From: Pseudomonas aeruginosa PAO1
GTDB taxonomy: Bacteria; Pseudomonadota; Gammaproteobacteria; Pseudomonadales; Pseudomonadaceae
Assembly: GCF_000006765.1 (NCBI RefSeq)
Contig: NC_002516.2
DNA: 64,000 nt
Strand: one strand, 5' to 3'
Shown: positions 1-64,000 of the stretch, piece by piece
How the letters are laid out: the number at the start of each line of letters is the position of its first letter
Position numbering within the stretch: position 1 is the stretch's first letter
Translations under genes and position numbers: made by a program
The notes under the pieces: generated by a model
What the model was told of the DNA's origin: nothing
Seen by the model: the letters and a program-made list of their open reading frames with translations, nothing else
Databases searched by the model: none

Positions 1-229
1 TCTGCCGGTTCAGCTCGCCGCTTTCGAGACTCACCAGGCTCTTGGCCACGCCGAAGGCCTTGCCGAGGAAGGTCAGCAGATGGGCGTTGGCCTTGCCCTC
101 CACCGGCGGTGCGGTGAGGCGGATCTTCAGGCGCTCGCCGTGCAGCCCGGCGAACTCGTCGCGGCTCGCCTTGGGCTGCAGGTGGCAATCGAGGAGCAGG
201 TCCTCGCCGTCCCAGCGGTAGAAGCTCAG
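1..229 (-). CDS. yggU: YggU / DUF167 (UPF0235) family protein, 3' end outside window; apparent CTG start overlapping yggT stop
   Basis: My translation of the minus strand from 229: (L/M)[75 protein letters not shown]. It carries the DUF167 [15 protein letters not shown] signature and follows yggT as in the conserved yggS-proC-yggT-yggU order. It is not in the ORF track. Confidence 0.85.
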
Positions 230-819
230 AGGAAAATGCTCAACTGCTGGGGCATGCCGGTCATGGCCGCCAGGTTGTTGATCACCAGCATGTCGATCAG
301 CTTCAGCGCGAGGAACGCGAAGATCGGCGAGAGATCCAGTCCGCCGAGGTTCGGCAGGAGCTTGCGGAACGGCATCAGCAGCGGTTCGCAGATCTGGTTC
401 ACCAGTTGCGCGCCGGGGTTGTAGCTGCCCGGGGCGACCCAGGAAAGGATCACGCTGATGATCAGGGCGAAGAAGAACACCTTCAGGAACAGCGAGGTGA
501 CGGCGATGATCGACCAGATCAGCAGTTGCATGATGAAGCCGCCGACGCCGTAGCCCATCAGCATCAGGATCAGGATCATCAGCACCAGCTGGATCAGGAT
601 CGCCAGCACCAGCGAGGCCAGGTCGATCCCGCCGAAGCCGGGGATGATCCGCCGCAGCGGGTTCAGCAGCGGCTTGGTGGCGCGCACGATGAACTGGCTG
701 AGGGGGTTGTAGAAGTCCGCGCGGACCAACTGCAGGATGAAGCGCAGCAGCACGATCAGCAGGTAGAGGCTGCCGAGGGTCTGGAGGATATAGATAGCAG
801 CGGTGTTGAGGCCGATCAT
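226..819 (-). CDS. yggT: YggT family integral membrane protein
   Basis: 197 aa hydrophobic protein with two YGGT repeats ([27 protein letters not shown]; [31 protein letters not shown]), downstream of proC. Confidence 0.92.
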
Positions 820-829
820 CGACTACTCC

Positions 830-1651
830 TTATTGGCCAAGCTGTTCGGCCAGCTCGGCGGAGCGCTGGCTGGCGGCGTTCAGGGCCTGCTCCACCAGTG
901 CTTCGAAGCCGTTGGCCTGGAAGGATTTGATCGCCGCCTCGGTGGTGCCGTTGGGCGAAGTCACCCGGCGCCGCAGTTCGGCCGGCTCGACCTCGCTGGA
1001 CAGCGCCATCTGCGCCGCACCGAGGGCGGTCTGCAGGGTCAGGCGCGAGGCTGTCTCGCGGGACAGGCCGAGCTTCTCGCCGGCGTCGGTCATGGCCTGC
1101 ATCAGCAGGAAGAAATACGCCGGGCCGCTGCCCGACACTGCGGTCACCGCGTCGATCTGCGCTTCGTCGTCCAGCCACAGGGCGATGCCCACCGCGGACA
1201 GCAACTGCCCGGCCTGCTCGCATTGCGCGGCGCTGACCTGCGCGTTGGCGTACAGCCCGCTGGCGCCCTGGCGCAGCAGCGCCGGGGTGTTGGGCATGCA
1301 GCGGACCACCGGGCGCGGCTGGCCGAGCCAGGCTTCGAGGCTGGCGCAGGGGATGCCGGCGGCGATGGAGACGATCAGTTGCTCCGGCTTCAGCGCCGGC
1401 GCCAAGGCCTGGCACACGGCTTTCATGGCCTGCGGCTTGACCGACAGGACCACGACGTCGGCGTCGGCCACGGCCTCGGCGTTGGACTCGACCACGTCGA
1501 TGGCGAACTCGCCGGCGATCTTCGCGCGTTGCTCGGCGCCCGGGTCGCTGGCGCGGATCTGCGCCGCCGGCACGCCTTGGGCGCGCAGGCCGCCGATCAG
1601 GCTGGCGGCCATGTTGCCGGCGCCGATGAACGCTATGCGGGGTGTGCTCAT
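830..1651 (-). CDS. proC: Pyrroline-5-carboxylate reductase
   Basis: Start MSTPRIAFIGAGNMA (Rossmann GxGxM) at 1651; motifs SGSGPAYFF and VTSPNGTT; 273 aa. Confidence 0.97.
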   Translation of the reverse strand: MSTPRIAFIGAGNMAASLIGGLRAQGVPAAQIRASDPGAEQRAKIAGEFAIDVVESNAEAVADADVVVLSVKPQAMKAVCQALAPALKPEQLIVSIAAGIPCASLEAWLGQPRPVVRCMPNTPALLRQGASGLYANAQVSAAQCEQAGQLLSAVGIALWLDDEAQIDAVTAVSGSGPAYFFLLMQAMTDAGEKLGLSRETASRLTLQTALGAAQMALSSEVEPAELRRRVTSPNGTTEAAIKSFQANGFEALVEQALNAASQRSAELAEQLGQ

Positions 1652-1662
1652 AGGGGATTCCT

Positions 1663-2355
1663 TCAAGAAGCCGGCGCGCCGTAGTCGCGGGCGCCGAACA
1701 GGGCGGTACCGATGCGGACCCAGGTCGCACCTTCGCCGATGGCTGCCTCGAGGTCGTCGCTCATGCCCATGGACAGGGTGTCCAGGCCAAGGTTCAGGTC
1801 CAGCAGCAGTTCGCGCAGGCGGGCGAACGCGGCGTGTTGCGCGGCGCGTTCGGCGGTGGGTTCGGGGATGGCCATCAGGCCACGCAATCGGAGGTTGGGC
1901 AGTTGCTTCACGGCCTCGGCCAGGGCCGGCAGGTCCTCGGGGGCGCAGCCGGACTTGCTGGCTTCGCCGCTGACGTTGACCTGCAGGCAGACATTCAGGG
2001 GCGGCAGCCCGGCCGGGCGTTGCTCCGACAGGCGCTGCGCGATCTTCAACCGGTCCACCGAGTGCACCCACTGGAAATGCTCGGCGATGGGCCGCGTCTT
2101 GTTCGACTGGATGGGGCCGATGAAGTGCCAGTTCAAGGGCAGGTCGGCCAGTTCGGCCTGCTTGCCGAGGGCCTCCTGCAGGTAGTTTTCGCCGAAGTCG
2201 CGAAGGCCGGCGGCGTGCGCCTCGCGCACCGCGGCGGCGGGCTTGGTCTTGCTCACGGCGAGCAGGCCGACCGTGGCCGGATCGCGCCCCGCAGCTTGCG
2301 CTGCCTCACGGATGCGCGCGGCAACCTTTGCAATATTCTCTGCTATCGTGGACAT
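1663..2355 (-). CDS. yggS: YggS/PLPBP pyridoxal phosphate homeostasis protein
   Basis: Start MSTIAENIAKV; motifs LLAVSKTKP (PLP Lys), FGENYLQE, WHFIGPIQSNK, LSMGMSDD, VRIGTALFG; 230 aa. Confidence 0.96.
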   Translation of the reverse strand: MSTIAENIAKVAARIREAAQAAGRDPATVGLLAVSKTKPAAAVREAHAAGLRDFGENYLQEALGKQAELADLPLNWHFIGPIQSNKTRPIAEHFQWVHSVDRLKIAQRLSEQRPAGLPPLNVCLQVNVSGEASKSGCAPEDLPALAEAVKQLPNLRLRGLMAIPEPTAERAAQHAAFARLRELLLDLNLGLDTLSMGMSDDLEAAIGEGATWVRIGTALFGARDYGAPAS

Positions 2356-2569
2356 TACCTGCGCCCTATGGAAGTGCGGTCGGCGTCGGCTCGACGCCCT
2401 CGAAACCGCCGGCCTCGATGGCCATCTTCCTGTTCCAGTGTCGAGGTTCCGCGTCTGGCGCAGGACACCACGCGTGTCCTGGAAGCACCCTGGCTCATCC
2501 GGTGTTTTCCTTGTCCGAGACGGCGGCTTTGGCGGCATTCTACCTGCTTGCTTGTAATTGGGGAGTCCC

Positions 2570-3604
2570 ATGGATATTACCGAGCTGCTCGCCTTCAGTG
2601 CCAAACAGGGCGCTTCGGACCTGCACCTCTCCGCCGGCCTGCCACCCATGATCCGGGTGGATGGCGATGTACGCCGGATCAACCTGCCACCGCTGGAACA
2701 CAAGCAGGTGCATGCGCTGATCTACGACATCATGAACGACAAGCAGCGCAAGGACTTCGAGGAATTCCTCGAGACCGACTTCTCCTTCGAGGTGCCGGGC
2801 GTCGCGCGTTTCCGGGTCAACGCCTTCAACCAGAACCGTGGCGCCGGCGCGGTATTCCGGACCATTCCCTCCAAGGTACTGACCATGGAGGAGCTTGGCA
2901 TGGGAGAAGTGTTCAAACGTGTTTCAGACGTCCCGCGCGGGTTGGTACTGGTCACCGGGCCGACCGGTTCGGGCAAGTCCACCACCCTGGCGGCGATGCT
3001 CGATTACCTGAACAACACCAAGTACCACCACATCCTCACCATCGAGGACCCGATCGAATTCGTCCACGAATCGAAGAAGTGCCTGGTCAACCAGCGCGAG
3101 GTGCATCGCGACACCCTCGGCTTCAGCGAAGCGCTGCGCTCGGCGCTGCGGGAGGACCCGGACATCATCCTGGTCGGCGAGATGCGCGACCTGGAAACCA
3201 TCCGCCTGGCCCTGACCGCGGCGGAGACCGGCCACCTGGTATTCGGCACCCTGCACACCACCTCGGCGGCGAAGACCATCGACCGGGTGGTCGACGTGTT
3301 CCCGGCCGAGGAAAAGGCCATGGTTCGCTCGATGCTCTCCGAGTCGCTGCAATCGGTGATCTCGCAGACCCTGATCAAGAAGATCGGCGGCGGCCGGGTG
3401 GCGGCCCACGAGATCATGATCGGCACCCCGGCGATCCGCAACCTGATCCGCGAGGACAAGGTCGCGCAGATGTATTCGGCGATCCAGACCGGCGGCTCGC
3501 TGGGCATGCAGACCCTCGACATGTGCCTCAAGGGCCTGGTCGCCAAGGGCCTGATCAGCCGCGAGAACGCCCGCGAGAAGGCGAAGATCCCGGAAAACTT
3601 CTGA
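2570..3604 (+). CDS. pilT: Type IV pilus retraction ATPase PilT
   Basis: MDITELLAFSAKQGASDLHL start after GGGAG RBS; Walker A GPTGSGKST, Asp box TIEDPIE, His box GTLHTTSA, AIRNLIRE motif; 344 aa. Confidence 0.99.
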   Translation: MDITELLAFSAKQGASDLHLSAGLPPMIRVDGDVRRINLPPLEHKQVHALIYDIMNDKQRKDFEEFLETDFSFEVPGVARFRVNAFNQNRGAGAVFRTIPSKVLTMEELGMGEVFKRVSDVPRGLVLVTGPTGSGKSTTLAAMLDYLNNTKYHHILTIEDPIEFVHESKKCLVNQREVHRDTLGFSEALRSALREDPDIILVGEMRDLETIRLALTAAETGHLVFGTLHTTSAAKTIDRVVDVFPAEEKAMVRSMLSESLQSVISQTLIKKIGGGRVAAHEIMIGTPAIRNLIREDKVAQMYSAIQTGGSLGMQTLDMCLKGLVAKGLISRENAREKAKIPENF

Positions 3605-3781
3605 TCCTGGCGCCGATCCGCCGCGCTTCGCCCGAATCCCGGAACTGCGTCTAGGATTCAAGAGCGGGAGAGCGGTACCGTAGGCGCATTCCTACCTATC
3701 CTTGCCGGCGAGCGCGTCCAGCGCCCGCTCGCCCGCATCCGGCTCGCCGTCGCGGCGCGCCCCTGAGTGAGCGAGAACATC

Positions 3782-4930
3782 ATGGAATTCGAAAAGCTGC
3801 TGCGCCTGATGGTGGAAAAGGGCGGCTCCGACCTGTTCATCACCGCCGGCGTACCGCCGTCGATGAAGGTCAACGGCCGGGTGATGCCGGTGACCAAGAC
3901 GCCGCTGTCGCCGGAGCAGACCCGCGAGACCGTGCTAGGCGTGATGAACGAGCAGCAGCGCCGCGATTTCGCCGAGAACCATGAGTGCAACTTCGCCATC
4001 AGCGCCCGCGGCATCGGCCGCTTCCGGGTCAGTGCCTTCTACCAGCGCAACCTGGTGGGCATGGTATTGCGCCGGATCGAGACCAACATCCCGACCCTGG
4101 AAGAGCTGAAGCTCCCGGAAATCCTCAAGAAGCTGGCGCTGACCAAGCGCGGCCTGGTGATCTTCGTCGGCGCCACCGGCACCGGCAAGTCCACCTCGCT
4201 GGCGGCGATGATCGGCTACCGCAACAAGAACTCCACCGGGCACATCATCTCCATCGAGGACCCGATCGAGTACATCCACCAGCACCAGGGCTGCATCGTC
4301 ACCCAGCGCGAGGTGGGGCTGGACACCGACTCCTTCGAGGTGGCGCTGAAGAACACCCTGCGCCAGGCGCCGGACGTGATCATGATCGGCGAGGTGCGCT
4401 CGCGGGAGACCATGGACCACGCCGTGGCCTTCGCCGAGACCGGCCACCTGTGCCTGGCGACCCTGCACGCGAACAACGCCAACCAGGCGCTGGAGCGGAT
4501 CATCCACTTCTTCCCGGCCGACCGTCATGGCCAGGTGTGGATGGACCTGTCGCTGAACCTCAAGGCCATCGTCGCCCAGCAACTGGTGCCGACCCCCGAC
4601 GGCAAGGGGCGGCGGGCGGTGATCGAGGTGCTGCTGAACACCCCGCTGGCCGCCGACCTGATCCGCAAGGGCGAGGTGCACGAGCTGAAGCCGCTGATGA
4701 AGCGCTCCACCGAGCAGGGCATGCAGACCTTCGACCAGGCGCTGTACCAGCTCTACACCCAGGGCGAGATCACCTACGAGGACGCCCTGGCCCACGCCGA
4801 CTCGGCCAACGACCTGCGCCTGATGATCAAGCTCGGTTCGGAAAGCGACGCCGACCACCTGTCGAGCCTGACCCAGGGCCTGAGCCTGGAAATCACCGAC
4901 GACGACCCTGCCGGCCGGCGCTTCCGCTGA
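3782..4930 (+). CDS. pilU: Type IV pilus retraction ATPase PilU
   Basis: MEFEKLLRLMVEKGGSDLF; Walker A GATGTGKST, SIEDPIE, ATLHANNA; adjacent to pilT. An in-frame GTG at 3767 is an alternative start. Confidence 0.98.
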   Translation: MEFEKLLRLMVEKGGSDLFITAGVPPSMKVNGRVMPVTKTPLSPEQTRETVLGVMNEQQRRDFAENHECNFAISARGIGRFRVSAFYQRNLVGMVLRRIETNIPTLEELKLPEILKKLALTKRGLVIFVGATGTGKSTSLAAMIGYRNKNSTGHIISIEDPIEYIHQHQGCIVTQREVGLDTDSFEVALKNTLRQAPDVIMIGEVRSRETMDHAVAFAETGHLCLATLHANNANQALERIIHFFPADRHGQVWMDLSLNLKAIVAQQLVPTPDGKGRRAVIEVLLNTPLAADLIRKGEVHELKPLMKRSTEQGMQTFDQALYQLYTQGEITYEDALAHADSANDLRLMIKLGSESDADHLSSLTQGLSLEITDDDPAGRRFR

Positions 4931-4937
4931 ACCGTCT

Positions 4938-5837
4938 TCAGTAGGCCAGCGGCTCCTCGGCCTGGGCGCAGGCCGAGGTTTCCAGTTGCAGGGTGCTGTG
5001 TTCGATCTCGTAGCGGTCGTGCAGCAGCGCCTTCACCGTTCCCAGCAGCGCCTCGGCATCGACCAGGGCCGGGTCGTACACCAGATGGCTGGTCAGGCTG
5101 ATCTTGCCGCTGGTGATCGACCACACATGCAGGTCGTGCAGCCCGGTCACGCCGGGAATCCCCAGTAGCGCTTCGCGCAGCTCGGCCAACTGGATTTCCT
5201 TCGGCACCCCTTCGAGCAACACATGCAGGCTCTCGCGCAGCAGGATCCAGGTGCGCGGCAGGACCCAGAAACCGATCAGCACCGCCACCAGCGAGTCGAC
5301 CCAGGCCCAGCCGGTGAAACGGATCACGATCGCGGCGACGATCACCCCCAGCGAGCCGAGCATGTCGCTCCAGACCTCCAGGTAGGCGCCCTTGACGTTC
5401 AGGCTGTTGCCCTGGGCCGGCGCCAGCAGGCGCATGCTGGCCAGGTTCACCAGCAGGCCGAGCACGGCGATCACCAGCATGCCCACGGACTGGATCTCCG
5501 CCGGCTGGTTGAGCCGCTCGTAGGCCGCGTAGAGGATATAGAAGGCCACGCCGAACAGGAGGAAGGCGTTGAACGCCGCGGCGAGGATCTCGAAGCGGTG
5601 GTAGCCGTAGGTCAGGCGATCGTTGGTCGGGCGCCTGGCGATGTTGATCGCGGCCAGGGCGATGGCCAGGGCCACGGCGTCGGTGAGCATGTGCGCGGCA
5701 TCGGAGATCAGTGCCAGGCTGCCGGTGAGGATGCCGCCGACGACCTCGGCGACGAGGAAGCTTCCGGTCAGCAGCAACGCCCATTTCAGGCGGGTCGAGT
5801 TGGTCTGGGCGAAGCTGTGCTCGTGTCCGGCGCTCAT
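4938..5837 (-). CDS. czcD: Cation diffusion facilitator (CzcD-type Zn/Co/Cd exporter)
   Basis: MSAGHEHS start; SLALISDAAHMLTD (TM2 HxxxD), TYGYHRFEILAA, AYLEVWSD (TM5), HDLHVWSITSG C-terminal domain; 299 aa. Confidence 0.9.
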   Translation of the reverse strand: MSAGHEHSFAQTNSTRLKWALLLTGSFLVAEVVGGILTGSLALISDAAHMLTDAVALAIALAAINIARRPTNDRLTYGYHRFEILAAAFNAFLLFGVAFYILYAAYERLNQPAEIQSVGMLVIAVLGLLVNLASMRLLAPAQGNSLNVKGAYLEVWSDMLGSLGVIVAAIVIRFTGWAWVDSLVAVLIGFWVLPRTWILLRESLHVLLEGVPKEIQLAELREALLGIPGVTGLHDLHVWSITSGKISLTSHLVYDPALVDAEALLGTVKALLHDRYEIEHSTLQLETSACAQAEEPLAY

Positions 5838-5990
5838 GGCGGCTCCTGTGGGGCGGTGGCGGCAGCACCAGCCTACAGGATAGGCAATTGCAAAACTGTC
5901 ATGCGCCGGGCCGCTCTGGCGCGGCGTCCGCCGCTCCGCTAACCTGCGGCTCAGGCGCGGCCGCAGCCGCGCACGGAACGAGGGGGACGC

Positions 5991-6395
5991 ATGACTCAAC
6001 AGCACGACACCCATAGCAAGGCCATCGGCTACCTGCTGTGGATCTTCGGTTTCACCGGTTCGCACCGCTTCTATTACGGCAAGCCGATCACCGGGACGAT
6101 CTGGTTCTTCACCTTCGGCCTGTTCTTCATCGGCTGGATCATCGACCTGTTCCTCATCCCGTCGATGGACCGCGAGGCCGACCGGCGCTTCCAGGGCGGC
6201 AACCTGGACTACAACGTGGCCTGGATCCTGCTGACCTTCCTCGGCGTGCTCGGCGTGCACAGGATGTACATGGGCAAGTGGATCACCGGGATCATCTACC
6301 TGTTCACCGGCGGCCTGTTCTTCCTCGGCGTGCTCTACGACTTCTGGACCCTCAACGGACAGGTGTCCGAGCGCAACGGGCCGCAGCGCATCTGA
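5991..6395 (+). CDS. Small membrane protein with two tandem TM2 (NINE) domains
   Basis: Repeats GFTGSHRFYYGKPITG..W..D and GVLGVHRMYMGKWITG..YD; GGGGGA RBS upstream. Confidence 0.85.
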   Translation: MTQQHDTHSKAIGYLLWIFGFTGSHRFYYGKPITGTIWFFTFGLFFIGWIIDLFLIPSMDREADRRFQGGNLDYNVAWILLTFLGVLGVHRMYMGKWITGIIYLFTGGLFFLGVLYDFWTLNGQVSERNGPQRI

Positions 6396-6415
6396 GGCTC
6401 GTCGCCAGGTGCGAG

Positions 6416-6440
6416 AAGCCCGCCATCCGGCGGGCTTTTT
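6416..6440 (+). terminator. Rho-independent terminator after TM2 gene
   Basis: AAGCCCGCC-ATCC-GGCGGGCTT followed by TTT. Confidence 0.85.
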
Positions 6441-6637
6441 CATGGGTGGCGCCACGGTCGGCAGGGAATTCCTCCGGCGGGACTTAAGGAACCAAAGGTT
6501 CTAACGTTCTACCTGTAGGTTATTGGCGCCCGCGCGCGCCAGCCCCTATGGTCTGCAAGCCCCAGAACGGATAGGTGCAATGGCTCACGAGGCCGCGCAC
6601 CGTATCGCTCCGTGCGGAAACACCGAAAGGAGAAAAG

Positions 6638-8011
6638 ATGACTTCCGACTCACGTCCCGCCGTGCTCGACCTGATCGGCAACACCCCGCTGGTTCGCGTG
6701 ACGCGCTTCGATACCGGCCCCTGCACCCTGTACCTCAAGCTCGAATCGCAGAACCCCGGCGGCTCCATCAAGGATCGCATCGGTGTCGCCATGATCGAGG
6801 CCGCCGAGCGTGACGGCCGCCTGCGGCCCGGTGGCACCATCGTCGAGGCCACCGCCGGCAACACCGGTCTCGGCCTGGCCCTGGTCGGCCGCGCGAAGGG
6901 CTACCGGGTGGTGCTGGTGGTGCCGGACAAGATGTCCACCGAGAAGGTCCTGCACCTGCGCGCCATGGGCGCCGAGGTGCACATCACCCGATCGGACGTC
7001 GGCAAGGGCCATCCGGAGTACTACCAGGACGTTGCCGCGCGCCTGGCGCAGGATATTCCCGGCGCCTTCTTCGCCGACCAGTTCAACAACCCGGCCAACC
7101 CGCTGGCCCACGAGTGCGGCACCGGCCCGGAGCTCTGGGCGCAGACCGGCCACGATCTCGACGCCATCGTCGTCGGCGTCGGCTCCTCCGGTACCCTGAC
7201 CGGCCTTACCCGGTTCTTCCAGAAGGTCCAGCCGGAGCTGGAGATGGTGCTCGCCGATCCCGAGGGCTCGATCATGGCCGAGTACTCCCGCTCCGGCACC
7301 CTGGGTACGCCGGGTTCCTGGGCGGTGGAGGGCATCGGCGAGGACTTCGTACCGGCCATCGCCGACCTCTCCAGCGTGCGCCATGCCTATTCCATCAGCG
7401 ACGAGGAAAGCTTCGCCATGGCCCGCGAACTGTTGCGCGTCGAGGGCATTCCCGGCGGCTCCTCCACCGGCACCCTGCTGGCCGCGGCGCTGCGCTTCTG
7501 TCGCGAGCAGAAGGAGCCGAAGCGGGTGGTCAGCTTCGTCTGCGACACCGGCACCCGCTACCTGTCGAAGATCTACAACGACCAGTGGATGACCGACCAG
7601 GGCCTGCTGCAACGCAAGCACTACGGCGACCTGCGCGACATCATCGCGCGGCGCTTCGAGGAGGGCCGGGTGATCAGCGTCGGTCCGGACGACACCCTGC
7701 TCACCGCCTTCCAGCGCATGCGCCTGGCCGACGTTTCGCAATTGCCGGTGCTGGACGATGGAAAACTGGTCGGTGTGATCGACGAGTCGGATATCCTGCT
7801 CGGTGTCCACGCCGACGCGCCACGCTTCCGCGATGCGGTAAGCAGCGCGATGAACGCCGCGCCGGAGACCCTCGCGCCCGGCGCCAGCCTGGCCCAGTTG
7901 CAGGCGGTCCTGGACCGCGGCCTGGTGGCGATCGTTGCCGATGCCAGCGGCTTCCACGGCCTGATCACCCGTTTCGACCTGTTGAACCATTTGCGGAGAA
8001 AGCTCGCATGA
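6638..8011 (+). CDS. cbs: Cystathionine beta-synthase (PLP, non-heme, C-terminal CBS-domain pair)
   Basis: AAGGAG RBS then MTSDSRPAVLDLIGNTPLV; NPGGSIKDRIG (PLP Lys), ATAGNTG, GVGSSGT, EGIG; C-terminal Bateman module (VISVGPDDTLLTAFQRM..QLPV..LVGVIDESD); 457 aa. Confidence 0.95.
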   Translation: MTSDSRPAVLDLIGNTPLVRVTRFDTGPCTLYLKLESQNPGGSIKDRIGVAMIEAAERDGRLRPGGTIVEATAGNTGLGLALVGRAKGYRVVLVVPDKMSTEKVLHLRAMGAEVHITRSDVGKGHPEYYQDVAARLAQDIPGAFFADQFNNPANPLAHECGTGPELWAQTGHDLDAIVVGVGSSGTLTGLTRFFQKVQPELEMVLADPEGSIMAEYSRSGTLGTPGSWAVEGIGEDFVPAIADLSSVRHAYSISDEESFAMARELLRVEGIPGGSSTGTLLAAALRFCREQKEPKRVVSFVCDTGTRYLSKIYNDQWMTDQGLLQRKHYGDLRDIIARRFEEGRVISVGPDDTLLTAFQRMRLADVSQLPVLDDGKLVGVIDESDILLGVHADAPRFRDAVSSAMNAAPETLAPGASLAQLQAVLDRGLVAIVADASGFHGLITRFDLLNHLRRKLA

Positions 8012-9192
8012 GCCAGCACGACCAGCATCCCGACGCCCCGGCCCAGGCCTTTGCGACCCGGGTCATCCACGCCGGGCAGGCCCCCGATCCCTCGACCGGC
8101 GCGATCATGCCGCCGATCTACGCCAACTCCACCTATATCCAGGAAAGCCCCGGGGTACACAAGGGGCTCGACTACGGCCGCTCCCACAACCCGACCCGCT
8201 GGGCCCTGGAGCGCTGCGTGGCCGACCTCGAGGGCGGCACCCAGGCCTTCGCCTTCGCCTCCGGCCTGGCGGCGATCTCCTCGGTGCTGGAGCTGCTCGA
8301 CGCCGGTTCCCACATCGTTTCCGGCAATGACCTCTACGGCGGTACCTTCCGCCTGTTCGAGCGGGTCCGCCGGCGCAGCGCCGGGCATCGCTTCAGCTTC
8401 GTCGACCCGACCGACCTGCAGGCCTTCGAGGCCGCGCTGACCCCGGAAACCCGCATGGTCTGGGTGGAAACCCCGAGCAACCCGCTGCTGCGCCTCACCG
8501 ACCTGCGCGCCATCGCCCAGCTCTGCCGCGCCCGCGGCATCATCAGCGTGGCCGACAACACCTTCGCCAGCCCCTACATCCAGCGCCCCCTGGAGCTGGG
8601 CTTCGACGTGGTGGTGCACTCCACCACCAAGTACCTGAACGGCCATTCCGACGTGATCGGCGGCATCGCCATCGTCGGCGACAACCCGGACCTGCGCGAG
8701 CGCCTGGGCTTCCTGCAGAACTCGGTGGGCGCCATCTCCGGGCCGTTCGACGCCTTCCTCACCCTGCGCGGGGTGAAGACCCTGGCGCTGCGCATGGAGC
8801 GCCATTGCAGTAACGCCCTGGCCCTGGCCCAGTGGCTGGAGCGCCAGCCGCAAGTGGCGCGGGTCTACTACCCCGGCCTGGCTTCGCACCCGCAGCATGA
8901 GCTGGCGAAACGGCAGATGCGTGGCTTCGGCGGGATGATCTCCCTCGACCTGCGTTGCGACCTGGCCGGCGCCCGGCGCTTCCTGGAGAACGTGCGGATC
9001 TTCTCCCTGGCGGAGAGCCTGGGCGGGGTGGAAAGCCTGATCGAGCATCCGGCGATCATGACCCACGCCAGCATCCCGGCGGAAACCCGCGCCGACCTGG
9101 GCATTGGTGACTCGCTGATCCGCCTGTCGGTGGGCGTCGAGGCGCTGGAGGACCTGCAGGCCGACCTGGCGCAGGCGCTGGCGAAGATCTGA
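8008..9192 (+). CDS. Cystathionine gamma-lyase (Cys/Met metabolism PLP enzyme)
   Basis: ATGA overlap with the cbs stop; FATRVIHAGQ, YGRSHNPTR, WVETPSNP, HSTTKYLNGHSD (PLP Lys), AESLGGVESL; 394 aa. Confidence 0.95.
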   Translation: MSQHDQHPDAPAQAFATRVIHAGQAPDPSTGAIMPPIYANSTYIQESPGVHKGLDYGRSHNPTRWALERCVADLEGGTQAFAFASGLAAISSVLELLDAGSHIVSGNDLYGGTFRLFERVRRRSAGHRFSFVDPTDLQAFEAALTPETRMVWVETPSNPLLRLTDLRAIAQLCRARGIISVADNTFASPYIQRPLELGFDVVVHSTTKYLNGHSDVIGGIAIVGDNPDLRERLGFLQNSVGAISGPFDAFLTLRGVKTLALRMERHCSNALALAQWLERQPQVARVYYPGLASHPQHELAKRQMRGFGGMISLDLRCDLAGARRFLENVRIFSLAESLGGVESLIEHPAIMTHASIPAETRADLGIGDSLIRLSVGVEALEDLQADLAQALAKI

Positions 9193-9260
9193 GGCTCCGC
9201 AGGGAGCGGCGCCGACCGGCGCGGCTGCCGGCCATCGGGTGTTCCCGGCGAGCATGCCTC

Positions 9261-9290
9261 GGTGGATAACGCTCCGCGTTATTCGCCCTG
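9261..9290. repeat. REP-like palindromic element
   Basis: GGTGGATAACGC-TCC-GCGTTATTCGCCCT: an imperfect hairpin resembling the P. aeruginosa extragenic REP type (GGCGGATAAC..GTTATTCGCCCTAC, from recall), lying between convergent genes. Confidence 0.55.
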
Positions 9291-9375
9291 CCGTTGAGGC
9301 GGGTTGGTGGCAGAGGCTGGGATAGGGCGCCCACCCCGGCAACGGATACGCCCCCGGAATCGCGAACGCGAAGAT

Positions 9376-9405
9376 GAAAAAGCCCGCCGGATGGCGGGCT
9401 TTTTC
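9376..9405. terminator. Bidirectional rho-independent terminator between cgl and pyrC'
   Basis: GAAAAAGCCCGCC-GGAT-GGCGGGCTTTTTC; the A5 and T5 flanks allow termination on both strands. Confidence 0.9.
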
Positions 9406-9418
9406 GTGGTGGCAGGGA

Positions 9419-10690
9419 TCAGCCCTCGTGGGTCAGGTGTCCGTCCACCAGGGTGTAGCGCACTCGTCCCGGCAGGCAGTGACCGACGAACGGGCTGTTC
9501 TGCCCCTTCGAGTACCAGCTCTCACCGGCCAGGGTCGAACCCTGCGGGTCGAACAGCACCAGGTCGGCGGCCTGGCCCACCGCCAGGCGCCCGGCAGGCA
9601 GGCGTAGTGCCTGGGCCGGGCCGTGGGAGAGGCGGGCGAGCAGGGTCGGCAGGTCGAGCAGGCCGTCCTGCACCAGCGTCATCGCCAGCGGCAGCAGCAG
9701 CTCGGCGCCGCTGATGCCCGGCTCGGTGGCGGCGAACGGCGCGTTCTTGGCGTCCGCCTCGTGGGGTTGGTGGTGGCTGGCGATGGCTTGTACCACGCCG
9801 TTCTTCACCGCCTCGCGCAGGGCTTCGCGGTCGGCCCTGGTGCGCAGCGGCGGTTGCACGTGGTAGAGGCTGGAGAAGCCCACCAGCGCTTCGTCGGTGA
9901 GGATCAACTGGTACAGCGCCACGTCGCAGGTCACCGGCAGGCCACGGGCCTGGGCCTGGGCGACGAGTTCGATGCCGCGGGCGCTGGTCAACTGGCTGAA
10001 GTGCGCGCGCACGCCGCTCTGTTCCACCAGCAGCAGGTTGCGGGCCAGGGCCACGGTCTCGGCGGTCTCCGGGATCCCCGCGAGGCCGAGGAAGCTGGCG
10101 GTCGGGCCTTCGTGGGCGAGGCCGCCTTCGGCGAGATCGGTGTCCTGCGAGGTGAAGATCACCGTCAGGTCGAAGGTCGCCGCGTACTCCAGGGCGCGCC
10201 GCAGGATGCGGTTGCTGGCGAAGCCATGCAGGCCATTGGTGAAGGCCACGCAACCGGTGTCGCGCAGGGCCACCAGTTCCGACAGTTGCTCGCCGCCGAA
10301 GCCGCGGGTCAGCGCGCCGATGGGGTAGACCTTGGCGTTGCCGGCCTCGCGGGCGCGGTCGAGGATCAGCTCGGCCACCGCCGGGGTGTCCAGCACCGGC
10401 CGGGTGTAGGGCGGGCAGCACAGGCTGGTGGTGCCGCCGGCCGCGGCGGCGCGGGTCTCGCTTTCGACGTTGCCCTTGCGTCCATAGCCCGGCTCGCGCA
10501 GGGCGACGCTCAGATCGACCAGTCCCGGCGCGGCCACCAGGCCGGCGCCGTCGAGGGTCTTCTGGGCGCTGAAGCCGGCCGGCGCGGCGCCGATGGCGAC
10601 GATCTTGCCAGCCTCGATGTGGAGGTCGCCGACCTGGTCCAGGTCACTGGCCGGGTCGATGACGCGGGCGCCTCGGATACTGATGGTCAT
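9419..10690 (-). CDS. pyrC': Non-catalytic dihydroorotase-like subunit of aspartate transcarbamoylase (PyrC')
   Basis: Amidohydrolase fold starting [13 protein letters not shown]; the Zn-binding DxHxH is replaced by DLSVAL ([15 protein letters not shown]); overlaps the pyrB stop; 423 aa. Confidence 0.93.
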
Positions 10691-11691
10691 TCGGCGTCCT
10701 CCTGTTCCAGCTGGCGTTGGGTGTTCTGGCCGCTCATGGCCATGGACAGCACCGCCATGCGGATGGCGATGCCGTAGGTGACCTGGTTGAGGATCACCGA
10801 CTGGGCCCCGTCGGCCACCGCCGACTCGATCTCCACGCCACGGTTGATCGGGCCAGGGTGCATGACGATGGCATCCGGCTTGGCCAGCTTCAGGCGCTTC
10901 TCGGTCAGGCCGTAGAGCTTGAAGAACTCGCCCTCGCTGGGTAGCAGGCCACCCTGCATGCGCTCGCGTTGCAGGCGCAGCATGATCACCACGTCGACGT
11001 CCTTCAGGCCTTCGTCGGCGTTGGTGAACACGCGCACGCCGTACTGCTCTTCCAGGCCGATCGGCAAGAGGGTGCGCGGGGCGATCACGCGGATGTCCGG
11101 GCAACCCAGGGTCTTGAGCGCCAGCATGTTCGAACGGGCTACTCGCGAATGCAGGATATCGCCGACGATCGCCACCGATAGCTGCTCGAAGTTCCCTTTG
11201 TGCCGGCGGATGGTCAGCATGTCGAGCATCCCCTGGGTGGGGTGCGCGTGGCGTCCGTCGCCGCCGTTGATCACCGCCACGTTGGGGCTGACGTGCTCGG
11301 CGATGAAGTGCGCCGCGCCCGAGTCGCTGTGGCGCACCACGAACATGTCGGCGGCCATCGCCTCCAGGTTGCGCAGGGTGTCGGTGAGCGTCTCGCCCTT
11401 GCTGGTGGAAGAGGTGGATACGTTCAGGCTGATCACGTCGGCCGACAGCCGCTGGGCGGCCAGCTCGAAGGTGGTGCGGGTGCGCGTGGAGTTCTCGAAG
11501 AACACGTTGCAGACGGTCTTGCCGCGCAGCAGCGGGACCTTTTTCACCGCGCGGGCGCCGACCTCCAGGAAGGAATCGGCGGTATCGAGGATTTCGGTGA
11601 GCAGCTCGCGGGGCAATCCGTCGAGCGAGATGAAGTGGCGCAGCTGGCCCTGGTCGTTGAGCTGCAGCGGGCGCTTGGCGTCTGTCGGCAT
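10687..11691 (-). CDS. pyrB: Aspartate carbamoyltransferase catalytic subunit
   Basis: [13 protein letters not shown] carbamoyl-phosphate motif, [29 protein letters not shown]; 334 aa. Confidence 0.99.
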
Positions 11692-11714
11692 GGGGCAGGC
11701 CCTAGTGAAGAGGA

Positions 11715-12227
11715 TCAGGAAGCGGAGGAAAGGACCTTGCGCTCGAGGGCGAGCGGTGCGGGACCGACCAATTTTACCCGTTCATCGCGACCCAGGGACA
11801 GGGTCTGGCCGACCACGTCGGGGCGGATAGGCAACTCCCGGGCGTTCAGGTCGAGCAGGCAGACCAGGGTCACGCTGGCCGGACGGCCGTAGTCGAACAG
11901 TTCGTTGAGTGCGGCGCGGATGGTACGGCCGCTCATCAGCACGTCGTCCACCAGCACCAGGTGCTGGCCGTCGATCTCGAACGGCAGCGCCGACGGGCGG
12001 ACCTGCGGATGCAGGCCGTTCTGGGTGAAGTCGTCGCGGTAGAAGGAGACGTCGAGGGTGCCCAGCGGCTCTTGGTTGCCCAGTTCCCTCAGCAGCGCCT
12101 CGGCGACCCAGATGCCGCCGGTATGGATGCCGACGAAGCGCGGCCGCTCGATGCCGCGCTCGGCGAGATGGGCGCGCAGGTCGCTGGCCATGCGCGGCAG
12201 GAGTTCGGCGGGATTGGGTAGGCTCAT
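11715..12227 (-). CDS. pyrR: PyrR (pyrimidine regulatory protein / uracil PRTase fold)
   Basis: [25 protein letters not shown] (PRPP loop), [11 protein letters not shown]; 170 aa from the ATG at 12227. Confidence 0.95.
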
Positions 12228-12338
12228 GGTGGCTCCTCGCTGACATCGATGGGATGGCCGCCGGGAGAGCCCGCTGTAGGGAGGCGCCCGCGGTGGCGAA
12301 AGCATAATGGCAAACGGCGGCGTGCCGGCTGCCATGGG

Positions 12339-12773
12339 TCAATCCGGGTGTTCGGCCAGCCAGCCTTCCAGCAGCAGGGCGGCGGCCAGGGCGTCCACCG
12401 GTCGCTCGCGGTAGCCGTCGCGCTGGCCCTGGGCCAGGCGCTCGCCCTTGGCGGCGTAGGTCGTGAGGCGTTCGTCGTGGGTAAAGACCGGCAGGTTGAA
12501 ACGGCCGTTGAGGCGGCGGCCGAACTTTTCCGCGCGCTCGCTCATCTCGCTTGGGCTGCCGTCCATGTTCAGCGGCAGGCCGACGACGATGGCGTCCGGC
12601 TGCCATTCCTTGATCAGCGCTTCCACCCGGTTCCAGTCCGGCACGCCGTTCTGCGCCTTCAATACGCACAGCTCGCGGGCCTGGCCGGTCACCGCCTGGC
12701 CGACGGCGACGCCGATCTGCCGGGTGCCGTAGTCGAAGCCCAGCAGCAGGCGCAGCGGCTTGTCGCTGGCCAT
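12339..12773 (-). CDS. yqgF: YqgF RNase H-fold nuclease (pre-16S rRNA processing / RuvX)
   Basis: LLGFDYGTRQIGVAVG, VVGLPLNMDG, DERLTT, VDALAAALLL. Confidence 0.95.
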   Translation of the reverse strand: MASDKPLRLLLGFDYGTRQIGVAVGQAVTGQARELCVLKAQNGVPDWNRVEALIKEWQPDAIVVGLPLNMDGSPSEMSERAEKFGRRLNGRFNLPVFTHDERLTTYAAKGERLAQGQRDGYRERPVDALAAALLLEGWLAEHPD

Positions 12774-13342
12774 CAGGCGTGACCGGCCTGGGCGGTGAGC
12801 AGGCTGAGGTTGACGCCCAGGCGCGCGGCGGCGGCGCTGAGGCGCTCCTCGGGCGGCAGGTCGAAGAGGATCGCCGGGTCCGCCGGGCAGGTCAGCCAGG
12901 CGTTGTCGCTCAGTTCGGCCTCCAGCTGGCCGGCTTCCCAGCCGGCATAGCCAAGGCTGATCAGGCTCTTTTCCGGGCCGGTGCCGGCGGCGATGGCGAA
13001 CAGCACGTCCTGCGAGGTGGACATCGCCAGCTCGCCCAGTTCCAGGGTCGACTGGTAGCTCAGGCCGCTGGGGTGGAGGACGAAGCCACGGTCGGTCTGC
13101 ACCGGGCCGCCGTTGTAGATGTCGATGTGCTGGCAGCGCGCCGGCGGCAGGGCGTCCGGCTTGAGCTGTTCGAGGACTTCCGCCAGGTTGAGGCCGCTGG
13201 GACGGTTGATCACCAGGCCCATGGCGCCCTGCTCGTTGTGTTCGACCAGGTAGGTCACGGTCTGGGCGAAATTGGGGTCGGCCATGTGCGGCATGGCGAT
13301 CAGGAAATGATGCTTGAGGTAGGTTGGGCTGCTCTGTTTCAT
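12773..13342 (-). CDS. algH: YqgE/AlgH (UPF0301) protein
   Basis: HFLIAMPHMADPNFAQTVTYLVEHNEQGAMGLVINRP, GGPVQTDRGFVLH, GYAGWEAGQLEAEL. Confidence 0.95.
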   Translation of the reverse strand: MKQSSPTYLKHHFLIAMPHMADPNFAQTVTYLVEHNEQGAMGLVINRPSGLNLAEVLEQLKPDALPPARCQHIDIYNGGPVQTDRGFVLHPSGLSYQSTLELGELAMSTSQDVLFAIAAGTGPEKSLISLGYAGWEAGQLEAELSDNAWLTCPADPAILFDLPPEERLSAAAARLGVNLSLLTAQAGHA

Positions 13343-13390
13343 GGCCGCTAGTGTCCTGCTTCGGACGCGAGAAAGCCAGCCTTGCCGGCG

Positions 13391-14350
13391 CTACTTGCTG
13401 GACAGCCGGTCGCCGCGTTCGAAGCGCCAGGTACGGATGATCTCCAGCCGGTCGATGTCGGCCAGGTCGCCGCTGAACGGCGCATAGGGCGCGGCCAGGC
13501 GGACGATGCGCTGGGCGGCCTGGTCGAGGATCGGCTCGCCGGAAGACTCCAGCACCTGCACCTCGTAGATGGTGCCGTCGCGGTTGATCGACACCAGCAG
13601 CCGCAGGCTGCCGTAGAGCTTCTGCCGGCGGGCCTCGTCGGGGTAGTTGAGGTTGCCGATGCGTTCGATCTTCTTGCGCCAGTCTTCCTTGTACCAGGCG
13701 CCCTTGTCGCGCATGGTCGAGGCGGCGCTCAGGCGGTGGATGCGCGGGCGCTTGGCGTAGGCCTGCTGCTCCTTGGCCAGGTCGGCCTCGAGGCTGGCGA
13801 TTTCCGCCGACAGCTGGGTTGAGTCGAAATGCGGCGCCGGCTTGGCGACCTGCTCGGCCTTCTGTGCCTGGGTCTTGCTCGGTGCCTTCTGCTGGCGCTG
13901 GCGGGTGGTGGTCACCGCGACCTTGGGCGCCTCTTCGCTCCTGGCCTGCTTCGGCGTAGCCGGCGGCGCGACTTTCTTCACCTGGTTGTCCTGGAACGGC
14001 GCGACCTCGGTGGTCTTCGGCGCGGCCTTGTGCTCCAGGGTTCCGCTGCCCTGCTGGTTCATCTGCGCGAGGTAGTCGGCCTTCTCCGGCGCCTTGTCGC
14101 TCTTGAAGGTGGCCAGGGTGATTTCCAGGGTCTTGCTGATCTGGCTCGGCGCGGGCATGGAGAAGCCCACCCCGAGGATGAAGGCGACGTGCAGGATGGC
14201 TGCGATGAACAGGGTGAAGCCCAAACGGTCCGCCGGGCGGACGCCGGCAGCGGCGGAGGGGGACTTGAGGACGGCGGCGTTCATTGCGGATCGTGGTGGC
14301 TGGCGTGGGGCGAAGTCTGCCGATGGGGGGCGGAAAAGTCTATGACGCAC
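13391..14350 (-). CDS. tonB3: TonB family energy transducer TonB3
   Basis: Single N-terminal TM (DRLGFTLFIAAILHVAFILGVGF), Pro/Lys/Gln-rich linker, TonB_C domain (GSLRLLVSINRDGTIYEVQVLESSG..LDQAA). An alternative start at 14284 (MNAAVLK) is plausible. Confidence 0.9.
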   Translation of the reverse strand: MRHRLFRPPSADFAPRQPPRSAMNAAVLKSPSAAAGVRPADRLGFTLFIAAILHVAFILGVGFSMPAPSQISKTLEITLATFKSDKAPEKADYLAQMNQQGSGTLEHKAAPKTTEVAPFQDNQVKKVAPPATPKQARSEEAPKVAVTTTRQRQQKAPSKTQAQKAEQVAKPAPHFDSTQLSAEIASLEADLAKEQQAYAKRPRIHRLSAASTMRDKGAWYKEDWRKKIERIGNLNYPDEARRQKLYGSLRLLVSINRDGTIYEVQVLESSGEPILDQAAQRIVRLAAPYAPFSGDLADIDRLEIIRTWRFERGDRLSSK

Positions 14351-14430
14351 TCCGCGCCTTGGACACGCGGTCGCTCGCCGTGGCGCATCGGCCGGGCCGA
14401 GGCGGGCGGACCGAGGCCCGCCCGCGCGAT

Positions 14431-15384
14431 TCAGCGGGCAGCCAGCTGGGCGGCGATGGCGTCCATCAGCTTGTCGCCGATGCGGGTGTCGAAGGCCTGG
14501 TCGATCTCGCGGATGCAGGTCGGGCTGGTGACGTTGATTTCCGTCAGATAATCGCCGATCACGTCGAGGCCGACGAACAGCAGGCCGCGCTCGCGCAGGT
14601 GCGGGCCGACCTCGGCGGCGATCCAGCGGTCGCGCTCGCTCAGCGGCTGGGCCACGCCGCGGCCGCCGGCGGCGAGGTTGCCGCGGGTCTCGCCCTGGGC
14701 GGGGATGCGCGCCAGGCAGTAGGGCACCGGTTCGCCGTCGATCATCAGGATGCGCTTGTCGCCGTCCTTGATTTCCGGCAGATAGCGCTGTGCCATGATC
14801 TGCTGGCTGCCATGCTGGGTGAGGGTCTCGAGGATCACCGAGAGGTTCGGGTCGCCTTCGCGGTGACGAAATATCGACGAACCGCCCATTCCGTCCAGGG
14901 GTTTGAGAATGATGTCACGATGCTCGGCGGCAAACTCGCGCAGAATATCGGATCGCCGGCTGACCATCGTCGGCGGAGTGCACTGGGTGAACTGCGTGGC
15001 GAAGAACTTCTCGTTGCAGTCGCGCAGGCTCTGCGGCCGGTTCACCACCAGGGCGCCGGCACGCTCGGCCTGTTCCAGCAGGTAGGTCGAATAGACGAAT
15101 TCGTTATCGAAGGGCGGGTCCTTGCGCATCAGGATCACGTCCAGTTCGTGCAGCGGTTGGTCGCTTTCCGCTTCCAGTTCGAACCAGCGGGAGGCATCGT
15201 TGAAGACCTTCAGCGGGCGCATGCGTCCACGCGCGACGCCGGCCTTCTGGTAGAGGTCCTGCTGTTCCATGTAGAACAGCGACCAGCCGCGGGCCTGGGC
15301 AGCCAGCAGCATGGCGAGCGAGCTGTCCTTCTTGAAGTTGATGCGCGCGATGGGGTCCATGACGATCCCGAGGCGTACGCTCAT
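14431..15384 (-). CDS. gshB: Glutathione synthetase
   Basis: MSVRLGIVMDPI..KKDSSLAML, MRKDPPFD, NEK, KPLDGMGG, RGNLAAGG, EINVTSPT; 317 aa. Confidence 0.98.
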   Translation of the reverse strand: MSVRLGIVMDPIARINFKKDSSLAMLLAAQARGWSLFYMEQQDLYQKAGVARGRMRPLKVFNDASRWFELEAESDQPLHELDVILMRKDPPFDNEFVYSTYLLEQAERAGALVVNRPQSLRDCNEKFFATQFTQCTPPTMVSRRSDILREFAAEHRDIILKPLDGMGGSSIFRHREGDPNLSVILETLTQHGSQQIMAQRYLPEIKDGDKRILMIDGEPVPYCLARIPAQGETRGNLAAGGRGVAQPLSERDRWIAAEVGPHLRERGLLFVGLDVIGDYLTEINVTSPTCIREIDQAFDTRIGDKLMDAIAAQLAAR

Positions 15385-15638
15385 GGGAATTCCTCCGAAA
15401 GGGGGTGGGTTGTCCGGTCGCGGCGGGGAGGCCGCGTGGCAAGCGGGTTTGACGCTCAGGTTGGCGCCCCGTTTGCGCTTGGTCAAGGAAAAAGCCGGCC
15501 TGTTCCGGGCATTATGGATAGAGTTGCGTCGAGTGTGCTAAAAAGGCTCGCGATTGGGTCGCAGCCCGTCGGTGACAGGGCGTTAGCGCACTGAAGAAAA
15601 CACAGAAGAATGATTCACCGAGTCGATATAGGGCGAAC

Positions 15639-16046
15639 ATGGAACAGCAATCCGACGGTTTGAAAGTGATGGTGATCGACGATTCGAAAACGATTCGTCG
15701 CACCGCCGAAACACTGCTGAAAAAGGTCGGTTGCGACGTGATCACGGCAATCGACGGCTTCGATGCCCTGGCGAAGATCGCCGATACCCATCCGAACATC
15801 ATTTTCGTCGACATCATGATGCCGCGCCTGGATGGCTATCAGACCTGCGCCCTGATCAAGAACAACAGCGCGTTCAAGTCCACCCCGGTGATCATGCTGT
15901 CCTCCAAGGACGGCCTGTTCGACAAGGCCAAGGGGCGCATCGTCGGCTCCGACCAGTACCTCACCAAGCCGTTCAGCAAGGAAGAGCTGCTGGGCGCGAT
16001 CAAGGCACACGTACCCAGCTTCACCCCGGTGGACGCCGTTTCCTGA
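15639..16046 (+). CDS. pilG: CheY-like response regulator PilG
   Basis: KVMVIDDSKTIRR, FVDIMMPRLDGY, LSSKDGLFDKAKG, YLTKPF. Confidence 0.98.
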   Translation: MEQQSDGLKVMVIDDSKTIRRTAETLLKKVGCDVITAIDGFDALAKIADTHPNIIFVDIMMPRLDGYQTCALIKNNSAFKSTPVIMLSSKDGLFDKAKGRIVGSDQYLTKPFSKEELLGAIKAHVPSFTPVDAVS

Positions 16047-16092
16047 TATCCGGCCGCATGGCCGTTGATGCTTATTTCGTGATGGGGATCCC

Positions 16093-16458
16093 ATGGCTCG
16101 TATTTTGATTGTTGATGACTCTCCGACCGAGATGTACAAGCTGACCGCCATGCTGGAAAAGCATGGTCACCAGGTACTCAAGGCCGAGAACGGCGGCGAC
16201 GGCGTCGCCCTGGCCCGCCAGGAAAAGCCCGACGTGGTCCTGATGGACATCGTCATGCCCGGCCTCAACGGCTTCCAGGCGACCCGTCAATTGACCAAGG
16301 ACGCCGAGACCAGCGCCATCCCGGTGATCATCGTCACCACCAAGGACCAGGAGACCGACAAGGTCTGGGGCAAGCGCCAGGGCGCTCGCGACTACCTGAC
16401 CAAGCCGGTGGACGAAGAGACCCTGCTGAAAACCATCAATGCGGTGCTGGCGGGCTGA
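16093..16458 (+). CDS. pilH: CheY-like response regulator PilH
   Basis: MARILIVDDSPT, LMDIVMPGLNGFQATR, YLTKPV. Confidence 0.98.
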   Translation: MARILIVDDSPTEMYKLTAMLEKHGHQVLKAENGGDGVALARQEKPDVVLMDIVMPGLNGFQATRQLTKDAETSAIPVIIVTTKDQETDKVWGKRQGARDYLTKPVDEETLLKTINAVLAG

Positions 16459-16508
16459 GCCCGTCGCAGCGCATCGCTCACCCTGACCCCGGAAAGACCA
16501 GGCCCCGC

Positions 16509-17045
16509 ATGTCGGACGTTCAGACCCCCTTCCAGCTCCTCGTCGACATCGATCAGCGCTGCCGACGCCTGGCCGCCGGCCTGCCGGCCCAGCAGGAGGC
16601 GGTGCAGAGCTGGAGCGGGATCGGCTTCCGCATGGGCGGGCGGTTCTTCGTCGCCCCCATGGGGGAGGTCGGCGAAGTCCTGCACGAACCGCGCTACACC
16701 CAGCTGCCGGGCGTGAAGACCTGGGTCAAGGGGGTGGCCAACGTACGTGGCCGCCTGCTGCCGATCATGGACCTCTGCGGTTTCCTCGGCACCGAACTGT
16801 CGCCCTTGCGCAAGCAGCGGCGGGTGCTGGTGGTGGAGCACCTGGACGTGTTCGCCGGCCTCATCGTCGATGAGGTGTTCGGCATGCAGCACTTCCCGGT
16901 GGACACCTTCAGCGAACAGCTGCCGCCACTAGAAGCGGCACTGCAACCCTTCATTCATGGCGTCTTCCATCGAGAGCAGCCGTGGCTGGTGTTCAGCCCG
17001 CATGCGCTGGCGCAACACCAGGGCTTCCTCGACGTCGCCGTATAA
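16509..17045 (+). CDS. pilI: CheW-like adaptor PilI
   Basis: LPGVKTWVKGVANVRGRLLPIMDL CheW motif; position in the pil operon. Confidence 0.97.
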   Translation: MSDVQTPFQLLVDIDQRCRRLAAGLPAQQEAVQSWSGIGFRMGGRFFVAPMGEVGEVLHEPRYTQLPGVKTWVKGVANVRGRLLPIMDLCGFLGTELSPLRKQRRVLVVEHLDVFAGLIVDEVFGMQHFPVDTFSEQLPPLEAALQPFIHGVFHREQPWLVFSPHALAQHQGFLDVAV

Positions 17046-17129
17046 ACAGCTTCACCGGTTGGGCCGGTCTGCCGGCCCGTGTCGTGACATGGAAATCGTA
17101 ATCGTGGTCGGTCCGGGCGGGGGCCAAAT

Positions 17130-19178
17130 ATGAAGAAAATCAACGCAGGCAATCTTTTCGCGGGCATGCGCAGCAGCTCGGTGATCGCGGGGCTGTTCAT
17201 CGTCCTCATCGTCTCGATCGTGTTGCTGTTCGCCAACTTTGCCTACCTCAACACCCAGTCGAACCATGACAAGCAGTACATCGGCCATGCCGGCGAACTG
17301 CGCGTCCTGTCGCAGCGGATCGCGAAGAACGCCACCGAAGCGGCGGCGGGCAAGGGCGAGGCGTTCAAGCTCCTGAAGGATGCGCGCAACGACTTCGAGA
17401 AACGCTGGAACATCCTGGTCAACGGCGACGAGAGCACATCCCTGCCGCCCAGCCCCGAAGCGGTGAAGCCGCAGATGGACGTGGTGCAGCAGGACTGGGA
17501 TGGCCTGCGCAAGAACGCCGACTCCATCCTCGCCAGCGAACAGACCGTACTGTCCCTGCACCAGGTGGCCTCGACCCTCGCCGAAACCATCCCGCAGCTG
17601 CAGGTGGAATACGAAGAGGTGGTCGACATCCTGCTGGAGAACGGTGCCCCGGCCGACCAGGTCGCGGTCGCCCAGCGCCAGTCGCTGCTCGCCGAACGTA
17701 TCCTCGGCTCGGTGAACAAGGTGCTGGCCGGCGACGAGAACTCGGTGCAGGCCGCCGACAGCTTCGGCCGCGACGCCAGCCTGTTCGGCCGCGTACTGAA
17801 GGGCATGCAGGAAGGCAACGCGGCGATGAGCATCTCCAAGGTGACCAACGCCGAGGCGGTGGATCGCCTGAACGAGATCGCCGAACTCTTCGAGTTCGTC
17901 TCCGGTTCGGTGGACGAGATCCTCGAGACCTCGCCCGACCTGTTCCAGGTCCGGGAAGCGGCGAACAACATCTTCAGCGTTTCGCAGACCCTGCTGGACA
18001 AGGCCTCGCAACTGGCCGACGGCTTCGAGAACCTGGCCGGCGGGCGCAGCATCAACCTGTTCGCCGGTTACGCCCTCGGCGCCCTGGCCCTGGCCTCGAT
18101 CATCCTGATCGGCCTGGTGATGGTGCGCGAGACCAACCGCCGGCTGGCCGAGACCGCCGAGAAGAACGACCGCAACCAGGCCGCGATCCTGCGTCTGCTC
18201 GACGAGATCGCCGACCTCGCGGACGGCGACCTGACCGTGGCCGCGACCGTGACCGAGGACTTCACCGGCGCCATCGCCGACTCGATCAACTACTCCATCG
18301 ACCAGCTCCGCGAACTGGTGGAGACCATCAACCAGACCGCCGTGCAGGTGGCCGCAGCGGCCCAGGAAACCCAGTCCACCGCGATGCACCTGGCCGAAGC
18401 CTCCGAGCACCAGGCGCAGGAAATCGCCGGCGCCTCGGCGGCGATCAACGAAATGGCGGTGTCGATCGACCAGGTATCGGCGAACGCCTCGGAATCCTCG
18501 GCGGTAGCGGAACGTTCGGTAGCCATTGCCAACAAGGGCAACGAGGTGGTGCACAACACCATCACCGGCATGGACAACATCCGCGAGCAGATCCAGGACA
18601 CCTCGAAGCGAATCAAGCGCCTCGGCGAATCGTCCCAGGAGATCGGCGACATCGTCAGCCTGATCAACGACATCGCCGACCAGACCAACATCCTCGCCCT
18701 GAACGCCGCGATCCAGGCGTCGATGGCCGGGGACGCGGGCCGCGGCTTCGCCGTGGTAGCGGACGAGGTACAGCGACTGGCGGAACGTTCCTCGGCGGCG
18801 ACCAAGCAGATCGAGGCGCTGGTGAAGACCATCCAGACCGACACCAACGAAGCGGTGATCTCGATGGAGCAGACCACCTCCGAGGTGGTCCGCGGCGCGC
18901 GCCTGGCCCAGGACGCCGGTGTGGCCCTGGAGGAGATCGAGAAGGTATCCAAGACCCTCGCGGCGCTGATCCAGAACATCTCCAACGCCGCCCGTCAGCA
19001 GGCATCGTCGGCCGGCCACATTTCCAACACCATGAACGTCATTCAGGAGATCACCTCGCAGACCTCCGCCGGAACCACCGCCACCGCACGGAGCATCGGC
19101 AACCTGGCGAAGATGGCGAGCGAGATGCGCAACTCGGTATCCGGCTTCAAACTGCCGGAGGGCGTGGAGCAGGCCTGA
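17130..19178 (+). CDS. pilJ: Methyl-accepting chemotaxis protein PilJ
   Basis: Two TM segments, periplasmic PilJ domains, HAMP, and MCP hairpin [40 protein letters not shown]; 682 aa. Confidence 0.98.
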
Positions 19179-19238
19179 GCATAGGCGCGGCGGCCGCCTG
19201 GCGGGCGCCGCGTCGACACCTTGGACGAGGGGCACGGC

Positions 19239-20114
19239 ATGCAGGCGAACGGCGTCTGGTCACTGCAGCCGCTGGCCGATATGTCGGCAGCGGAGTTCCG
19301 CGACTGGCAGGTCCTGTTGGAGAACCGCACCGGCGTGGTGCTCAACGAGCAACGCCGGACGTTCCTGCAGGCCAGCCTGACCGCGCGCATGCGTGAACTG
19401 GGCATCGGCGACTACCACAGCTACTACCGCCAGGTGACCGACGGTCCGCGTGGCGCAGTGGAGTGGGCGACCCTGCTGGACCGCCTGACCGTCCAGGAAA
19501 CCCGTTTCTTCCGTCATCCCCCGTCTTTCGAGCTGCTCGAGCGCTACCTGGGCGAGCGCCTGCGCCGCGAAGGCATGCCGCGGCCCTGGGCCCTGTGGAG
19601 CGTCGGCTGCTCCAGCGGCGAGGAACCCTACTCGCTGGCGATGTGCGCCGCGCAGGTGTTGCGCGGGCAGGAACGGGAAGATTTTTTCGGCGTCACCGGA
19701 ACGGATATCAGCCTTCACGCCCTGCAGCGGGCGCGGCAGGCGAACTATCCGGCCCGCAAGCTGGAGCAACTGGAGGCTGGGCTGGTCGAACGCTATTGCG
19801 AACGCCAGGCCGACGGCAGCTTCAGCGTGAAAACGATACTGACCGAGCGCGTCTGCTGCGCCCGGCTGAATGTGCTGGACCTGGCGAAGGCGCCCTGGTC
19901 CGGCATGGACGTGATTTTTTGTCAGAACCTGCTGATCTACTTCCGTCGCTGGCGACGGCGCGAGATCCTCAACCGGTTGGCCGAACGGCTGGCGCCGGGA
20001 GGCTTGCTGGTGATCGGGGTCGGCGAAGTGGTCGACTGGAGCCATCCGGAGCTCGAGCCGGTCGCCGACGAGCGGGTCCTGGCCTTTACCCGTAAGGGGT
20101 ACTCAGGCACATGA
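19239..20114 (+). CDS. pilK: CheR-like methyltransferase PilK
   Basis: TVQETRFFRH, WSVGCSSGEEPYSLA, GTDIS, DVIFCQNLLIYF; 291 aa. Confidence 0.96.
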   Translation: MQANGVWSLQPLADMSAAEFRDWQVLLENRTGVVLNEQRRTFLQASLTARMRELGIGDYHSYYRQVTDGPRGAVEWATLLDRLTVQETRFFRHPPSFELLERYLGERLRREGMPRPWALWSVGCSSGEEPYSLAMCAAQVLRGQEREDFFGVTGTDISLHALQRARQANYPARKLEQLEAGLVERYCERQADGSFSVKTILTERVCCARLNVLDLAKAPWSGMDVIFCQNLLIYFRRWRRREILNRLAERLAPGGLLVIGVGEVVDWSHPELEPVADERVLAFTRKGYSGT

Positions 20115-20125
20115 ATGGAGTGGCT

Positions 20126-23100
20126 ATGGGTGACCGGCACGACTACGTCGCTCTGGAGTGGGTGAAAGGCGAGATCGCCGAAACCCTGAAACAGGCGCGC
20201 CAGGCGCTGGAAGCGTTCGTCGAGAACCCGCAGGACCCGACCCGCATGCGGTTCTGCCTGACCTACGTGCACCAGGTGCAGGGCACCCTGCAGATGGTCG
20301 AGTTCTACGGCGCGGCCCTGCTCGCCGAGGAAATGGAGCAGTTGGTCCAGGCCTTGCTGGACGGTCGCGTGCCGAACCAGGGCGAGGCCCTGGAAGTGCT
20401 GATGCAGGCGATCCTGCAACTGCCGGTCTACCTCGACCGGATCCAGACCGCCCGGCGCGACCTGCCGATGGTGGTCCTGCCGCTGCTCAACGACCTGCGC
20501 GCCGCGCGCGGCGAGAAGCTGCTCTCGGAAACCAGCCTGTTCGCGCCCGACCTGTCGCAGCGCCAGCCGCAACTGGACGGCGAGGCCATCGCGCAACTGC
20601 GCACCGACGAACTCGGCGGCTTGCTGCGCAAGCTGCGCCAGACCCAGCAGATGGCCCTGGTCGGCCTGCTGCGCAACCAGGACGTGGCCACCAGCCTCGG
20701 CTACCTGGCGCGTGTCTATGCGCGCCTGGAGGGCCTGTGCCGCGAGGCACCGCTGGGGCCGCTGTGGAGCATCGCTTCCGGCCTGGTCGAGGGCCTGGCC
20801 AACGGTAGCGTGGTCAACAGCGCCTCGGTGCGCACCCTGCTGCGCCAGCTCGACCGCGAACTCAAGCGCCTGGTCGAGCAGGGCGCCGACGGCCTGAACC
20901 AGGCCGCGCCGGACGAGCTGGTGAAGAACCTGCTGTTCTACGTGGCCAAGGCGCCTTCGCAGTCGCCGCGGATCCGCGCTCTGAAGGAACAGTACCGCCT
21001 CGACGAGGCGCTGCCCGACCACGAGACGGTGGACGCCGAGCGCGCCCGCCTCGCCGGGCCCGACCGCGACGCGATGCGTTCGGTGGTCGGTGCCTTGTGC
21101 GAGGAACTGGTGCGGATCAAGGACAGCCTCGACCTGTTCGTGCGCAGCGACCGTGGCCACCCCTCGGAACTGGACGCCCTCCTGGCGCCGCTCAAGCAGA
21201 TCGCCGATACCCTGGCGGTACTCGGCTTCGGCCAACCGCGCAAGGTCATCCTCGACCAGTTGGACGTCATCCACGCCCTGGCCCAGGGCCGCCGCGAGCC
21301 GAGCGACGCGATCCTGATGGACGTCGCCGGCGCGTTGCTCTACGTCGAGGCCACCCTGGCCGGCATGGCCGGTCCCGGCGACGAGCGCAACAGCGAGGAA
21401 AGCCGCCTGCCCACCACCGATGTGGCGCAGATCCACCAGTTGGTGATCAAGGAAGCGCGCAACGGTCTGGAGCAGGCCAAGGACGCGATCATCGAGTTCA
21501 TCGCCTCGCAGTGGAACCACGAGCACCTGGCCCGCGTGCCGGAGCTGCTGACCCAGGTCCGCGGCGGCCTGGCGATGATCCCGCTGGAGCGCGCCGCGAC
21601 CCTGCTGGAAACCTGCAACCGCTATATCCAGGAACAGCTGCTGGCGCGCAAGGCGGTGCCGGACTGGCAGAGCCTGGATACCCTGGCCGATGCCATCACC
21701 AGCGTCGAGTATTACCTGGAGCGCCTGAGCGAGGACCATGCCAGCCAGAGCGACCTGATCCTCGACGTCGCCGAGGACAGCCTGGCGAACCTCGGCTATA
21801 CGCTGAAACCGAATTCGTCGGCCCCGGCCGAGCCTGGCCTGTCCGGGCCCGCTGCCATCGAGTCCCCGGCTGCCGAGCCGGAGAGGCCGGAGGCGGTCGT
21901 CGAGGTCGCCGAGACAGCGGAGCAACCGCCCGCCGACACGGCTCCTGCCGAGGCCGCGAGGGAAGATGCCCCGCAGCTGGCCAGCGACGACAACTGGACC
22001 CTTGGCGAAGTCGCGCCCGACGCCGGCGAGCCGTCCCTCGACCTGGCCCTGGACCTGCCGCTGGACGATTCCGCCGAAGTGCCGCCGGCGTTGCCGGAGG
22101 TGGTCGAGGAGAGCGGCCAGCCGCAGTCGACCTCGGCGCCTGCCCGCAGCCTGGACGATTTCAGCCTCGACGAGATCGATCTCTCCGGCCTCGACCTGCC
22201 CGCCGATGCGGCCCCGGCCTCCGGGCCGGCGGCCCTGGCGGACTGGTCGCTGCCGGAGCAGTGGGGGCTCGGCGATGACCTGGCGCAGCCGGCGCAGGCC
22301 GGCGAGACGTTGGATCTGAGCCTGGAGGAGCCGGCGCTGTCCTTCGACGCGCCGCTGGAAAGCCTCGAGCCGTTGCCGGCGCTGGAGCCTTTCGACGGCT
22401 CCGCTGAACAGGAGCTGGTTCTCGATGCGCTCGATCCGCTGCCGCTGGATGTAGCCTTGCCGGAGGCGGAGGGCGAGGTGTCCGCCTGGGAGGGCTCGAG
22501 CCTGGAGGAACTGGATCTTTCCGACCTCGATCTCCCCGAGGTGCAATTGCCCGAGGCTGAGGCCGAGGCGCCGCCTGCCGCCGAGGCGCTCGCCAGCGAA
22601 GCGCCGGCCCTGTCTCTGGCCGAGGTGATGGCTGCGCCGGTGCAGCCGATCAACCCGCCGGCGCAGAACGTTCCGGTCAGCCTGCTGCCACCGCCGGCCG
22701 ACGAGGAACCGGTGGACGAGGAACTGCGCGAGGTCTTCATCGAGGAGGCCGGCGAGGTCCTGGAGACCATCGGCCGCTACCTGCCGGCCTGGAAAGCCGA
22801 CCACGACGACCGCGAAGCGCTGACCGAGGTACGCCGTGCCTTCCATACCCTCAAGGGTAGCGGACGGATGGTCCGTGCCCTGGTGATCGGCGAACTGGCC
22901 TGGTCGATAGAGAACCTGTTCAACCGCGTGCTCGATCGCAGCATCGCCGCCAGCGAGCCGGTGCAGCGAGTGGTGGACCAGGTCGTGGCCCTGTTGCCGG
23001 AGCTGGTCGAGGAGTTCGCCGCCAATGCCCAGCGCCAGCGCGACGATGTCGACCTGCTGGCGGCCACCGCGCATGCCCTGGCCAAGGGCGAGCCGCTGCC

Positions 23101-26100
23101 GGAACCGCCGGCGCCGGACGACGGCGGAGTACCGCCGGAAGCCGGGGCGGAGCAGCCGTCGAGCCTGGACAACGGCGTCCAGGCGCCGCCATTGGCCGAC
23201 GCGCCGCAGGCCGCTGCCGAGGCGCAGAGCGACGTCGAACTGCTCGATCCGCAACTGCTGGAGATCTTCACCAACGAGGCGGAAACCCATCTCGAGGCCC
23301 TGGTCGGCTTCCTCGCCGACTGCGCCCGCGAACTGCCACAGCCGGTCACCGATGCCTTGCAGCGTGCCCTGCATACCCTCAAGGGCAGCGCACACATGGC
23401 CGGCATCCTGCCGATCGCGGAGATCGCCACGCCGCTGGAAAAACTGGTCAAGGAATACAAGTCCAACCTGCTCGCCTTCGACCTGCGCGAAGCGGAGTTG
23501 CTGCACGACGCCGAGCAACTGTTCCGCATCGGCCTGGAACAGGTCGGCGCGCAACGGCCATTGAACCCGATCCCCGGCAGCGACGCGTTGCTGGAGCGTA
23601 TCGAGGCACTGCACCAGGAGCGCATCGCCTCGCTCGAGGCCGAGCGCTACAGCGATGCCGGCGAGCGCCGCGATCCGTTGCTGATCGAGGCGTTCCTCGT
23701 CGAAGGCATGGACATCCTGCTGGACGCCGAGGACCTGCTCGAGCGCTGGCACGAGCATCCGCAGGAGCGCCAGGAACTGAGTGCGCTGCGCGAGGAGCTC
23801 AGCACTCTGGACCGGGGCGCCCGGCATGCCGAGCTGCCACAGGTGGAAGAACTCTGCCAGGCCTTGCTGGCGCTCTACGATGCCGTCGAGGAAGGCCGCC
23901 TGGCGGTCAGCCCGGCGTTCTTCGAGGAAGCCCGCCAGGCCCACGAGGCGCTGATCGGGATGATGGACCAGGTCGCCGCCGGCCTGCAGGTCACGCCGCG
24001 TCCGGAGCGGGTCGCGGCCCTGCAGGAGCTGTTGGAAGCGCCCGCCGCCGAGGCCGTTCCGTTCATCGACCCGGAGAGCCTCGGCGCCGACGATTTCCCC
24101 CCGGAAGACGAAGAACCGGCCCTCCCCGAGGCGGTCTACGAAGAGGCCGGGGCGCCTGCCGAGGAGACCGTACCGGCAGCGCCTGCACCGGCTCCCGGCC
24201 GCGAGCTGGACGAGGAAATGGTGTCGATCTTCCTCGAAGAGGCGGTGGACATCCTCGAAAGCGCCGGCCAGGCACTGGCCCAATGGCAGGCCGAGCCGGG
24301 CGCGCTGTCTTCGCTCAGCGCCCTGCAGCGCGACCTGCATACCCTCAAGGGCGGCGCACGGATGGCCGAGATCGCCGAGATCGGCGACCTGGCCCACGAG
24401 CTGGAGGCCCTCTACGAAGGACTGGTCGACCGCCGTTACCAGCACTCCCCGCAACTGGCCGGATTGCTGCAAGCCTGTCACGACCGCCTGGCCGAACAGC
24501 TCGACCAGTTGAGCGCCGGCCAGCCCCTGGCCGACCCGCACGACCTTATCCAGTCGATCCGCCGGTTCCGCCAGGGCCCGGTGGCCGAGGCCGCGACACC
24601 GGGCGAGGCGGAAAGCCCTGTCGAGGAACTCGTTGCACCTGCCGTCGAGGAGCCCGCCGCGCCTGCTGCGGAGGCGTTCGAAGAGCGCGATCCCGAACTG
24701 GTGGAGATCTTCCTCGAGGAAGGCTTCGATATCCTCGACAGCGCTGCCGCCGCGTTGCAGCGCTGGATGGACGACGTCGACAACACCATCGAACTGGAAG
24801 CCTTGCAGCGCGACCTGCATACCCTCAAGGGCGGTGCGCGGATGGCCGAGATCGGCGAGATCGGCGACCTCGCCCATGAGCTTGAATTCCTCTACGAAGG
24901 CCTCTGCGGTGGACGCCTGCGCGCCAGCCCGGCCTTGTTCGGCCTGCTGCAGCGCTGCCACGACGAGCTGGCCGAGATGCTCGAGGCGGTGCGTGGCCAC
25001 CGCACGCTGCCCGACGGGCAGGCGCTGATCGCGGAGATCAGGCGCCTGCGCAGCGATCCCGACGAGCAACTGAGCGTACCCACCAGCGTCAGCCTCAAGC
25101 CGCTGGCGGCGAAGGGCGCGGCGGCCGACGAGAGCGAGATCCTCGACATCTTCCTCGAGGAAGCCGACGACCTGCTGGAGAACCTCGAACTGGCGCTCGG
25201 CCGCTGGGACGGCGGCAACGGCGACGCCCAGCCGCTGGACGACCTGCTGCGGATCCTGCACACCCTCAAGGGCGGTGCGCGCCTGGCCGGACAGACCGAG
25301 CTGGGCAACCTGGCCCACGACCTCGAGCAGCATCTCACCGATGCGCAGCAACAGGGCGCGCCGTGGCCGGACAGCCTGCTGCTGGATGCGCAGTCGGGGC
25401 TGGAGGGCCTGCAGCGGCAGGTCGACCTGTTGCGCGAGCGGCTGGCCGAGGACGACGAGGCCGGTGAGCGGCCCGAGCCCGCCCAGGCGCTGGTCCAGGC
25501 CGACGATACCGACCGCGCGGTGGCCTCCGCGCTGGCAGAGCTGACCCGCCTGGCCCCGGCGGCCGGCGCGATCATGGCGGCCGAGGCGGCGCCTCCGGCC
25601 GCCCCGGCCACCACCCTGCCGTTCGTGCGCAAGGCCCAGGAGGCGGCCCAGGAGGCCGCTTCCCGACGTGCCCCGCAGGAGCTGGTGAAGGTGCCGGCGG
25701 AACTGCTGGAGAACCTGGTCAACCTGGCGGGCGAGACCTCGATCTTCCGCGGCCGAGTCGAGCAGCAGGTGAGCGACGTCGGCTTCACCCTCGGCGAGAT
25801 GGAGTCCACCATCGAGCGGGTGCGCGACCAGTTGCGCCGCCTCGACACCGAGACCCAGGCGCAGATCCTCTCGCGTCACCAGGCCGATGCCGAACGCGCC
25901 GGCTACGAAGAATTCGACCCGCTGGAAATGGACCGCTATTCGCAGTTGCAGCAGCTCTCGCGCGCACTCTTCGAATCGGCCTCCGACCTTCTCGACCTGA
26001 AGGAAACCCTGGCGGCGAAGAACCGTGACGCGGAGACCCTGCTGCTGCAACAGGCGCGGGTCAACACCGAACTCCAGGAAGGCCTGATGCGCACCCGCAT

Positions 26101-27544
26101 GGTGCCGTTCGATCGGCTGGTACCGCGTTTGCGGCGGATCGTCCGGCAGGTGGCCGGCGAGCTTGGCAAGCAGGTCGAATTCGTGGTCGGCAACGCCGAC
26201 GGCGAGATGGATCGTACCGTCCTCGAACGCATCGTCGCGCCGCTGGAGCACATGCTGCGCAACGCCGTGGACCACGGCATCGAGTCCGGCGAGACGCGCC
26301 GCGCGGCGGGCAAGCCGGAGCACGGTACGATCCGCCTGAACATCGGCCGCGAGGGCGGCGACATCCTCCTCACCCTCTCCGACGACGGCGCCGGCATCCG
26401 CCTCGACGCGGTACGGCGCAAGGCCATCGAGCGTGGCCTGATGAGCGCCGACAGCGACCTCAGCGATCATGAAGTGCTGCAGTTCGTGCTCGAGTCCGGT
26501 TTCTCCACCGCCGAAAAGGTCACCCAGATCTCCGGGCGCGGCGTCGGCCTCGACGTGGCCAACTCCGAGGTCAAGCAGCTCGGCGGCTCGGTGAGCATCC
26601 AGACCGAGCCGGGCCAGGGCACCCGCTTCAACGTGCGGCTGCCGTTCACCGTGTCGGTGAACCGGGCGCTGATGGTGCTATCCGGCGAGGATCTCTACGC
26701 GGTGCCGCTGAACACCATCGAGGGCATCGTGCGGGTTTCGCCCTACGAACTGGAGGCGCTCTACGACCAGCGCGGCGAGGCGGGGCTGGATACGCCCAGC
26801 TTCGAATACGCCGGGCAGTCCTACGAACTGAAGTACCTCGGCGAGCTGCTGAACAACGGCCAGGAACCCAAGCTGGTCGGCCAGTCGCTGCCCTTGCCGG
26901 TGATCCTGGTGCGCTCCTCGGAGCATGCGGTGGCGGTGCAGGTCGACTCGCTGGCCGGTTCCCGCGAGATCGTGGTGAAGAGCCTCGGTCCGCAGTTCGC
27001 CGGGGTCGCCGGGATTTCCGGGGCGACCCTGCTCGGCGATGGCCGGGTGGTGGTGATCCTCGACCTGCTGGCGACCATCCGCTCCCGGCACGCGCTGCTC
27101 GGCCAGGAAAGCCGTCGCGAACGCCTGGCGCTGCGCCAGGAAATGGCGGCGAGCGAAAGCGAGCAGCAGCGGCCGCCGCTGGTCATGGTGGTGGACGACT
27201 CGGTCACCGTGCGCAAGGTCACCACCCGCCTGCTGGAGCGCAACGGCATGAACGTGCTGACCGCGAAGGACGGCGTGGACGCCATCGCCCAGCTCCAGGA
27301 GCATCGTCCGGACATCCTCCTGCTGGACATCGAGATGCCGCGCATGGACGGTTTCGAGGTCGCCACCCTGGTGCGTCACGACGAACGCCTGGGCAACCTG
27401 CCGATCATCATGATCACCTCGCGGACCGGCGAGAAACACCGCGAGCGCGCGCTGGGCATCGGCGTCAACCAGTACCTCGGCAAGCCTTACCAGGAAACCG
27501 AGCTGCTCGAAGCCATCCAGTCCCTGGTCGGCCAGCATGAGTGA
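20126..27544 (+). CDS. chpA: CheA-like hybrid histidine kinase ChpA (multiple Hpt domains, HATPase, CheW, receiver)
   Basis: Five HTLKG Hpt motifs plus degenerate N-terminal Hpt-like repeats, an acidic linker, [13 protein letters not shown] box, [10 protein letters not shown]2 box, a CheW domain and C-terminal receiver [14 protein letters not shown]; 2472 aa (an in-frame ATG at 20111 is also possible). Confidence 0.98.
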
Positions 27545-28568
27545 GCGCGTCACGCCACGGGTTGCGGTGATCGCCGACACCTCGTTGCAGCGCCACGTGT
27601 TGCAACAGGCGCTGCTCGGCCATGGCTACGAGGTGGTGCTCAACGCCGACCCGGCCAGGGTCGACGACGCCGCGCTGGAGTGCGCGCCCGACCTGTGGCT
27701 GGTGGACCTGACCCAGCAGGACGACTCGCCGCTGCTGGACAGCCTGCTGGAGCAGGACCGTGCGCCGGTGCTGTTCGGCGAGGGCCACGCGCCGGAGCGG
27801 CATACCGAACATTACCCGCGCTGGGAGCGGCGGCTGATCGGCAAGCTGAAGCGCTTGATCGGCGACCCCAGCGATGGCGTTGGCGACAGCCTCGGTGCAT
27901 TGCTCGACGAGGAGCGTCCGCCGCGCCTGGAGATTCCCGGCGACCTCGCGGCGATGCCGCTGCAGGCCGGCGAAGCGGCCCGCGAGGTGTGGCTGCTGGC
28001 GGCCTCGCTCGGCGGCCCGGCGGCGGTGAAGGCATTTCTCGACGCCTTGCCCGGCGGCCTGCCGATCGGCTTCCTCTATGCCCAGCACATCGATGCCAGC
28101 TTCGAGCAGAACCTGCCGCAGGCAGTCGGCCGGCACAGCCAGTGGCATGTGAAGAACGTCCGCGACGGTGAAGCGCTGCGTTGCGGCGAGGTCATGGTGG
28201 TGCCGGTGCTGCACGAGCTCGGTTTCCACCACGACGGGCGACTGAAATGCAGCCAGCGTTCCTGGCCGGAACCCTACACCCCGTCCATCGACCAGATGAT
28301 GCTCAACCTGGCCCAGCAGTTCGGCCCCGACTGCGGGGTGATCGTTTTCAGCGGCATGGGTAGCGACGGCAGCGCCGCTGCCGCCTACGTGCGGCGCCAG
28401 GGTGGCGAGGTATGGACCCAGCGCGCCGACAGTTGCGTCTGTTCGAGCATGCCGGACAGCTTGCGCGAAGCCGGTTACAGCAGTTTCAATGCCAGCCCCC
28501 GCGAACTGGCCGAGGCATTGGTCAAGCATCTGGCCGCACGCTGCGCGCCGACAGGAGTCGAAACATGA
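27537..28568 (+). CDS. chpB: CheB-like methylesterase ChpB
   Basis: LAASLGGP, YAQHID, PYTPSIDQ, FSGMGSDG, SSMP CheB catalytic-domain motifs. Confidence 0.95.
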   Translation: MSERVTPRVAVIADTSLQRHVLQQALLGHGYEVVLNADPARVDDAALECAPDLWLVDLTQQDDSPLLDSLLEQDRAPVLFGEGHAPERHTEHYPRWERRLIGKLKRLIGDPSDGVGDSLGALLDEERPPRLEIPGDLAAMPLQAGEAAREVWLLAASLGGPAAVKAFLDALPGGLPIGFLYAQHIDASFEQNLPQAVGRHSQWHVKNVRDGEALRCGEVMVVPVLHELGFHHDGRLKCSQRSWPEPYTPSIDQMMLNLAQQFGPDCGVIVFSGMGSDGSAAAAYVRRQGGEVWTQRADSCVCSSMPDSLREAGYSSFNASPRELAEALVKHLAARCAPTGVET

Positions 28569-29071
28569 ACCAGGCCGTGATCGAGCAGGATGGCATGAGC
28601 CGGAACACCCCAGCCAACCCGACCCCGGACAGCCTCACCGGGCTGCTCCTGCCGCTGAGCGACCGCACCCTGCTGTTGCCCAACGTCGCCGTGGCCGAAC
28701 TGATCGCCTATCGCAACCCACAGGTCGCCGCCGGCCTGCCGCAGTGGTACCTGGGCCAGGTGGCCTGGCGCGACCTGCGCCTGCCGCTGCTGTCCTTCGA
28801 GGCGGCCTCCAGCGGCGAACAGCAGCCGGTACTCGGCAGCAGCGCGCGGGTGGTGGTCATCAACGCCCTCGGCGGACGTCCCCATGTGAAATTCCTCGCC
28901 CTGCTGGTGCAGGGCATTCCGCGCTCGGTGCGGCTGGACGCCAATCTCGCGGGCACCGCCGCGCCGCTGGTGGCGCTGGAACTGGCGGCGGTGGACATCG
29001 GCGGCGAAACCGCGCGGATTCCGGACCTGGCCGGGCTCGAAGAGAAGCTCGCCGACGCCGGCCTGATCTGA
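28565..29071 (+). CDS. chpC: CheW-like adaptor ChpC
   Basis: ATGA overlap with the chpB stop; LLLPNVAVAELI, WYLGQVAWRDLRLPLLSFE; 168 aa. Confidence 0.93.
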   Translation: MNQAVIEQDGMSRNTPANPTPDSLTGLLLPLSDRTLLLPNVAVAELIAYRNPQVAAGLPQWYLGQVAWRDLRLPLLSFEAASSGEQQPVLGSSARVVVINALGGRPHVKFLALLVQGIPRSVRLDANLAGTAAPLVALELAAVDIGGETARIPDLAGLEEKLADAGLI

Positions 29072-29078
29072 GCCGTCC

Positions 29079-29873
29079 ATGGCCGGCCTGCAGCACGCGC
29101 GGATCGGCGCCTCCCTCGAGGTCGCCAGCGCCAGCCTGGCCGGGCACCGCTTCGAGAAGCACAGCCACGACGAGTTCGTCATCAGCGCCAACCTCTGCGG
29201 ATTGGAAGATGTCTGGCTGGATGGCCGTACCTTCCAGGCCGACAGCGGCGACCTGACCCTCTACAACCCGGGGCAGATCCAGGGCGGCGGCGTCCGCGAC
29301 GGCCAGCCCTGGCGCTTCGCCAGCCTCTATCTGCCTGCCGCCGAACTGGCGAGCAGCCTGGATCTTTCCTCCGTCGAGTTCGACCGCCCGCTGCTGCGCA
29401 GTCCGGCGCTGGGCCGCGAGTTGGCCGCCAGCATCGAAGCCTTGCTGGCCAGCGACCGCTTCGCCCGCGAACGGGGCGAGGAGCGCCTGCTGGAGTTCCT
29501 CGGCCGCCTGCTGGCGGCGAGCGGCACCCGCCTGCCGCAGAGGGCCGATCCTGGGCGCCCGGCTGTCGCCCGCCTGCAGGCGCTGCTCGCCGAGCGCCTG
29601 GCCGAGCCGCCGGACCTGGATGGGATGGCGGAGCAGGTGGGCCTGTCGAAATACCACCTGCTGCGGGCGTTCAAGAAGGCCACCGGGCTCAGCCCGCGCC
29701 AGTGGAGCATGCAACTGCGCACCCGCCGCGCCCTCGGCCTGTTGCGCCGTGGCCTGGCGGTGGGCGAGGTGGCCCACGCCCTGGGCTTCGCCGACCAGAG
29801 CCACCTGACCCGTTACTTCACCAGCGCCTACGGCATTTCGCCGGGCCGCTACCAGCGCGCCGTGCGCGGCTGA
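29079..29873 (+). CDS. chpD: AraC family transcriptional regulator ChpD
   Basis: N-terminal cupin (FEKHSHDEF..LYNPGQIQGG), C-terminal double HTH (LSKYHLLRAFKKATGLSP..VAHALGFADQSHLTRYF..YGISPGRY). Confidence 0.93.
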   Translation: MAGLQHARIGASLEVASASLAGHRFEKHSHDEFVISANLCGLEDVWLDGRTFQADSGDLTLYNPGQIQGGGVRDGQPWRFASLYLPAAELASSLDLSSVEFDRPLLRSPALGRELAASIEALLASDRFARERGEERLLEFLGRLLAASGTRLPQRADPGRPAVARLQALLAERLAEPPDLDGMAEQVGLSKYHLLRAFKKATGLSPRQWSMQLRTRRALGLLRRGLAVGEVAHALGFADQSHLTRYFTSAYGISPGRYQRAVRG

Positions 29874-29948
29874 ACTGCGCAATCCGGTTCAAGTCGGCGG
29901 AGCCGCCGGCCGGGATAATCCGACGTCCCACCACGGAGTCGTCGTTCC

Positions 29949-30560
29949 ATGCTCGCCATCTTCCTCGCCGCTTTGCTGTTCGGTTTCGCCTTCAATGTTT
30001 CCCCTGGCGCGGTGTTCAGCGAAACGCTGCGCCGCGGTTTGACCGGCGGCTTCCGCCCGGCGTTGCTGGTGCAACTGGGGTCGCTGATCGGCGATGCCGT
30101 CTGGGCCCTGCTCGGGCTCACCGGGCTGGCGCTGCTGCTGGGCTACGAGCAGGTGCGGATTCCCCTGACCCTGGCCTGTGCCGCCTACCTGGCCTGGCTC
30201 GGCGTGCAAGGCTTGCGCGACGCCTGGAGTCCGCCGCTGGCGGCGGAGGATGCCGGCGAGCAGGGGCGCAACGCCTTCGGCGCCGGCGCGGCGATCTCCC
30301 TGTCCAATCCGAAGAACGTGGTCTACTGGGGGGCCCTCGGCAGCGCCCTGGCGGGGATCGTCGACGGCACGCCGAACCAGGCGCAGTCGCTGGTGTTCTT
30401 CGCCGGTTTCATGCTCTCGTCGCTGATCTGGTGCTTTTGCTGCGCGGCGCTGGTGGACTGGCTGCGGCGCAACACCTCGCTGTTCTGGCACCGCGTCAGC
30501 TACGCCGGTTGCGGCGTGCTCCTGCTCGGCCTGGCGGGACTGGCGCTGCGCGGGCTGTAG
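29949..30560 (+). CDS. chpE: LysE family translocator ChpE
   Basis: FNVSPGAVF..RRG, GSLIGDAVW, ISLSNPKNVVYW LysE signatures; 203 aa, hydrophobic. Confidence 0.9.
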   Translation: MLAIFLAALLFGFAFNVSPGAVFSETLRRGLTGGFRPALLVQLGSLIGDAVWALLGLTGLALLLGYEQVRIPLTLACAAYLAWLGVQGLRDAWSPPLAAEDAGEQGRNAFGAGAAISLSNPKNVVYWGALGSALAGIVDGTPNQAQSLVFFAGFMLSSLIWCFCCAALVDWLRRNTSLFWHRVSYAGCGVLLLGLAGLALRGL

Positions 30561-30567
30561 ACGCGCC

Positions 30568-31983
30568 TCAGGCCGGCGCCAGGCGCCGCCGCAGCAGGCG
30601 TTGGCGCAGGCTTTCGAACGTGCCGAGGTCGACATGCCGGGCATGGTCGCCGACGACGATCCGGCCGTCGGGCAGCTCCGCCCAGTGCTGTAGTCCGCCC
30701 TCCAGGTCCAGTTCGCCGTAGCGGATGCGCAGCGCCCGGCCGGATTCGAGGTGCCAGAGCTGGGCGAGGTCCCGCGAGCGATGCGGTTCCAGCCACGGCG
30801 CCAGGAGCAGCCAGCCTCCGTCCAGGGCCTGGAGCTTCAGGTAGGGGCCTTCGGCCAGGCCGTCCAGCGAGTGGCTGCGGATCTCGCCGCTGTCGAGCCG
30901 GCCTTCGCAGAGCGTTTCACGCTCCAGCCAGACGATGGTCCCGGGCGCCGCCGAGGTCGGTTGCGCCGGATCGGCGGGCAGATCCTTGCCGACGGGGAAC
31001 GGCAGGGGCTGGATGCGTGCCTCGCGCCATTCGAAGAACTGCCCGCGGGAGAGCAGGCAGACGCGCTGGTCCGGAGTGGTGAAGACCGCCGGCGGATTCT
31101 CGATGGAGCGCCGCGCTTGCGGCACCTCGAAGAGCAACCGCGGTTCGTCGTTGCCCTGGGCGAAGCCCGGATAGAGGAAGAACAGGCCGCGGTCGGCCAG
31201 GAGCAGGTCGTCCCCGGCCAGGCCGATGGCAAGTTCCGGGGTGCGGCGTTGGCGCAACGACTGCGCCGGCGGCAGCGGCAAGGGCGGTAGTTCGGGCGTC
31301 AACGAGGCGAGGTCGCGGGAGCGATGCAGCCAGGCGTAGGGGCTTCCCGAACGGGTCATCCTGACCCAGGCGTGCAGGCCGTCCGCCGAACTGGCCCGGC
31401 AGAGCAACGCGCCCTGGGTTTCTTCCGCGCCATCGGGCAGGCGTTGCAGCCTGGGCCATTGGCGCAGGTCCAGCAGGTCGCGGCTGTCCTCGCCCGGCAG
31501 GCGGGCGATGGCCAGGCCGGGCGCCAGGTGCTCGGCGTGTTCGAGGCAGATGTATGCCGAAGCCGGCGCCAGGCCGGCCGGCGCGGCGGCGGGGAGGGCC
31601 GCCCGGGCGCCCTCGGGGGCGTTTTCCTGGCGCAGCGTGCGGGCGTTGTGGCCCTGCGCTGCGAGCGCATCGAGGAGGCGCTGGCTGTGGGGGGCGCCGA
31701 CCACGTACAGGTTCAGGCTGTCGTCTTCGTCCAGGCGTTCCACCAACGCCAGTCCGAGGGATTCCAGCTCCTGGCCGAGGGCTGGCAGGAAATCCTCGGG
31801 AAGGTCGTCGCGCAGGCGCTCCAGCAGCGTCTCCAGTGCGGCGGAGGCCAACTGCGGGAAGCGTCCGGCATAGTCTCGGCGGAGTACGCCGAGCACGTCG
31901 GGCAGGCGGATCTTCCAATCGAAGGTAACGGGCGTGTCCATGCGTGCGATCCGTTGCGAAGTGGGTTGCGCAACGGTATTCAC
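30568..31983 (-). CDS. Hypothetical protein (471 aa; alternative start 31940)
   Basis: Long ORF directly downstream of rsmE on the same strand, filling the gap to chpE; no recognisable catalytic motif. Confidence 0.75.
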   Translation of the reverse strand: MNTVAQPTSQRIARMDTPVTFDWKIRLPDVLGVLRRDYAGRFPQLASAALETLLERLRDDLPEDFLPALGQELESLGLALVERLDEDDSLNLYVVGAPHSQRLLDALAAQGHNARTLRQENAPEGARAALPAAAPAGLAPASAYICLEHAEHLAPGLAIARLPGEDSRDLLDLRQWPRLQRLPDGAEETQGALLCRASSADGLHAWVRMTRSGSPYAWLHRSRDLASLTPELPPLPLPPAQSLRQRRTPELAIGLAGDDLLLADRGLFFLYPGFAQGNDEPRLLFEVPQARRSIENPPAVFTTPDQRVCLLSRGQFFEWREARIQPLPFPVGKDLPADPAQPTSAAPGTIVWLERETLCEGRLDSGEIRSHSLDGLAEGPYLKLQALDGGWLLLAPWLEPHRSRDLAQLWHLESGRALRIRYGELDLEGGLQHWAELPDGRIVVGDHARHVDLGTFESLRQRLLRRRLAPA

Positions 31984-32017
31984 TGGCTGTCGCCGTTGTA
32001 AAGCGGCGGGAGGGATA

Positions 32018-32740
32018 TCAGGCGAAGTCGCCCCAGAGTTGCTGGGCCACCGCCAACGCTACCACCGGCGCGGTCTCGGTGCGCAGCACTCGCGGGCCGA
32101 GGCGCGCGGAGTGGAAACCGGCCGCCTGAGCCTGCTCCACCTCGGCATCGCTCAGGCCGCCTTCGGGACCCACCAGGAAGGCCAGGCGCGACGGCGGCGC
32201 ATGGCTGGCCAGGGGGGCGGCTACTGGGTGCAGGACCAGCCTGAGGTCATCGTCCCGCCCGCGCAGCCAGTCCTCCAGGGCCAGAGGCGGATGGATCAGC
32301 GGCAGGCTCGAACGGCCGCACTGCTCGCAGGCGCTGATCGCCACCTGGCGCCAGTGCTGCAGGCGCTTGTCGGCGCGCTCGTCCTTCAGGCGCACTTCGC
32401 AACGCTCGCTGACGATCGGGGTGATTTCCGCCACCCCCAGCTCGGTGGCCTTCTGGATCGCCCAGTCCATCCGCTCGCCGCGCGACAGGCCTTGCCCCAG
32501 GTGGATACGCAGGGGCGAGTCGGGCTGGCCGGCGAACTGCTCGCGGAGTTCGACGCGGACATTCTTCTTGCCGACCTCGACCAGCTCGCCGAGGTATTCC
32601 CGGCCGCTGCCGTCGAACAGTTGCACGGCGTCGCCCGTGGCGTGCCGCAGCACGCGGCCGATGTAGTGGGCCTGGGCCTCGGGCAGGTCGTGCTGGCCGA
32701 GGGAGAGAGGCTGGTCGACGAAGAAGCGGGACAGGCGCAT
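32018..32740 (-). CDS. rsmE: 16S rRNA m3U1498 methyltransferase RsmE
   Basis: MRLSRFF..HYIGRVLR, KATELGV, SPOUT knot VGPEGG and LGPRVLRTETA; 240 aa. Confidence 0.97.
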   Translation of the reverse strand: MRLSRFFVDQPLSLGQHDLPEAQAHYIGRVLRHATGDAVQLFDGSGREYLGELVEVGKKNVRVELREQFAGQPDSPLRIHLGQGLSRGERMDWAIQKATELGVAEITPIVSERCEVRLKDERADKRLQHWRQVAISACEQCGRSSLPLIHPPLALEDWLRGRDDDLRLVLHPVAAPLASHAPPSRLAFLVGPEGGLSDAEVEQAQAAGFHSARLGPRVLRTETAPVVALAVAQQLWGDFA

Positions 32741-32832
32741 GGCGATTCGAGGGTAGTGGCGACAGGCGCGCAGTTTACTGCCTGCCGCGGGGCGCTGGAA
32801 CCGGCCCCCTCGGAACGAAGGGGCGGCGACGT

Positions 32833-34236
32833 TCAGCCCGGATCGCGGTGGTCCGGGTGGAAGTCGCTGACCGCCACGCTGACCGCGTCGCGGGTGGCGA
32901 TGTCGATGCCTTCGCTGGCCACCTCGGCGAGGAAGTCGATCTGCTCCGGGGTAATCACGTAGGGCGGCAGGAAATACACCACGCTGCCCAGCGGGCGCAG
33001 CAGCGCGCCGCGCTCCAGGCCATGCTGGAAGACCTTCAGGCCGCGGCGCTCCTGCCAGGGGTAGGGCGTCCTGGACGCCTTGTCCTGGACCATTTCGATG
33101 GCCAGGACCATCCCGGTCTGGCGCACCTCGGCGACATGCGGGTGGTCGGCCAGGTGCGCGGTGGCCCTGGCCATGTGGGTGGACAGCGCGCGGTTGGCCT
33201 CGATCACCTTGTCTTCCTCGAAGATGTCCAGGGTCGCCAGGGCGGCGGCGCAGGCCAGCGGGTTGCCGGTATAGGTGTGCGAGTGGAGGAAGGCGCGCAG
33301 GGTCTGGTAGTCGTCGTAGAAGCCCCGGTAGATGGTCTCGCTGGTCAGCACCGCGGACATCGGCAGGTAGCCGCCGGTGAGGGCCTTGGACAGGCAGAGG
33401 AAATCCGGGGCGATGCCGGCCTGCTCGCAGGCGAACATCGTCCCGGTGCGGCCGAAGCCCACCGCGATCTCGTCGTGGATCAGGTGCACGCCATAGCGGT
33501 CGCAGGCTTCGCGCAGCAGCTTGAGGTAGACCGGATGGTACATGCGCATGCCGCCGGCGCCCTGGATCAGCGGTTCGACGATGACCGCGGCGATCTCGTC
33601 GTGCCCTTCGGCCAGGGTGCGCTCCATGTGGGCGAACATGTTCCGCGAATGTTCTTCCCAGCACATGCCGTCCGGACGCAGAAAGCAGTCCGGGCTGGGC
33701 ACCTTGATGGTGTCCAGCAGCAGCGACTTGTAGGTTTCGGTGAACAGCGCCACGTCGCCCACCGACATCGCCGCGATGGTTTCGCCGTGGTAGCTGTTGG
33801 TCAGGGTGACGAAGCGCTTCTTGCGCGGCCTGCCGCTATTGAGCCAGAAGTGGTAGCTCATCTTCAGCGCGACCTCGATGCCCGCCGAGCCGCTGTCGGC
33901 GTAGAACACCCGGTCGAGCCCCGGCGGGGTGATTTTCACCAGTCGCTCCGACAGCTCGATCACCGGCTGGTGGCTGAATCCGGCGAGGATCACGTGCTCC
34001 AACTGGTCGACCTGGTCCTTGATGCGCTGGTTGATGCGCGGGTTGGCGTGACCGAACACATTGACCCACCAGGAACTGACCGCGTCGATGTAGCGCTTGC
34101 CTTCGAAATCCTCCAGCCAGACGCCTTCGCCGCGGCGGATCGGGATCACCGGCAGGCGTTCGTGGTCTTTCATCTGGGTACAGGGATGCCAGAGTACGTT
34201 CAGGTCGCGCTGCATCCAGTCGGCGTTAAGGCCCAT
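32833..34236 (-). CDS. bioA: Adenosylmethionine-8-amino-7-oxononanoate aminotransferase
   Basis: LWHPCTQM, DAVSSWWVN..GH, YHGET, IHDEIAVGFGRTG, LSKALTGG (PLP Lys), HSHTYTGNPLACA; 467 aa. Confidence 0.97.
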   Translation of the reverse strand: MGLNADWMQRDLNVLWHPCTQMKDHERLPVIPIRRGEGVWLEDFEGKRYIDAVSSWWVNVFGHANPRINQRIKDQVDQLEHVILAGFSHQPVIELSERLVKITPPGLDRVFYADSGSAGIEVALKMSYHFWLNSGRPRKKRFVTLTNSYHGETIAAMSVGDVALFTETYKSLLLDTIKVPSPDCFLRPDGMCWEEHSRNMFAHMERTLAEGHDEIAAVIVEPLIQGAGGMRMYHPVYLKLLREACDRYGVHLIHDEIAVGFGRTGTMFACEQAGIAPDFLCLSKALTGGYLPMSAVLTSETIYRGFYDDYQTLRAFLHSHTYTGNPLACAAALATLDIFEEDKVIEANRALSTHMARATAHLADHPHVAEVRQTGMVLAIEMVQDKASRTPYPWQERRGLKVFQHGLERGALLRPLGSVVYFLPPYVITPEQIDFLAEVASEGIDIATRDAVSVAVSDFHPDHRDPG

Positions 34237-34409
34237 GGGCTGTCTCCTCGGATCGATCGGCAAAGCCTATGCAATGGGGGTGAGATGAACAACCCGGCGG
34301 GTTGGGACACATCCGACAGCAGCCGCCGACGGACTCCTATGGTGGCCCAAACGGCTCTGGCGTATGCTGCGCGCCGTTGCGTCTTTGCTTTTTTCCTGGG
34401 GAGTCCGGT

Positions 34410-35900
34410 ATGTCGTTAAGGTGGCTGCGCGCCGCGGCGTTTCTCATGTTGGGGGTGTTCAGCGCGGTGGCGCTGGGCAAGGATAAACAGCCTACGGCGA
34501 TCGTCGTCGGCGCGGGCCTGGCAGGCCTGAGCGCGGCCTACGAATTGCAGAAGGACGGCTGGCAGGTCACGGTGCTCGAAGCGCGGCCGCAGGTGGGCGG
34601 GCGTTCCGGCCTGGCCACCAGCGAATGGGTCGGCAACCAGAAGGTCCAGCCCACGCTCAATGCCTACCTGGACACCTTCAAGCTGAAGCCGGTGCCGGCG
34701 CCGGACTTCGTCCGCACCCCCAGCTACCTGATCGACGGCCTGTACTACAGCAGCAGCGATCTCGCGCTCAAGCAGCCGAACGTCGCCGCCGACCTCAAGC
34801 GCTTCGAGTCGACCCTGGACGATCTCTCGGCATCGATCTCCGACCCGCTCAACCCTGCCTCGAGCAATACCCTGTTCGCCCTCGACCAGATGAACGCCGC
34901 GCGCTGGCTGGACAAGCTGAACCTGTCGCCGACCGCGCGCCTGCTGGTCAACCAGCGTATCCGTTCGCGCTACGACGAACCGTCGCGCCTGTCGCTGCTC
35001 TACCTCGCCCAGCAGGGCCGCGCCTACCGTGGCGTCGACGACCGCGACCTGCGCGCGGCGCGCCTGCCCGGCGGCAGCCAGGTGCTGGCGGAAGCCTTCG
35101 TCAAGCAGATCAAGACGATCAAGACCAAATCCAAGGTGTCGAGCATCGTCCAGGCCAAGGACGGCGTCGCCGTCAAGGCCGGCAGCGAGACCTACAAGGC
35201 CGACTACGTGGTTCTCGCCGTGCCGCTGAAGGCGCTCGGCCAGATCCAGATGACCCCGTCCCTGAGCGGTACCCAGATGTCCGCGCTGAAGGGCACCAAC
35301 TATGGCTGGCGCGACCAGATCCTGCTGAAGTTCAAGCGTCCGGTGTGGGACGACAAGTCGCGCCTCTCCGGCGAGATCTTCAGCGACCAGGGCCTGGGCA
35401 TGATCTGGGTCGAGCCGGCGCTGAAAGGCGGCGCCAACGTGCTGATCAACCTGTCCGGCGACAACGCCCGCGTGCTGCAGGCTTTCGGCGACCGGCAGAT
35501 GGTCGACCAGGTGCTGATCCGCATGAACAAGTTCTATCCGAAGATGCGCGGTGCCTTCGCCGGCTACGAAATTCGTCGCTACAGCGCCGACCCGGGCACC
35601 GGCGGTTCCTACCTGGCCTACGGTCCGGGCCAGGTGACGCGCTTCTGGCGGATCTGGGAACAGCCGCTGTCGCGGGTCGCCTTCGCCGGCGAGCACACCG
35701 ATGCGCTGTACCCCGGCACCATCGAGGGCGCGCTGCGTAGCGGCAAGCGCGCGGCCAGCCAGGTGCGCGACCTGTATGCCGGCAAGACGCCGGTGATCGA
35801 GGGCGCGCCGATGGTGGCGAAGGCCGAGAAGGTGGCCGCACCGACGACCGGCGGCGAGAAGAAGAACCCGTTCGCCTGGTTCACCCGCCTGTTCGATTGA
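34410..35900 (+). CDS. Flavin-containing amine oxidoreductase family protein with N-terminal signal peptide
   Basis: GGGGAG RBS; signal-like MSLRWLRAAAFLMLGVFSAVALG; FAD motif VVGAGLAGLSAAYEL..VLEARPQVGGR; C-terminal FAGEHT..GTIEGALRSG; 496 aa. Confidence 0.88.
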   Translation: MSLRWLRAAAFLMLGVFSAVALGKDKQPTAIVVGAGLAGLSAAYELQKDGWQVTVLEARPQVGGRSGLATSEWVGNQKVQPTLNAYLDTFKLKPVPAPDFVRTPSYLIDGLYYSSSDLALKQPNVAADLKRFESTLDDLSASISDPLNPASSNTLFALDQMNAARWLDKLNLSPTARLLVNQRIRSRYDEPSRLSLLYLAQQGRAYRGVDDRDLRAARLPGGSQVLAEAFVKQIKTIKTKSKVSSIVQAKDGVAVKAGSETYKADYVVLAVPLKALGQIQMTPSLSGTQMSALKGTNYGWRDQILLKFKRPVWDDKSRLSGEIFSDQGLGMIWVEPALKGGANVLINLSGDNARVLQAFGDRQMVDQVLIRMNKFYPKMRGAFAGYEIRRYSADPGTGGSYLAYGPGQVTRFWRIWEQPLSRVAFAGEHTDALYPGTIEGALRSGKRAASQVRDLYAGKTPVIEGAPMVAKAEKVAAPTTGGEKKNPFAWFTRLFD

Positions 35901-36006
35901 TCCCCTTCGCCGGCGCCGGAAGCTCCGGCGCCTTGCGCTTACCGGTTCGCAGCGCAATCCGGGGTTTTTTCTTAGCCTGCGAACCTATCTTGTGAATCGA
36001 TGTTTC

Positions 36007-36026
36007 AAAGCAGAATTTTCTGCTTT
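36007..36026. promoter_or_regulatory. Dyad AAAGCAGAA-TT-TTCTGCTTT upstream of cytochrome b561/yceI (candidate operator)
   Basis: Perfect 9-bp inverted repeat 55-75 bp upstream of the ATG at 36081, in AT-rich intergenic DNA. Confidence 0.45.
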
Positions 36027-36080
36027 AACTCGATGGATTTGCCGCTAGTCTTGAGGCTTCGCTTTTCAAGGAAGTTTTTC

Positions 36081-36650
36081 ATGCAGTGGCGCAATACCTC
36101 ATCCCGTTACGGCGTATTCAGCCTGTTCCTGCACTGGGGCAGCGCGCTGGTGGTCTTCGGCCTGTTCGGCCTGGGCCTGTGGATGCGCGAACTGAGCTAT
36201 TACGACCCCTGGTACCACCCCGCGCCGGCGCTGCATAAAAGCATCGGCATCCTGCTGGCCATTGCCCTGCTGGTGCGGATCGTCTGGCGTTTCGTCAGCC
36301 CGCCGCCGCCGGCGCCGGCCAACCACGGTCCGCTCACGCGGGTAGCGAGCAAGCTTGGCCACCTCGCGCTGTACGGGCTGCTGCTGGCGGTGATCGTCGC
36401 GGGCTACCTGATTTCCACCGCCGACGGCGAACCGATCAGCGTGTTCGGCTGGTTCTCCGTGCCGGCAACCCTCAGCGGGCTGCCCGACCAGGCAGACGTC
36501 GCGGGTGAAATCCATCTCTACCTGGCCTGGGCGCTGGTGGTCTTCGCCGTCCTCCATGCCCTGGCCGCCCTCAAGCATCACTTCGTCGACCGCGACCCGA
36601 CCCTAAAGCGCATGCTCGGTCGCTCGTCGAATGATCAACAACCACGTTAA
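36081..36650 (+). CDS. Cytochrome b561 (YceJ-like)
   Basis: [21 protein letters not shown]-x-x-[21 protein letters not shown] heme-ligand His pattern; 189 aa. Confidence 0.92.
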
Positions 36651-36661
36651 GGAGAATGTCC

Positions 36662-37237
36662 ATGCTGAAGAAGACCCTTGCCGCGCTGGCGCTCGGCTCC
36701 GCACTGTTCACCGCCGGCCAGGCAATGGCCGCGGACTACAAGATCGACAAGGAAGGCCAGCACGCCTTCATCGAGTTCCGCATCAAGCACCTGGGCTATA
36801 GCTGGCTGTACGGCCGCTTCAACGACTTCGACGGCAGCTTCACCTTCGACGAGAAGAACCCGTCGGCCGACAAGGTCAAGGTGACCATCAACACCAACAG
36901 CGTGGACACCAACCATGCCGAGCGTGACAAGCACCTGCGCAGCGGTGATTTCCTCAACGTCAGCAAGAACCCGACCGCTACCTTCGAATCCACCGAAGTG
37001 AAGGCCAACGGCGACAGCGCCGACATCACCGGCAACCTGACCCTGAACGGCGTGACCAAGCCGGTCACCATCAAGGCCAAGCTGATCGGCCAGGGCGACG
37101 ACCCGTGGGGCGGCTACCGTGCCGGCTTCGAAGGCAGCGCCACCCTGAAGCTGAAAGACTTCGGCATCAAGATGGACCTCGGCCCGGCATCCCAGGAAGT
37201 CGAGCTGCTGCTCTCCGTCGAAGGCATTCGCCAGTAA
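36662..37237 (+). CDS. pasP: YceI family secreted lipid/polyisoprenoid-binding protein (PasP)
   Basis: AAGGAG RBS 7 nt upstream of ATG 36662; signal peptide; [42 protein letters not shown] YceI motifs; 191 aa. Confidence 0.92.
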
Positions 37238-37252
37238 GCGGATACCTGAAAC

Positions 37253-37282
37253 GAAAAACGCCGGCGATCGCCGGCGTTTTTC
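37253..37282. terminator. Bidirectional terminator between pasP and mexR
   Basis: GAAAAACGCCGGCG-AT-CGCCGGCGTTTTTC. Confidence 0.9.
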
Positions 37283-37305
37283 ATTGTGCTTCGAAAAGAA
37301 TGTTC

Positions 37306-37749
37306 TTAAATATCCTCAAGCGGTTGCGCGGCCAGGCACTGGTCGAGGAGATGCACCAGGGTGGCCTGTTCCACCGGGGTGAGCGGGGCAAACAACTCGT
37401 CATGCACGCGTGACATGATGGCCTCCGCATGCTGGTGGATGGCCAGCCCCTCGTCGGTGAGGAAGAGCTGGAAGCTGCGCTGGTCGCTGGGGTTGCGCTC
37501 GCGGCGGACCAGGTTTCTTCCCTCCAGCTCGCGGATCTTCCGGGTGATCAGTGCCTTGTCGCGGCACATCTGGCGTCCCAGGTCCTGCAGGTTCAGCCCG
37601 CGTTGTTCGTCGATAAGCTTCAATACATGGACGTCGGGCGGGGTCAGGTCGAGTCGCTGGCAATCGAGCTCGCTCTGGATGCGCGTCCGCACATGCTGGA
37701 AGACCGCCATCAGCGCGGGCATCAGGTCGGGATTCACGGGGTAGTTCAT
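37306..37749 (-). CDS. mexR: MarR family repressor MexR
   Basis: [19 protein letters not shown]..winged helix [30 protein letters not shown]; redox Cys30/Cys62; intact 147 aa; divergent from mexA. Confidence 0.99.
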
Positions 37750-37761
37750 TGGTTTGGCCGA

Positions 37762-37777
37762 GTAAACCTAATGTAAA
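37762..37777. promoter_or_regulatory. CpxR-type direct repeat GTAAA-N6-GTAAA in the mexR-mexA intergenic region
   Basis: GTAAA CCTAAT GTAAA is in the sequence and matches the established CpxR box format. Confidence 0.65.
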
Positions 37778-37781
37778 TGTG

Positions 37782-37827
37782 GTTGATCCAGTCAACTATT
37801 TTGCTTATTTTAGTTGACCTTATCAAC
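37782..37827. promoter_or_regulatory. Two MexR operators GTTGA-N5-TCAAC
   Basis: GTTGA-TCCAG-TCAAC (37782-37796) and GTTGA-CCTTA-TCAAC (37813-37827), the known MexR inverted-repeat sites. Confidence 0.92.
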
Positions 37828-38023
37828 CTTGTTTCAGGTTCTGAATATGGGCCATGGCGCCGGGTGGATAACCGGCCATCGAGCTAAAACGTTTCAGGTG
37901 TTTTCACGCGAGGCTTTCGGACGTTTACAAACACCTATGAATGTAAGTATTTTGCCTGCCTTCTTCGAGCCGGTGCAGCGCCTTCACGCTGCATCGGCCG
38001 CTTTCGCTCATGAGGACAACGCT

Positions 38024-39175
38024 ATGCAACGAACGCCAGCCATGCGTGTACTGGTTCCGGCCCTGCTGGTCGCGATTTCGGCCCTTTCCGGGTGCGGAAA
38101 AAGCGAGGCGCCGCCGCCGGCGCAAACGCCGGAGGTCGGGATCGTGACCCTGGAAGCGCAGACGGTGACCCTGAATACCGAGCTGCCGGGCCGGACCAAT
38201 GCGTTCCGCATCGCCGAGGTGCGTCCCCAGGTGAACGGCATCATCCTCAAGCGCCTGTTCAAGGAAGGCAGCGACGTCAAGGCCGGGCAGCAGCTCTACC
38301 AGATCGACCCCGCCACCTACGAGGCCGACTACCAGAGCGCCCAGGCCAACCTGGCTTCGACCCAGGAACAGGCCCAGCGCTACAAGCTGCTGGTCGCCGA
38401 CCAGGCCGTGAGCAAGCAGCAGTACGCCGACGCCAATGCCGCCTACCTGCAGTCCAAGGCGGCGGTGGAGCAGGCGCGGATCAACCTGCGCTACACCAAG
38501 GTGCTGTCGCCGATCTCCGGCCGCATCGGCCGTTCCGCGGTGACCGAAGGCGCCCTGGTGACCAACGGCCAGGCCAACGCGATGGCCACCGTGCAACAGC
38601 TCGACCCGATCTACGTCGACGTCACCCAGCCGTCCACCGCCCTGCTGCGCCTGCGCCGCGAACTGGCCAGCGGCCAGTTGGAGCGCGCCGGCGACAACGC
38701 GGCGAAGGTCTCCCTGAAGCTGGAGGACGGTAGCCAATACCCGCTGGAAGGTCGCCTCGAATTCTCCGAGGTTTCCGTCGACGAAGGCACCGGCTCGGTC
38801 ACCATCCGCGCCGTGTTCCCCAACCCGAACAACGAGCTGCTGCCCGGCATGTTCGTTCACGCGCAGTTGCAGGAAGGCGTCAAGCAGAAGGCCATCCTCG
38901 CTCCGCAGCAAGGCGTGACCCGCGACCTCAAGGGCCAGGCTACCGCGCTGGTGGTGAACGCGCAGAACAAGGTCGAGCTGCGGGTGATCAAGGCCGACCG
39001 GGTGATCGGCGACAAGTGGCTGGTTACCGAAGGCCTGAACGCCGGCGACAAGATCATTACCGAAGGCCTGCAGTTCGTGCAGCCGGGTGTCGAGGTGAAG
39101 ACCGTGCCGGCGAAGAATGTCGCGTCCGCGCAGAAGGCCGACGCCGCTCCGGCGAAAACCGACAGCAAGGGCTGA
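38024..39175 (+). CDS. mexA: RND efflux membrane fusion lipoprotein MexA
   Basis: GAGGA RBS; MQRTPAMRVLVPALLVAISALSGC lipobox; MFP motifs AEVRPQVNGII, SPISGRIG; 383 aa. Confidence 0.99.
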   Translation: MQRTPAMRVLVPALLVAISALSGCGKSEAPPPAQTPEVGIVTLEAQTVTLNTELPGRTNAFRIAEVRPQVNGIILKRLFKEGSDVKAGQQLYQIDPATYEADYQSAQANLASTQEQAQRYKLLVADQAVSKQQYADANAAYLQSKAAVEQARINLRYTKVLSPISGRIGRSAVTEGALVTNGQANAMATVQQLDPIYVDVTQPSTALLRLRRELASGQLERAGDNAAKVSLKLEDGSQYPLEGRLEFSEVSVDEGTGSVTIRAVFPNPNNELLPGMFVHAQLQEGVKQKAILAPQQGVTRDLKGQATALVVNAQNKVELRVIKADRVIGDKWLVTEGLNAGDKIITEGLQFVQPGVEVKTVPAKNVASAQKADAAPAKTDSKG

Positions 39176-39190
39176 TCAAGGGGATTCGTA

Positions 39191-42100
39191 ATGTCGAAGT
39201 TTTTCATTGATAGGCCCATTTTCGCGTGGGTGATCGCCTTGGTGATCATGCTCGCGGGCGGCCTGTCGATCCTCAGTCTGCCGGTCAACCAGTACCCGGC
39301 CATCGCCCCGCCGGCCATCGCCGTGCAGGTGAGCTACCCGGGCGCCTCGGCCGAGACGGTGCAGGACACCGTGGTCCAGGTGATCGAGCAGCAGATGAAC
39401 GGGATCGACAATCTGCGCTACATCTCCTCGGAGAGTAACTCCGACGGCAGCATGACCATCACCGTGACCTTCGAACAGGGCACCGACCCCGACATCGCCC
39501 AGGTCCAGGTGCAGAACAAGCTGCAACTGGCCACCCCGCTACTGCCGCAGGAAGTGCAGCGCCAGGGGATCCGGGTGACCAAGGCGGTGAAGAACTTCCT
39601 CATGGTGGTCGGTGTGGTTTCCACCGACGGCAGCATGACCAAGGAAGACCTGTCGAACTACATCGTTTCCAACATCCAGGACCCACTCTCGCGGACCAAG
39701 GGCGTCGGTGACTTCCAGGTGTTCGGCTCGCAGTACTCGATGCGCATCTGGCTCGACCCGGCCAAGCTGAACAGCTACCAGCTGACCCCCGGCGACGTGA
39801 GCAGCGCGATCCAGGCGCAGAACGTGCAGATTTCCTCCGGCCAGCTCGGCGGCTTGCCGGCGGTCAAGGGCCAGCAGCTCAACGCCACCATCATCGGCAA
39901 GACCCGCCTGCAGACCGCGGAGCAATTCGAGAACATCCTGCTCAAGGTCAATCCCGACGGTTCCCAGGTGCGCCTGAAGGACGTCGCCGATGTAGGCCTG
40001 GGCGGCCAGGACTACAGCATCAACGCGCAGTTCAACGGCAGCCCGGCGTCCGGTATCGCGATCAAGCTGGCCACCGGCGCCAACGCGCTGGATACCGCCA
40101 AGGCGATCCGCCAGACCATCGCCAACCTGGAACCGTTCATGCCGCAGGGCATGAAGGTGGTCTACCCGTACGACACCACCCCGGTGGTCTCGGCCTCGAT
40201 CCATGAGGTAGTGAAGACCCTCGGCGAGGCGATCCTCCTCGTGTTCCTGGTGATGTACCTGTTCCTGCAGAACTTCCGCGCCACGCTGATCCCGACCATC
40301 GCCGTACCGGTGGTGCTGCTGGGGACCTTCGGCGTGCTCGCCGCGTTCGGCTTCTCGATCAACACCCTGACCATGTTCGGCATGGTGCTGGCCATCGGCT
40401 TGCTGGTGGACGACGCCATCGTGGTGGTGGAGAACGTCGAGCGGGTGATGGCCGAGGAAGGCCTGTCGCCAAGGGAGGCGGCGCGCAAGTCCATGGGCCA
40501 GATCCAGGGCGCGCTGGTCGGTATCGCCATGGTGCTCTCGGCGGTATTCCTGCCGATGGCGTTCTTCGGCGGCTCCACCGGGGTGATCTACCGGCAGTTC
40601 TCCATCACCATCGTGTCGGCCATGGCCCTCTCGGTGATCGTGGCGCTGATCCTCACCCCGGCGCTCTGCGCGACCATGCTCAAGCCGATCGAGAAAGGCG
40701 ACCATGGCGAGCACAAGGGCGGCTTCTTCGGCTGGTTCAACCGGATGTTCCTTTCCACCACCCACGGCTACGAGCGGGGCGTGGCGTCGATCCTCAAGCA
40801 TCGCGCGCCGTACCTGCTGATCTACGTGGTGATCGTGGCCGGGATGATCTGGATGTTCACCCGCATTCCCACCGCGTTCCTCCCCGACGAGGACCAGGGC
40901 GTACTGTTCGCCCAGGTACAGACCCCGCCGGGCTCCAGTGCCGAGCGTACCCAGGTGGTGGTGGACTCGATGCGCGAATACCTGCTGGAGAAGGAAAGCT
41001 CTTCGGTCAGCTCGGTGTTCACCGTGACCGGCTTCAACTTCGCCGGCCGCGGCCAGAGTTCGGGCATGGCGTTCATCATGCTCAAGCCCTGGGAAGAGCG
41101 TCCCGGTGGCGAGAACAGCGTGTTCGAACTGGCCAAGCGCGCGCAGATGCACTTCTTCAGCTTCAAGGACGCGATGGTGTTCGCCTTCGCGCCGCCGTCG
41201 GTACTGGAACTGGGTAACGCCACCGGCTTCGACCTGTTCCTCCAGGACCAGGCGGGTGTCGGCCACGAAGTCCTGCTCCAGGCGCGCAACAAGTTCCTCA
41301 TGCTCGCCGCGCAGAACCCGGCGCTGCAACGCGTGCGCCCCAACGGCATGAGCGACGAACCGCAGTACAAGCTGGAGATCGACGACGAGAAGGCCAGCGC
41401 CCTCGGCGTGTCCCTTGCCGACATCAACAGCACCGTGTCCATCGCCTGGGGTTCCAGCTACGTCAACGATTTCATCGACCGTGGCCGGGTCAAGCGGGTC
41501 TACCTGCAGGGCAGGCCGGACGCGCGGATGAACCCGGACGACCTGAGCAAGTGGTACGTGCGCAACGACAAGGGCGAGATGGTGCCGTTCAACGCCTTCG
41601 CCACCGGCAAGTGGGAATACGGTTCGCCGAAGCTGGAGCGCTACAATGGCGTGCCGGCGATGGAGATCCTCGGCGAGCCGGCGCCCGGCCTGAGTTCCGG
41701 TGACGCCATGGCGGCGGTCGAGGAGATCGTCAAGCAATTGCCGAAAGGCGTTGGCTACTCCTGGACCGGCCTGTCCTACGAGGAGCGCTTGTCCGGCTCG
41801 CAGGCGCCGGCGCTGTATGCGCTGTCGCTGCTGGTGGTGTTCCTCTGCCTGGCGGCCCTGTACGAAAGCTGGTCGATTCCGTTCTCGGTGATGCTGGTGG
41901 TGCCGTTGGGCGTGATCGGTGCGCTGCTGGCGACGTCCATGCGCGGCCTGTCCAACGACGTGTTCTTCCAGGTGGGCCTGTTGACGACCATCGGCCTGTC
42001 GGCGAAGAACGCCATTCTCATCGTGGAGTTCGCCAAGGAGCTGCACGAGCAGGGCAAGGGCATCGTCGAGGCGGCCATCGAAGCCTGCCGCATGCGTCTG

Positions 42101-42331
42101 CGGCCGATCGTGATGACCTCCCTGGCGTTCATCCTCGGCGTGGTCCCGCTGGCGATCTCCACCGGCGCCGGCTCGGGCAGCCAGCATGCGATCGGTACCG
42201 GCGTGATCGGCGGCATGGTCACTGCGACCGTCCTGGCGATCTTCTGGGTACCGCTGTTCTACGTGGCGGTCAGCACGCTGTTCAAGGACGAGGCGTCCAA
42301 GCAGCAGGCGTCCGTCGAAAAGGGGCAATGA
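39191..42331 (+). CDS. mexB: RND efflux transporter MexB
   Basis: [16 protein letters not shown]; proton relay [16 protein letters not shown] and AKNAIL; [11 protein letters not shown]; 1046 aa. Confidence 0.99.
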
Positions 42332-42332
42332 T

Positions 42333-43790
42333 ATGAAACGGTCCTTCCTTTCCCTGGCGGTAGCCGCTGTCGTTCTGTCCGGCTGCTCGCTGATCCCCGA
42401 CTACCAGCGCCCCGAGGCGCCGGTAGCCGCGGCCTACCCGCAAGGGCAGGCCTACGGGCAGAACACCGGCGCGGCGGCCGTTCCGGCCGCCGACATCGGC
42501 TGGCGCGAGTTCTTCCGCGACCCGCAGTTGCAGCAACTGATCGGCGTGGCGCTGGAAAACAACCGCGACCTGCGGGTCGCCGCGCTGAACGTCGAGGCCT
42601 TCCGGGCGCAGTACCGCATCCAGCGGGCCGACCTGTTCCCGCGGATCGGCGTGGACGGTAGCGGCACCCGCCAGCGTTTGCCGGGCGACCTGTCGACCAC
42701 CGGCAGTCCGGCGATTTCCAGCCAGTACGGGGTGACCCTGGGCACTACCGCCTGGGAACTCGATCTCTTCGGCCGCCTGCGCAGCCTGCGCGACCAGGCC
42801 CTGGAGCAGTACCTGGCGACCGAACAGGCGCAGCGCAGCGCGCAGACCACCCTGGTGGCCAGCGTGGCGACCGCCTACCTGACGCTGAAGGCCGACCAGG
42901 CGCAGTTGCAGCTGACCAAGGACACCCTGGGCACCTACCAGAAGAGTTTCGACCTGACCCAGCGCAGCTACGACGTCGGCGTCGCCTCCGCGCTCGACCT
43001 GCGCCAGGCGCAGACCGCCGTGGAAGGCGCCCGCGCGACCCTGGCGCAGTACACCCGCCTGGTAGCCCAGGACCAGAATGCGCTGGTCCTGCTGCTGGGC
43101 TCCGGGATCCCGGCGAACCTGCCGCAAGGCCTGGGCCTGGACCAGACCCTGCTGACCGAAGTGCCGGCGGGTCTGCCGTCGGACCTGCTGCAACGGCGCC
43201 CGGACATCCTCGAGGCCGAGCACCAGCTCATGGCTGCCAACGCCAGCATCGGCGCCGCGCGCGCGGCGTTCTTCCCGAGCATCAGCCTGACCGCCAACGC
43301 CGGCACCATGAGCCGCCAACTGTCCGGCCTGTTCGACGCCGGTTCGGGTTCCTGGTTGTTCCAGCCGTCGATCAACCTGCCGATCTTCACCGCCGGCAGC
43401 CTGCGTGCCAGCCTGGACTACGCGAAGATCCAGAAGGACATCAACGTCGCGCAGTACGAGAAGGCGATCCAGACGGCGTTCCAGGAAGTCGCCGACGGCC
43501 TGGCCGCGCGCGGTACCTTCACCGAGCAGTTGCAGGCGCAGCGCGATCTGGTCAAGGCCAGCGACGAGTACTACCAGCTCGCCGACAAGCGCTATCGCAC
43601 GGGGGTGGACAACTACCTGACCCTGCTCGACGCGCAACGCTCGCTGTTCACCGCGCAGCAGCAACTGATCACCGACCGCCTCAATCAGCTGACCAGCGAG
43701 GTCAACCTGTACAAGGCCCTCGGCGGCGGCTGGAACCAGCAGACCGTGACCCAGCAGCAGACCGCGAAGAAGGAAGATCCCCAGGCTTGA
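42333..43790 (+). CDS. oprM: Outer membrane efflux lipoprotein OprM
   Basis: [18 protein letters not shown] lipobox; two OEP repeats; [10 protein letters not shown]-terminal motif; 485 aa. Confidence 0.99.
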
Positions 43791-43811
43791 TCGCCTTCCG
43801 CGCCATGCAAG

Positions 43812-43840
43812 AACGCCGACCCTAGGGTCGGCGTTTTTTT
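43812..43840 (+). terminator. Rho-independent terminator of mexAB-oprM
   Basis: Perfect palindrome AACGCCGACCCTAGGGTCGGCGTT followed by a T run. Confidence 0.92.
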
Positions 43841-43885
43841 ATCCTCGCGGAAGTCGGCGGGTCCGCGTCACGGACCCGCTCGGCC

Positions 43886-45805
43886 TTAGCGGTTGCGGGT
43901 CAGCAGTGCGGGGCGCTCGCCCTTGCGCCGCGGTTCCAGCTCGTCGAGCTGCTCGGCGGTGGGGAAGCGATCCATGCGCACCAGGTCGCGCTTGTTGATC
44001 ACCACCGGCTGGCGGCTCGGCTGCTTGCCGGTGCCATACTCGGACGGCTCGCGCAGCGGCGCGTCGCTCATCCGCGAGGCATTCTCGCGACCCTGGCCGC
44101 GCGGCTTGCCGGCGCGCGGTTTCTTCGCCTTGCCCTGGCCGGCACCCTGACCGCGAGCGCCGCCTTGAGCGGCGCCCTGGCTCTTGCCGCGAGCTTGGCC
44201 CTGGCCTTGGCCACGACCCTGCTGGCCGGTGCCGCCCTGGGGTTTCTGCTGGCCACCGCGGCGTCCGCGTCCCTTGTTTTCCTGGCCCTGGTAGGGGCTG
44301 ACGTAGTCGGCGCGGTTGCCGAAATTGTCGAAGTCGTCGTCGAGGAACTCTTCCGGATCGCGATTACCGTCGACTTCCGGCGGCCGATTGGGCTTGGCCG
44401 GACGCGCTTCGCGGCTCTGCCGCGGCTGCTGCGCTTGGCCGGCCTCGCGGTTTTCCTTGTTCTTGCCACCGCGACGGCGGCGCTTTCCAGCCGGCTTCTC
44501 GGTACCGTCCTGGGCCGCAGCGACATTGCTGTCGGGGTTGCTCGCCTGGGCGTCTTTCGGCTTGCGCTCGCGGCTGCTGCGCCGTTCCTTGTCGCGGCGC
44601 GGCTGCTTCTGCGGCGCTTCGCGGGGCTCCGGCTGGGCCACCTCGGGCAGCACGGCCTCGGGGTCGAAACCCTGGGCATCGCCATCGGGAATACGCTGTC
44701 TGGTCATCTTCTCGATGGCCTTGAGCAGCTTCTCTTCGTCCGGCGCCACCAGCGAGATCGCCTCGCCGCTGCGTCCGGCTCGGCCGGTACGGCCGATGCG
44801 GTGGACATAGTCTTCCTCGACGTTGGGCAGCTCGTAGTTGACCACATGGGGCAACTGGTCGATATCCAGGCCGCGGGCGGCGATGTCGGTCGCCACCAGG
44901 ATGCGCACGTCGTTGGCCTTGAAGTCGGCCAGCGCCTTGGTCCGCGCGTTCTGGCTCTTGTTGCCATGGATCGCGGCGGCCGGCAGGCCGTGCTTGGTCA
45001 GGTACTCGGCGAGACGGTTGGCGCCGTGCTTGGTACGGGTGAAGACCAGCACCTGTTCCCAGGCGCCGACGGTTACCAGGTGCGCCAGCAGGGCGCGCTT
45101 CTGCGGAGCCGGCAGGCGGAACACGCGTTGCTCGATGCGCTCGACCGTGGTGTTCGGCGGCGTTACCTCGATGCGTTCCGGGTTGTGCAGGAGCTTGTTG
45201 GCGAGGTCGACGATGTCTTTCGAGAAGGTTGCCGAGAACAGCAGGTTCTGGCGCTTGGGCGGCAGCTTGGCGAGAACCTTCTTCACATCGTGGATGAAGC
45301 CCATGTCGAGCATGCGGTCGGCTTCGTCGAGGACGAGGATTTCCACGTGGGACAGGTCGACCTTGTTCTGCCCGGCCAGGTCGAGCAGGCGGCCGGGGCA
45401 GGCGACGAGTACGTCGACGCCCTTGGCCAGGGCCTGGATCTGCGGGTTCATGCCAACCCCACCGAAGATGCAGGTGCTGTTCAGCGGCAGGTCGCGGGCG
45501 TAGACCTTGAAGCTGTCATGCACCTGGGCGGCCAGCTCACGGGTCGGGGTCAGTACCAGCACGCGCGCCTGGCGCGGGCCGTGGCGGTGTTCGCGGTCGG
45601 GATGACCGGCGGGGAACAGGCGCTCCAGTACCGGCAGGGCGAAACCACCGGTCTTGCCGGTGCCGGTCTGTGCCGCAACCATCAGGTCGCGACCTTGCAA
45701 CACGGCGGGAATCGCCCGCTGTTGCACGGGAGTGGGCTGGCTGTAGCCCGCAGCCTCCACAGCGCGGGCAAGCGCCTCGGAGAGTCCGAGGGAAGAAAAG
45801 GACAT
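43886..45805 (-). CDS. rhlE2: DEAD-box RNA helicase (RhlE family) with long disordered basic C-terminal extension
   Basis: Q motif, [39 protein letters not shown]; about 240 aa R/G/Q/K-rich tail. The rhlE2 name is from recall of the PAO1 locus. Confidence 0.92.
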
Positions 45806-46055
45806 GCGGGTTTTCCTATATGGGCCGGGGCGAGGCCGGCTGCTGTGAAATCACCAAGTTCTGCGAACTCCTGTCTACCTTCGGGCCCTGTCGGCCAGGG
45901 CGGAAGGTCTGGCCGCGGCGCTGCGTATGCGCTCGGTGGCCGGTGTCGAACGGGTGCCCTCGCGGGCATGGCCGCGCACCTGGTCGGGGGCGCTGGCCGG
46001 TTCGCTCCCGGCCCTGGGTGGGGGGGCCGGGGGCAGCGTCAACGGAGGGCTGCGG

Positions 46056-47126
46056 TCAGAGCAGGTCACGCTGGCGCAAATGCTGGCGGATCTCGTTGGC
46101 CCGGGAGCCAAGGAGGTTGCGCAGCAAGCTGTGATTCAGCCAATCCTCGATTTGTTCCGCAATCGGTTCCTGCGGATAGCGTTCGATGGCATTGGTCGCG
46201 GCTTTCTCCCACCAGACGGGGCCGCAGGCCCGGTCGAACTCGTTACTGTATTCGTGGCAACCGTAGAGCAGTTCGATACTGAACTGGCGCATCGGAGCCG
46301 GCAACGGCAGGGTTCCCAGCTTGTACAGCAGACGCTTGGCACGCGGTGGGCGTGGCAGTCGATCGGTCACCTTGAGGGTGTCGTCGAGGGCTGCAGCGCT
46401 GAGAAGGGAGGAACCGTGCTTGCACAACCAGGCCTGGATCTTCGCGCGGAACAGCTGTTTCCGGCTCCAGTAATGGTGGATCAGGTCGGTACAACCCACC
46501 AGCTCCAGCCGCTTGTGGGCGGCGACGGCCAGGACGAATTCCTCAAGAGTATAGGCACCGTTGGCAATTGGATAGAGTTCATCCATTAATTCCAACGAAC
46601 GGTCGAGTATTTTCGCCTCTTCCCGAGGCAGGCCGATGACGCCGGAGTTGAGCTGGTGCATCTCGTCGTCGGCCCAGCCGCGCTCGAACAGGTAGGGCGA
46701 GAGGTCGCGGTAGAGCGGGAAGTTACGGTGTTCGCCATAGCGCGCGCCGATCGCGTTGCACAGCAGGCTGCCGGGCTGGATGCGGTCGAACAGGCGCAGG
46801 GGCGAACTGTGGAAGAAGGTATCGGTGTCGATCAGCAACGCCTGGTCGGCCTCTTCCAGGGCGTCGCGCAGGGCCACGTGCTTGGCGCGGAAGTGATAGC
46901 CGTGCGGTTGGCACCAGGCGACCAACTCCTCGGCCGTCACTTCGCGGACCTGCACCGGCAGGCCGGCGTAGGGACTGGGGTCGTCGGTATAGACCCTGAC
47001 CGTCAGGCCATGCGCCGCCCCGTCGCGGAGGTGGGCGAAGGCGCTGGCGATGCTGAACAGGGCTTCCTGGTGGTAGGTCTGTCGCCCGTAGACCAGGTAG
47101 ATCAGATGCTTGCGTGAGTTGGCCAT
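46056..47126 (-). CDS. Hypothetical protein, putative GT-A fold nucleotide-sugar transferase
   Basis: MANSRKHLIYLVYG..ALFSIASA..VRVYTD..LLIDTDTFF (DxD), NSGVIG, HHYW: motif order typical of GT8-like GT-A enzymes; 356 aa. Confidence 0.7.
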   Translation of the reverse strand: MANSRKHLIYLVYGRQTYHQEALFSIASAFAHLRDGAAHGLTVRVYTDDPSPYAGLPVQVREVTAEELVAWCQPHGYHFRAKHVALRDALEEADQALLIDTDTFFHSSPLRLFDRIQPGSLLCNAIGARYGEHRNFPLYRDLSPYLFERGWADDEMHQLNSGVIGLPREEAKILDRSLELMDELYPIANGAYTLEEFVLAVAAHKRLELVGCTDLIHHYWSRKQLFRAKIQAWLCKHGSSLLSAAALDDTLKVTDRLPRPPRAKRLLYKLGTLPLPAPMRQFSIELLYGCHEYSNEFDRACGPVWWEKAATNAIERYPQEPIAEQIEDWLNHSLLRNLLGSRANEIRQHLRQRDLL

Positions 47127-47195
47127 GTCTGTCGTGGATCGCGTGAGAGGCATCCCTGCCGGTATACGCTGCCGGGCCGAACCGCGTGGGCGGTA

Positions 47196-48044
47196 TCAGC
47201 GTGGCAGCTGGAGATTCTTCCAGATCGCCAGGCTCGGATCGGCCTGGTTCAAAGTATAGAAATGCAGTCCCGGTGCGCCGCCCTCCAGCAGGCGTTCGCA
47301 CATCTCGCTGATGACCTGCTCGCCGAAGGCCTGGATGCTGCGGCTGTCGTCGCCGTAGGCTTCCAGTTGCTTGCGGATCCAGCGCGGCAGTTCGGCGCCG
47401 CAGGCGTCGGAGAAGCGCGCCAGCTTGGAGTAGTTGGTGATCGGCATGATGCCGGGGACCACCGGGATGTCCACGCCGAGCTTGGCGACCCGCTCGACGA
47501 AGTAGAAATAGGCATCGGCGTTGAAGAAGTACTGGGTGATGGCGCTGCTGGCGCCGGCCTTCACCTTGCGCACGAAGTTCGCCAGGTCATCCTCGAAGCT
47601 GCGCGCCTGGGGGTGGACCTCCGGATAGGCGGCGACCTCGATGTGGAAGTGGTCGCCGGTCTCGGTGCGGATGAAGTCCACCAGTTCGTTGGCGTAGCGC
47701 AGTTCGCCGCTGGCCATGCCCATGCCCGACGGCAGGTCGCCGCGCAGGGCGACGATGCGGCGGATGCCGGCCTCGCGGTAGCGGCCGAGCAGTTCGCGCA
47801 ACTCGGCTTTCGAGTCGCCGACACAGGACAGGTGCGGCGCGGTCGGCACCTTCACCTCGCCGTCCAGTTGCAGCACGGTACTCAACGTGCGGTCGCGGGT
47901 GGATCCGCCGGCGCCGTAGGTGCAGGAGAAGAAGTCGGGCTTGTAGCCCGCCAGGTTGCGGGCGGTGGCCAACAGCTTTTCATGGCCGGCCTCGGTCTTC
48001 GCCGGGAAGAACTCGAAGCTGAAACGGCGTTCGCTCTGACTCAT
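47196..48044 (-). CDS. metF: 5,10-methylenetetrahydrofolate reductase
   Basis: FSFEFFPAK, SCTYGAGG, PHLSC, ALRGD, AAYPE, AITQYFF, PGIMPI, HFYTLN. AAGGA RBS supports the ATG at 48044 (the longer ORF begins at 48068). Confidence 0.96.
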   Translation of the reverse strand: MSQSERRFSFEFFPAKTEAGHEKLLATARNLAGYKPDFFSCTYGAGGSTRDRTLSTVLQLDGEVKVPTAPHLSCVGDSKAELRELLGRYREAGIRRIVALRGDLPSGMGMASGELRYANELVDFIRTETGDHFHIEVAAYPEVHPQARSFEDDLANFVRKVKAGASSAITQYFFNADAYFYFVERVAKLGVDIPVVPGIMPITNYSKLARFSDACGAELPRWIRKQLEAYGDDSRSIQAFGEQVISEMCERLLEGGAPGLHFYTLNQADPSLAIWKNLQLPR

Positions 48045-48110
48045 GATCGGTTCCTTGGACGCGACCACGGCCGCGCCTCTTCTTGTTGATTCCGACTAGC
48101 GCCGGGTACT

Positions 48111-48665
48111 TCAGTAGTACTGGCGGTAGTGCTCGATTTTTTCCCGCAGGCGTCGGGCCGTCGCGGCGTGGGCATGGCCGAGGCGAGCGAGGATCAGCTG
48201 CGACTCCTGGTGGTAGTTCGCGATCTTGTCCTGGTTCCAGGTCTGCGGCGGTGGCTGCAGGTTGGTGATGCGGTCGCACAGCTTGACCAGGGCGTACTGC
48301 GCCGGGCCCTCGGCAAGCGCCTGGAGATAGTCGTCGAGGGAACGCTTGGGGCCGTCGCCCACGCGCTTGCTCAGGGCCTGCACGCCGGCACAGACGAACT
48401 CGCCGAACTGTTGCCGCAGCTCCTCGGGTGAGGTCGCCGTGTCTTCCAGGGTGTCGTGCAGGACCGCGATCTGCAGGGTTTCCCCGAGCCGTTCGATGGC
48501 ACCGTCGCGATCGGCGGCCAGCAGCTCGTTGGCGACCATGCCCAGGTGCACCAGATAAGGCAGCGGCGAGCCGCTGAGGGTCTGGTTGCGGTGGGCGCGG
48601 GCGGCGAACAGCCAGGCCTGGTTGTAGTGATCGGCGAGGTGCGTGGACATCGTGGGAGCGCTCAT
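48111..48665 (-). CDS. HD-domain small alarmone hydrolase (Mesh1/SpoT-HD family)
   Basis: AARAHRNQ..PYLVH..V, AVLHDTLEDT, VQALSK, LVKLCDRITNL: the RelA/SpoT hydrolase motif series with no synthetase domain; alternative start 48650. Confidence 0.88.
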   Translation of the reverse strand: MSAPTMSTHLADHYNQAWLFAARAHRNQTLSGSPLPYLVHLGMVANELLAADRDGAIERLGETLQIAVLHDTLEDTATSPEELRQQFGEFVCAGVQALSKRVGDGPKRSLDDYLQALAEGPAQYALVKLCDRITNLQPPPQTWNQDKIANYHQESQLILARLGHAHAATARRLREKIEHYRQYY

Positions 48666-48669
48666 GCGA

Positions 48670-48698
48670 ACGGGGCAGGCGCATGGCGCCTGCCCCGT
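48670..48698. other. Strong intercistronic hairpin between sahH and the HD hydrolase gene
   Basis: ACGGGGCAGGCGC-ATG-GCGCCTGCCCCGT, perfect 13-bp stem with no U-tract on the coding strand. Confidence 0.75.
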
Positions 48699-48705
48699 GG
48701 TCCGC

Positions 48706-50245
<1,540 letters not shown>

Positions 50246-50280
50246 GGCGGGAGCGACCCGAAGGGCCGCCTGAGCGGGCG

Positions 50281-50309
50281 ATTATAGCGGCGCCACATGA
50301 AACTCCCAA
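50281..50309 (-). promoter_or_regulatory. Sigma70-type promoter for the sahH leader
   Basis: Minus strand TTGGGA (50309-50304), 17-nt spacer, perfect TATAAT (50286-50281); implies a start site near 50274, just upstream of the riboswitch. Confidence 0.65.
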
Positions 50310-50403
50310 GTCACCCCTGATACGCCGCTCGTCGCCGTGCGTCGCGTCCTCGGGCTGCGGCGATGCACCGCAGCGCAGAAGCGCGGGGAATTTGCGGGTC
50401 AGG

Positions 50404-50838
50404 ATGCTAGAGTGCGCGGTCATGAGAATCGCTCCCATCTCCCGCTCGCCGCTGCTGCAGTGGCTGAGCTTCGCCCTCTGTGCCTGCGTGCTGGTCAACG
50501 CGCTGGCTTGCGGCGTCCTGCACCTGCAGGCGCTGGGAGTGGGCAGCGACAAAGGGCAGAAGGCCAGCGTCGGGCTGTTCTGCGTCGCCGGTGCCAGCCA
50601 ATGGCTATCCCTGGATCCCGACGACGGGGCCGCCGGCGATCCGGCACCGATCAATCCCCAGTTGCCGATGAGCTGCCCGATGTGCAGCGCCCTGGTGCTG
50701 TTCGTCGCGCTCGGGGTGATCTGGTCCTGGCGCTTGCAACGGCGACGCCATGCACGTTTCCGCCCGCCCGCCACGCGCGAGCCGGTGCCGCCCCGGTACG
50801 TCTGGCCGCCGGCCAACCCGCGCGCTTCCCCCGCCTGA
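50404..50838 (+). CDS. DUF2946 family protein (CruR-like leader ORF with CxxC and C-terminal PRASP)
   Basis: TM segment, LFCVAG, CPMC, second hydrophobic stretch, C-terminus WPPANPRASPA; upstream of a TonB receptor and a PepSY gene; start 50404 or 50422. Confidence 0.8.
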   Translation: MLECAVMRIAPISRSPLLQWLSFALCACVLVNALACGVLHLQALGVGSDKGQKASVGLFCVAGASQWLSLDPDDGAAGDPAPINPQLPMSCPMCSALVLFVALGVIWSWRLQRRRHARFRPPATREPVPPRYVWPPANPRASPA

Positions 50839-50963
50839 TCCTGAACGCCCGCCGCGCCGGGCATTTGCATCCGTCGCCCGTCCTGCCTCGTCCGCGCAGC
50901 GCTCGCCGCTGTCCATCCGGGCGAGGCGGGCGTGCCCACCATGCCTTGCTTCAGGATCGCTCG

Positions 50964-53156
50964 ATGAAAAAGCACTCCACGGCCCGCCGCGTCCTCGCGC
51001 TGGGTCTCAACCTCACCCTGGCCGGCGTTCCGGCCTTGCTCTGGGCCGATGAGGAACCCACCGAACTGCCCGCCCTCACCGTCAGCGCCGGCGCCGCCGG
51101 GGAAACCCCGCCGGCCCTCGATCTCGACGACAGCGCCGGCGGCGGCTCGCGCCTGGGCCTGAGCCTGCGCGAGACTCCCGGCTCGGTAAGCGTGGCCAAC
51201 CGTGCCAGCTTCGAGCGGCGCGGCCTGCGCAGCACCCAGGACATCGCCAACAGCCTGCCCGGCGTGAACGCCTCGGCGCCGCCCGGCTTCGGCGGCTTCG
51301 TCACCTACCGCGGCTTCAGCTCGAACCAGGTCAACCAGTTGTTCAACGGCATTCCGGTGCAATACAGCAGCGCCATGCGTCCGCTGGACGACTGGATCGT
51401 CGACCGCGTCGAGCTGGTCGGCGGTCCGTCCTCCTTCCTCAACGGCGCCGGTGCCGTCGGCGGCTCGCTGGACTACATCAGCAAGCTCGCCGACCGCTAC
51501 GGCGATTTCATGGAAGGCCGGGTGCGCTACGGCAGCTACGACGATTCGGAAGTCGCCTTCGGCTTCAACCAGGCCCTGGGCATCGGCCCCGAGCCGAAGC
51601 ACTTCGTGCGCCTGGACGTCAGCCGCAGCGGCGGCAACGGCTACGTCGACCGCAATTCGCGCGAATCGTGGAACGTCGCTTTCTCCCTGCTCAGCGACCT
51701 GACCCCGGACCTTTCCCACACCCTGGCCCTGGAGTACCAGGACGAGCAGGAAGACAGCCCCTACTGGGGCACACCGGTGCTCAATCCCTACGCCGGCGAG
51801 CTGAAGATCGACAAGAGCCGTCGCCGCGAGAACTACAACGTCGCCGATGGCCGCTACGAACAGCGCGTGCGCTGGCTGCGCTCGATCCTCGAATACCGGG
51901 TCAGCGACAGCACGCGCTGGCGCAACACCTTCTACCACTACGACGCCGAGCGCGATTACCGCAACCTCGAGACCTACCGCTACAACGCCGACAACAGCGG
52001 GGTGGTGCGCTCCAACGCATTCCTCCAGCGCCACGACCAGCAGCTCAACGGCAACCGCTTCGAGCTACAGCACAGCCAGCCGCTGTTCGGACTGGCCAGC
52101 GACTGGGCGCTGGGCTTCGACTACAGCATCAACAAGCAGACGCGCTTCCCGAGTACCGCCTCCGGGCCGTTCGGTACGGTCGATCCGGCCAGTTTCGAGC
52201 CGGGCCACTTCTACGACCTGCCGGGCATGCGTCCCGGCCACCGGAAGGACCGCAGCAACGAGGTGCGCACCAGCGCGTTGTTCGCCGAGAACCGCCTGGG
52301 CCTGACCGACGAGCTGTCGCTGGTCACCGGGCTGCGCTACGACCACCTCGACCTCGACGTGCGCAACCATCGGGTACCCGACAAGGACAATCCCGCACAC
52401 TTCGAACGGCGCTGGGACGTGGTCACCGGGCGCGCCGGGCTGGTCTACCAGTTCACCCCGCACGCCAACGTCTACCTGCAATACAGTACCGCCGCCGACC
52501 CGCCGGGCGGGGTGCTGACCAGCGCCAGCTTCGGCCAGGTCCGCGACTACGACCTGTCCACCGGCGACCAGTGGGAGCTGGGCAGCAAGTTCGATTTCCT
52601 CGACGGTCGCGGCAGTGCCACCCTGGCCGCCTACCGCATCGTCCGCCGGGACTTCTCGGTGGCCGACCCGAACAACCCCAACCTCAGCGTGCCGGTGGGC
52701 CAGCAGACCTCCAGGGGCATCGAGGCCGCCGCCTCCCTGCGGATCACCCCGAAGCTGCTGGCCGAGGGCAATTTCGCCTGGGTCGACGCGCAGTACGACG
52801 AGTTCACCGAGAACGTCGGCGGCGTCGCCGTCTCGCGTAAGGGCAAGACGCCGCCGAACGTGCCGGAGCGGGTCGGCAACCTGTGGCTGACCTACGACTT
52901 CGACCCGGCCTGGCAGGGCGGGGTGGACGCGCGCTACGTGTCCTCGGTGTACGCCAACAACGCCAACACCTGGCACGTGCCGTCCTACACGGTCTACGGG
53001 ACTTTCCTCAGCTACCGGCTGGACGAGCGCACGCGGATCACCGGGCGCGTGCGCAACCTCACCGACGAGGTCTACGCGCGCTTCGTGCAGAGCACGCCGC
53101 TGTACTACGTCGGCGACCCGCGCACCTTCGAGCTGAGCGTGCAGACGCGCTTCTGA
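50964..53156 (+). CDS. TonB-dependent outer membrane receptor (metal/metallophore uptake)
   Basis: AGGAT RBS; signal peptide; TonB box ELPALTVSA; plug LSLRETPGSVSV..IANSLPGV..RGF..DRVELVGGPSSFLNG; C-terminal RTFELSVQTRF; 730 aa. Confidence 0.95.
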   Translation: MKKHSTARRVLALGLNLTLAGVPALLWADEEPTELPALTVSAGAAGETPPALDLDDSAGGGSRLGLSLRETPGSVSVANRASFERRGLRSTQDIANSLPGVNASAPPGFGGFVTYRGFSSNQVNQLFNGIPVQYSSAMRPLDDWIVDRVELVGGPSSFLNGAGAVGGSLDYISKLADRYGDFMEGRVRYGSYDDSEVAFGFNQALGIGPEPKHFVRLDVSRSGGNGYVDRNSRESWNVAFSLLSDLTPDLSHTLALEYQDEQEDSPYWGTPVLNPYAGELKIDKSRRRENYNVADGRYEQRVRWLRSILEYRVSDSTRWRNTFYHYDAERDYRNLETYRYNADNSGVVRSNAFLQRHDQQLNGNRFELQHSQPLFGLASDWALGFDYSINKQTRFPSTASGPFGTVDPASFEPGHFYDLPGMRPGHRKDRSNEVRTSALFAENRLGLTDELSLVTGLRYDHLDLDVRNHRVPDKDNPAHFERRWDVVTGRAGLVYQFTPHANVYLQYSTAADPPGGVLTSASFGQVRDYDLSTGDQWELGSKFDFLDGRGSATLAAYRIVRRDFSVADPNNPNLSVPVGQQTSRGIEAAASLRITPKLLAEGNFAWVDAQYDEFTENVGGVAVSRKGKTPPNVPERVGNLWLTYDFDPAWQGGVDARYVSSVYANNANTWHVPSYTVYGTFLSYRLDERTRITGRVRNLTDEVYARFVQSTPLYYVGDPRTFELSVQTRF

Positions 53157-53166
53157 GGAGTCGTCG

Positions 53167-54645
53167 ATGAAACGCTACCTGTACCTGTGGCACCGCTGGC
53201 TGGGCATCGGCTGCTGCCTGCTGATGGTGCTCTGGTTCGTCTCCGGCATGGTCATGCTGTATGTCGGCTATCCCAAGCTGACTCCGCTGGAACGCCTGGC
53301 CCACCTGCCCGAGCTGGACGGCTGCGAGGCCTGCGTACCGCTGCGGACGGCCCTCGCCGGCAGCGATGGAAAGACCCCGCGGAGCATCCGGCTGGCCAGC
53401 GTAGGAGGCCTGCCGACCTACCTGCTGGACGATGCCGACGGACGCACGCGTGCGCTGGCGGCGCGCGACGGCCGACCGCTGGCGGTGGACGCGGACAGGG
53501 TGCTGGCTTCGGCCCGTGCTTTCAGCGGCGAAGTACCGATGCAGTTGCAAGGGCGGTTCGAGGAAGACGCCTGGACCCATACCCGCAACCTCGATCCGCA
53601 CCGGCCGCTATGGCGGGTGCAGACCGCGGACGAGCAGGGCCGGCTGCTCTACCTGTCCTCGCAGACCGGCGAGGTGGTACGCGACGCCAGCCGCCGGGAG
53701 CGTGCCTGGAACTGGCTCGGCGCCTGGTTGCACTGGCTCTATCCGCTGCGCGGCGGCTGGTTCGACGGGCAGTGGGCGAACCTGGTGATCGGCCTGTCGC
53801 TGCTGGCGACCCTGGTGACCGTCCTCGGCATCCTCGTCGGCCTGCTCCGCTGGCGCTTCCGCAAGCCCTACCGCAGCGGCTCGCGCTCGCCCTATGCGGG
53901 CGGTTTCCAGCGCTGGCACCACCTCGCCGGCCTGCTCTTCGGCGCGCTGGTGCTGAGCTGGATCTTCAGCGGGCTGATGTCGATGAATCCGTGGAACCTG
54001 TTCGGCCGCGGCACGCCGCTCGACCTCGCGGCCTACCAGGGCGGTAGCTGGGACCGGGCGCTGCCCGCCGGACTGGAGGCGGACGCTGTCCTGCGACGCT
54101 TGCGTGCCGCCGGGTTGCGGGTGCGCGAGCTGGAGTGGCGGGCGCTCGACGGCGAGCCCTATGCGCTCGGGCGCAGCGCCAGCGGCAACAGCCTGCTGCT
54201 GACGGCGGATGGCGAAATCCTCCGCGAGCTACCCGCGGATCGCCTGCTGGCGGCGGCTCGCGCGCTGCTGCCGGGCGTGCCGATGCAGGCCGAACGGTTG
54301 GAACGCTACGACTTCTATTACTACCCGCGCGAAGAACACAGCATGATGGGCTACCTGGAGCGGCGCCTGCCGGTCTGGCGCCTGCGTTTCGACGATTCCC
54401 GGCATACCTGGGTGCACCTGGATCCCTACAGCGGCGCGGTGGTTGGCGTGCTCGACGACGGTCGGCGCGGCAGCCGCTGGCTGTTTTCCCTGTTGCATAG
54501 CTGGGACTGGCTGCCGCTGCTGACCCGGCGTCCGCTGTGGGACCTGTGGATGCTCGGTTTCAGCCTCGGCGGCCTGGTGGTCTGCGCCAGCGGCTGCTGG
54601 ATCGGCTGGCGTCGCCTGCGCGGCCGCCGTCCGAAGCGTCGCTGA
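53167..54645 (+). CDS. PepSY-associated TM helix domain protein (putative inner-membrane metal reductase)
   Basis: YLWHRWLG, WLHWLY, RWHHLAGL, SLLHSWDW His motifs with periplasmic PepSY segments; GAGGAG RBS. Confidence 0.88.
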   Translation: MKRYLYLWHRWLGIGCCLLMVLWFVSGMVMLYVGYPKLTPLERLAHLPELDGCEACVPLRTALAGSDGKTPRSIRLASVGGLPTYLLDDADGRTRALAARDGRPLAVDADRVLASARAFSGEVPMQLQGRFEEDAWTHTRNLDPHRPLWRVQTADEQGRLLYLSSQTGEVVRDASRRERAWNWLGAWLHWLYPLRGGWFDGQWANLVIGLSLLATLVTVLGILVGLLRWRFRKPYRSGSRSPYAGGFQRWHHLAGLLFGALVLSWIFSGLMSMNPWNLFGRGTPLDLAAYQGGSWDRALPAGLEADAVLRRLRAAGLRVRELEWRALDGEPYALGRSASGNSLLLTADGEILRELPADRLLAAARALLPGVPMQAERLERYDFYYYPREEHSMMGYLERRLPVWRLRFDDSRHTWVHLDPYSGAVVGVLDDGRRGSRWLFSLLHSWDWLPLLTRRPLWDLWMLGFSLGGLVVCASGCWIGWRRLRGRRPKRR

Positions 54646-54729
54646 GAGGGGCTACCTGGCAAGACTGGGCGTCGCCGCACGCCCGGATTTGCTGGTAGCC
54701 TTGGTTGAATTCGCAGTAATGGATCGCAC

Positions 54730-55350
54730 ATGGGCACACACAAGATCGAGATCCGCCGCCGCAACGTCGAGAAGATTCTCCTGGCCGCCGAAAAAGTCTT
54801 CGCCGAAAAAGGCTACGCCGGCACCTCCATGGGCAACATCGCCGAAGAAGCCGAACTGCCGCGCTCCAACCTGCACTACTACTTCAGCACCAAGGACGAG
54901 CTGTACCGCGACGTCCTCCTCGGCCTGCTCGAGGTCTGGAAGCAGGACGCCCTCTGCTTCGAGATGTTCGATGACCCAAGGGTGGTATTGACCAGCTATA
55001 TCCGCGCGAAGATGAACCATTCGCGCACCCGCCCGCATGGCTCCAAGGTCTGGGCCAACGAAATCATGCATGGCGCGCCGCTGCTCGGCGCCACCCTCGA
55101 CGACAGCCTCTACGAATGGGCCAAGATGAAGGAGGCGAAGATCCGCCAGTGGGTCGAGGAAAAGCGCATCCTGTCGATAGAACCTAGCAGCCTGCTCTAC
55201 ATGATCTGGGCCTCCACCCAGCACTACGCCGACTTCGGCTACCAGGTCGAGGTGCTCAACGGCCACCAGCCGCTCAGCGACATGCAGTTCGAAAGGGCGG
55301 TGCAGACGGTGACCAGCGTGGTCCTGCGCGGAATCGGATTGGAGCCCTGA
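54730..55350 (+). CDS. TetR family regulator, RutR/PydR-like
   Basis: HTH AAEKVFAEKGYAGTSMGNIAEEAELPRSNLHYYFSTKDELY; C-terminal WANEIMHGAP and IWASTQHYADF typical of RutR; adjacent to pyrimidine catabolism genes. Confidence 0.88.
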   Translation: MGTHKIEIRRRNVEKILLAAEKVFAEKGYAGTSMGNIAEEAELPRSNLHYYFSTKDELYRDVLLGLLEVWKQDALCFEMFDDPRVVLTSYIRAKMNHSRTRPHGSKVWANEIMHGAPLLGATLDDSLYEWAKMKEAKIRQWVEEKRILSIEPSSLLYMIWASTQHYADFGYQVEVLNGHQPLSDMQFERAVQTVTSVVLRGIGLEP

Positions 55351-55354
55351 GCAG

Positions 55355-55378
55355 CGGAGCCTTCGCTAGAAGGCTCCG
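55355..55378. terminator. Hairpin between convergent tetR and codA
   Basis: CGGAGCCTTC-GCTA-GAAGGCTCCG 10-bp stem; no clear U-tract. Confidence 0.5.
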
Positions 55379-55386
55379 GCGAAGGC

Positions 55387-56658
55387 TCAGCTGGCGCGGG
55401 TGAAGTCCACCGCTTCCGCCTGTTCGAGGAACACCGTGGTCTGCGCCGGGACCGTCTCGGCGAGCAGCCGTCCGCCGCGGATCGAGTAGCGCACCGGGAC
55501 CTGCCGGCGCACCGCGTCGAAGCCGTCGCGGGCCGGCAGCACCAGCAGGTTGGCCGGATGGCCGACCTCGATGCCGTATTCCCGCAGGCCGAGGGTGCGG
55601 GCGCTGTTGCGGGTGATCAGGTCGAGGCCGCCGTCGATCTCGTCGTAGCCCATCATCTGCGTCACGTGCAGGCCCATGTGCAGCACCTGCAGCATGTTCG
55701 CGGTGCCCAGCGGGTACCAGGGGTCGAACACGTCGTCGTGGCCGAAGCAGGTGTTGATCCCGGCGCCGAGCAGTTCCTTGACCCGGGTGATGCCGCGGCG
55801 CTTCGGGTAGTCGTCGAAGCGACCCTGCAGGTGGATGTTCACCAGCGGGTTGGCGACGAAGTTGATTCCCGACAGTTTCAGCAGGCGGAACAGCCGCGAG
55901 GTGTAGGCGCCGTTGTAGGAGTGCATCGCCGTGGTGTGGCTGGCGGTGACCCGTGCGCCGAGGCCGTCGCGATGGGCGAGCATGGCCAGGGTCTCGAGGA
56001 AGCGCGACTGCTCGTCGTCGATCTCGTCGCAATGCACGTCCACCGGCAGGTCGTAGCGCTTGGCCAGGTCGATGGCCTTGTGCAGCGACTCGACGCCCAG
56101 CTCGCGGGTGAATTCGAAATGCGGGATCGCCCCCACCACGTCGGCGCCCAGGCGCAGCGACTCCTCCAGCAGTTCCAGGCCGTTGGGGTAGGAGAGAATG
56201 CCCTCCTGAGGGAAGGCGACGATCTGCAGGTCGACCCAGGGCGCCACTTCGCCGCGCACCTCGAGCATGGCCTTGAGCGCGGTGAGGGTCGGGTCGGAGA
56301 CGTCGACGTGGCTGCGCACGTGCTGCACGCCGTTGGCGATCTGCCATTTCAGGGTCTGCCAGGCGCGCTGCTTGACGTCCTCGTGGCTGAGCAGGGCCTT
56401 GCGCTGGGCCCAGCGCTCGATGCCTTCGAACAGCGTGCCGGAGCGGTTCCACTCCGGCTGGCCGGCGGTCTGGGTGGTGTCGAGATGGATGTGCGGCTCG
56501 ATGAACGGCGGCACGGCAAGACCGCCGGCGCCGTCCAGGCGCTCGCCGGCGTCGTCGGCGGCCTGTTCCATCGGCACCAGGGCGGCGATACGGCCATCGG
56601 CGACGCGCAGTTGCCAGAGACCTTCGCGGCCGCGCAGGCGCAGGTTGTCAATCAGCAT
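55387..56658 (-). CDS. codA: Cytosine deaminase
   Basis: [11 protein letters not shown] (HxH), [43 protein letters not shown]; 423 aa. Confidence 0.97.
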
Positions 56659-57898
56659 GGAGGACCTCTTCTGGTTTGTTCGGGCTGCGGCTCAGCAGGG
56701 GATTGAGCAACAGGTAGGCGATGGCGGCGCCGAGCACCGCGTTGACCGGCACTATCCCCGGCAGCCAGTGGCCGGCGGCGGTGCCGCAAGCGACGGCGAG
56801 GATCGCCGCCCAGTTGATCGCCTGGATGTCCGCGCAGGGGTGCTGGCGGTAGCGCCGGCGGCGACTCAGGTAGTCGGCGATGATCACCCCGCCGATGGGC
56901 GGGATGGCGGCGGAGAGGAAGGTCAGCCAGCCGACGAAGTGGTTGTACAGCCAGAGCGCGGCGAGGGTGCCGAGGGCGCCGTTGAGCATCGCCAGGAAGC
57001 GGCTGGAGAGGCCGGTGATGTTGGCGAAGCCGAGGCCGGAGGCATACAGCGCGTTGTCGTTGGTGGTCCAGATGTTCAGGCCGAGGACCAGGATCGCCGG
57101 GATCAGCAGGCCCTGGGCGATCATCACGTCGGAGATGTCCGACTTGCCCACCGCCGCCGCGCCGGCCGCGCCGAAGATGAACATCAGCGAGTTGCCGAGG
57201 AAGAACGCCACCAGGCACACCACCACGGCGGTACGCGCGCTGCGGCCGAAGCGGACGAAGTCGGCGGTGAGGGTGCCGGCGCTGACGAACGAGCCGACCA
57301 CCAGGGCGATCGCGGTCGAGAGGCTCAGCGGCGCGCTCGGCGTCACCTGCTGCAGCGCCGCCAGGCCGCCGGCGTCGCGCACCGCGAGCCATACCGAGTA
57401 GCTGCCGAGAACGACGATCGCCGGGACCGCGATGGCCGACAGCAGGGTCAGACCGGCGATGCCGAAGAACACCGTGAGGGTCATAAGCGCTCCGGAAACC
57501 AGGATCAGCAGGTTGACGTCGAGGCCGGTGGCCTTGGCCACCGGGATGGCGAACATCGCTACGCCGACGCCGAACCAGCCGACCTGGGTGCCGCCGAGCA
57601 ACGCCGAGGGCAGCCAGGAGCCCTTGCTGCCGAACGAGTAATGCGCCAGCAGGTGGGTGGAAAGGCCGGTGCGCGCGCCGATGAAGCCGAGGATCGCGGT
57701 GTACAGGCCGAGCATCAGGTTGCCCAGCAGCACGGCGAGGAAGAAGTCGTCGTAGCTCAGGCCGGTGCCGAGGGTGCCGCCGGTCCACATGCTGGCGGAA
57801 AAGAAGGTCAGGCCGAGCATCACCACGCTCAGGGCCAGCGCGCTCTTGCGCGCCGCCAGCGGGACCGGTTGCTGGCTGTAGTTGCTGTCTGCGGACAT
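56648..57898 (-). CDS. codB: Cytosine permease
   Basis: [52 protein letters not shown]; overlaps the codA start. Confidence 0.95.
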
Positions 57899-58079
57899 GC
57901 GCGAGTCTCCGTGGGGCGCCGGCCGTCCGGGAGCGTCGGCCGGGCCGCGGCGAATGGTAGTCGAAGGCGGGTCGATCCGACAGACGCCGTTGCGCGTCGT
58001 CGGACCGCAGCGGCACGCAGGAAGCGTGCCGGCGCGCGGCAGGGCGGCGTCCGCCGGGGATGCGGGCGCCGCCCTGCGT

Positions 58080-59354
58080 TCAGGAGGCTTCGCGGTAGGG
58101 GTTGCGCGGATCCTGGGTCCAGTTGAGATAGGGCTTGCCGGTGTCCTGCGGCACCATTTCGATGCAGTTCTCCACCGGACAGGTGATCTGGCACAGGTTG
58201 CAGCCCACGCACTCGGCGTCGATCACTTCGTAGCGGTGCGTACCGTCGGCCCGGGGCAGGCTGGCGATGGCCTGGTGCGAGGTGTCCTCGCAGGCGATAT
58301 GGCAGCGGCCGCAACCGATGCAGGCGTCCTGGTCGATGCGGGCGATCACCTGGTAGTTGATGTCCAGGTACTTCCAGTCGGTGGTATTGCCCACCGCGCC
58401 GCCGCTGAAATCGGACAGCCGCTGGTAGCCATGGCTGTCCATCCAGCGCGCGAGACCGTCCTGCATGTCCTCGACGATACGGAAGCCGTGCAGCATCGCC
58501 GCCGTGCATACCTGCACCGCGCCGCAGCCGAGCGCGACGAATTCCGCTGCGTCGCGCCAACTGCCGATACCGCCGATGCCACAGATCGGCAGGCCGCGGG
58601 TCTGCGGGTCGCGGGCGATCTCGGCGACCATGTTCAGGGCGATCGGCTTCACCGCCGAGCCGCAGTAGCCGCCGTGGGTGCTCTGGGTGCCGACCACGGG
58701 CAGGGCGACCATGCGCTCCAGGTCGACGCTGGTGATCGAGTTGATGGTGTTGATCAGCGACACCGCGTCGGCGCCGCCGCGATGGGCGGCGCGCGCCGAC
58801 TGGCGGATGTCGGTGATGTTGGGGGTGAGCTTGACGATCACCGGCAGCGAGCAGTGGGCCTTGCACCAGCGGGTGACCATCTCCACGTACTCCGGTACCT
58901 GGCCCACCGCCGCGCCCATGCCGCGCTCGGGCATGCCGTGGGGGCAACCGAAGTTCAGCTCGATACCGTCGGCGCCGGTGGCTTCCACCAGCGGCAGGAT
59001 GTATTTCCACGACTCCTCGACGCAGGGCACCATCAGCGACACGATCAGCGCGCGGTCTGGCCAGTCCTTCTTCACCTGGGCGATCTCGCGCAGGTTGATC
59101 TCCAGCGAGCGGTCGGTGATCAGCTCGATGTTGTTGATCCCCTGCACCTGGCGGTTCGGTCCGAAGTGCGCGGAATAACGCGACGACACGTTGACCGCCG
59201 CGGGGTCTTCGCCGAGGGTCTTCCAGACCACCCCGCCCCAGCCCGCCTGGTAGGCGCGGACCACGTTGTAGGCCTTGTCGGTGGGCGGCGCGGAGGCCAG
59301 CCAGAAGGGGTTGGGCGACTTGATGCCGGCGAATTCGATAGACAGGTCGGCCAT
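58080..59354 (-). CDS. preA: Dihydropyrimidine dehydrogenase subunit PreA (FMN + 4Fe-4S)
   Basis: NPFWLASAPPT, NNIELITD, ELNFGCPHGM, VKLTPN, SLINTINS, HGGYCG; C-terminal CIGCGRC and CVGCNLC ferredoxin motifs; TGATG overlap with the preT stop. Confidence 0.93.
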   Translation of the reverse strand: MADLSIEFAGIKSPNPFWLASAPPTDKAYNVVRAYQAGWGGVVWKTLGEDPAAVNVSSRYSAHFGPNRQVQGINNIELITDRSLEINLREIAQVKKDWPDRALIVSLMVPCVEESWKYILPLVEATGADGIELNFGCPHGMPERGMGAAVGQVPEYVEMVTRWCKAHCSLPVIVKLTPNITDIRQSARAAHRGGADAVSLINTINSITSVDLERMVALPVVGTQSTHGGYCGSAVKPIALNMVAEIARDPQTRGLPICGIGGIGSWRDAAEFVALGCGAVQVCTAAMLHGFRIVEDMQDGLARWMDSHGYQRLSDFSGGAVGNTTDWKYLDINYQVIARIDQDACIGCGRCHIACEDTSHQAIASLPRADGTHRYEVIDAECVGCNLCQITCPVENCIEMVPQDTGKPYLNWTQDPRNPYREAS

Positions 59355-60721
59355 CACGCAGCCTCCACGTTGAGCATGAGTTGGGCGTGGATCGCTTCCG
59401 CCGCCAGTTTGCCGTGCTGCACCGCCTGCACGGTGAGGTCCTCGCCGAGCGCCACGCAGTCGCCGCCGGCGTAGATGCCGGGGATGCTGGTGCGCATCTG
59501 TCCGTCGACCTGGATGCGCTCGCCGTCGCGCCGCAGTTGCGCTGCCAGCGGATCGCCCAGGCTGGCGCCTTCGAAGGCCTGGCCGATGGCCTTGAAGATG
59601 GCGTCGGCGGCCAGTTCGAAGTGCTCGCCGGTGTCGCCCAGGCGACCGTTCTCCAGGCGCGTGCGGGCGAAGCGCATGCCGCGCACCCGGCCGTGCTCGT
59701 CGAGCAGTACCCGTTCCGGTCGGGCCCAGGTCAGCAGGCGCACCTGGCTGGCCTTGGCGATCTCCTGCTCATGGCCGGTGGCGCCCATTTCCTCGAAGCC
59801 ACGGCGGTAGACCAGGTTGACGTCGCGGGCGCCGAGCCGGCTCATCTGCACCGCCATGTCGATGGCGGTGTTGCCGGCGCCGATGACGATGCAACGGTCG
59901 GCGACGGGCAGGTCGAGCAGGTCGTCGCTCTGCCGCAGTTCGCGGATGTAGTCGGTGGCGGCGAGCAGGCCGGGGGCGTCCTCGTCTTCCAGGCCGAGGC
60001 GCTTGCTGGCGGCCAGGCCGATGCCGAGGAACACCGCGTCGTACTCGTCGTGCAGGGCGCCGAGCGCCAGGTTGTCGCCGAGACGCTGGCCGTGGCGCAG
60101 TTCGATACCGCCGATCTGCAGGAGGAATTCCACTTCGCGCCGGGCGAAGTCGTCCACCAGCTTGTAGCGGGCGATGCCGTACTCGTTGAGGCCGCCGGCC
60201 TTGGTGCGGGCCTCGAAGAGCACCACGTCGTGGCCGTGCATGGCCAGGCGGTGGGCGCAGGACAGCCCGGCCGGCCCGGCGCCGACCACGGCGATGCGCT
60301 TGCCGGTGGCCGGCGAGCGCTTGAACGGATGTTCGTCGAAGCCGGCGTGGTCGAGGGCGTAGCGTTGCAACTGGCCGATCAGCACCGGTGCGCATTCCTG
60401 GGCGTTGTTGCGTACGCAGGCCCGCTGGCAGAGGATTTCCGTGGGGCAGACGCGGGCGCAGCTGCCGCCGAGGATGTTCGCCGAGAGGATCTTCTGCGCC
60501 GCGCCCTGGACATTCTCCTGGGCGATGCTGCGGATGAACCCGGGGATGTCGATCTCGGTCGGGCAGGCGTTGACGCAGGGCGCGTCGTAGCAGTACAGGC
60601 AGCGGGCGCTTTCCAGGGCGGCCTGGCGGGCGTTGAGCGGCGGCGCGAGGTCGGCGAAGCGCTCGGCGAGCGTGTCCGCGCCGGCGTCCGGACGGGGGAG
60701 GTGGTTCAGGGAATCGATCAC
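59354..60721 (-). CDS. preT: Dihydropyrimidine dehydrogenase subunit PreT (GltD-like FAD/NADPH)
   Basis: RCLYCYDAPCVNACPTEIDIP, CARVCP..LCQ..C, VVGAGPAGL, VIGAGNTAID, YAGGD; GTG start. Confidence 0.92.
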   Translation of the reverse strand: MIDSLNHLPRPDAGADTLAERFADLAPPLNARQAALESARCLYCYDAPCVNACPTEIDIPGFIRSIAQENVQGAAQKILSANILGGSCARVCPTEILCQRACVRNNAQECAPVLIGQLQRYALDHAGFDEHPFKRSPATGKRIAVVGAGPAGLSCAHRLAMHGHDVVLFEARTKAGGLNEYGIARYKLVDDFARREVEFLLQIGGIELRHGQRLGDNLALGALHDEYDAVFLGIGLAASKRLGLEDEDAPGLLAATDYIRELRQSDDLLDLPVADRCIVIGAGNTAIDMAVQMSRLGARDVNLVYRRGFEEMGATGHEQEIAKASQVRLLTWARPERVLLDEHGRVRGMRFARTRLENGRLGDTGEHFELAADAIFKAIGQAFEGASLGDPLAAQLRRDGERIQVDGQMRTSIPGIYAGGDCVALGEDLTVQAVQHGKLAAEAIHAQLMLNVEAA

Positions 60722-60815
60722 GGTTGTAGCCTCTCTTCTGGTTTCTTCTCGGGGCAGTCAACGGCAATACGGCACCGTCCGGCCTCTACGGGCCGGTCCG
60801 GTATTGCGGGAAGGA

Positions 60816-62356
<1,541 letters not shown>

Positions 62357-62450
62357 CGAATCTAGATGCTGATCATCGATTGAGCAAGATTGTTTTCAAA
62401 TGGTTGTTTGAGTTTGTAACTTATTGATTTTAAATAATTAAAAATAAATA

Positions 62451-62482
62451 TCACCAAAATGGTGAGGGTTCTCACCATTTTG
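62451..62482. promoter_or_regulatory. Candidate RutR/PydR-type operator array in the dht-NCS1 divergent region
   Basis: TCACCA-AAA-TGGTGA (62451-62465) overlaps the 12-bp inverted repeat CAAAATGGTGAG-GGTT-CTCACCATTTTG; the ACCA..TGGT core resembles the E. coli RutR box TTGACCA-nn-TGGTCAA. Confidence 0.55.
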
Positions 62483-62870
62483 ACGCGCTTGACAAGAATT
62501 CAAAAAGGTCGAGATTTCCCATGCAAAATCAGCCGCTTGAAAGCCGTGTTCGAACGGTTGTGGGGAGATGAAAAAAGTTCGCCTGCACTCCTTTGGTTCC
62601 TGACCGGGGCGACAGGCTCGCGCATTTCCCCCGGTGACACGCCGGACTGCCCGTCGGCGTGTCACCGACGTTGTCGATGAAGTGTTTCAGATCAGTCGGT
62701 TACCTCCAGTAGACCGGCCTGCCCAGTGACGTCGCGGGGTTTTCGGCACGCTTATTGACTGCCGCCCGCCACGGCATTGTCCGGACCGGAGGTGCAGTAC
62801 TGGTGGTGCGGTACTCCGGCCATCGCATTAGCCCGATGAGCGAATAACTAAAAGAATTCTGGAGAGGCCC

Positions 62871-64000
62871 ATGCAACAGAGCAGATCGGAAGTGACCGAG
62901 CGCGACGGCTTGGTCGAGCTGTCCGCCGGCAGCGACGTACTCGACAGCCCCCGCTACAACCACGACATCGCCCCGACCCGGGTGGAACAGCGTACCTGGA
63001 ACAGGTGGCACATCACCGCGCTGTGGATCGGCATGTCCATCTGCGTGCCCACCTACACCCTCGGCGGCGTCCTCACCGCCTACTTCGGCCTCAGCGTCGG
63101 CGAAGCGCTGCTGGCGATCCTGCTGGCCAACCTGGTGGTGCTGATCCCGCTGACCCTCAATGCCTTCGCCGGCACCCGCTACGGCATTCCCTTCCCGGTG
63201 CTGCTGCGCGCTTCGTTCGGCATCATCGGCTCCAACGTGCCATGCCTGATCCGCGCCGTGGTCGCGTGCGGCTGGTTCGGCATCCAGACGCTGTTCGGCG
63301 GGCTGGCGATCCATCTCTTCCTCGGTTCGATCTTTCCCGCCTGGAAAGCCCTCGGCGGCACCGGCGAGGTGATCGGTTTCCTCCTGTTCTGGGGGCTGAA
63401 CCTGTGGGTGGTGCTGCGCGGCGCGGAGTCGATCAAATGGCTGGAGACACTCTCGGCACCGCTGCTGGTGCTGGTCGGCCTCGGCCTGCTGGTGTGGGCG
63501 CTGCCGCACATATCGGTCAGCGAACTGCTGGCGCAGCCGCCGAAGCGCCCGGAAGGCGCCAGCGTCACCGGCTACTTCATGGCCGGGCTGACGGCGATGG
63601 TCGGCTTCTGGGCCACGCTGTCGCTGAACATCCCCGACTTCAGCCGCTATGCGCGTAGCCAGAAGGACCAGATACTCGGGCAGATCTTCGGCCTGCCGCT
63701 GACCATGTTCCTGTTCGCCGCCCTCGGCGTGGTGATGACCGCCGCCTCGGCTTCGCTGGTGGGCGAGACGGTTTCCGACCCGGTCAGCCTGATCGGGCAC
63801 ATCCCCAGCCCCGGCTGGGTGGCGGTGGCGATGGCGTTGATCATCGTCGCCACCCTCTCGACCAACACCGCGGCGAACATCGTCTCGCCGACCAACGACT
63901 TCCAGAACATCGCACCGAAACTCATCGGCCGCACCCGCGCCGTCTGGCTCACCGGTTTCATCGGCCTGGCGCTGATGGCCCACGAGTTGCTGAAGAAGCT
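62871..64000 (+). CDS. NCS1 family nucleobase:cation symporter (PydP-like), truncated at window end
   Basis: GGAGAGG RBS; MQQSRSEV..YNHDIAPT..RTWNRWHITALWIGMSICVP, GTRYGIPFPV, GWFGIQ, WATLSLNIPDFSRYA, TNTAANIVSP; not in the ORF track because it is incomplete. Confidence 0.93.
   Translation, partial: MQQSRSEVTERDGLVELSAGSDVLDSPRYNHDIAPTRVEQRTWNRWHITALWIGMSICVPTYTLGGVLTAYFGLSVGEALLAILLANLVVLIPLTLNAFAGTRYGIPFPVLLRASFGIIGSNVPCLIRAVVACGWFGIQTLFGGLAIHLFLGSIFPAWKALGGTGEVIGFLLFWGLNLWVVLRGAESIKWLETLSAPLLVLVGLGLLVWALPHISVSELLAQPPKRPEGASVTGYFMAGLTAMVGFWATLSLNIPDFSRYARSQKDQILGQIFGLPLTMFLFAALGVVMTAASASLVGETVSDPVSLIGHIPSPGWVAVAMALIIVATLSTNTAANIVSPTNDFQNIAPKLIGRTRAVWLTGFIGLALMAHELLKK

Follow-up and report, generated by a model that had tools for sequence, protein, structure and literature searches.

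The PA0433-PA0435 operon

The DNA analysed, called the window here, was a stretch of 64,000 nucleotides from Pseudomonas aeruginosa PAO1 with a GC content of 67%. It contains the P. aeruginosa cruR-crtA-PepSY_TM operon for copper acquisition (PA0433-PA0435; Table 1), in the gene order sahH, PA0433-PA0434-PA0435, codA, with ahcY and codA as flanks. The Pfam search returned the domain series DUF2946, Plug/TonB barrel and PepSY_TM along the operon. The PA0434 product shared 98% identity with a cluster of P. aeruginosa TonB-dependent receptors, and PA0435 is the counterpart of Bordetella bp2921, which, from the title of a paper, we take to have been renamed CrpH.

Table 1. Features of the operon, its leader and its intergenic region (positions in the window)
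Feature	Position	Strand	Basis
TGcTAGAGT, extended -10-like promoter element, 8 nt before leader ATG	50405..50413	+	clade comparison
cruR(Pa) / PA0433, DUF2946 leader ORF, 138 aa	50422..50838	+	Pfam PF11162
CPMC, CxxC candidate Cu-binding motif, residues 85-88	50674..50685	+	translation
C>G tract (~50% C, ~28% G), leader 3' end and first half of intergenic region, candidate rut	50760..50890	+	
Predicted arrest module P-P-R-Y-V-W-P-P-A-N-P-R-A-S-P	50788..50832	+	leader alignment
Anti-SD arm UGAUCCUGAA (stop codon and 7 non-coding nt)	50836..50845	+	pairing with 50950-59
GC-rich central intergenic hairpin, enclosed by the anti-SD helix, without U tract	50876..50935	+	MFE pairs
SD arm UUCAGGAUCG, includes crtA SD AGGA (50953-56), 7 nt before ATG 50964	50950..50959	+	
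crtA(Pa) / PA0434, TonB-dependent transporter, 730 aa	50964..53156	+	Plug and TonB barrel domains
PA0435, PepSY_TM inner-membrane protein, 492 aa	53167..54645	+	Pfam PF03929; Bordetella-like operon architecture

Systems of this kind are already known: CrtA has been published, and its leader in Bordetella, CruR, has been characterised as an arrest peptide that senses copper. PA0434 is CrtA, the copper-regulated receptor for pyocins SX1 and SX2, and its mRNA was 2.5-fold down with copper and 5.4-fold up with TETA (PMC10422930). It groups with Bordetella CrtA in one TBDT cluster as the orthologue of Bordetella BfrG/CrtA, and cruR heads more than 40% of crtA operons. Transcriptome log2 fold changes were 0.7 for PA0433 versus 1.7 for PA0434, and a transcriptional reporter for PA0434 showed no copper response. 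Because PA0434 expression goes up on copper chelation and down with copper (PMC10422930), the direction of regulation agrees with an earlier note on this DNA, which had the receptor switched on when metal is scarce.

The leader matched PF11162 (E = 5.8e-10, 40.4 bits, cutoff 23.7) in an alignment reaching the end of the profile, and PA0433 carries a DUF2946 annotation in PMC9431628. This match, the CxxC motif, the 45-residue spacing and the TonB receptor and PepSY_TM genes downstream bore out its earlier assignment as a CruR-type DUF2946 upstream ORF. Its start had been placed at 50404, which was 18 nt too far upstream: orthologues align from ATG 50422, most likely the start, and position 50404 falls within a conserved TGnTA(A/G)AGT -10-like element. 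The arrangement TG-n-TA(A/G)AGT, 7-8 GC-rich nt and ATG, with no Shine-Dalgarno sequence (SD), was found in 20/20 clade representatives with otherwise divergent flanks; the consensus promoter scan left the element at 50405-50413 unflagged. Because TGcTAGAGT lies so close to the ATG, the cruR(Pa) mRNA is probably leaderless or nearly so, a trait that seems undescribed in the literature searched.

The leader C terminus and the predicted arrest module

The leader C terminus was read as CGC-GCT-TCC-CCC-GCC-TGA and translated as R-A-S-P-A-stop (50821-50838), and the CPMC motif was present in the translation, both as described before. CPMC is followed by the hydrophobic stretch SALVLFVALGVIWSW. The distance from CxxC to RASP was exactly 45 residues here and 44-46 residues in 80/80 orthologues. 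Four positions, R(-9), P(-1), R(0) and A(+1), did not vary across the 115 distinct leaders, W(-6) (114/115) and P(-5) (113/115) were nearly invariant, and the third residue of the motif (+2) was only Pro (78) or Ser (37). RASP was the state of all deep Pseudomonas lineages, with just 2 changes on the tree, and occurred in 20 of the 26 family representatives having a complete motif. This distribution suggests that RASP is a stable variant, functional rather than decayed; such stability seems undescribed in the literature searched.

By analogy with the toeprint of CruR(Bp) (PMC12992588), the ribosome is predicted to stall with its P site on Ser 50827-29 and its A site on Pro 50830-32. Conservation of the motif argues that RASP may arrest the ribosome. 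However, the third-position Pro-to-Ser change abolished arrest in ApdA and ApdP, as did all other substitutions of the third Pro with the sole exception of Gly in ApdP (PMC12992588), so the argument for arrest at RASP is one from conservation only.

The anti-SD helix and the intergenic region

The first helix proposed earlier was recovered: GATCCTGAA (50837-45) is the exact reverse complement of TTCAGGATC (50950-58), and a repeat search returned the same inverted pair (9 nt, 100%). The full helix, 50836-45 with 50950-59, has 10 bp including 1 G-U, and its anti-SD arm occupies +9 to +18 counted from the first base of the predicted P-site codon. Folding of the intergenic region (IGR), suggested as a check in the earlier note, gave a robust helix, with pair probabilities of 0.97-1.0 for 50837-44/50951-58 and lower values at the end pairs in a 171-nt or 629-nt fold; the SD bases in free RNA had a predicted unpaired probability of about 0. 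The duplex between the stall-proximal zone and the SD zone reached -17.1 kcal/mol, compared with -9.2 +/- 2.4 kcal/mol for 2000 dinucleotide shuffles (p = 0.006), and none of the other 16-nt windows, of 500 across the leader and IGR, complemented the SD as well as this site. The complementarity of the helix exceeds chance. Stability of the whole-IGR fold was unremarkable (z = -1.17), a result against the model, and the anti-SD helix alone stood out. With a stalled footprint to about 50841 (P site 50827), the modelled cost of opening the RBS fell from 12.2 to 6.4 kcal/mol, a benefit of about 5.7 kcal/mol versus 1.1 kcal/mol with control occlusion, and on this model the helix would limit crtA translation.

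The anti-SD helix is conserved in position across Pseudomonas though its sequence changes. The longest stem to the SD zone started +7 to +13 from the P-site codon in 72/81 Pseudomonas loci, and exactly at +10 in 54 of the 81. Three SD types were found (UCAGG, GGAAG/GGACG and CCAGAG), each with its own matching anti-SD arm, and an arm paired with its own SD better than arms of other types did (Wilcoxon 3e-5 and 1e-3). The receptor tree implies three or more switches of SD type, and compensatory changes were seen in loci L028, L023, L011/L032 and L018. Where the leader has a 10-residue tail, the arm stays beside the arrest codons, inside the CDS, and the residues encoded there are variable. The sequence UUCAGGAU is kept between the aeruginosa and fluorescens groups, the IGRs of which are otherwise unalignable, and UUC ahead of AGGA is likewise conserved between unalignable IGRs. 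Outside Pseudomonas, the TonB-receptor loci L081 (11 bp, +5 to +15), L085 (7 bp, +11 to +17) and L089 (8 bp, on the arrest codons themselves) fitted as well. A conserved stall-proximal SD complement seems undescribed in the literature searched.

Other comparisons counted against the model. A stall-zone complement was absent from 4/11 distant DUF2946 loci, and the combined statistics drew on clades whose independence is incomplete. The modelled stall benefit was near zero in a donghuensis/putida-like clade and in L080, where stems were just 5-6 bp or were out-competed, and in fluorescens-group loci the SD has another, stronger complement a long way upstream. The covariation check that had been proposed gave a divided answer: arms matched between SD types, but within the large CAGGA-type group the core 5 bp were almost invariant and formal covariation was weak (score 0.113 versus 0.099 for shuffles, 32/500 of which reached 0.113). 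The leader 3' end, IGR and crtA start (50756-50991) are identical to those of P. paraeruginosa at an overall divergence of 3.1%, but identical 158-nt windows are not rare between the two species (11% of windows). As an observation on the arm itself, CCUGA can come trivially from the terminal Ala codon GCC and UGA, which also speaks against the model.

The second helix of the earlier note, 50846-53 with 50925-32, fared less well: the complement is real and belongs to a 17-nt, 88% inverted repeat, but its predicted pair probability was 0. Forcing it costs 5.6 kcal/mol, and GGCGGGCG pairs preferentially with 50879-87. The central IGR hairpin, with pair probabilities of 0.66-1.0 and no Rfam family at its position, is a possible pause or termination zone. 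Neither an intrinsic terminator nor a promoter was found on the + strand, the promoter scan covering 50100-51100; a separate IGR promoter for the receptor had been named earlier as evidence that would tell against leader control. Within the C>G tract, the maximum C-G in 78-nt sliding windows was 25.6% versus a 95th percentile of 17.9% within crtA, and a comparable C>G bubble was present in 9/9 clade representatives. In Bordetella the rut site was mapped to the equivalent C-rich tract (PMC9426467), and by analogy Rho may act at PA0433-PA0434.

Proposed mechanism and related systems

Computation gave the homology, the spacing, the helix, and the conservation of the helix in position while its sequence covaries. 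The most likely reading, which we favour as a whole with modest confidence, is that PA0433-PA0435 are controlled by their own leader peptide after transcription initiation, through a stall that would open the SD and also block Rho. The leader mRNA, probably leaderless, would be translated close after RNA polymerase. When copper is scarce, the ribosome would arrest on ...R-Y-x-W-P-x-x-N-P-R-A-S, at the point where Ser 50827-29 occupies the P site and the next codon, Pro, the A site; for CruR(Bp), arrest has been shown, with a toeprint (PMC12992588). The arrested ribosome would cover the mRNA to about 50841, keep open the 5' half of the 10-bp helix as well as the weaker outer pairs that join the arrest codons to the start region of crtA, so that the AGGA SD would be exposed and crtA translated. 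The stalled ribosome and later the crtA ribosomes would exclude Rho from the C-rich tract at 50760-50890. When copper is sufficient, Cu at CPMC, 45 residues upstream at the tunnel exit, would relieve the arrest; the ribosome would terminate at UGA 50836-38 and depart, the helix would re-form and hide the SD, and Rho, acting in the IGR or early in crtA, would terminate or polarise transcription. The Bordetella operon has been shown to depend on Cu, CxxC, RAPP and Rho (PMC9426467), and crtA mRNA of P. aeruginosa to be regulated by copper (PMC10422930). The helix, its position and the geometry are in line with the earlier idea that a stall melts the anti-SD helix. For CruR, however, what has been published is a stall that relieves Rho-dependent termination (PMC9426467), not SD unmasking; the earlier note left Rho out, yet the window has a matching C>G tract.

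Attenuation by Rho alone, as in Bordetella CruR, with the stalled ribosome masking rut and staying near RNA polymerase, is possible but rather unlikely. The helix would then follow incidentally from the GCC-UGA stop context together with a conserved SD, or would just close the IGR structure, and would not limit crtA translation. Rho dependence is the sole mechanism demonstrated for any CruR, and the C>G bubble kept in all clades, regulation at the mRNA level, the unequal fold changes of PA0433 and PA0434 and the weak covariation inside the CAGGA-type group all fit this explanation. However, the distance from arm to arrest codons is kept despite SD changes and a stop codon 30 nt away, own-versus-foreign arm pairing is significant and accompanied by compensatory changes, SD function alone leaves the conserved UUC before AGGA unexplained, and the SD is predicted never to be exposed in free RNA.

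Plain translational coupling, in which RASP causes no stall and crtA translation follows that of the leader because any ribosome reaching the leader's end briefly opens the helix, appears doubtful. Copper control would then come from another layer (promoter regulation or mRNA stability), and a copper-responsive element upstream of the leader is possible. The loss of ApdA/ApdP arrest on Pro-to-Ser change (PMC12992588) favours coupling, as does geometry, since a terminating ribosome (P site 50833) would cover the entire anti-SD arm. However, a third residue limited to Pro/Ser, a conserved 15-residue module and the 44-46 spacing would all be needless for coupling alone, the PA0434 transcriptional reporter is not copper-responsive, and motif loss silences the operon in Bordetella. 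Chance complementarity in GC-rich DNA, or an IGR promoter of crtA that would leave the leader without a role, is very improbable: the 67% GC, the whole-IGR z of -1.17 and the background-like, GC-only second helix lean that way, whereas the shuffle test (p = 0.006), the unique best position among 500 windows, conservation across species, zero IGR divergence from P. paraeruginosa, the absence of a promoter-like site on the + strand at 50100-51100 and a Bordetella operon without internal transcription start site stand against it.

For the combined stall, SD and Rho mechanism, the closest system is CruR-BfrG(CrtA)-Bp2921 of Bordetella pertussis (Roy et al. 2022, PMC9426467; PMC12914433). Both operons begin with a DUF2946 leader that has CxxC, the 45-residue spacing and a C-terminal R-A-x-P, followed by a long GC-rich IGR with a C>G tract at the leader 3' end and by an orthologous CrtA-type TonB transporter and PepSY_TM, and both are repressed by copper. 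P. aeruginosa differs in having RASP instead of RAPP, one residue after the motif instead of three, and a probably leaderless mRNA instead of a 45-nt 5'UTR. A conserved anti-SD helix is predicted at the leading edge of the stalled ribosome in P. aeruginosa, and none is described for CruR in the literature searched; Rho dependence, demonstrated for Bordetella CruR, may apply to the P. aeruginosa operon by analogy.

CutF-cutO of Rhodobacter capsulatus (PMC9973294; bioRxiv 10.1101/2025.02.05.636593) also has a DUF2946-family leader with a C-terminal stalling motif, and there SD masking is established: the stalled CutF ribosome melts an anti-SD stem shielding the RBS of the next gene. The sign is opposite: CutF stalls in response to Cu, and a detoxifying oxidase is thereby switched on. 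CutF carries CxxxC and PPP, unlike the CPMC (CxxC) and RASP of P. aeruginosa, and needs its own signal peptide and EF-P; its stem-loop is short and local, whereas the P. aeruginosa helix spans about 105 nt. SecM-secA of E. coli shares the C-terminal R-A-x-P arrest core (RAGP), the placement of x-tRNA and Pro-tRNA in the P and A sites respectively, and a stalled ribosome that breaks a helix sequestering the downstream SD, but SecM is released by Sec-translocon pulling rather than metal binding, its upstream tunnel-contact sequence is unrelated, and its classical model has no Rho. The RAPP/RGPP peptides ApdA, ApdP and ApcA (PMC7897499, PMC10951233, PMC12992588), too, are small exported or membrane proteins encoded ahead of a regulated gene, with an R-A-x-P core close to the C terminus and an irreplaceable Arg; the third residue here is Ser, and the R-Y-x-W-P-x-x-N-P module is specific to the CruR-type family. 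In TnaC-tnaAB and SpeFL-speF, a leader-peptide stall near the stop codon likewise determines whether Rho reaches a C-rich tract. In TnaC and SpeFL the stall is ligand-induced, whereas in P. aeruginosa and Bordetella the ligand is proposed to relieve it, and the SD-sequestering helix is extra in P. aeruginosa relative to both systems.

Gene order and identity of the cruR-crtA locus

The leader ORF, the 125-nt leader-receptor intergenic region (IGR), the receptor ORF with its Plug and TonB barrel, and the PepSY_TM ORF follow one another on one strand, which matches the plan of the CruR operon. Bordetella CruR is an upstream ORF with DUF2946, CxxC, a spacing of 45 residues and RAPP (PMC9426467). 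The window leader matched DUF2946 (PF11162) with an E-value of 5.8e-10 (40.4 bits against a cutoff of 23.7), and its residues 18-137 were aligned to profile positions 4-117 of 117, that is, to the last position of the profile. Sequence and translation confirmed the R-A-S-P-A-stop end and the CPMC motif described in the earlier note, and the spacing from CPMC to RASP was exactly 45 residues in the window and 44-46 residues in all 80 orthologous crtA loci. The Pfam domain, the CxxC, the spacing of about 45 residues and the operon position before a long IGR were thus all found in the window leader. The literal C-terminal RAPP of the CruR family was absent, with RASP at the homologous position, and this core is neither R-A/G-P-P nor a SecM-type RAGP.

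Features of the cruR-crtA locus in window coordinates
Feature	Position	Strand	Remarks
Extended -10-like element, TGcTAGAGT	50405-13	+	before ATG 50422
CPMC (CxxC)	nt 50674-85	+	leader residues 85-88 counted from Met 50422
Leader ORF end, CGC-GCT-TCC-CCC-GCC-TGA	50821-50838	+	R-A-S-P-A-stop
Receptor ORF	ATG 50964	+	730 aa, Plug + TonB barrel (Pfam); 125-nt gap 3' of leader
PepSY_TM ORF	53167-54645	+	492 aa (Pfam); 10 nt after receptor ORF

Identity was 96% between the leader and P. aeruginosa proteins annotated DUF2946, and 98% between the receptor and a cluster of P. aeruginosa TonB-dependent receptors. The neighbours were adenosylhomocysteinase (48706-50115, minus strand) and cytosine deaminase. 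In the PAO1 gene order the locus is sahH / PA0433-PA0434-PA0435 / codA. A word-indexed search for homologues of the leader went no further than P. aeruginosa; a full phmmer search gave 43 matches, 12 of which were used to collect distant loci. PA0433 is listed as DUF2946 and PA0434 as a TonB-dependent receptor (PMC9431628). PA0434 has been named CrtA and is the receptor for pyocins SX1 and SX2; its mRNA was reduced 2.5-fold with CuSO4 and increased 5.4-fold with the chelator TETA, with no response to iron or zinc (PMC10422930). PA0434 falls in the same cluster as Bordetella BfrG/CrtA, and cruR heads more than 40% of crtA operons (PMC12914433). The locus belongs to the CruR/CrtA system, which is already known. 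Control of CrtA decides copper supply to respiratory oxidases as well as pyocin sensitivity, since the protein serves both as a route of copper acquisition and as the receptor by which pyocins SX1 and SX2 enter.

The start of the leader was also investigated. In every Pseudomonas clade the leader ATG was preceded by the element TG-n-TA(A/G)AGT, from which 7-8 GC-rich nt separated it, and there was no Shine-Dalgarno (SD) sequence. The conserved arrangement suggests an extended -10 promoter that would start transcription at or next to the ATG and give a leaderless cruR mRNA, in contrast to the 45-nt 5'UTR of Bordetella cruR. ATG 50404, where the earlier note had begun the leader, lies inside this -10-like element and is excluded by the overlap; the start was placed at 50422.

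An Rfam search of the leader and the IGR gave no family for this transcript, and its sole match was the SAH riboswitch of the divergent ahcY. This riboswitch (RF01057, 65 bits, E = 1.4e-11) lies at 50138-50243 on the minus strand in the 5' leader of the adenosylhomocysteinase gene, with a sigma-70-like promoter for that gene at 50309-50281, a known arrangement unrelated to the cruR-crtA finding.

Predicted pairing of the receptor SD with the stall-proximal arm

The complement between the leader stop region and the receptor SD reported in the earlier note was borne out. GATCCTGAA (50837-45) is the exact reverse complement of TTCAGGATC (50950-58), and the AGGA inside the latter ends 7 nt before the receptor ATG. 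With either 171 nt or 629 nt in the fold, pairs 50837-44/50951-58 (eight in all) had a probability of 0.97-1.0, the end pairs were weaker (0.78-0.79 for 50845/50950 and 0.38-0.74 for the flanking U-G pair 50836/50959), and the receptor SD bases were practically never unpaired. In the minimum-free-energy structure the helix was prolonged outward by weaker pairing of the arrest codons (50824-33) to the region of the crtA start (50962-73). Pairing of the stall-proximal zone with the SD zone gave -17.1 kcal/mol, compared with -9.2 +/- 2.4 kcal/mol for dinucleotide shuffles (p = 0.006), and no other of the 500 16-nt windows across leader and IGR complemented the SD as well as the stall-proximal arm. 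The fold of the whole IGR was not unusually stable (z = -1.17), a measure that is uninformative at 67-75% GC. The second helix of the earlier note, 50846-53/50925-32, was dropped from the model: the complementarity is real as sequence and extends to 17 nt at 88%, but the predicted pair probability was 0, and a fold constrained to contain this helix was 5.6 kcal/mol less stable.

Counted from the predicted P-site codon (Ser, 50827-29), the arm occupies +9 to +18. When the modelled ribosome footprint (P site 50827, -12 to +14) was occluded, the cost of opening the ribosome-binding site (RBS) fell from 12.2 to 6.4 kcal/mol, a benefit of about 5.7 kcal/mol, while blocking an equal stretch in the middle of the IGR lowered it only from 12.2 to 11.1 kcal/mol. 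In these models the SD would be sequestered by a helix whose other arm falls under the predicted stalled ribosome or at its leading edge. Because positions 50839-45 of the arm are non-coding, mutations there would leave the peptide intact, which permits base-level predictions.

The comparison across Pseudomonas covered 80 orthologous loci, each from the genome of a different species; all carried a Pseudomonas label but L019, whose record is titled Janthinobacterium. Their receptors were 62-65% identical to that of the window, the exception being P. paraeruginosa (98%). The leader ended in W-P-x-x-N/H-P-R-A-(P/S)-P followed by 0-11 residues in 79 of the 80 loci. In each locus the region from -30 to +60 relative to the predicted P-site codon was scanned, and the longest stem that it could form with the 20 nt preceding the receptor start was taken. 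The first base of this stem fell between +7 and +13 in 72 of 81 loci, and was +10 in 54. In leaders with a 10-residue tail, the arm stayed beside the arrest codons within the coding sequence and did not follow the stop codon, and the residues that it encodes there were unconserved (DASL, FYFP, SSFL, LSTA). In one locus, L080, the arm was 3' of the stop codon with its offset unchanged.

Three types of SD were seen: UCAGG(A) in loci of the aeruginosa and fluorescens types, GGAAG or GGACG in three further clades, and CCAGAG in the donghuensis/putida-like one; the type changed at least three times on the receptor tree. The arms were CCUGA(A/G)U..., (A/G)CUUCC or UGUCCAC, and UUCUGG for these three SD groups, respectively. 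Each arm paired with its own SD better than arms of other types did (Wilcoxon 3e-5) and better than it paired with foreign SDs (1e-3), while combined p-values (e.g. Fisher 9e-8) overstate independence because the clades are related. Compensatory changes were seen in L028 (GGAAG/CUUCC to GGACG/GUCC), in L023 (AUUCAGG/CCUGAAU to CUUCAGG/CCUGAAG) and in both L011 and L032 (GCA/UGU to GAA/UUU), and a G-U pair became G-C in L018. Among 46 distinct CAGGA-type sequences, 82% of cells were paired, against at most 46% when the partner was slid, so the register is clearly right. The covariation score of this group was marginal, being reached by 32 of 500 shuffles; the core 5 bp are nearly invariant, and CCUGA can come trivially from GCC-UGA. 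The comparative pattern thus points to a conserved helix with compensatory change, with a weak signal within the CAGGA type alone. Of the checks proposed in the earlier note, folding predicted a firm helix and the arm tracked the SD type across Pseudomonas, but covariation within the CAGGA type remained marginal.

Occlusion folding of the 80 loci gave a median benefit of about 2.4 kcal/mol against about 0.3 for the control. The benefit was about 0 in L080 and in the donghuensis/putida-like clade, where the CCAGAG stems were only 5-6 bp and no stall benefit was modelled.

A run of 236 nt (50756-50991), which spans the arrest codons and the entire IGR and ends 28 nt into crtA, was identical in the window and P. 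paraeruginosa, while divergence was 4.3% in cruR, 2.2% in crtA and 5.5% in the PepSY gene. The zero divergence of the IGR is suggestive only, as 11% of windows of the same size were also identical.

Another complement was observed in L004, L017, L037, L060 and most fluorescens-group loci. There, GCCUGGAUGCU, about 345 nt 5' of the arrest codon and coding A-W-M-L in the leader signal peptide, complements the receptor SD AGCAUUCAGG over 10 bp (one G-U), stronger than the stall-proximal arm in those fluorescens-group loci. This pairing showed no covariation and was absent in P. aeruginosa.

RASP as a candidate arrest core

Bordetella CruR produced arrest in vitro and a toeprint that placed the third motif codon in the P site and the fourth in the A site (PMC12992588). 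Saturation mutagenesis of ApcA, ApdA and ApdP showed that the third-position Pro is irreplaceable, Gly in ApdP excepted (PMC12992588), which means that Ser abolished arrest in the ApdA and ApdP contexts. Arrest at RASP is thus not predicted by those data and would need to be enabled by the family-specific tunnel segment R-Y-x-W-P-x-x-N-P.

Among 115 distinct leaders, R(-9), P(-1), R(0) and A(+1) were invariant and W(-6) and P(-5) nearly so. The third motif position was Pro in 78 leaders and Ser in 37, and nothing else; a decayed motif would not be limited to one alternative residue. RASP was present in 20 of 26 family representatives with a complete motif. On the receptor tree it was found in all deep Pseudomonas lineages, with only two changes, both of them gains of RAPP, one in the fluorescens group and the other in L028. 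In Bordetella the operon falls silent when the motif is lost (PMC9426467), whereas P. aeruginosa CrtA is expressed and regulated (PMC10422930). Judged from this conservation, RASP is probably functional in its own upstream context, and its arrest is perhaps weaker and more readily released. If the core is functional, the known sequence rules for R-A-x-P ribosome arrest would be widened.

In aeruginosa-type and many RASP-type leaders, a hydrophobic, transmembrane-like stretch followed by an Arg-rich segment was observed directly after the CxxC (residues 89-103, 50686-50730 in the window). This stretch would be at the tunnel exit during arrest, and we speculate that membrane insertion force might aid release.

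Proposed Rho termination and RBS unmasking, and DUF2946 loci beyond Pseudomonas

In Bordetella without copper, a ribosome stalled at RAPP blocks Rho-dependent termination launched from a C>G tract at the cruR 3' end; copper sensing by CxxC ends the stall, and termination by Rho then takes place in the IGR (PMC9426467). How DUF2946 leaders regulate their target genes is largely unknown according to the CutF authors (PMC9973294; bioRxiv 10.1101/2025.02.05.636593), and the outputs of the two studied members reportedly differ, being Rho for CruR and RBS shielding for CutF. The model of the earlier note joined the sensing logic of CruR to a CutF- or SecM-type output. Its anti-SD arm gained comparative support, but the model left out the Rho arm, the sole demonstrated output of CruR. 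No description of an anti-SD helix in CruR-type operons was found in the literature searched, in keeping with the earlier note. A separate promoter in the IGR, which would have driven the receptor independently of the leader, was not found in a scan of the plus strand, and the same scan gave no intrinsic terminator.

A C>G tract (about 50% C and 28% G) was found at about 50760-50890, above the 95th percentile of windows inside crtA, and a similar tract was present in every clade representative. In transcriptome data PA0434 shifted more than PA0433 (log2 fold change 1.7 vs 0.7; PMC9431628). A transcriptional PA0434 reporter showed no copper response, for which its authors gave the detection limit as a possible reason. 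The tract, the difference between the two genes and the reporter fit attenuation between PA0433 and PA0434, and they fit Rho termination and decay of untranslated mRNA alike. Most likely, the mechanism is dual, and the stall exposes the SD and also shields the transcript from Rho; this suggests that CruR-type operons combine the Rho and RBS-shielding outputs. The main uncertainties are RASP arrest itself and the share of the helix relative to Rho. A stronger proposal is tentative, with the balance leaning somewhat against it: crtA-type CruR operons would have one conserved unit, made up of the arrest site and of an anti-SD arm that begins about 10 nt 3' of the P-site codon, and carried on a leaderless mRNA, with RBS unmasking as the primary output of the stall, as in SecM and CutF, Rho termination as a downstream consequence, and R-A-S-P with Ser-tRNA in the P site as a natural ancestral arrest core.

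We also analyzed 11 distant DUF2946 loci with a called downstream gene. An SD complement lay inside the stall footprint in 6-7 of them, L083 being borderline, and none was found in the stall zone of four. Stems of 11 bp (+5 to +15, L081) and 7 bp (+11 to +17, L085) preceded TonB receptors; in L089 (8 bp) and L084 (7 bp) the SD is complementary to the R-A-P or R-A-S codons themselves; and the 6-7-bp stems of L090 and L093 were 5' of the P site, still within the footprint. By these sequence complements, the stall-zone anti-SD theme recurs outside Pseudomonas and is not universal.

A subset of DUF2946 leaders (P0137, P0142-P0144, P0148, P0149, P0152, P0159 and P0161; loci L089 and L090) ends in ...N-P-R-A-P right at the stop codon. 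The stop codon, not Pro, would then occupy the predicted A site, so that any arrest would occur at termination. In L087 (2501-3409), two tandem DUF2946 genes precede a TonB receptor, with a FecR-like gene upstream, and in L081 (1-2604) a MerR-family regulator and a P-type ATPase lie directly upstream of the cruR-receptor-PepSY operon.
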